Origin: a virus | Lineage: Duplodnaviria > Heunggongvirae > Uroviricota > Caudoviricetes | Length of the DNA: 4,487 bases | Reading direction: 5' to 3' (one strand) | Virus record (IMG/VR): IMGVR_UViG_2671180338_000011 | Part shown: piece by piece, positions 1 through 4,487 of the stretch | Numbering within the stretch: position 1 is the stretch's first letter | Layout of the letters: each line of letters begins with the position of its first letter | Notes under the pieces: generated by a model | The model's input: only the letters and a program-made list of their open reading frames with translations | Databases searched by the model: none | What the model was told of the DNA's origin: nothing | Translations under genes and position numbers: made by a program

Positions 1-38
1 AAAACACTATCAATAAGTTGGAGTCATTACCCCAATTT

Positions 39-52
39 TTTACGTACGTAAA
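39..52. promoter_or_regulatory. Perfect 14-bp palindrome TTTACGTACGTAAA about 85 bp upstream of the porin start; candidate regulator-binding site
   Basis: Self-complementary sequence read directly. No transcription factor assigned. Confidence 0.25.
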
Positions 53-137
53 CCACTAAATGATATTTGCGAGAATGCTACCTATTTATCGCGCAGTGAC
101 ATCATTTTTTAATAATAGTTCAAAAAAAGGGCTCACG

Positions 138-1220
138 ATGAAAAAATTAACAGTGGCAATTTCTGCTGTAGCTGCATCAGTACTGATGGCGATGTCTGCT
201 CAGGCAGCTGAAATTTATAATAAAGACAGTAACAAGCTGGATCTGTACGGGAAAGTTAATGCTAAGCACTACTTCTCCTCTAATGATGCAGATGATGGTG
301 ATACTACTTATGCCCGTCTTGGCTTCAAAGGTGAAACCCAAATCAACGATCAACTGACTGGTTTCGGTCAGTGGGAATATGAATTCAAAGGCAACCGCGC
401 TGAATCTCAAGGTTCCTCCAAAGATAAAACCCGTCTTGCCTTCGCTGGCCTGAAATTCGGTGACTACGGCTCCATCGATTACGGCCGTAACTACGGTGTA
501 GCATACGACATCGGTGCGTGGACTGACGTCCTGCCAGAATTCGGTGGTGACACTTGGACTCAAACAGATGTGTTCATGACTGGTCGCACCACTGGTGTTG
601 CAACTTATCGTAACAACGACTTCTTTGGTCTGGTTGATGGTCTGAACTTTGCTGCTCAGTATCAGGGTAAAAATGACCGCACTGACGTAACTGAAGCTAA
701 TGGTGATGGTTTCGGTTTCTCCACTACTTATGAGTATGAAGGATTCGGTGTAGGTGCAACCTATGCTAAATCTGACCGCACTAATAATCAGGTTATCTAC
801 GGTAACAACAGCCTGAATGCATCTGGTCAAAATGCTGAAGTATGGGCAGCTGGTCTGAAATATGATGCGAACAACATCTATCTGGCTACCACCTATTCTG
901 AAACCCAGAACATGACTGTTTTTGGTAATAACCATATTGCCAACAAAGCACAAAACTTCGAAGTAGTTGCACAATATCAGTTCGACTTCGGTCTGCGTCC
1001 GTCCGTTGCTTACCTGCAATCTAAAGGAAAAGACTTGGGTGCGTGGGGTGATCAGGACCTGGTTGAATATATTGATGTAGGTGCAACCTATTACTTCAAC
1101 AAAAATATGTCCACTTTTGTTGATTACAAAATCAACCTGATTGATAAGAGCGATTTCACGAAAGCATCTGGCGTTGCTACCGATGATATCGTTGCTGTAG
1201 GTATGGTTTACCAGTTCTAA
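138..1220 (+). CDS. nmpC: Outer-membrane general porin, prophage-encoded NmpC/Lc (OmpD-like), OmpC/OmpF/PhoE family; intact 360-aa precursor
   Basis: ATG at 138 preceded by AAGGG (126-130). Signal peptide [23 protein letters not shown] with AQA-AE cleavage site. Porin L3-loop signature PEFGGD present. C-terminal YQF with terminal Phe typical of beta-barrel OMPs. The ORF-track start at 60 adds 26 residues before the signal peptide and is probably not used. Family assignment from memory, not searched. Confidence 0.9.
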
Positions 1221-1244
1221 TTTGATTACTAAAAGATATGTTGC

Positions 1245-1261
1245 GGGAGGCTTTGCCTCCC
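1245..1261. other. Stem-loop (7-bp stem GGGAGGC/GCCTCCC, 3-nt loop) 25 nt after the porin stop; function unassigned
   Basis: Inverted repeat read directly. No U-tract immediately 3' on the plus strand; on the minus strand a CUUUU run lies 9 nt downstream. Confidence 0.4.
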
Positions 1262-1269
1262 CAACATAT

Positions 1270-1291
1270 AAGTGGCTCCCTCAAGCCACTT
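1270..1291. other. Stem-loop (8-bp stem AAGTGGCT/AGCCACTT, 6-nt loop); function unassigned
   Basis: Inverted repeat read directly; followed on the plus strand by the weakly T-rich TCCTTTAGG. Confidence 0.4.
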
Positions 1292-1356
1292 CCTTTAGGA
1301 GCACAACCTTGCTTCTAACTATATAAACCTTCTGTTATATATTACCCTTTATTTTT

Positions 1357-1390
1357 GGGGGCGTTGCAACGCCCCATTTTTAATAATTTT
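1357..1390 (+). terminator. Candidate intrinsic terminator for plus-strand (porin) transcription
   Basis: Perfect 18-nt GC-rich palindrome GGGGCGTTGCAACGCCCC (1357-1374) followed directly by ATTTTTAATAATTTTT. On the minus strand the hairpin is followed by CAAAAATAAA, so it is not a minus-strand terminator. Confidence 0.55.
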
Positions 1391-1408
1391 TAGTAAACAA
1401 TTGGCATA

Positions 1409-1792
1409 TTAATTAGAGTTATTAACAACGATATCCATCTCTAACCGGATATCTAATGCCATTAACATCCCTTCAATTATGCCCTCAGCCTTCTGTAACC
1501 TTTTCCCGATATAACCATCAGAGCAGCAATGCTTACCTGCCAGTGACATGAATGTCATACCGACTACATAATAATCTACTAATAAATCGTGCAAATCGCT
1601 GTTGTTCTTTTTCAGACGGGCCATGCACCCGCAAATAATCATCGCGTCATCGTCACAACATTGCGGGCGAGATTTTACTTTTGAAGTAATTAATCCCTTA
1701 AAACCGGCGGCAATGGACGACCAGGTCACATCTTCATGATTATTAGCCGCCCACGCTCCCCAACGCTCAAGAACCATCTGAATATCACGCAT
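1409..1792 (-). CDS. quuD: Late-gene antitermination protein Q (DLP12 QuuD-like, 127 aa)
   Basis: ATG at 1792-1790 with GGAG 7 nt upstream on the minus strand. Cys-rich motifs ([20 protein letters not shown]) and size match the short Q proteins of DLP12-type prophages. The ORF-track start at 1807 is a TTG extension. Position directly downstream of rusA/ylcG is the canonical lambdoid layout. Confidence 0.8.
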
Positions 1793-1877
1793 CAACTTAC
1801 TCCACAAAAATCAGACCAGAACGCCAATTACAAGCAAAAATCAACAAAACAGTATTAGTTGATTGTTATCTCTGACT

Positions 1878-2018
1878 TCATACTCCTGCTCCTGTCAGGG
1901 TTTTGGCGTAATTCTTCAGTATTCGGTAATCGGTCAAAACAGAACCGGGGAAACGATATAAGCGCAGATGCCCCCAGCGGTGGCGAAGAAGTTCTGCCAT
2001 ATAAAACTCAAACATCAT
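1878..2018 (-). CDS. ylcG: Small nin-region protein YlcG-like (46 aa), not in the supplied ORF track
   Basis: Hand translation of the minus strand gives [46 protein letters not shown], ending in TGA at 1880-1878. Its ATG overlaps the rusA stop (ATGA). Size and position match DLP12 ylcG between rusA and Q. Confidence 0.6.
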
Positions 2019-2377
2019 TCATTCCCCATTTCGGTGATGGTCAGTTCCAGCCTCCCACCTTTGGTAACAGGCATCTTCACAACGCGGTAATCAACGACCT
2101 GAGCATCATCCAGCCAGAAACCTGCTTTGGTGAGTGCGTCAAAAGCGGCTTTTTGCAGATTATCCAGGTCACGGCGACGGCGATCCGGCATGTGGCACTC
2201 AATACGGATTTTCACTGGCATAGCCAGGCCGATATCCAGCATTGCGTTTTTAATGATTCGGGTGACGTTATCGCGGTATGCCTGCCCTTCTGCGCTGATG
2301 TGTGTGCGCCCGCGATTATGGCGGTAATAGCGGTTATTGCTCGGAGGCCAGGGTAATGTGATGCTGTAGGTATTCAC
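2015..2377 (-). CDS. rusA: Crossover junction endodeoxyribonuclease RusA (Holliday junction resolvase), 120 aa
   Basis: Translation [24 protein letters not shown]...[11 protein letters not shown] closely matches E. coli RusA as I recall it. The start codon read from the sequence is GTG (2377-2375), overlapping the ybcO TGA stop (GTGA). Confidence 0.9.
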
Positions 2378-2664
2378 GCCTTAATAACCCCCTCTTTCAG
2401 CCAGATAACCTGCGTTCTCGCCATACCTTCCAGCGCGCATTCTTTTGCATACTCAGCATCGACAAAATATGTGCGGCGGTCGATTTCGTCGTGACAGGCA
2501 GAACATGCAATGGTGGCAATCAGGTCTGGCGGTTTGATACCGGTACCGCACAATCCAGCCAGCCGGATATGTGCCAGTACTGACGTTTCAGGATTGCCAT
2601 TACATACGCCAGGGATTCTTACCTGGCATTCCCGACCACGCGCTGCTTTTCTCAAATCAGCCAT
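2374..2664 (-). CDS. ybcO: YbcO-like Cys-rich nin-region protein (DUF1364, putative nuclease), 96 aa
   Basis: ATG at 2664-2662 preceded by AGGAGG on the minus strand, giving [23 protein letters not shown]... The ORF-track start at 2703 is a TTG extension. Several Cys/His residues consistent with a zinc-binding fold. Family from memory. Confidence 0.85.
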
Positions 2665-2827
2665 GATTCCTCCTTGCTGCCAGTCGCAACCATTTTTTAT
2701 CAACCAGGCTAGCGGTATATCCGAGCAGTGTTGGTATTTCGGATGGCTTCAGCTCAGGCTTACGCTTACGACGATTTGATACTCTGTAGATGTGCCCGTT
2801 CATGACACGAATAAGCGGTGTAGCCAT
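2657..2827 (-). CDS. ninE: NinE-family small protein (56 aa), not in the supplied ORF track
   Basis: Hand translation of the minus strand from the ATG at 2827-2825 gives [56 protein letters not shown], stop TGA at 2659-2657. The basic C-terminal region resembles lambda NinE. Start overlaps the ybcN stop (TAATG); 3' end overlaps the ybcO start by 8 nt. Confidence 0.7.
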   Translation of the reverse strand: MATPLIRVMNGHIYRVSNRRKRKPELKPSEIPTLLGYTASLVDKKWLRLAARRNHG

Positions 2828-3282
2828 TACGCCTCCTGCTTATCGCGCAGCTGCTGGTATTCACAGCTCTGCGGAATTGTCAGGTGGCAGCCGATATTCA
2901 TCGCCCAGGCTTCGACTTTGCACAGGAAGATGTACATCTCGCCGGTTTCCAGCTCTGACGTATGGCGGAGGGATTGGACGGTGGTGACCTCGCCGGACAC
3001 GACATCTACACGGTCTTTGCTTTCGTAGCCGAGATAGGTGTGCTTCATCGCGTCTTTGACCCACTCAGGCGTAGCGAAGGTCTTGCCGCGGGCGATGAGA
3101 TATTCGCTGATCTCCGTGTACCACATGTGGCTGAGCGCGTTCTGCGACAGGCTGCGCTTCTCGCGCCACGGCTTAACCTGCAGGCGTAAGCATTGCCCGG
3201 CATCCAGCAATGGCTGAATCTGCTGGCCGATGGCCGCGAAGTTACCGCGATGGAGTTTGATGCCGTCTACTGGCAGAGTCAT
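2827..3282 (-). CDS. ybcN: NinB/Orf-family recombination protein (DLP12 YbcN-like), 151 aa
   Basis: ATG at 3282-3280 with GGGAGG 4 nt upstream on the minus strand. The RSLSQNALSHMWYTEIS segment resembles the RSLDQN...LW motif of lambda NinB. First gene of the nin cluster, as in DLP12. Confidence 0.85.
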   Translation of the reverse strand: MTLPVDGIKLHRGNFAAIGQQIQPLLDAGQCLRLQVKPWREKRSLSQNALSHMWYTEISEYLIARGKTFATPEWVKDAMKHTYLGYESKDRVDVVSGEVTTVQSLRHTSELETGEMYIFLCKVEAWAMNIGCHLTIPQSCEYQQLRDKQEA

Positions 3283-3308
3283 ACGGCCTCCCTAACGGAA
3301 ACCGCAGA

Positions 3309-3338
3309 ATGCAGAAAATCGCAGGTGCATTTCTGCAT
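3309..3338. promoter_or_regulatory. Inverted repeat with 9-bp arms ATGCAGAAA/TTTCTGCAT and 12-bp spacer, 27-56 nt upstream of the ybcN start; candidate operator or leader RNA structure
   Basis: Perfect arm complementarity read directly. Lies in the divergent intergenic region between ybcN and the AT-rich cassette. Confidence 0.3.
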
Positions 3339-3369
3339 CTGTGACAAGGTGATGAGTTCAGATTGTGGT

Positions 3370-3393
3370 CGCATTTAAGTCCCCTTAAATGCG
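3370..3393. other. Strong stem-loop: 10-bp perfect stem CGCATTTAAG/CTTAAATGCG with 4-nt loop; function unassigned
   Basis: Read directly. No U-tract on either side, so not a canonical intrinsic terminator. Sits just before the GC-to-AT composition shift. Confidence 0.35.
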
Positions 3394-3502
3394 CAGAAGT
3401 CACCGGAGTTGTTCAGGCTCCGATGAGAGGATTATGGCGGATTGATTACGATAAATCAAAACTATCTTGAAGCCAAAACAGTGATCTTCGCTTTAAAAAC
3501 CT

Positions 3503-3510
3503 TGTATACT
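3503..3510 (+). promoter_or_regulatory. Candidate extended -10 element (TGTATACT) for the AT-rich cassette
   Basis: TATACT hexamer with TG immediately upstream, about 37 nt before the ATG at 3547. No convincing -35 hexamer at 17-bp spacing; AT-rich upstream sequence could act as an UP element. Inferred only. Confidence 0.3.
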
Positions 3511-3546
3511 TTCACCTAATCACAGCCAGAACTATGGATCTAACCA

Positions 3547-3924
3547 ATGACCAACAAAGAAAACAAAGATAAATATATTAACAAGTTCAAGAAAGAGCTT
3601 TCAAAATATATACAACCAACTGCTGGAGTGGACATTCAATTATTTAACTCTAAGGATGGTGGTGGTGTAATTAAAGCCACTTTGAATAGAAGTGGAAAAA
3701 GAAAATCATCTATTGCTGGTAATTTTACTAAATTAGGTGAGGCAATTACCTCGAGTGGGCAGAGGGTTTTTGGTGGTGATCTATCAAATGTGAATTTTTA
3801 CGGAACAAATACGATTTTTGATGGAGATACAATATTTTTAATTAAATCACCTGATTCAGAGGAGTGGTCATCACAAAAAGCTTCCAAAGACGTAGAGGGC
3901 ATCGTATTTGGAGGGAAAAAATGA
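3547..3924 (+). CDS. Hypothetical protein, 125 aa, Lys/Gly-rich, no signal peptide or TM segment, family not recognised; first gene of AT-rich cassette
   Basis: ORF with in-frame TAA two codons upstream of the ATG. Weak RBS (GGAT). About 30% GC by eye. Stop TGA overlaps the downstream ATG (ATGA). No conserved motif I can name. Confidence 0.6.
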   Translation: MTNKENKDKYINKFKKELSKYIQPTAGVDIQLFNSKDGGGVIKATLNRSGKRKSSIAGNFTKLGEAITSSGQRVFGGDLSNVNFYGTNTIFDGDTIFLIKSPDSEEWSSQKASKDVEGIVFGGKK

Positions 3925-4349
3925 TTAACATTACTACTAAGGATGGCACTCAAGTCAGTGGTGAAGTAAGAGATCTAGTAATTCTTCTTGAAACTGATGG
4001 AAAAACGGTGTCTGATTATTTGCAGCCAATCCCTCCCAAAAAAGATACACACTGGAGCATGATTTTCATTCCGGTAGCAATTTATATACTACTTAATCTT
4101 GTATACATTATTGCTCACCCATTATTTCCTGAAAAATATCTAAAAACATCAACATCTATATTTCTATTCATTTCCTTCATATTAAGTGCAATAGTAGCAT
4201 ATTTTGTTTTCCATAAGCATAAATCTGCCACTCTATCCATATGCAGCTTAGTGTTCTTAGTGTTAATTGTAGGTGCTAACGTAGGGTTTATCAGTTACAG
4301 CGACCTAACACAAAAAGCGACGCAAAAATTAGATAGTTTGTCTAAATAA
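3921..4349 (+). CDS. Hypothetical small membrane protein, 142 aa: about 44-aa N-terminal soluble region followed by three predicted transmembrane helices; family not recognised
   Basis: ATG at 3921 preceded by GGAGGG (3910-3915). Hydrophobic stretches WSMIFIPVAIYILLNLVYIIAHPLF, IFLFISFILSAIVAYFVF and LSICSLVFLVLIVGANVGFI separated by short Lys/His-containing loops. The ORF-track start at 3864 is a GTG extension overlapping the upstream gene in another frame. Confidence 0.65.
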   Translation: MINITTKDGTQVSGEVRDLVILLETDGKTVSDYLQPIPPKKDTHWSMIFIPVAIYILLNLVYIIAHPLFPEKYLKTSTSIFLFISFILSAIVAYFVFHKHKSATLSICSLVFLVLIVGANVGFISYSDLTQKATQKLDSLSK

Positions 4350-4356
4350 TTATGTT

Positions 4357-4377
4357 GCCATGCGAAGTATGCATGGC
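4357..4377 (+). other. Stem-loop (7-bp stem GCCATGC/GCATGGC, 7-nt loop) 8 nt after the cassette stop; possible transcript-end structure
   Basis: Read directly; no U-tract immediately downstream, so terminator function is uncertain. Confidence 0.3.
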
Positions 4378-4487
4378 TGCATGTCTGCCTTCCATTTAAA
4401 ATGGGCTAAGACCTATAACCCTAAATATTATTCTTTATTATCTTCTTTACCACTTCGGTGATGCTGCCAACTTACTGATTTAGTGTA

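Follow-up and report, generated by a model that had tools for sequence, protein, structure and literature searches.

The region of 264 bp between the start of ybcN and an inserted cassette, in the lambdoid phage DNA analysed here (a stretch of 4,487 nucleotides, hereafter the window), carries two perfect inverted repeats, which raises the question of whether these function as protein-binding sites, RNA structures or terminators, and whether they belong to the phage or to the cassette. A repeat search of the window recovered both:

3309-3338, minus strand: inverted repeat AUGCAGAAA...UUUCUGCAU with 9-nt arms (3309-3317/3330-3338, 100% complementary) and 12 nt between the arms
3370-3393, minus strand: inverted repeat with 10-nt arms (3370-3379/3384-3393, 100% complementary) and a 4-nt loop

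When perfect repeats with arms of at least 9 nt and loops of 3-20 nt were counted in 500 dinucleotide shuffles, a mean of 0.022 was obtained per shuffle, and the probability of two or more in 3283-3546 was 0.002. A third, imperfect repeat, TCATCGGAG-N9-CTCCGGTGA, which had not been recorded in the sequence-only reading of this DNA, is located at 3400-3426.

The explanation that we favor, with a probability of approximately 0.6, places the repeats within a structured and conserved RNA leader at the 5′ end of the nin operon of lambdoid phages (ybcN-ninE-ybcO-rusA-ylcG-Q). This leader would act through translational coupling and attenuation and probably gates nin gene expression. The elements concerned are the following:

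3454-3459, minus strand: -35-like hexamer TTGATT of a promoter predicted for the nin leader
3431-3436, minus strand: -10-like hexamer CATAAT of the same predicted promoter
3400-3426, minus strand: hairpin A, UCAUCGGAG / CCUGAACAA / CUCCGGUGA
3370-3393, minus strand: hairpin B (the 10-bp repeat), CGCAUUUAAG GGGA CUUAAAUGCG
3279-3374, minus strand: 31-codon leader ORF of the ylcH / phage 82 orf33 family, which overlaps the ybcN start with its stop codon (ATGA)
3319-3344, minus strand: hairpin C, UCACAGAUGCA GAAA UGCACCUGCGA, inside the leader ORF, with two conserved A·C mismatches
3311-3318, minus strand: U-rich tract UUUUCUGC, immediately after the 3′ arm of hairpin C
3282-3306, minus strand: hairpin D, UGCGGUUUCC GUUAG GGAGGCCGUA
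2827-3282, minus strand: ybcN, first long gene of the nin operon, encoding an Orf/NinB-family recombination mediator (PF05772 NinB, E = 3.6e-5)

The region had been described as intergenic throughout, a description that holds only outside the leader ORF.

Conservation and annotation of the leader

Both repeats are part of the phage backbone and did not come with the inserted cassette. In the comparison that had been proposed to settle this point, phage 82, phi80, DLP12 and many other prophages are homologous to the window across both repeats, with the homology ending at approximately position 3461, just upstream of the -35 hexamer. The region is matched in 2778 of 5426 complete E. coli genomes, and the leader is present in the isolated phages 82, phi80, HK225, HK639 and CobraSix. 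A pattern scan for the module elsewhere yielded ~34 extra matches, which were rejected as chance resemblance, having neither stem nor leader ORF; they map to a single homologous site antisense to a kil-region ORF, as seen in L352.

The nin leader lacks annotation in most of the phage records examined, and a cmscan search of the whole window against Rfam 15 (E<=1) returned no matches. The leader ORF is annotated in K-12 (ylcH), phage 82 (orf33) and strain F11. The phage 82 record (X92588) annotates orf33 with its ribosome-binding site, putative -35 and -10 sequences and a 'possible regulator-binding site', which corresponds to hairpin A, and the phi80 record (JX871397) annotates an 'IR4', which corresponds to hairpin B. 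In both records these elements are given as DNA features to which no function is assigned, and hairpins C and D, RNA covariation, start-codon sequestration and the spread to other first genes are absent from them.

As to the earlier suggestion that the repeats insulate the cargo from phage transcription, no evidence was found for their shielding the cassette. A cassette promoter was likewise sought in 3461-3546, where no plus-strand site passes the promoter scan and none is convincing, the sole plus-strand promoter-like site being located within ORF1 (3578-3607). The cassette proteins received no Pfam or PADLOC assignment and match only PHROGs of unknown function.

A predicted promoter upstream of the leader

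The promoter scan identified TTGATT-17-CATAAT in the window (9/12 match), with a predicted start site ~7 nt past the -10 hexamer, within the 5′ arm of hairpin A. Of 156 related sequences, 108 have TTGATT as their best -35, 142 have a 17-nt spacer and 137 reach a promoter match of at least 8/12. The -10 variants (CATAAT, CATACT, TATAAT and GATAAT) all retain A2 and T6, and in 120/156 sequences the hairpin A loop follows the -10 hexamer at a distance of 15-16 nt. Recognizable hexamers, conserved in relatives and at a spacing typical of sigma-70 promoters (16-18 nt), are thus found, and their conservation with turnover among functional -10 variants suggests a sigma-70-type promoter. Its activity is predicted only, as no transcription start site is entered at the leader in the published supplements searched, which may be incomplete. 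The TTGATT hexamer also forms the left half of a palindrome, TTGATT-N6-AATCAA (3442-3459). In many related loci the -35 hexamer is directly preceded by a canonical terminator.

Covariation of the leader helices

The 161-nt leader has a predicted fold of -56.9 kcal/mol (z = -4.4). Across the four helices in 100 distinct sequences, 97.4% of cells are paired, compared to 76.4% in shuffled and 31-40% in slid controls, and 36 of the 38 pairs show double-sided changes. Fitting of the alignment (A3) to the model structure inflates these pairing counts, an effect mitigated by the agreement of plain MAFFT/RNAalifold for hairpin C and of single-sequence folds for hairpins A and B. The covariation score is 0.477 versus 0.141, a value reached by none of 500 shuffles. 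Changes on both sides are seen in 8/9 pairs of hairpin A (95.5% paired), 10/10 of hairpin B (97.4%), 9/9 of hairpin C (99%) and 9/10 of hairpin D (97.7%). Furthermore, G·U outnumbers A·C (382 vs 35) on the minus strand, the sense strand of ybcN, which points to an RNA of this strand.

The two repeats first described differ in this respect. Hairpin B is conserved and covaries in ~20 stem versions, supporting the suggestion that it represents an RNA leader structure. The 3309-3338 pairing, in contrast, shows no covariation as drawn and may as such be incidental: 84.5% of its cells are paired against 83.7% in shuffled alignments (score 0.110 vs 0.105), six of its nine pairs are broken in 12-33% of sequences, and it was rejected as a conserved structure. 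Its arms coincide in part with the 5′ arm and loop of hairpin C and with the U-tract, and it constitutes an alternative pairing which is possible only in the commonest sequence type; in the single-sequence MFE fold it is selected.

The leader ORF and hairpin B

Hairpin B carries a Shine-Dalgarno (SD)-like GGGGA in its loop and the AUG of the leader ORF (3374-3372) in its 3′ arm. Of 68 unique hairpin B segments, nearly all have this hairpin as their MFE fold, the start codon lying on its 3′ side, with energies of -12 to -21 kcal/mol overall and typically -13 to -18 kcal/mol. A linker of 6-10 nt separates it from hairpin A.

An ATGA, GTGA or TTGA overlap between leader ORF and first gene is found in 166 of 199 unique upstream sequences. 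An SD-preceded in-frame start is present in 157 of these 166, giving ORFs of 31-42 codons (31-33 codons in 153/157). The leader is also joined to first genes that are unrelated, lambda-type ninB among them, and the geometry of SD in loop and start codon in stem, together with the ATGA/GTGA overlap, is kept despite very different N-terminal halves and ORF lengths ranging over 31-36 codons. The arrangement that characterizes leader coupling is thus present: a small upstream ORF has an SD and start codon of its own and ends with a stop codon that overlaps the main-gene start. The leader peptide sequence is poorly conserved, and the open frame is weak evidence for coding because a second frame is also open (at least 31 codons) in 129/166 sequences. 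No ribosome-profiling entry for ylcH occurs in the literature and supplements searched.

Hairpin C and the U-rich tract

Hairpin C was recovered independently by RNAalifold on a plain MAFFT alignment (e.g. AU 88 / CG 11 / UA 9). Its stem comprises 9-11 bp with a median ΔG of -8.5 kcal/mol, and is weakened by the two conserved A·C mismatches. Five to six U residues are found in the 8 nt past the hairpin in 88 of 100 distinct sequences, with the encoded residues changing, and in phage 82 the tract reads UUUUUUU. Terminator scans flag hairpin C with its U-tract in the window, phage 82 and L234. A stable stem-loop followed by a U-rich tract, as in intrinsic terminators, is thus present, and on these grounds we regard the element as a terminator- or attenuator-like signal. 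The absence of flanking U-tracts had been taken to argue against terminators. This applies to the repeats as drawn, but in the 3309-3338 repeat the right arm coincides with the U-tract behind the nested, conserved hairpin, and the conclusion that no terminator is involved is accordingly doubtful.

Hairpin C covers codons 11-19 of the leader ORF and the U-tract codons 19-21, so that the leader ORF spans both, as in a pyrBI-type attenuator. No RNA 3′ end is listed at the hairpin C U-tract, at 57241x-57244x, in the K-12 Term-seq tables (PMC7815308), which is not decisive because the K-12 version is weaker (AAUUCUUUG) and expression is low.

Hairpin D and a proposed model for gating of the nin operon

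Hairpin D, which is present in the MFE fold, sequesters the ybcN SD GGAGG (3287-3291) along with the A of the ybcN AUG; the K-12-type version reads CCUC-UNCG-GAGG. The ribosome-binding site of the main gene is thus hidden in a structure in which the leader ORF ends, as would be the case if ybcN were translationally coupled to it.

We propose that the leader would be transcribed on the minus strand from the sigma-70-type promoter at the module boundary and/or through early-right read-through, and that hairpin B would lock the leader-ORF start codon with its loop displaying the SD. Ribosomes translating the leader ORF would open hairpin D and start anew at the ATGA overlap, and only then would ybcN be translated. 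The same ribosomes would also block formation of hairpin C and cover a C-rich, G-poor stretch that might otherwise load Rho, so that transcription would proceed into the operon, while an untranslated leader would lead to transcripts ending early. The position fits as well, lambda having its intrinsic terminator tR2 there, immediately before ninB. The anatomy of the leader, its conservation and covariation, its strand and a K-12 RNA 3′ end in vivo past hairpin A are observed, while leader translation, promoter activity, attenuation, coupling and a physiological signal are inferred. Control of entry into the nin genes, as raised in the sequence-only reading, is plausible on such a model. The predicted stability of hairpin B counts against it, as this could block initiation almost completely and no opener was found among the elements identified; furthermore, the model leaves the invariant loop of hairpin A unaccounted for.

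In lambda, growth depends on N because of terminators located in the nin region, which also leads to the late-gene activator Q; gating at this point would as such affect the timing of prophage induction, including that of Stx-type and other E. coli prophages. The leader would represent a compact case in which start-codon sequestration, an internal terminator-like hairpin and unmasking of a ribosome-binding site are joined. It may also help explain why DLP12 rusA and ybcN need an inserted promoter for adequate expression (PMC4118853).

Hairpin A

Hairpin A combines a variable stem with a nearly invariant loop core (UGAACA) and closing G-C pair. Pairing is kept in more than 25 different stems, and single-sequence folds, made without an alignment, give the hairpin in nearly all of ~88 variants, most with stems of -12 to -18 kcal/mol. 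In some lineages the hairpin is triplicated with a 19-nt period. RNA 3′ ends are found in K-12 by Term-seq at 572349/572350, 5-6 nt past the homologous hairpin A (PMC7815308). They were the only hit for ylcH in the literature and supplements searched, which covered start-site, RIL-seq, CLASH and ribosome-profiling data. The tail of hairpin A is only UUCUG and in many variants is not U-rich, and the terminator scan does not flag the hairpin; with the observed 3′ end following a hairpin that has no good U-tract, termination or processing may take place at an earlier point than that stressed in our model.

We tentatively raise the possibility that hairpin A is a dedicated recognition element, whose invariant UGAACA loop sits on covarying stems, singly or in up to three tandem copies, where the leader begins. 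A putative trans-acting factor would read the loop and decide on transcription and translation into the nin genes and Q; candidates are an RNA-binding protein of host or phage, a kissing RNA and, in a put-like manner, RNA polymerase itself. If so, hairpin A would constitute a control point on the path to the late genes that is independent of N and shared by a large group of lambdoid phages. No second copy of hairpin A was found in four prophage regions searched, including those of phi80 and ETEC1747. The arginine-rich NinE was considered as a binder, an idea weakened by lambda, which has NinE but only tR2 at this position.

Alternative explanations

The hairpins may instead be plain terminators or 3′-end-protecting hairpins equivalent to tR2, which stop unmodified early-right or upstream moron transcription, with the small ORF and promoter-like sequence being incidental. 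The ren-ninB terminator tR2 of lambda, which is removed by the nin5 deletion, occupies exactly the same map position, directly upstream of an Orf/NinB-family first gene, and both tR2 and the nin leader have RNA hairpins of terminator-like form, which can be expected to hold back N-independent transcription on its way to Q. The K-12 3′ ends past hairpin A, the flagging of hairpin C with its U-tract and the open second frame fit this explanation as well. Lambda has one canonical GC-rich hairpin with a U-run, followed by the ninB ribosome-binding site, and lacks the promoter-like element, the leader ORF and hairpins A, B and D, the leader covariance model matching nothing there. Against plain termination, hairpins A, B and D are without U-tracts, and many related loci already possess the canonical terminator upstream of the -35 hexamer. 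It would furthermore leave unexplained the SD/AUG geometry of hairpin B, the sequestration of the ybcN SD by hairpin D and the ATGA/GTGA overlap, and the promoter hexamers and their spacing are conserved with functional turnover. We consider this explanation unlikely.

More improbable is a separate gene, made up of the promoter, hairpins A to C and the U-tract, for a trans-acting small RNA of ~125 nt or, as a variant, for a product of ~31-37 nt ending after hairpin A. The YUNR-type loop of hairpin A would be its pairing seed, with downstream coupling being secondary. Such a gene would account for the promoter-like signal, the terminator-like hairpin with U-tail, the short RNA 3′ ends in K-12 and the invariant single-stranded loop with its CUGA U-turn motif on variable stems. 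Against this, the complement of the loop was found in the prophage regions searched only on the antisense strand of the site itself, ylcH has no entry in the RIL-seq-derived and CLASH supplements searched, Rfam gave no match, the U-tail is short, and the element always occurs as an in-frame fusion with the downstream gene. The known prophage small RNAs AgvB/AsxR, the Pas sRNAs and STnc100 were compared and dismissed, being located elsewhere on the prophage map or not near this site.

That the repeats are protein-binding sites in DNA, with a dimeric regulator repressing a nin-region promoter from palindromic operators, appears very improbable. Hairpin A does lie at approximately +1 to +27 of the predicted promoter, where the phage 82 depositors placed their possible binding site, and the palindrome in the -35 region could be a true operator. 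Operators would, however, be expected to show conserved half-sites and strand-unbiased mismatches, whereas the arms of hairpins A-D change freely with pairing kept (more than 25 stems for hairpin A and ~20 for hairpin B) around a constant central loop in hairpin A, and the imperfections are G·U on one strand rather than A·C. Hairpin B moreover invariably holds the SD and start codon, and hairpin A is multiplied in some lineages as short independent hairpins. Lastly, that the repeats are functionless chance palindromes is scarcely credible and for hairpin B already refuted: short palindromes do arise randomly, and a further perfect 10-bp repeat is located in the porin gene of the window, but the shuffle probability given above and the strong conservation and covariation of hairpin B and of the hairpin nested in the other repeat speak against it.

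Comparison with known regulatory systems

In the E. coli pyrBI operon, a short leader ORF (pyrL) spans a terminator hairpin and its U-tract, and a closely following ribosome prevents the terminator from forming. The nin leader ORF likewise spans a terminator-like hairpin and U-tract, but has no identified UTP-sensitive pause region, has its start codon locked in a stable hairpin and ends overlapping the first structural gene, while K-12 Term-seq gives no termination at hairpin C. The uof-fur pair, in which a small upstream ORF ends at or over the main-gene start, the ribosome-binding site is structured and translation is coupled, resembles the nin leader in that the leader ORF ends over the ybcN start next to a structured ribosome-binding site, and the same coupling would be expected. 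The phage leader differs in its additional conserved hairpins A and C, and we know of no sRNA or other regulator that acts on the nin leader ORF.

Hairpin A shares with the nut boxB hairpins of lambda and P22 a short hairpin just past a promoter, a constant loop on a variable stem and an early-operon antitermination context, and its purine-rich loop fits G-N-R-(N)-A (GAACA, GAGCA, GGACA). Its loop is, however, 7-9 nt rather than a pentaloop on a 5-bp stem, there is one site per phage, and the nin-leader module recombines independently of the N/immunity region. As a nut site it was rejected, given that there is no boxA, that the nutL core of phi80 itself is CACGUAAACGUG and that phi80 and ETEC1747 have no second copy. 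The put RNA of HK022 consists of two stem-loops of ~65-70 nt in total, immediately downstream of a lambdoid early-operon promoter (PMC9378689), and by description, rather than by sequence, the nin leader is similar in having two hairpins directly after its predicted promoter. The put stems are one nucleotide apart and contain no ribosome-binding site, in contrast to the 6-10 nt linker of the nin leader and its second hairpin with SD and start codon. Phage HK639 also bears the nin leader.

Repeats and leader elements upstream of ybcN

The two inverted repeats reported by the sequence-only reading between ybcN and the cassette are both real and perfect, with arms at 3309-3317/3330-3338 (9 bp, 12-nt spacer) and 3370-3379/3384-3393 (10 bp, 4-nt loop), while a third, imperfect repeat at 3400-3426 had been missed. 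The region 3283-3546, taken there as intergenic, furthermore contains an overlooked 31-codon ORF on the minus strand (3279-3374), the stop codon of which overlaps the ybcN ATG. By megablast and blastn, similarity extends from ybcN through both repeats and ends at ~3461 in phage 82, phi80, HK225, HK639, CobraSix, DLP12 and thousands of E. coli prophages. Because this similarity continues through both repeats, and the same elements are annotated in phage 82, phi80 and K-12, the comparison proposed to distinguish backbone from insert places the repeats in the phage backbone. Two GenBank records already list individual leader elements as DNA features: the homologous stretch of phage 82 carries annotations for orf33 with its RBS, for a 'possible regulator-binding site' and for putative -10 and -35 elements, and the 10-bp hairpin is 'IR4' in phi80. 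The leader ORF is annotated as ylcH in K-12. No prior description of the four-helix RNA, its covariation, start-codon sequestration or coupling was found, and Rfam 15 holds no match to the leader.

Elements of the leader (minus strand, the sense strand of ybcN)
3459-3454, minus: predicted -35, TTGATT, 17-nt spacer to the -10
3436-3431, minus: predicted -10, CATAAT
3426-3400, minus: hairpin A, loop CCUGAACAA
3393-3370, minus: hairpin B, its GGGA loop being part of the Shine-Dalgarno (SD) sequence
3374-3372, minus: leader AUG, in the 3′ arm of hairpin B
Between hairpins B and C, minus: C-rich, G-poor stretch
3344-3319, minus: hairpin C, GAAA loop, two A·C mismatches
3318-3311, minus: UUUUCUGC tract, directly after hairpin C
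3306-3282, minus: hairpin D, pairing the ybcN GGAGG
3282-3280, minus: ybcN AUG, overlapped by the leader stop (ATGA)

The predicted fold of the 161-nt leader RNA has a free energy of -56.9 kcal/mol (z=-4.4 relative to shuffled sequences).

Conservation of the leader ORF and helices

Upstream sequences were taken from approximately 340 loci encoding YbcN relatives in viral and genome collections; 199 were unique, and the overlap of the leader ORF with the downstream start codon is kept in 166 of these. An SD-preceded in-frame start is present in 157/166, with ORFs of 31-42 codons (31-33 in 153). When folded as single sequences, nearly all of 68 unique hairpin B segments form a 10-13 bp hairpin (typically -13 to -18 kcal/mol) whose loop carries a purine-rich SD and whose 3′ arm holds the AUG or GUG. 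The suggestion of RNA leader structures is borne out for this repeat, as approximately 20 quite different stems keep the pairing, the SD loop and the start codon in the arm. Single-sequence folding of hairpin A likewise gave more than 25 different stems around an almost invariant UGAACA loop core closed by G-C.

A covariance model was built from 30 close sequences, and 101 matches were aligned, of which 100 distinct rows were tested. In this alignment, which is itself fitted to the model, pairing occurs in 97.4% of cells (shuffles: 76.4%; slid controls: 31-40%), 36/38 pairs show double-sided changes and the covariation score is 0.477 against 0.141 (0/500 shuffles), with each of the four helices individually supported. 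The single-sequence folds of hairpins A and B are free of such fitting, as is a plain MAFFT alignment from which RNAalifold recovered hairpin C with compensatory changes.

When hairpin A and its linker were used as a scan pattern, the leader with its ORF was also located before NinB/Orf genes of the lambda type, coupled to them by ATGA/GTGA, and in one case before a Q-like zinc-finger protein. The occurrence before NinB/Orf genes makes this a general nin-operon leader, not one specific to ybcN. Two contigs carry two leader copies each, namely L463 (6847-7003 and 10950-11106, one directly coupled to the Q-like zinc-finger protein) and L081 (111-261 and 1353-1503, with unrelated DNA after the upstream copy). 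A stemless CTGAACA...GACTTCTGCGC match on the opposite strand of a kil-region ORF, found in viral contig L352 (514-537, ~7.6 kb from its nin leader) and ~33 others, was judged a chance resemblance.

Proposed mechanism and terminator-like features

The leader is classed as a probable member of the leader-ORF/attenuator-type cis-regulatory kind, and the best reading, to which we assign a probability of about 0.6, is a device gated by the leader ORF. Hairpin B would control initiation at this ORF. Ribosomes translating the leader would melt hairpin D and permit re-initiation at ybcN, and the same ribosomes would block hairpin C formation and cover the C-rich RNA, favouring read-through; without leader translation, transcripts would stop prematurely. 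Polymerase that arrives N-modified from the early-right promoter would read through the terminators, with ybcN translation still dependent on coupling. The analysis demonstrates the anatomy, its conservation, the strand and an in vivo 3′ end; the promoter's activity, translation of the leader, the coupling, the attenuation and a signal are inferred. The model accounts neither for the opening of hairpin B nor for the invariance of the hairpin A loop.

The hairpin C/U-tract site was flagged by a terminator scan in the window, phage 82 (tract UUUUUUU) and the related locus L234, and 5-6 U occur in the 8 nt after hairpin C in 88/100 sequences, even with changed encoded residues (F replaced by S, I, V or L). 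In Term-seq tables of K-12 (Adams et al. 2021, PMC7815308), 3′ ends map to 572349 and 572350 (+) at low read counts (about 1600-1860), and none is listed at the U-tract of hairpin C. These ends (quoted sequence ...GUCACCGGAGCCUGAACAACUCCGGUGACUUCUG^) fall 5-6 nt past hairpin A, with 19 nt remaining to the ylcH AUG, and are homologous to about 3395-3394 (minus) of the window, where the DLP12 tail is only UUCUG. Their position after hairpin A rather than C is not accounted for by the leader-ORF-gated model. It is possible, at fairly low probability, that the hairpins are plain terminators and the ORF is incidental. An independent small RNA is a slim possibility; the RIL-seq-derived and CLASH supplements searched contain no mention of ylcH.

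The positions of the two A·C mismatches in hairpin C stay the same even where the overlapping codons differ between lineages, which suggests that the stem may be deliberately weakened or protonation-sensitive. The 3309-3338 repeat combines the hairpin C 5′ arm and GAAA loop (left arm) with the U-tract (right arm). Its pairing is preferred in the MFE fold, and was rejected as the conserved structure since its covariation is at shuffle level: in the same covariance-model alignment, pairing is 84.5% (shuffles: 83.7%) and the score 0.110 against 0.105 (equalled or exceeded in 86/500 shuffles), with 12-33% of cells unpaired at six of nine pairs. Variant hairpin C loops (e.g. AUGCUUAGC or AUGGCGUCC) abolish the pairing without compensation. 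It may represent an alternative fold of the commonest sequence type.

Many relatives harbor a canonical intrinsic terminator immediately upstream of the leader -35, and there the leader begins a fresh transcription unit right after it. One such terminator, GGCCTC TCCG GAGGCC TTTCTCTT, is found at 289-304 of L234. Lambda has the canonical terminator tR2 at the same map position, and the covariance model finds no leader there.

Strand of action and predicted promoter

The repeats had alternatively been proposed as protein-binding sites. On the ybcN sense strand, non-Watson-Crick pairs comprise 382 G·U against 35 A·C, an excess that indicates that the conserved structure acts as RNA (or single strands) of this strand and leaves a duplex-DNA operator highly unlikely. 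Chance is excluded for hairpin B, and dinucleotide shuffling of 3283-3546 (500 shuffles) yielded on average 0.022 repeats of this kind (P(≥2)=0.002).

The predicted promoter matches the sigma-70 consensus at 8/12 positions or more in 137/156 relatives, with a 17-nt spacer in 142/156 and key positions kept among the -10 variants CATAAT, CATACT, TATAAT and GATAAT. The distance from the -10 to the hairpin A loop is fixed at 15-16 nt in 120/156. No transcription start site was found in the published start-site supplements searched. Transcription from this promoter would start within the hairpin A 5′ arm, leaving hairpin A as a 5′-terminal stem-loop. In some lineages, hairpin A is triplicated with a 19-nt period directly after the -10. 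Loci L098, L104 and L286-L290 (Franconibacter/Pseudescherichia-type) show three such tandem short hairpins with (C/U)CUGAACA-type loops, ~60-110 nt upstream of the leader AUG. The -35 region (3442-3459) reads TTGATT-N6-AATCAA, a perfect palindrome that many relatives conserve. This may be a genuine DNA operator; alternatively, because phage 82 has a promoter-like match on the opposite strand, it could serve a divergent promoter.

Genomic context and the cassette

The window is a segment of a DLP12/phage-82-type lambdoid prophage, with homology to other E. coli prophages spanning exactly 32-4457. The ends (1-31 and 4458-4487) are presumably two IS1 termini in direct orientation. In the related strain CV839-06, an IS1 lies within cassette ORF1 instead.

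Genes of the window
Plus strand: porin gene
Minus strand: quuD (Q), ylcG, rusA, ybcO, ninE and ybcN (2827-3282)
3547-3924 and 3921-4349, plus strand: two low-GC cassette ORFs (33-36% GC)

The cassette encodes a soluble protein of 125 aa and a second protein, of 142 aa, that has three hydrophobic segments; the two match PHROG 18061 and 16940, both of unknown function, and have no Pfam or PADLOC match. With replication gene P on one side and the nin leader on the other, and lying on the opposite strand, the cassette occupies a moron-like position, and it adjoins leader sequence in only 46/5426 E. coli genomes. As the cassette lies between P and ybcN in the intact relatives ETEC1747 and F11, early-right transcription proceeds leftward in window coordinates. 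The sole other perfect repeat of such size in the window is a 10-bp inverted repeat in the porin coding sequence (1096-1123; TCAACAAAAG...CTTTTGTTGA, minus strand).

Follow-up and report, generated by a model that had tools for sequence, protein, structure and literature searches.

The window analysed here, the whole stretch of 4,487 nucleotides of a Caudoviricetes virus record, turns abruptly AT-rich towards its right end. Does this step mark the left edge of a large horizontally acquired island running beyond the available sequence, as an earlier note on this DNA proposed, or does it delimit something smaller, and what does the AT-rich DNA carry? That lambdoid prophages carry AT-rich accessory cassettes is textbook knowledge, and the compositional boundary itself is ordinary. 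We find that the "island" is a closed 1-kb unit whose cargo is a well-conserved two-gene module, here called geneA and geneB, that is annotated in none of the libraries tested. The features discussed below are collected in Table 1.

Table 1. Features of the window relevant to the AT-rich cassette (positions in the 4,487-nt window)
Feature	Position	Strand	Basis
IS1 terminus, left (opposite end to the 4457-4487 copy, same orientation)	1..31	+	exact 31-nt match; annotated IS1A in L002 6393-6423
ybcN (NinB-like recombination or base-flipping protein)	2827..3282	-	Pfam NinB, phrog_72; annotated YbcN in relatives; GC 0.577
Conserved backbone leader upstream of ybcN	3283..3461	-	homology to L004/L005/L006/L011 up to 3460-3463; fold z = -2.2
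Terminator-like hairpins in ybcN leader	3302-3337	-	terminator scan
AT-rich accessory cassette (moron), 996 bp, GC 0.345	3462..4457	+	GC change-points 3440 and window-equivalent 4449; homology breakpoints
Candidate -10 hexamer TATACT for cassette operon; -35 weak	3505..3510	+	positional conservation, inferred only
geneA, 125 aa, soluble, no signal peptide or TM segment	3547..3924	+	phrog_18061 (function unknown); dN/dS 0.08
Shine-Dalgarno GGAGGG for geneB	3910-3915	+	sequence
geneB, 142 aa, predicted inner-membrane	3921..4349	+	phrog_16940 (function unknown); dN/dS 0.08-0.09
Stable hairpin 3 nt past geneB stop	4352..4382	+	fold of 4347-4445: -23.2 kcal/mol, z = -2.7
Terminator-like hairpin then T-run, just downstream of P stop	4403..4421	-	terminator scan; fold z = -2.7
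P 3' end: final 9 codons and stop (...RSGKEDNKE*)	4428..4457	-	P annotated at L001 7129-7842
IS1 terminus, second copy, GGTGATGCTGCCAACTTACTG...	4457..4487	+	exact match; IS1A end in L002 7130-7160

A sharp drop in GC content coincides with a homology breakpoint

Maximum-likelihood analysis of positions 1409-4457 placed the GC change-point at 3440, with an LLR of 35.2 compared with a mean of 2.5 and a maximum of 9.2 in shuffled sequences. The sliding-window profile that the earlier note had proposed as a check confirms the drop across this position, from 0.58-0.59 at 2900-3300 to 0.33-0.37 at 3500-4400; by segment, GC is 0.501 for 1409-3420 and 0.346 for 3421-4457. Independent support that the shift, previously placed near 3420-3440, is real comes from homology to four prophages with other cargo (L004, L005, L006 and L011), which ends at 3460-3463, the ybcN leader being the last DNA in common with them. 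GC contents of 0.341 (geneA) and 0.336 (geneB) agree with the previous description of the cassette genes as AT-rich and lie slightly above its by-eye estimate of near 30%. The composition of the cassette (GC 0.339-0.345) thus differs from that of the adjoining phage DNA (flanks of 0.537 and 0.572), and the same holds for GC3 (0.26 and 0.28 in the cassette genes versus 0.76 in ybcN and 0.68 in P) and for classic rare codons (about 9% versus 0-4% in most neighbours). The DNA left of the boundary, described before as GC-balanced, is not uniform: the porin gene, quuD (0.43) and the spacer between them (0.38) have a GC of 0.35-0.44. The step appears sharp partly because ybcN, a member of the early-right (nin) operon that forms the left flank of the cassette, is unusually GC-rich.

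The cassette closes at the 3' end of P and the window ends in IS1

The extent of the AT-rich DNA was read from 46 intact E. coli relatives. In these genomes the block is about 1.0 kb long (1,009 bp of AT-rich DNA), ends at window-equivalent 4449-4457 and contains exactly two overlapping genes, geneA and geneB, in the order ybcN - geneA - geneB - P with the cassette antisense. The stop codon of the replication gene P lies 78 bp past geneB, GC is back to 0.55-0.66 within 100 bp in all 46 relatives, and the next 1 kb has a GC of 0.572. Comparison with phi80 P located the right-hand homology breakpoint at 4457/4458: phi80 P terminates (...SNGMV*) exactly where homology to the cassette-bearing allele starts, and the AT-rich tail of P is encoded by cassette DNA.

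At this same position (4457/4458) the window diverges from its intact relatives and turns to IS1. Both window termini are exact 31-nt matches to the two ends of an annotated 768-bp IS1A; the right-hand copy lies within about 3 nt of the right-hand junction of the cassette, and the remainder of P is absent from the window because IS1 follows. Locus L030 carries a full 768-bp IS1 at the left-end site with an 8-9 bp target duplication, CCAATTTT, and shares the right IS1 junction, where an IS21-family element splits IS1. The one long record with the identical junction, CP044151.1, reached via a protein look-up, has unrelated non-prophage DNA beyond IS1. Neither the complete E. coli RefSeq genomes nor the GTDB species representatives contain the exact IS1 junction, and IS1 at 4457 is likewise absent from the 46 complete E. 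coli genomes that match through the right end of the cassette; this IS1 arrived after the cassette. Two IS1 elements in direct orientation flank the prophage fragment that makes up the window, whose edge is a contig break caused by IS1, not further island.

These results bear directly on the proposal that a larger island begins at the boundary near 3440 and runs past 4487 with more genes of the same system, a proposal we now regard as very improbable. The earlier note is right in the literal sense that GC has not regained the backbone level by the end of the window, the last 31 nt of which are IS1. Against a rightward continuation, the block closes in 46 of 46 intact relatives, where backbone GC returns and P follows geneB; diverged versions of the cassette likewise hold exactly two genes; and what follows the window end in CP044151.1 is unrelated DNA.

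The cassette occupies a replaceable cargo slot between P and ybcN

The cassette was found in 46 of 5,426 complete E. coli genomes, some 3,800 of which have the ybcN-ybcO backbone; both flanks lie close together in 156 genomes, including these 46, in which the cassette is always accompanied by one P 3' allele. The gene pair is present on more than 1,000 E. coli/Shigella contigs. Elsewhere the slot holds ren plus two ORFs, three ORFs, ybcM-ybcL, a 239-aa ORF (phi80) or ren (lambda), with differing cargo in L004, L005, L006, L012 and lambda. Because other prophages carry different cargo here, the cassette qualifies as an accessory "moron". Among the relatives examined P and ybcN are never directly adjacent and the slot is always occupied, which points to cargo replacement rather than simple insertion. 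No credible flanking direct repeats, which the earlier note had proposed to look for at the insertion endpoints, were found at the cassette ends, and the cassette, consisting of geneA and geneB only, has no recombinase or transposase of its own; an integrase-borne island or a transposon-borne insertion was rejected on these grounds. A search of 50,697 deposited phage genomes gave no match to the cassette DNA, even with the sensitivity of blastn, and the cassette appears from these searches to be known from prophages only. Literature searches by protein accession, or for a catalogued P-ybcN hotspot, returned nothing specific.

Together these comparisons show that the prophage is DLP12-like lambdoid, that the cassette sits in a replaceable slot between P and ybcN/ninB, that it was acquired by recombination at the slot ends and not by transposition or site-specific integration, that it closes at the 3' end of P, and that in the window IS1 cuts off the remainder of the prophage. 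We hold it to be highly probable that this anatomy is correct as a whole, that is, a compact, horizontally acquired moron in the P-ybcN/ninB slot that contains an antisense two-gene operon and ends at P.

Juhala and Hendrix reportedly described morons, in 2000, as accessory promoter-gene-terminator cassettes such as lambda bor and lom or HK97 gp15. Like lambdoid morons, the present cassette is small and self-contained, deviates in composition, occurs only in some related phages, faces against the lytic operon and comes with a candidate promoter and a hairpin behind its genes. Unlike them, it carries two coupled genes instead of one, its promoter and terminator are inferred, and it lies in a slot that is always filled with cargo in the relatives examined. 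It lies where lambda ren and, in DLP12, ybcL-ybcM are found, directly after the replication genes and ahead of ninB/ybcN, and HepS of Gifsy-1 is also encoded just after replication genes. There is no sequence relationship to Ren (hhalign probability 0.1%) and, unlike ren and the other cargos examined, which are co-oriented with the operon, the cassette is antisense.

geneA and geneB form a conserved, translationally coupled pair

The start of geneB overlaps the stop of geneA (ATGA), and the arrangement shows one two-gene operon, antisense to the phage early-right operon, in which geneB is translationally coupled to geneA. Both genes are constrained (dN/dS 0.08-0.09, dS >1.9) and are, judging by these substitution patterns, real genes under purifying selection. 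AlphaFold2 (AF2) models computed from shallow enterobacterial alignments indicate that geneA encodes a small, predicted cytoplasmic alpha/beta protein with an alpha-beta-beta-alpha-beta-beta-alpha topology (pLDDT 58.5, low confidence); its family has the signature F-GTN..IxLIK-D..W..A..DV and is undescribed in the databases searched. For geneB, hydropathy and AF2 (three long helices; pLDDT 67.7, low confidence) agree on an N-terminal cytoplasmic segment of about 40 aa followed by three transmembrane (TM) helices. Fold searches with these low-confidence models were uninformative. Neither protein had a match in Pfam, NCBIfam 2026, PADLOC v2 or the PDB, where a sequence-profile search gave nothing significant; with up to 78 relatives included, Pfam, PHROGs, PADLOC and NCBIfam returned only PHROGs of "unknown function" and sub-threshold matches due to TM bias. 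The usual A+B pair shows no recognisable signature of a nuclease, an NTPase or any other catalytic activity.

Three diverged versions of the cassette carry a -10-like hexamer (TATACT, TAGTAT or TATAAT) at a conserved position, 35-40 nt before the ATG. A consensus promoter scan called no promoter upstream of geneA, and since the candidate is weak by consensus, expression in the lysogen is an assumption; H-NS could silence AT-rich DNA of this kind. The hairpin after geneB may serve to terminate transcription, stabilise the RNA or insulate the cassette. The Klebsiella/Enterobacter-type cassette has a hairpin at the same position with the same CCATGC/GCATGG core (15 bp, after geneB in L007). On the other strand, the hairpin downstream of the P stop could limit early-right read-through into the antisense cassette.

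Diverged pairs occur in other prophages and in other phyla

Diverged pairs that are 66-76% identical lie antisense at the replication/nin junction of other Enterobacteriaceae lambdoid prophages, which carry different replication and nin genes. More distant relatives of geneA form at least 111 clusters at 50% identity and, using a back-translation search with a tight sub-alignment, homologous pairs were found across four phyla, including Nitrospirota, Cyanobacteria and Proteobacteria, where they are usually more AT-rich than their hosts. All divergent relatives sampled retain the A+B pairing and its start/stop overlap, and the proteins paired with distant geneA relatives are homologues of geneB (hhalign 95.9%, E 5e-9). 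These partners have three TM helices in L013, L016, L020, L022-L025, L039 and L042; the exceptions are a 2-TM variant in L043 and a partner cut by the contig end in L041. A Nitrospira MAG and Neptuniibacter share 88% nucleotide identity over 857 bp and have nothing in common outside the pair, from which it follows that the mobile unit is the pair alone. One relative, represented by a single cluster on 1.6-kb contigs, carries the A domain and an HNH endonuclease (PF01844, E 1e-12) in one fusion protein, a hint that effectors are interchangeable.

The neighbourhoods of the pair differ, and some neighbours are defence or toxin-antitoxin genes. L020 has a PD-lambda-3_B homologue (E 6e-83), BrnA and a Gp49/HTH pair; L022 has PDC-M14A, an Mrr-like nuclease, a Lon/AAA protease and an MNT nucleotidyltransferase; and L011 has DndB and a colicin-like/immunity pair. 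In Neptuniibacter, Nitrosomonas and Synechococcus (L023-L025) the pair lies amid seemingly ordinary genes, on a by-eye reading of mostly unscanned neighbours.

The earlier claim of horizontal acquisition is supported by the accessory distribution, the alternative cargo in the slot, the diverged copies in different prophages and the occurrence in other phyla. The opposite explanation, in which the AT-rich block is ancestral backbone that owes its composition to local constraints, may draw on the fact that other parts of the prophage, such as quuD and its spacer, are also fairly AT-rich. Yet the block is far from universal in related prophages, being confined to 46 of the roughly 3,800 genomes with ybcN-ybcO and to 46 of the 156 with close flanks; unrelated cargo takes its place with clean breakpoints; and the same pair recurs in unrelated prophage backbones and other phyla. 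An ancestral origin is thus the least probable of the readings considered here.

A membrane-acting defence function is the leading candidate

Combining the anatomy described above with a proposed function, we assign a probability of roughly 0.55 to our best explanation as a whole. The likeliest single function, which we put forward tentatively and by analogy, is that of a membrane-acting phage-exclusion or abortive-infection module expressed by the lysogen. In this proposal geneA and geneB would be transcribed from their own promoter in the lysogen and guard cell and prophage against other phages: GeneA, as sensor or regulator, would detect an infection cue and signal via the cytoplasmic N-terminus of GeneB, and GeneB, as membrane effector, would disturb the inner membrane, depolarising it (abortive infection) or stopping DNA from entering (exclusion). 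We favour defence because the pair is conserved across phyla, is mobile, has defence and toxin-antitoxin (TA) neighbours and an HNH-fused relative, and occupies an accessory slot; against it, the defence-neighbourhood signal is patchy among pair-bearing genomes. The position just past the replication genes in lambdoid prophages is a recognised accessory/defence position (PMC13043305), and prophages are major defence reservoirs in E. coli (PMC9519451).

The working analogy for this mechanism is lambda RexA/RexB, a two-gene, prophage-expressed system that likewise pairs a soluble protein with a small polytopic inner-membrane protein (about 140 aa) and is transcribed independently of the lytic operons, as the cassette pair would be. 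Homology was rejected (hhalign 1.4% for geneB versus RexB and 0.04% for geneA versus RexA), and the systems differ in that RexA has 279 aa and geneA 125 aa, RexB is described as a 4-TM protein while geneB has three TM helices and a cytoplasmic N-terminal segment, and rexAB lies in the immunity region rather than at the P-ybcN slot. As a small operon on prophages or islands the pair also resembles systems in PADLOC-DB v2 (PD-lambda, PD-T4, PD-T7 and PDC candidates), and it sometimes adjoins catalogued ones (PD-lambda-3_B, PDC-M14A, DndB). Unlike these, it matches no PADLOC v2 model (2023 models): the window proteins had no match at E <= 1, distant A and B proteins none at E <= 0.1, five distant geneB partners none, and the 78 geneA relatives, at E <= 0.01, only four single-member, chance-level matches to unrelated models (E 0.002-0.009). 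It is possible, if more doubtful, that the cassette is the enterobacterial branch of an undescribed cross-phyla anti-phage system that combines a small cytoplasmic sensor domain with interchangeable effectors, usually a 3-TM membrane protein and in at least one lineage a fused HNH nuclease. Travelling together as about 0.85 kb of DNA, such a system would reach both chromosomal islands and the cargo slots of prophages.

Two further functions deserve consideration. GeneB could be a small membrane toxin checked by the coupled upstream GeneA, so that the pair stabilises the prophage or island as a TA or addiction module. A putative neutraliser first and a membrane protein second, with an ATGA overlap, recall antitoxin-toxin operon order, the pair travels as a self-contained unit of about 0.86 kb, and it adjoins TA genes in L020, L013 and L022. 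However, Pfam and NCBIfam show no similarity to any TA family, and geneB, a 142-aa protein with three TM helices and a conserved cytoplasmic segment, exceeds the classic small membrane toxins in size and complexity. Strain CV839-06, in which IS1 disrupts geneA and leaves geneB intact, is viable, which disfavours an unchecked lethal toxin unless geneB is silent. We therefore consider a TA module unlikely, while noting that TA and abortive-infection roles are compatible and not mutually exclusive. Less likely again is a non-defence cargo, either a lysogenic-conversion membrane function (stress, transport, envelope) of use to the host or a helper of the phage's own lytic cycle. The apparent housekeeping surroundings of the pair in L023-L025, where no defence context is recognisable, and its lack of a catalytic signature fit this idea, and one source labels geneB a VIT1/CCC1-type Fe2+/Mn2+ transporter; that label has no support in Pfam or NCBIfam. 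The antisense orientation to the lytic operon argues against a lytic helper, and patchy distribution, cross-phyla mobility and the HNH-fused relative better fit conflict systems. Its genomic contexts and the HNH-fused relative make the pair a candidate, readily put to the test, for a defence or addiction module of a new kind that acts on the membrane; E. coli 536 is a convenient natural host of the cassette.

Composition and limits of the AT-rich block

The 4,487-bp window covers part of a DLP12-like lambdoid prophage of E. coli/Shigella; its features are collected in the table. The earlier note had placed a sharp fall in GC at about 3420-3440, which the computed profile bears out: sliding GC is 0.58-0.59 before the step and 0.33-0.37 after it, and the maximum-likelihood change-point has an LLR of 35.2, compared with 9.2 for the best of 300 shuffles. 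Overall GC is 0.346 right of the step and 0.501 to its left (1409-3420). The left side, which the earlier note called GC-balanced, is itself mosaic, with the porin gene, quuD and their spacer at 0.35-0.44 GC, and part of the step's sharpness comes from the unusually high GC of ybcN. The reported difference in codon usage was also recovered (GC3 of 0.26 in geneA and 0.28 in geneB, against 0.76 in ybcN); it exceeds the plain GC contrast, and classic rare codons reach about 9% in the cassette genes. The boundary is genuine, and the DNA to its right was acquired horizontally.

Features of the window and of the block junctions (window coordinates)
Feature	Position	Strand	Remarks
IS1 terminus, left end	1-31		opposite IS1 end to that at the right, IS1 copies in same orientation
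Site of 284-bp absence	82/83		directly upstream of porin gene
OmpC/NmpC-type porin gene	true start probably 138	+	ORF list, Pfam/PHROG matches, RefSeq annotation of near-identical loci
quuD (antiterminator Q), ylcG, rusA, ybcO, ninE, ybcN (NinB-like)		-	ORF list, Pfam/PHROG matches, RefSeq annotation of near-identical loci
Hairpins in ybcN leader	3302-3337	-	two, overlapping, terminator-like
GC change-point, left	3440
Left junction	3460-3463		similarity to prophages with other cargo ends
Alignable between cassette versions	3546-4364		two coding sequences only
geneA	3547-3924	+	125 aa, right of ybcN
geneB	3921-4349	+	142 aa, right of ybcN
Added P codons	4428-4457	-	RSGKEDNKE, then stop
GC change-point, right	4449		window-equivalent, from strain A7
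Divergence from all intact relatives	4457/4458
IS1 terminus, right end	4457-4487		exact

The block is closed, a cassette of about 1 kb with two genes, and not, as the earlier note thought probable, an island running past the right edge, perhaps with more genes of the same system. Megablast of 3300-4487 found it in 46 complete E. coli genomes, uninterrupted in most. All annotated examples have the order ybcN, geneA, geneB, replication protein P and an O-like replication protein; P is a minus-strand gene whose stop codon lies 78 bp past geneB. In strain A7 the block spans 1,009 bp at 0.339 GC, between 1-kb flanks of 0.537 and 0.572.

Both junctions were set by homology. On the left, prophages with other cargo all stop resembling the window within the same few nucleotides; their slots hold ren and two small ORFs (L004), three ORFs (L005) or ybcM-ybcL (K-12 DLP12), and similarity is lost there too in L011, which additionally has a colicin-like/immunity pair in the slot. 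In lambda, ren occupies the same P-ninB slot. On the right, similarity to the P allele of cassette-bearing prophages begins precisely at the end of phi80 P (SNGMV and stop), and in those prophages P gains nine AT-rich C-terminal codons from cassette DNA. The flanking direct repeats that the earlier note suggested looking for were not found around the block, and an integrase or transposon island was rejected on this ground. The block was exchanged through recombination at the borders of the slot rather than through transposition or site-specific integration.

Two minor features lie outside the cassette. The 284 bp absent upstream of the porin gene are present in strain A7 and CP044151.1 (L030 3879-4162); the porin promoter region was probably lost through this deletion, which creates a spurious upstream ATG at 60 and so lengthens the listed porin ORF. 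The hairpins in the conserved leader of ybcN may be a tR2-like terminator where the nin region starts; an ORF of 32-33 aa is annotated within the leader in some RefSeq records.

IS1 at the window ends

Because both ends are IS1 termini, the window is 4.4 kb of prophage DNA between two directly oriented IS1 copies, a composite-transposon-like arrangement, and most likely a short-read contig broken in the IS1 repeats, probably of Shigella sonnei or of a strain equally rich in IS1. Proteins identical to geneA and geneB occur on more than 1,000 contigs, many of them labelled Shigella sonnei and about 4 kb long. There is no island DNA past 4457, and GC does not return to backbone level because IS1 bounds the contig from there on. 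We give roughly 90% to the structural reading as a whole, namely a horizontally acquired, closed cassette of two genes in a known cargo slot whose apparent continuation is a contig artefact.

The identical right junction was found in one long record, CP044151.1, in which the IS1 is split by an IS21-family element. Prophage-unrelated DNA follows that IS1, including a LacY-family transporter gene, and a target duplication is absent. The 9-mer after the right IS1 (CGCTTGCAG) recurs as its reverse complement beside an inverted IS1 about 4 kb away, which suggests that an IS1-mediated inversion or rearrangement parted the cassette from the rest of this prophage; the segments concerned are L030 8537-11438 and 15008-15775.

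The right IS1 lies within about 3 nt of the junction between cassette and native P stop codon (4455-4458), a nearness that random insertion into the 1-kb cassette would give with a chance below 1%; candidate explanations are coincidence and the preference of IS1 for AT-rich targets. In E. coli CV839-06 (L002 6393-7160), an independent IS1, the second in this AT-rich block, interrupts geneA just after window-equivalent 3691 and is flanked by a clean target duplication of 9 bp (TGAATAGAA); the strain is viable and its geneB intact.

Distribution of the cassette and of the gene pair

The horizontal acquisition claimed earlier is borne out by distribution. The ybcN-ybcO backbone occurs in about 3,800 E. 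coli genomes and the cassette in 46 of them, while the other prophages compared fill the slot with other cargo; the flanks lie close together in 156 genomes, only 46 with the cassette, so the block is not backbone common to all related prophages. It is always paired with one specific P 3' allele, and the P 3' half (L001 7159-7513, from an intact cassette locus) occurs at identity of at least 99% only in the 46 cassette-bearing genomes.

Other prophages of Enterobacteriaceae carry pairs 66-76% identical to geneA/geneB, again antisense and at the replication/nin junction; these prophages differ in their replication modules (DnaB-type, DnaC/IstB-like or O/P) and nin genes (DUF1367, NinB). Across versions, dN/dS of 0.08-0.09, with dS saturated, argues that both ORFs are real genes under constraint. 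The pairs of a Nitrospira MAG and of Neptuniibacter (L022 and L023, both 4966-5822) share 88% nucleotide identity over 857 bp and zero similarity outside. The transferable unit is the gene pair alone, and the 88% identity points to recent transfer between phyla or, possibly, to contamination of the MAG. In Neptuniibacter, Nitrosomonas and Synechococcus the AT content of the pair exceeds that of host DNA (0.48 vs 0.67 GC in the last), but only slightly so in the Nitrospira MAG (0.40 vs 0.41).

The two proteins and their family

Neither protein matched Pfam, PADLOC v2 or NCBIfam 2026, and their PHROG matches (18061 and 16940) are both families of unknown function. GeneA has neither signal peptide nor TM segment. 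In GeneB a conserved N-terminal stretch of about 40 aa precedes three hydrophobic helices, with basic residues before TM1 and between TM2 and TM3, so that by the positive-inside rule its N-terminus would be cytoplasmic.

An exhaustive profile search yielded 111 distant geneA relatives of similar length (about 120-135 aa) with the common signature F-GTN...IxLIK-D...W...A..DV; the 78 checked had no Pfam, PADLOC or PDB sequence match. In every divergent relative with a readable locus (including metagenomic Gammaproteobacteria, phage contigs, the Nitrospira MAG, Neptuniibacter, Nitrosomonas and Synechococcus), the gene after geneA overlaps or abuts it and encodes a small membrane protein. These partners are homologous to geneB (hhalign 95.9%, E 5e-9) and keep the motif EGTPEEV..F..NGL...Y..KP, then three TM helices (two in one variant). 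Predicted structure models were poor, and fold searches gave no useful result. A compositional island is in itself ordinary; the moderate interest lies in the gene pair, which is undescribed and found across phyla.

Clues to function

The cassette has the composition and distribution of a lambdoid moron, and its autonomous expression is predicted from sequence features: the pair runs opposite to the lytic operon, a -10-like hexamer keeps its position upstream, geneB has a strong Shine-Dalgarno and the geneB-P spacer holds stable hairpins, all of which fits independent expression in the lysogen. The closest functional analogue may be lambda RexA/RexB, in which the prophage expresses a soluble protein together with a small polytopic membrane protein. 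RexA, RexB and Ren showed no homology to the cassette proteins, so the cassette may work like Rex, but it does not belong to the Rex family.

We tentatively propose that the pair would act at the membrane as a phage exclusion or abortive-infection system. Recognisable neighbours are often conflict genes: a PD-lambda-3_B homologue (E 6e-83), BrnA and a Gp49/HTH pair at L020, PD-lambda-3 being described as an abortive-infection system (PMC13190303); a PDC-M14A candidate, an Mrr-like nuclease, a Lon/AAA protease and an MNT nucleotidyltransferase at L022; and, sharing the replication/nin cargo region with the pair, a colicin-like pore-former with an immunity-like gene and a DndB homologue (L011 2297-3980 and 6482-7603). 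Lambdoid prophages carry accessory and defence genes just past the replication genes (PMC13043305), and prophages are the main reservoir of E. coli defence systems (PMC9519451). In P0104 (L037 246-1589), a 447-aa metagenomic protein intact in independent assemblies, a geneA-like domain (residues 1-120) is fused to an HNH endonuclease (PF01844, E 1e-12), followed by a C-terminal region of about 200 aa without assigned domain; the fusion fits the effector-swapping pattern typical of defence systems. Against a defence role, the HNH fusion is a single case, several copies of the pair sit among seemingly ordinary genes, and the poor structure models and the fold searches lend no help. The pair is less likely to be a toxin-antitoxin or addiction module, and we consider some other cargo function still less probable.

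Related prophages (L010, L026, L032, L034 and L035) have a second variable cargo slot beside the cI-like repressor gene, corresponding to the lambda rexAB position and holding, by strain, a SIR2_2 protein, an ImmA/M78 peptidase with DUF4411, an ASCH-domain pair or a BstA-like KilA-N protein.

Follow-up and report, generated by a model that had tools for sequence, protein, structure and literature searches.

What does a short, AT-rich pair of genes do in an E. coli prophage when it sits between the replication and nin genes and reads against both? The question is raised by a stretch of 4,487 nucleotides from the IMG/VR virus record IMGVR_UViG_2671180338_000011 (the window), in which an earlier note, made from the letters alone, had drawn attention to such a cassette. 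We tentatively propose, with a probability of about 0.4, that the pair is a self-contained moron that encodes an anti-phage system composed of a sensor and a membrane effector. Below, we describe the cassette and its slot, trace the two protein families beyond the enterobacteria, and weigh this reading against the alternatives as the relevant evidence comes up.

The cassette and its slot

The pair is hosted by a cryptic E. coli prophage of the lambdoid, DLP12-like type, and the window covers its early-right/nin part in reverse reading direction. The features relevant to the argument are the following.

138-1220, plus strand: ompC/nmpC-like porin gene, intact
1409-1792, minus strand: quuD (Q)
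Between quuD and ybcN, minus strand: ylcG, rusA, ybcO and ninE
2827-3282, minus strand: ybcN
3400-3462, minus strand: nin-side backbone boundary, homologous to phage 82, HK639 and related phages
3459..3431, minus strand: promoter-like site TTGATT-17-CATAAT, from a consensus scan
3466..3546, plus strand: AT-rich leader, read from the sequence
3481-3486, plus strand: weak -35-like GTGATC, read from the sequence
3505-3510, plus strand: candidate -10 TATACT, read from the sequence
3547..3924, plus strand: gene A, 125 aa, WP_000182282.1, phrog_18061
3908..3913, plus strand: strong Shine-Dalgarno GGAGGG of gene B, within the end of gene A, read from the sequence
3921..4349, plus strand: gene B, 142 aa, WP_000608370.1, phrog_16940
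4352..4382, plus strand: hairpin with core stem GCCATGC ... GCATGGC, just 3' of the gene B stop
4403..4421, minus strand: terminator-like hairpin with a T-rich tail, from a consensus scan, directly downstream of the P stop
4428-4456, minus strand: last 9 codons (RSGKEDNKE) and stop of replication gene P, the right-hand backbone boundary
4457-4487, no strand assigned: IS1 terminal inverted repeat GGTGATGCTGCCAACTTACTGATTTAGTGTA, interrupting P

The open reading frames and the sequence agree with the layout that the earlier note had given, namely, two co-oriented genes encoding a 125-aa soluble protein and a 142-aa protein with three transmembrane (TM) segments and sharing an ATGA overlap, in which the TGA stop of gene A occupies 3922-3924 and the ATG start of gene B, 3921-3923. 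From this arrangement, the two genes are predicted to be translationally coupled. The longest open reading frame of gene B begins at a GTG at 3864, but we prefer the ATG at 3921 because it is preceded by GGAGGG; the same ATG is the start annotated in RefSeq and the start of the distant homologues. The orientation opposite to the backbone is likewise borne out, with the pair on the plus strand and Q, ylcG, rusA, ybcO, ninE, ybcN and the end of P all on the minus strand. So is the markedly lower GC content, which is 0.339 for the pair versus 0.501 for the phage backbone (1409-3282), and the third codon positions diverge even further (GC3 of 0.26 and 0.28 in the pair genes versus 0.76 in ybcN). 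Both genes are under purifying selection: between enterobacterial alleles, dN/dS is 0.07-0.13 for each, with dS near saturation. Given these low ratios and the homologues in other phyla described below, A and B are real genes rather than chance open reading frames.

The cassette lies between ybcN and the remnant of P. Homology to the phage 82 backbone stops at approximately 3462-3465, and backbone homology starts again at the P stop codon (4428-4430). In the phage 82 record, a 'possible regulator-binding site' is annotated in the equivalent of 3400-3462, together with putative -35/-10 signals; these lie upstream of orf33/orf151 (ylcH/ybcN). In this genome, P is broken off by the IS1 end, whereas intact relatives run on into P. 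The 31 nt at 4457-4487, which we take to be this IS1 end, likely explain why a query with 3400-4487 matched 3773 records, including 1724 plasmid places, compared with 48 for the pair alone.

The earlier note had called the P/nin slot a cargo hotspot, occupied in K-12 DLP12 by emrE/ybcL/ybcM, and the DLP12 gene order agrees: in K-12, the slot between renD and ybcN holds emrE, ylcJ, ybcK, ybcL, ybcM and ylcH. The slot between the replication genes and ybcN/ninB is identical in the two prophages, and the nin-side backbone (ybcN, ninE, ybcO, rusA, ylcG, quuD and the porin) is common to both, but the cargo is entirely different: the K-12 genes (emrE-ybcK-ybcL-ybcM) lie on the strand of the backbone, whereas the window has a 0.8-kb, apparently coupled pair on the opposite strand. 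The pair thus has the marks of a moron, being flanked by backbone genes, deviating from them in composition, and occupying a slot that holds other cargo in K-12.

For the putative promoter of its own that the earlier note had ascribed to the cassette, the signs are mixed. A -10-like hexamer is kept in position, with TATACT aligning with TATAGT of the Klebsiella/Enterobacter alleles, the upstream regions of which have otherwise diverged, but a consensus scan detected no sigma-70 site on the plus strand upstream of gene A. We consider the candidate promoter plausible; the leader that carries it (3466..3546) also contains a weak GGA Shine-Dalgarno. At the other end of the cassette, the RNA fold of 4347-4450 has an energy of -23.2 kcal/mol (z = -3.06). 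The hairpin at 4352..4382 is stable but is not followed by a T-run, was not called an intrinsic terminator by the scan, and is possibly the 3' end or a stabiliser of the cassette transcript. The minus-strand hairpin at 4403..4421 presumably occupies the position of lambda tR2. DNA with a GC content of 34%, such as that of the cassette, may in our judgement also be silenced by H-NS.

Two protein families that travel as a pair

The gene A protein is basic (pI 9.5) and probably cytosolic, given that it has no hydrophobic segment (top 19-residue hydropathy, 0.43). The consensus of its family is marked by the motifs YINNFRR, GA..EF, Q.AFGGNL, F.GTN, LIK, EW and DV. The gene B protein consists of a soluble N-terminal part of ~40 aa, three predicted TM helices (hydrophobic segments 47-65, 79-97 and 106-124), and a short amphipathic C-terminal tail; its charges are spread evenly, and the positive-inside rule does not settle the topology. 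Residues 1-36 are the most conserved part of B among the enterobacterial relatives, with 29 of the 36 positions invariant versus 33 of the 106 elsewhere, which points to a constrained interaction surface.

The earlier note recognised neither protein, and database searches lead to the same outcome. Gene A protein has no match in Pfam, NCBIfam, PADLOC 2.0 or PDB, and the gene B protein has none in Pfam, NCBIfam or PADLOC 2.0, with only sub-threshold hydrophobic rows in Pfam. A Pfam scan of 71 gene A family members revealed no family in common, a PDB sequence search with the family profiles of A and B yielded chance-level matches only, and PADLOC-DB 2.0.0 contains no family that matches either window protein at E <= 10. 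Both are full-length members of their PHROGs (phrog_18061 and phrog_16940), which are listed with unknown function. AlphaFold2 modelled A as alpha-beta-beta-alpha-beta-beta-alpha (pLDDT 58.5) and B as three long helices preceded or joined by a small beta-beta-alpha unit (pLDDT 67.7), in both cases with low confidence and from a shallow alignment; fold searches with these models gave generic matches only. None of the literature covered, which did not include the prophage-defence screen of Brenes & Laub 2025, mentions the accessions, the PHROG identifiers or the pair. For this pair, then, the searches returned neither a family entry nor a defence-database model, nor any paper.

Three TM helices and a length of ~140 aa are also reminiscent of class I holins, so that B could be a holin- or antiholin-like protein with A as its regulator, the two forming an accessory to lysis timing. 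We consider this highly improbable because an essD-rrrD-rz lysis cassette is already present at another site of the prophage, downstream of Q, the pair lies on the opposite strand and outside the late operon, and most of its relatives are not in phages. A class I holin proper was rejected on account of the position outside the late lysis cassette and the failure to match any holin family in Pfam.

Word-indexed searches retrieved only enterobacterial relatives, with identities of at least 63%. The pair is present in 48 of the 5426 complete E. coli genomes, including those of UPEC 536 and F11, always as a single chromosomal copy and with both genes in all 48. Klebsiella and Enterobacter prophages likewise carry it, and across the Enterobacteriaceae, its slot and orientation are constant, whereas the replication module (O/P, DnaB-type, DnaC-type), the nin genes and the type of Q vary from one carrier prophage to another; in 7 of 7 enterobacterial prophage loci with differing replication and nin modules, A and B occur together. 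IMG/VR contributes 18 prophage-derived contigs with the pair. Among 50,697 genomes of isolated phages, searched as DNA and by tblastn, the pair is absent, and only a 60-bp backbone segment matches.

Far more distant relatives were detected with profiles. The gene A profile, run exhaustively with HMMER, yielded 111 cluster representatives (50% identity) at E <= 1e-3, nearly all of them 120-135 aa long and containing YINNFRR, Q.AFGGNL, F.GTN, LIK, EW and DV. A pattern scan that took a single genome from each species added 15 loci, from Deltaproteobacteria, Acidobacteriota, Nitrospira, Neptuniibacter, Thiohalobacter, Myxococcales, Bacteroides, Flavobacterium, Mariniflexile and others, so that the phyla with loci are Proteobacteria, Bacteroidota, Nitrospirota, Acidobacteriota and Myxococcota. 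In 14 of 14 complete loci, the A homologue is directly followed by a 125-154-aa protein built like B. A metagenome scan produced 69 further loci, with the partner present in 49 of the 53 that could be evaluated; three of the four partnerless loci end within ~380 bp of the contig end, and at least 28 metagenome pairs share the exact 4-nt overlap. The relationships are supported in profile-profile comparison with hhalign, both for A and its distant homologues (probability 99.8%, E 4e-29) and for B and the distant partner genes (probability 95.8%, E 7.8e-9). The earlier note had proposed to ask whether the pair is conserved as a unit while its neighbours vary, and this is the case in lambdoid prophages, in the 48 E. 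coli genomes and across phyla.

The pair has a GC content more than 0.02 below that of its flanks in 16 of 21 loci, and the B proteins of a Nitrospira MAG and a Neptuniibacter genome are 89% identical. These two observations argue for horizontal transfer, and by this comparison of sequences, the pair appears to move between phyla, temperate phages and defence loci. A single metagenomic protein consists of an A domain fused to an HNH nuclease (Pfam HNH, 1.3e-12). Although this one sequence could be an assembly or gene-calling artefact, the fusion is in line with a role of A as a sensor or adaptor to which various effectors can be coupled.

The order of the genes and their spread bring to mind a toxin-antitoxin module in which B would be a membrane toxin and A, as the first product translated from the operon, its protein antitoxin, with the pair serving to stabilise the prophage or island and maybe having no anti-phage role. 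An upstream soluble gene, a downstream small membrane gene and a 4-nt overlap form the usual antitoxin-toxin layout; the patchy, horizontally transferred distribution and the GC content below that of the flanks are also in line with it, as are some neighbours of toxin-antitoxin type, namely, an Xre-MbcA antitoxin (L024) and AAA_21 'AbiEii' ATPases. In E. coli CV839-06, however, IS1A is inserted within gene A, gene B is intact with an identical protein sequence, and the strain is viable, a weak counterargument given that the insertion may separate B from its promoter. In addition, neither gene stands alone in the 48 E. coli carriers, and neither shows homology to toxin-antitoxin families in Pfam or NCBIfam. 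On balance, we regard an addiction module as decidedly improbable. The pair resembles GhoS/GhoT (type V) and other pairs with a membrane toxin in having the soluble gene upstream and the membrane gene downstream, but B far exceeds GhoT-type peptides in size, its soluble N-terminal domain is conserved, and it shows no Pfam or NCBIfam homology to them.

Neighbourhoods and alternative roles

In which company does the pair travel? In 40 non-redundant loci, we scanned 149 open reading frames lying no more than 3.5 kb from the pair and detected no recurrent third gene. The neighbours match 161 different Pfam families, of which the defence-related ones are a minority. Families found twice include, in Pfam, AbiTii, AAA_15/AAA_21, ResIII, phage integrase, rve and ORF6N, and among the PADLOC models, AbiTii, HEC-01A/B, AriA/Old/GajA, PDC-S05 and PDC-M07A. 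Three individual loci are clear defence contexts. In L009, the pair lies directly upstream of BrxA/BrxB; in L019, it separates Mod from Res within a type III restriction-modification (R-M) operon, adjoining an SNF2 helicase; and in L012, it is flanked by a Lon/AAA BrxL-like gene on one side and by a PDC-M14A-like gene with an SNF2 helicase on the other. A relative is also found in an unrelated, non-enterobacterial temperate phage, between the integrase/replication and lysis genes (L027/L028). Many loci, on the other hand, have housekeeping neighbours, such as valyl-tRNA synthetase, a fatty-acid synthesis operon or ligA, and PADLOC 2.0 applied to two distant pairs gave no match at E <= 0.01. 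These counts describe the neighbours of the pair itself, and the association with defence genes is suggestive only.

The housekeeping neighbours lend some weight to the possibility that the pair is a housekeeping or stress module, for example, a membrane protein with a cytosolic regulator or chaperone, that hitch-hikes in prophages. Ordinary metabolic or informational genes adjoin the pair in a large proportion of the distant loci, only a minority of the neighbouring families are defence-related, and PADLOC offers no match. Set against this are the rarity of the pair in E. coli (48/5426 complete genomes), where all copies are chromosomal and the inspected loci are prophage slots; the near-identical copies in different phyla; the GC content, atypical for the host in most loci; and the insertions within a type III R-M operon and beside BREX. 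Rarity, near-identical copies, atypical GC content and R-M/BREX sites are features of a mobile conflict system rather than of a housekeeping module, and we consider the latter unlikely.

The same loci bear on superinfection exclusion, whereby B, with A as its helper, would block genome injection or an inner-membrane receptor and the cell would survive. P22 SieA, T4 Imm and HK97 gp15 are exclusion proteins that act at the envelope. The pair shares with such factors the residence in a prophage, on the opposite strand and with probable expression in the lysogen; B is a small, predicted inner-membrane protein without an enzymatic domain; and the occurrence in a second, unrelated temperate phage is also in line with such a role. 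SieA, Imm and gp15, however, are single proteins tuned to host membrane components, whereas the soluble partner is obligatory here, and the pair is found in Bacteroidota, Nitrospirota, Acidobacteriota and Myxococcota, at non-prophage chromosomal sites and inside BREX/R-M loci. Exclusion at the envelope that spares the cell thus appears quite unlikely, and in the form of a single-protein, prophage-confined factor of the SieA, Imm or HK97 gp15 type, we reject it, given that every complete locus has the soluble partner and that many loci are outside prophages.

A candidate sensor-effector defence system

The reading that we prefer remains that of a sensor and a membrane effector, to which we are led by the putatively coupled soluble and membrane proteins without an enzymatic domain, by the mobility of the pair and by the single A-HNH fusion. 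The pair is, in our opinion, a credible candidate for a phage-defence system. With the same tentativeness as above, we further suggest that it represents, in E. coli, a widespread two-gene anti-phage system in which a new sensor domain would control a new three-TM effector or, alternatively, an HNH nuclease.

The mechanism outlined here is based on architecture and context and takes nothing from the fold searches. In the repressed prophage, a weak promoter belonging to the pair would drive its expression in the direction opposite to the pR operon, and A would bind the N-terminal domain of B, holding or otherwise controlling it. Upon infection by another phage, A would sense some product of that phage, or a change that it brings about, and release B, which could then oligomerise and permeabilise or depolarise the inner membrane, so that the infection is either aborted through membrane damage or blocked at an early membrane step. 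During induction of the prophage itself, N-antiterminated transcription from pR would run antisense through the cassette and could turn it off, whereas without N, the minus-strand terminator at 4403..4421 would shield the cassette from antisense read-through. It is the orientation against pR, combined with the tR2-like terminator, that suggests to us that the pair is expressed in the lysogen and shut off by antisense transcription when the prophage is induced.

Among the known systems, the closest in logic is lambda RexA/RexB. Like the pair, RexA/RexB is prophage-encoded and expressed in the lysogen (probably so for the pair), consists of adjacent genes in the order soluble protein followed by small polytopic membrane protein, and follows the logic that we propose here for the pair, namely, a cytosolic sensor gating a membrane effector. 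Moreover, B (142 aa) is similar in size to lambda RexB (144 aa). Unlike RexA, which has 279 aa, A has only 125; unlike RexB, which has 4 TM helices, B has 3 predicted ones; and unlike rexAB, the pair occupies the P/nin cargo slot rather than the immunity operon. Homology was sought and rejected in both cases: hhalign of the 71-sequence A alignment against RexA gave a probability of 0.04% (E 0.91), and the partner alignment (A5) against lambda RexB, one of 0.2%. More broadly, CBASS Cap14/Cap15, Pycsar PycTM, the retron 2TM effectors, Kiwa KwaA and 'Rst_Hydrolase-3Tm' are small transmembrane defence effectors. These, too, are small multi-TM proteins without an enzymatic domain that act with a soluble partner and are found in defence islands or prophages. 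The present pair differs from the respective systems in having no PADLOC 2.0 match, and A has no nucleotide-cyclase, reverse-transcriptase or hydrolase domain.

Should the pair turn out not to be protective, its two genes would still form a mobile and conserved family and, as such, merit a family entry. If it is protective, it would constitute a compact system of ~0.8 kb made of two protein families that lack annotation anywhere, with carriers among uropathogenic E. coli, Klebsiella and Enterobacter prophages and environmental bacteria of several phyla. Its small size and two-gene autonomy would suit it to the study of the control that a minimal cytosolic sensor exerts over a membrane effector. 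It would also single out the P/ninB slot of lambdoid prophages for the search for further defence cargo.

Variants of the two cargo genes

Several relatives of the pair formed by gene A (125-aa soluble protein) and gene B (142-aa three-TM membrane protein) depart from the arrangement in the window, in one gene or the other. In E. coli CV839-06 (NZ_CP025753.1; locus L051, 2648-4227), gene A is interrupted by IS1A, leaving a stub of 49 codons, and gene B is intact, with an identical protein sequence; this locus is a natural gene A knock-out that the strain tolerates. A different departure is seen in the 447-aa metagenomic protein P0104, recovered in the profile search for gene A relatives, which joins the gene A domain (residues 7-119) in a single chain with an HNH endonuclease domain (191-231) and a further C-terminal region of about 200 aa that carries no annotation.

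Gene B varies in length and frame. Two near-identical metagenome loci (L105, 3198-4523, versus L107, 3147-3536) differ in this gene: in one locus it encodes 129 aa, whereas in the second the reading frame continues to 441 aa. The longer version is either a genuine fusion at the C-terminus or the result of a frameshift or of differing assemblies. The Enterobacter-type allele in IMG/VR UViG 2619619144_000006 (L044, 8375-8800) combines a gene A that is 92% identical with a gene B whose frame, in a straight read, is lost after about 50 codons, possibly a pseudogene or a sequencing indel.

Gene context in related loci

In the prophage of GCA_030132385.1 (L008, 5665-7348), the cargo region that holds the pair also includes an adjoining 377-aa ORF with a weak match to the Pfam Colicin family and a convergent 174-aa ORF with a weak Colicin_im match, with a DndB-domain gene on the opposite side; the two ORFs could represent a pore-forming bacteriocin module within a lambdoid prophage. 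In the locus from uncultured Bacteroides sp. UMGS1534 (L019, 3969-9922), a type III restriction-modification operon contains the pair, flanked by the Mod methylase gene on one side and the Res helicase-nuclease gene on the other, all on one strand and separated by short gaps; such a 'system within a system' is unusual. The immunity region of the related intact prophage of E. coli A7 (L001, 13485-15133) carries another accessory pair, an ImmA/IrrE metallopeptidase and a DUF4411 gene, adjoining the cI-like repressor.

The prophage backbone around the pair

The window has an intact ompC/nmpC-like porin gene (138-1220, plus strand), whose 360-aa product includes a signal peptide, whereas nmpC in the DLP12 prophage of K-12 is split by IS5.

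On the nin side, a 60-bp stretch within 3400-3462 is common to phage 82, HK639, CobraSix and lambda-like phages. In the phage 82 record this stretch lies upstream of orf33/orf151 (ylcH/ybcN) and is marked with an inverted 'possible regulator-binding site' as well as putative -35 and -10 signals. A scan of the window placed one feature here:

3459..3431, minus strand, promoter-like site

Taken together, the phage 82 annotation and this site suggest that the nin genes have an internal promoter here.

At the other end, replication gene P is reduced to its final 9 codons (RSGKEDNKE and the stop, 4428-4456), directly followed by a terminal inverted repeat of IS1, running to the window end at 4487. 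Thus, the truncation of P and the adjoining IS1 end show that this prophage has a disrupted replication module, consistent with a cryptic DLP12-like element.

Follow-up and report, generated by a model that had tools for sequence, protein, structure and literature searches.

What a 142-residue membrane protein and the 125-residue protein encoded directly before it might do was the question raised by a stretch of 4,487 nucleotides of Caudoviricetes DNA (IMG/VR record IMGVR_UViG_2671180338_000011), the whole of which is called the window here. An earlier note on the letters of this DNA had compared the membrane protein (orf142) with small phage-encoded membrane effectors, and had considered it a possible membrane-depolarising effector or immunity protein. 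This interpretation was partly supported by the analysis. What held was its account of the architecture, of the gene context and of the lack of a known family; depolarisation and immunity are candidate functions only.

Prophage context of the gene pair

The window is a fragment of a DLP12-type lambdoid prophage (Table 1). Its ends, positions 1-31 and 4457-4487, are identical to both termini of an annotated 768-bp IS1A, and the right-hand IS1 cuts replication gene P. In an intact copy of the prophage (E. coli A7), the gene order is lysis cassette, porin, quuD, ylcG, rusA, ybcO, ninE, ybcN, the pair and P, and beyond P follow O, ydaT, a cro-like gene and a repressor-like gene, on to the integrase and tRNA-Arg. 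The pair is annotated there as two hypothetical genes on the strand opposite its neighbours, at a distance of about 2.7 kb (five genes) from the repressor-like XRE gene. Its position, between P and ybcN/ninB, is antisense to the phage early-right operon. The lysis cassette of the intact prophage, essD-rrrD-rzpD, is located past the porin gene and away from the pair, in line with the earlier remark that orf142 is not part of a lysis cassette. In other DLP12-type and O157 prophages the P-to-ybcN gap is filled by ren, emrE and ybcK; the gap is variable and is not a pure defence hotspot.

Table 1. Features of the window, in order of position
Feature	Position	Strand	Remarks
Phage porin gene	138-1220	+	
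Q antiterminator	1409-1807	-	
rusA	2015-2377	-	
ybcO	2374-2703	-	
ylcG, ninE		-	
YbcN/NinB-family gene	2827-3282	-	
Cassette-specific upstream region	3461-3546	+	backbone homology upstream of ybcN/ninB stops at 3460
orf125	3547-3924	+	ORF; 125 aa, soluble basic partner, pI 9.5; PHROG 18061 (unknown function)
Shine-Dalgarno sequence of orf142	3910-3915	+	GGAGGG, inside the last codons of orf125
orf142	3921-4349	+	ORF, ATG 3921 to TAA 4349; 142 aa, predicted inner-membrane protein; PHROG 16940 (unknown function)
N-terminal soluble domain of orf142	3921-4052	+	residues 1-44, acidic, pI 4.9; predicted beta-hairpin plus helix
Transmembrane helix 1	4053-4115	+	residues 45-65; hydropathy and AlphaFold2
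Transmembrane helix 2	4152-4211	+	residues 78-97; hydropathy and AlphaFold2
Transmembrane helix 3	4230-4292	+	residues 104-124; hydropathy and AlphaFold2
Hairpin just 3' of the orf142 stop	4351-4383	+	core GCCATGC-N7-GCATGGC at 4357-4377
Remnant of replication gene P	4428-4456	-	about nine codons, cut by the right-hand IS1

Boundaries and control elements of the cassette

The DNA at 3299-3460 is phage backbone and matches the region upstream of NinB in the L008 prophage, and the E. coli and Klebsiella cassettes share DNA homology only over 3546-4364. The GC content of the cassette is 34%, against 51-58% in the flanking phage genes. A -10-like hexamer, TATACT (3505-3510), was found about 36 nt ahead of the orf125 start codon, and the aligned position reads TATGAT or TATAAT in the cassettes of Klebsiella and L008. 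No convincing -35 element was seen between 3461 and 3546, and the Shine-Dalgarno sequence of orf125 is weak (GGAT). Because the TATACT site did not score above background in a generic promoter scan, the orf125 promoter is a putative one. At the other end, the hairpin behind orf142 was calculated at -16.6 kcal/mol (z = -2.6) in the window, and its Klebsiella version has a 15-bp stem of -27.5 kcal/mol (z = -7.3). Found at the same position in E. coli, Klebsiella and L008, this hairpin marks the end of the cassette; as it has no U-tract, it is at most a putative terminator. An Rfam scan returned no RNA family within the window.

orf142 is predicted to be a three-helix membrane protein

A Kyte-Doolittle scan of orf142 over 19 residues gave three hydrophobic segments with peaks of 2.4-2.5, and no hydrophobic stretch within residues 1-40. 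The AlphaFold2 model, for which a 15-sequence alignment was the input, consisted of a beta-hairpin (residues 2-14), a helix (residues 16-25) and then three long helices. The mean pLDDT was 73, with 80-89 in the helices and a low-confidence value of about 52-55 in the N-terminal domain. Both approaches recovered the architecture that the earlier note had read from the letters, a soluble N-terminal domain of about 44 residues followed by three transmembrane helices. Composition alone is weak evidence for these helices, because three or more hydrophobic segments also arose in 4.6% of the same-composition shuffles. The evolutionary evidence is stronger, since the three-segment layout was kept in each of the eight homologues tested, down to 14% identity, and dN/dS was low. 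Against the Klebsiella-type alleles, dN/dS was 0.08-0.09 for orf142 and orf125 (0.08 for the latter), with synonymous sites saturated. Both genes are under strong purifying selection.

Conservation within orf142 was concentrated in its N-terminal domain and at a few positions in the helices. In 15 enterobacterial homologues (60-85% identity), 29 of the first 36 residues were invariant, and these first 36 residues are the best conserved part of orf142 in the enterobacterial clade, as the C-terminal third is in orf125. The domain closes with the motif VRDLVxLLExxGKxVSDYLQP, which is still recognisable in distant clades. Helix 1 holds Pro51, Asn59 and Tyr62, invariant in a nine-sequence alignment of the enterobacterial and plasmid clades. 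Helix 3 bears a conserved small-xxx-small motif, G118-A-N120-V-G122, of which N120 and G122 are invariant in the prophage and plasmid clades (variants GANVG, GTNAG, SANVG and SANFG).

The loops between the helices had been described as short and basic. This was true of loop 2, HKHKSA (residues 98-103), which is short and clearly basic, but not of loop 1, HPLFPEKYLKTS, which has two positive charges and one negative. Of eight homologues, seven had a net positive loop 2, and in most of them loop 1 was neutral or negative. Under the positive-inside rule, this charge bias suggests a topology with the N-terminus in and the C-terminus out, so that the acidic N-terminal domain is probably cytoplasmic. 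Two other descriptions of orf142 were rejected. A 161-aa version starting at a GTG was discarded since the start that is conserved is the ATG at 3921, which GGAGGG precedes by five nucleotides; a LysM-like N-terminal domain was discarded since there was no Pfam match and the spacing was wrong.

orf125 and orf142 form one unit

The hydrophilic partner orf125 lacks both hydrophobic segments and a signal peptide. It matches PHROG 18061 at 9e-85, and its AlphaFold2 model reached a pLDDT of 58. Its length agreed with the 125 aa given earlier for the upstream protein, and its stop codon overlaps the orf142 start by 4 bp as ATGA (3921-3924). The start/stop overlap and a purine-rich stretch before the start were kept in the loci L002, L008, L010, L014 and L016, with the overlap in the form of ATGA or, in L010, of 17 nt. 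With this arrangement, which is kept in all clades, the two genes are translationally coupled.

Homologues of orf125 were found over a range of 31-92% identity, and a gene for a three-helix membrane protein always lay directly after them. Both genes were present in every intact locus examined, including prophages (of E. coli, Klebsiella and Enterobacter), small plasmids and metagenomic or viral contigs. The two proteins diverged in parallel, with partner/membrane protein identities of 76%/66%, 36%/34% and 32%/14%. The last values belong to L034 and show that it is the soluble orf125, not orf142, that is better conserved at long range. Taken together, orf125 and orf142 are one unit that is inherited together.

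One locus departs from this picture. In E. coli CV839-06, an IS1 disrupts orf125 and leaves orf142 intact. The downstream orf142 is therefore tolerated in this strain, or may simply be unexpressed through a polar effect of the insertion. The insertion argues mildly against a constitutively toxic orf142, and a polar effect would explain it as well.

The charges of the two proteins are complementary, with a basic orf125 (pI 9.5) and an acidic N-terminal domain in orf142 (pI 4.9). The idea that this domain repeats the hairpin-helix units of orf125 was dropped at an hhalign probability of 4.9%; the only match between the two was a 12-column (S)xY(L/I)xP segment. orf125 was also considered as a microcin with a double-glycine leader, and this was dropped since the AG at residues 26-27 gives way to IS in the plasmid clade, and so is not conserved, and since no exporter was found.

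Homology and fold searches

The only significant matches of orf142 and orf125 were their own PHROGs, 16940 and 18061, both of unknown function. When both proteins and distant homologues were scanned against Pfam, NCBIfam and PADLOC, the only hits were membrane noise below threshold (for example 7TMR-DISM_7TM, with 21 bits where the cutoff is 29), and no transporter or housekeeping membrane family rose above threshold in Pfam. Among the 5,027 models of PADLOC-DB v2.0.0 (2023), neither protein had a match at E<=10. In sequence-profile searches of the PDB, the partner family had no hit better than E = 0.39. Foldseek returned no viral structure at E<=0.001, and structure searches as a whole produced generic matches only. 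An exhaustive profile search of 1.84 billion representative proteins returned seven hits, six of which were the family itself or fragments of it; the seventh, in a 571-aa protein, was a weak repeat match (E = 1.4e-4). In the literature, no paper was found that mentions the accessions or PHROG identifiers of either protein. The statement that the membrane protein matches no known family was borne out by these searches. orf125 and orf142 are a new protein family of known general design.

The pair is carried by prophages and very small plasmids

In mosaic prophages of Klebsiella, Enterobacter and E. coli, the gap that holds the pair and the orientation of the pair were constant, while the replication, nin and Q genes differed. 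The prophage L008 also carries a colicin-like gene, with its own immunity gene, adjoining the cassette. Outside prophages, four contigs of 2.7-3.6 kb with the pair have terminal overlaps and therefore look circular, as plasmids. Apart from the pair, their only genes are those for a ColE2-type replicase and, usually, Rop. In a 3.8 kb contig with relaxase/mobilisation and replicase genes, the pair was the sole cargo. Proteins of the plasmid clade are about 35% identical to the pair of the window. With other cargo, this backbone is frequent among PLSDB plasmids, and a related one has, in the slot behind its replicase gene, a gene with a DUF4433 domain, known as the DarT toxin family. A distant pair was located in a 58-kb viral contig of high GC, where it lies in a trough of 45% against 55-63% and faces away from the upstream genes.

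The pair was present in 48 of 5,426 complete E. coli genomes, always on the chromosome, and the exact proteins of the window were found on at least 1,000 contigs, many from Shigella sonnei. No match was obtained among INPHARED phages by DNA or protein, the plasmid-clade protein was not found among PLSDB plasmids, and two scans of GTDB species representative genomes gave no relative. The family is rare.

The deviant GC content, opposite strand, bounded homology, presence or absence between prophages and unrelated backbones are those of a prophage moron. On these features, the pair is a self-contained, horizontally mobile foreign cassette of lambdoid prophages and very small plasmids. The low GC content and mobility of the cassette, its presence in both prophages and tiny plasmids, and the better conservation of the soluble partner had gone unseen in the earlier note.

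A candidate two-component exclusion module

Given that the two genes are under selection, foreign in GC content, coupled and mobile, that they are the sole cargo of small plasmids and that orf142 has the topology described above, we favoured a phage-exclusion or abortive-infection module of two components, a cytoplasmic partner and a membrane effector. This reading is assigned a probability of about 0.38. It is also favoured by precedents in which a soluble and a membrane protein are expressed from a prophage and are defensive, namely a RexAB-type system in Pseudomonas putida, PP_5643/5644 (PMC12894663), Butters gp30/gp31 (PMC7542560), and CarolAnn gp43/gp44 and Sbash gp30/gp31 (PMC6426606). 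From its context, the pair is a plausible candidate for a new exclusion system against phages.

Several observations weaken this reading. Neither protein matched PADLOC-DB v2 (2023) or is mentioned in the literature, the family is rare, and the P-to-ybcN gap also holds ren, emrE and ybcK. The promoter consists only of a -10-like hexamer, so expression in lysogens is no more than presumed. The AlphaFold2 models are mediocre (pLDDT 73 for orf142 and 58 for orf125), and in CV839-06 the IS1 lies in orf125.

The exclusion module would work as follows. The pair would be expressed by the resident prophage or plasmid, and orf142 would be seated in the inner membrane with its acidic N-terminal domain facing the cytoplasm, where this domain could dock the basic orf125. 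Specificity would come from orf125, as a sensor or regulator that reacts to an incoming phage. orf142 would be the effector and may oligomerise through the Asn/GxxxG face of helix 3, an idea that comes from the conservation of Asn59, Asn120 and the small-xxx-small motif within the helices. Once active, it would compromise the membrane, so that the membrane potential is lost or DNA entry is blocked. When the host prophage is induced, antiterminated transcription from pR would run antisense through the cassette and could silence the pair; self-silencing of this kind is suggested by its antisense position inside the pR operon. A fuller version, which we put forward only tentatively and consider somewhat doubtful, is that of a minimal (about 0.8 kb) two-component membrane-acting immunity system, unrelated to RexAB in sequence or fold, in which a 125-aa cytoplasmic sensor gates an oligomeric three-helix effector through the conserved 36-residue N-terminal docking domain of the latter. 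Such a system would be common to lambdoid prophages and the smallest Enterobacteriaceae plasmids, with distant relatives in other Gammaproteobacteria-like phages.

The same two genes could be read as a toxin-antitoxin or addiction module, in which orf142 is a membrane toxin restrained by orf125, or the reverse, and which stabilises the prophage or plasmid, instead of excluding phages or besides doing so. In design, the CptA(YgfX)/CptB(SdhE) pair comes closest to such a module. Two translationally coupled genes in an operon, their strict co-inheritance, their place as the only cargo of plasmids of 2.7-3.8 kb and the DarT-type (DUF4433) gene in the same slot of a related backbone all agree with addiction. 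We nevertheless regard it as unlikely. No toxin or antitoxin family of Pfam, NCBIfam or PADLOC was matched, a DNA-binding antitoxin domain could not be recognised in orf125, and CV839-06 is viable with a broken orf125 and an intact orf142, although polar loss of orf142 expression would explain this. Moreover, small plasmids of this type are usually high-copy and have less need of addiction modules. Rather unlikely, too, is a membrane role unrelated to phage. The pair could confer immunity or resistance to a pore-forming bacteriocin or a membrane-active compound, or orf142 could be a small oligomeric channel or transporter under the control of a cytoplasmic regulator. In DLP12 and O157, the same gap is occupied by the SMR efflux gene emrE, and colicin-like and immunity genes lie beside the cassette in L008, but there the colicin-like gene already has an immunity gene of its own. 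In size, orf142 resembles the immunity proteins to pore-forming colicins, which lie in the inner membrane and have 3-4 helices, but Pfam gave no above-threshold match to a colicin-immunity, SMR or transporter family. orf125, with no signal peptide and an AG at residues 26-27 that is not conserved, does not look like a double-glycine-leader microcin, and no export or lysis gene was found. ColE1-like plasmids are described as classically bearing bacteriocin and immunity genes (PMC8683028), and this speaks for a role of the bacteriocin kind.

Two further possibilities concern the phage more directly. In superinfection exclusion at entry, orf142 in the inner membrane would block genome injection, orf125 would be accessory or stabilising, and the cell would survive. 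P22 SieA, T4 Imm and HK97 gp15 block phage genome injection in this way, orf142 is likewise a small inner-membrane protein on a prophage, and the antisense orientation of the pair suggests that its expression does not depend on the lytic programme. In the post-replication gap the pair also lies next to ren, a lambda gene related to Rex exclusion. To our knowledge, however, Sie proteins of this kind act as single genes, whereas here a soluble partner is present and is the better conserved of the two (32% vs 14% in L034). The pair matched its own two PHROGs and no known Sie protein, and a block to phage entry would be odd cargo for a 3 kb plasmid; we therefore consider entry exclusion improbable. 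Control of the phage's own lysis by a holin/antiholin-like pair is close to refuted. orf142 is small and has three transmembrane helices, like class I holins, but the prophage has a separate holin-endolysin-spanin cassette (essD, rrrD and rzpD), the pair is encoded within the early region on the other strand, and the plasmids that carry it have no lysis genes. In addition, no holin family was matched in Pfam or PHROG, and the charge bias favours the N-terminus in, against the N-terminus-out topology of class I holins.

Should the pair act in defence or exclusion, it would rank among the smallest two-component systems known (125 + 142 residues) and would be easy to dissect. It is found in uropathogenic E. 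coli 536, where the locus is identical to that of the window, in probiotic strains, in many Shigella sonnei isolates and on Klebsiella pneumoniae plasmids, one of which, of 3.5 kb, encodes the proteins WP_130949283 and WP_130949284. If the exclusion reading is true, 'cryptic' small plasmids and the lambdoid post-replication gap would share one pool of accessory cassettes, and the pair could aid in mining such systems and in predicting failure of phage therapy in Klebsiella, Enterobacter and E. coli. If addiction or resistance turns out to be its role, a function would still be gained for two PHROGs and several 'cryptic' plasmids.

Comparison with known systems

Class I holins and colicin-immunity proteins, of about 100-180 aa with 3-4 closely spaced transmembrane helices, resemble orf142 in size and in these helices. 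They differ in that orf142 has an obligatory soluble partner and does not adjoin an endolysin or colicin gene in the window, and no match to either family was found. No Colicin_im or related match was obtained, and no colicin gene is present in the window or in most loci, L008 excepted. Class I holins have three helices with the N-terminus out and the C-terminus in, and the charge bias across eight homologues of orf142 favours the opposite arrangement. By family matches and gene position, orf142 is not a holin, not a colicin-immunity protein and not a PADLOC v2 system.

In CptA(YgfX)/CptB(SdhE), as here, the gene of a small soluble protein is followed by that of a membrane protein in one operon. 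CptA/CptB is a type IV toxin-antitoxin system, chromosomal and linked to housekeeping genes, whose inner-membrane toxin YgfX has about 135-140 aa and two helices. orf125 and orf142, in contrast, make up a mobile low-GC cassette with a three-helix membrane protein, and no Cpta_toxin or SdhE match was found in Pfam.

RexAB is likewise a two-gene prophage operon in which a soluble cytoplasmic protein precedes a small polytopic inner-membrane protein, and expression from the resident prophage and the proposed logic of sensor and membrane effector would also be shared. The two systems have no sequence or fold similarity; neither RexB nor any other Rex protein was matched in Pfam (E<=1) or PADLOC-DB v2 (E<=10). 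RexA is a two-domain, DNA-binding protein of about 279 aa. With 125 aa and no homology to it, orf125 is too small for RexA, as the earlier note had argued. The resemblance of orf142 to RexB and class I holins that was also proposed holds only as an analogy and does not extend to sequence or fold. RexB is described with four helices, and orf142 has three helices and a 44-residue N-terminal domain; class I holins have a topology opposite to the one predicted for orf142. RexAB lies beside the repressor gene and is co-transcribed with it, whereas orf125 and orf142 are found on the other strand, in the gap from P to the nin genes, and also occur on tiny plasmids. The pair shares the logic of RexAB at most and is not a member of it.

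Butters gp30/gp31, Sbash gp30/gp31 and CarolAnn gp43/gp44 are adjacent cytoplasmic and membrane proteins on a prophage as well. Their hosts, Actinobacteria, are unrelated to those of the present pair, and the comparison with them is an indirect one made through PHROGs, in which orf125 and orf142 had no significant link beyond their own two. The three pairs defend against heterotypic phages, and their function was found experimentally, not via homology (PMC7542560, PMC6426606).

Accessory Modules in the Slot of the Cassette

In one prophage (L008), the low-GC cassette of orf125 and orf142 was immediately adjoined by a colicin-like gene and a colicin-immunity-like gene, with a DndB-domain gene on the opposite side. 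Because these genes flank the cassette, the gap between P and ybcN/ninB can hold a stack of accessory modules. The related small-plasmid backbone of Klebsiella sp. PO552 p6 (L049) carried a DUF4433-domain gene in the post-replicase slot, which holds the pair in the plasmid clade. On L009, an 8.6 kb ENA contig, the plasmid-type pair and Rop were joined to Bacteroidota-like genes (TonB-dependent receptor, BACON, and endonuclease); this contig is probably a metagenomic chimera.

The ybcN/ninB-family allele beside the cassette in the window shared ~78% DNA identity with the common DLP12 ybcN. The common gene was present in ~2,660 E. coli genomes; only 4 records were ≥99% identical to the window allele. 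Given this rarity, the cassette in the window is tied to a rare backbone variant.

Coordinates of features in the window and the comparison loci
Feature	Locus	Position	Strand	Remark
IS1 terminus, left	window	1-31
Porin gene	window	60-1220		ATG 138 is the probable true start; Porin_1, E = 4e-153
ybcN/ninB-family allele	window	2827-3282
Weak terminator-like hairpin, then TTTT	window	4403-4421	minus	Directly after the P stop codon
IS1 terminus, right	window	4457-4487
Colicin-like gene (377 aa) and colicin-immunity-like gene (174 aa)	L008	5297-6980		GCA_030132385.1
Region of the DUF4433-domain (DarT-like) gene	L049	3535-5320		Between two hypothetical genes
IS1A inside orf125	L037	6866-7633		Window about 3692
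Plasmid-type pair, Rop and Bacteroidota-like genes	L009	2484-8434

Disruption of orf125 and Motifs of the Pair

E. coli CV839-06 (L037) carried IS1A within orf125. The flanks of the element overlap by 10 bp, suggesting a target duplication, and orf142 is intact despite the insertion. CV839-06 is a natural knock-out of the partner gene.

The N-terminal motif of orf142, VRDLVILLETDGKTVSDYLQP, was similar (profile E = 1.4e-4) to four tandem repeats of ~35 residues (…NVRDLVKKFENEGLTVEDYLHKACLKQ…) at residues about 290-440 of P0036, a metagenomic protein of 571 aa. This likeness could reflect a small helical docking motif in common, or chance. Each protein of the pair has a helix that closes with (S)xY(L/I)xP, namely KKELSKYIQP in orf125 (residues 15-26) and GKTVSDYLQP in orf142 (residues 27-37); hhalign aligned these two helices with a probability of only 4.9%.

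IS1 Boundaries and the Prophage Porin

Each end of the window is identical to an IS1 terminus, and the two IS1 copies are oriented alike. They bracket a segment from the porin gene to the truncated P gene, an arrangement that resembles a composite-transposon-shaped unit or may simply reflect an assembly break at repeats. Since the right-hand IS1 truncates P, the prophage copy in the window is defective. The hairpin after P is marginal (-7.7 kcal/mol, z = -1.4) and lies at the position of lambda tR2. The porin gene, which has IS1 about 100 bp upstream, is labeled 'porin OmpC' in RefSeq; its product is a general porin of the NmpC lysogenic-conversion type, as in DLP12-like prophages.
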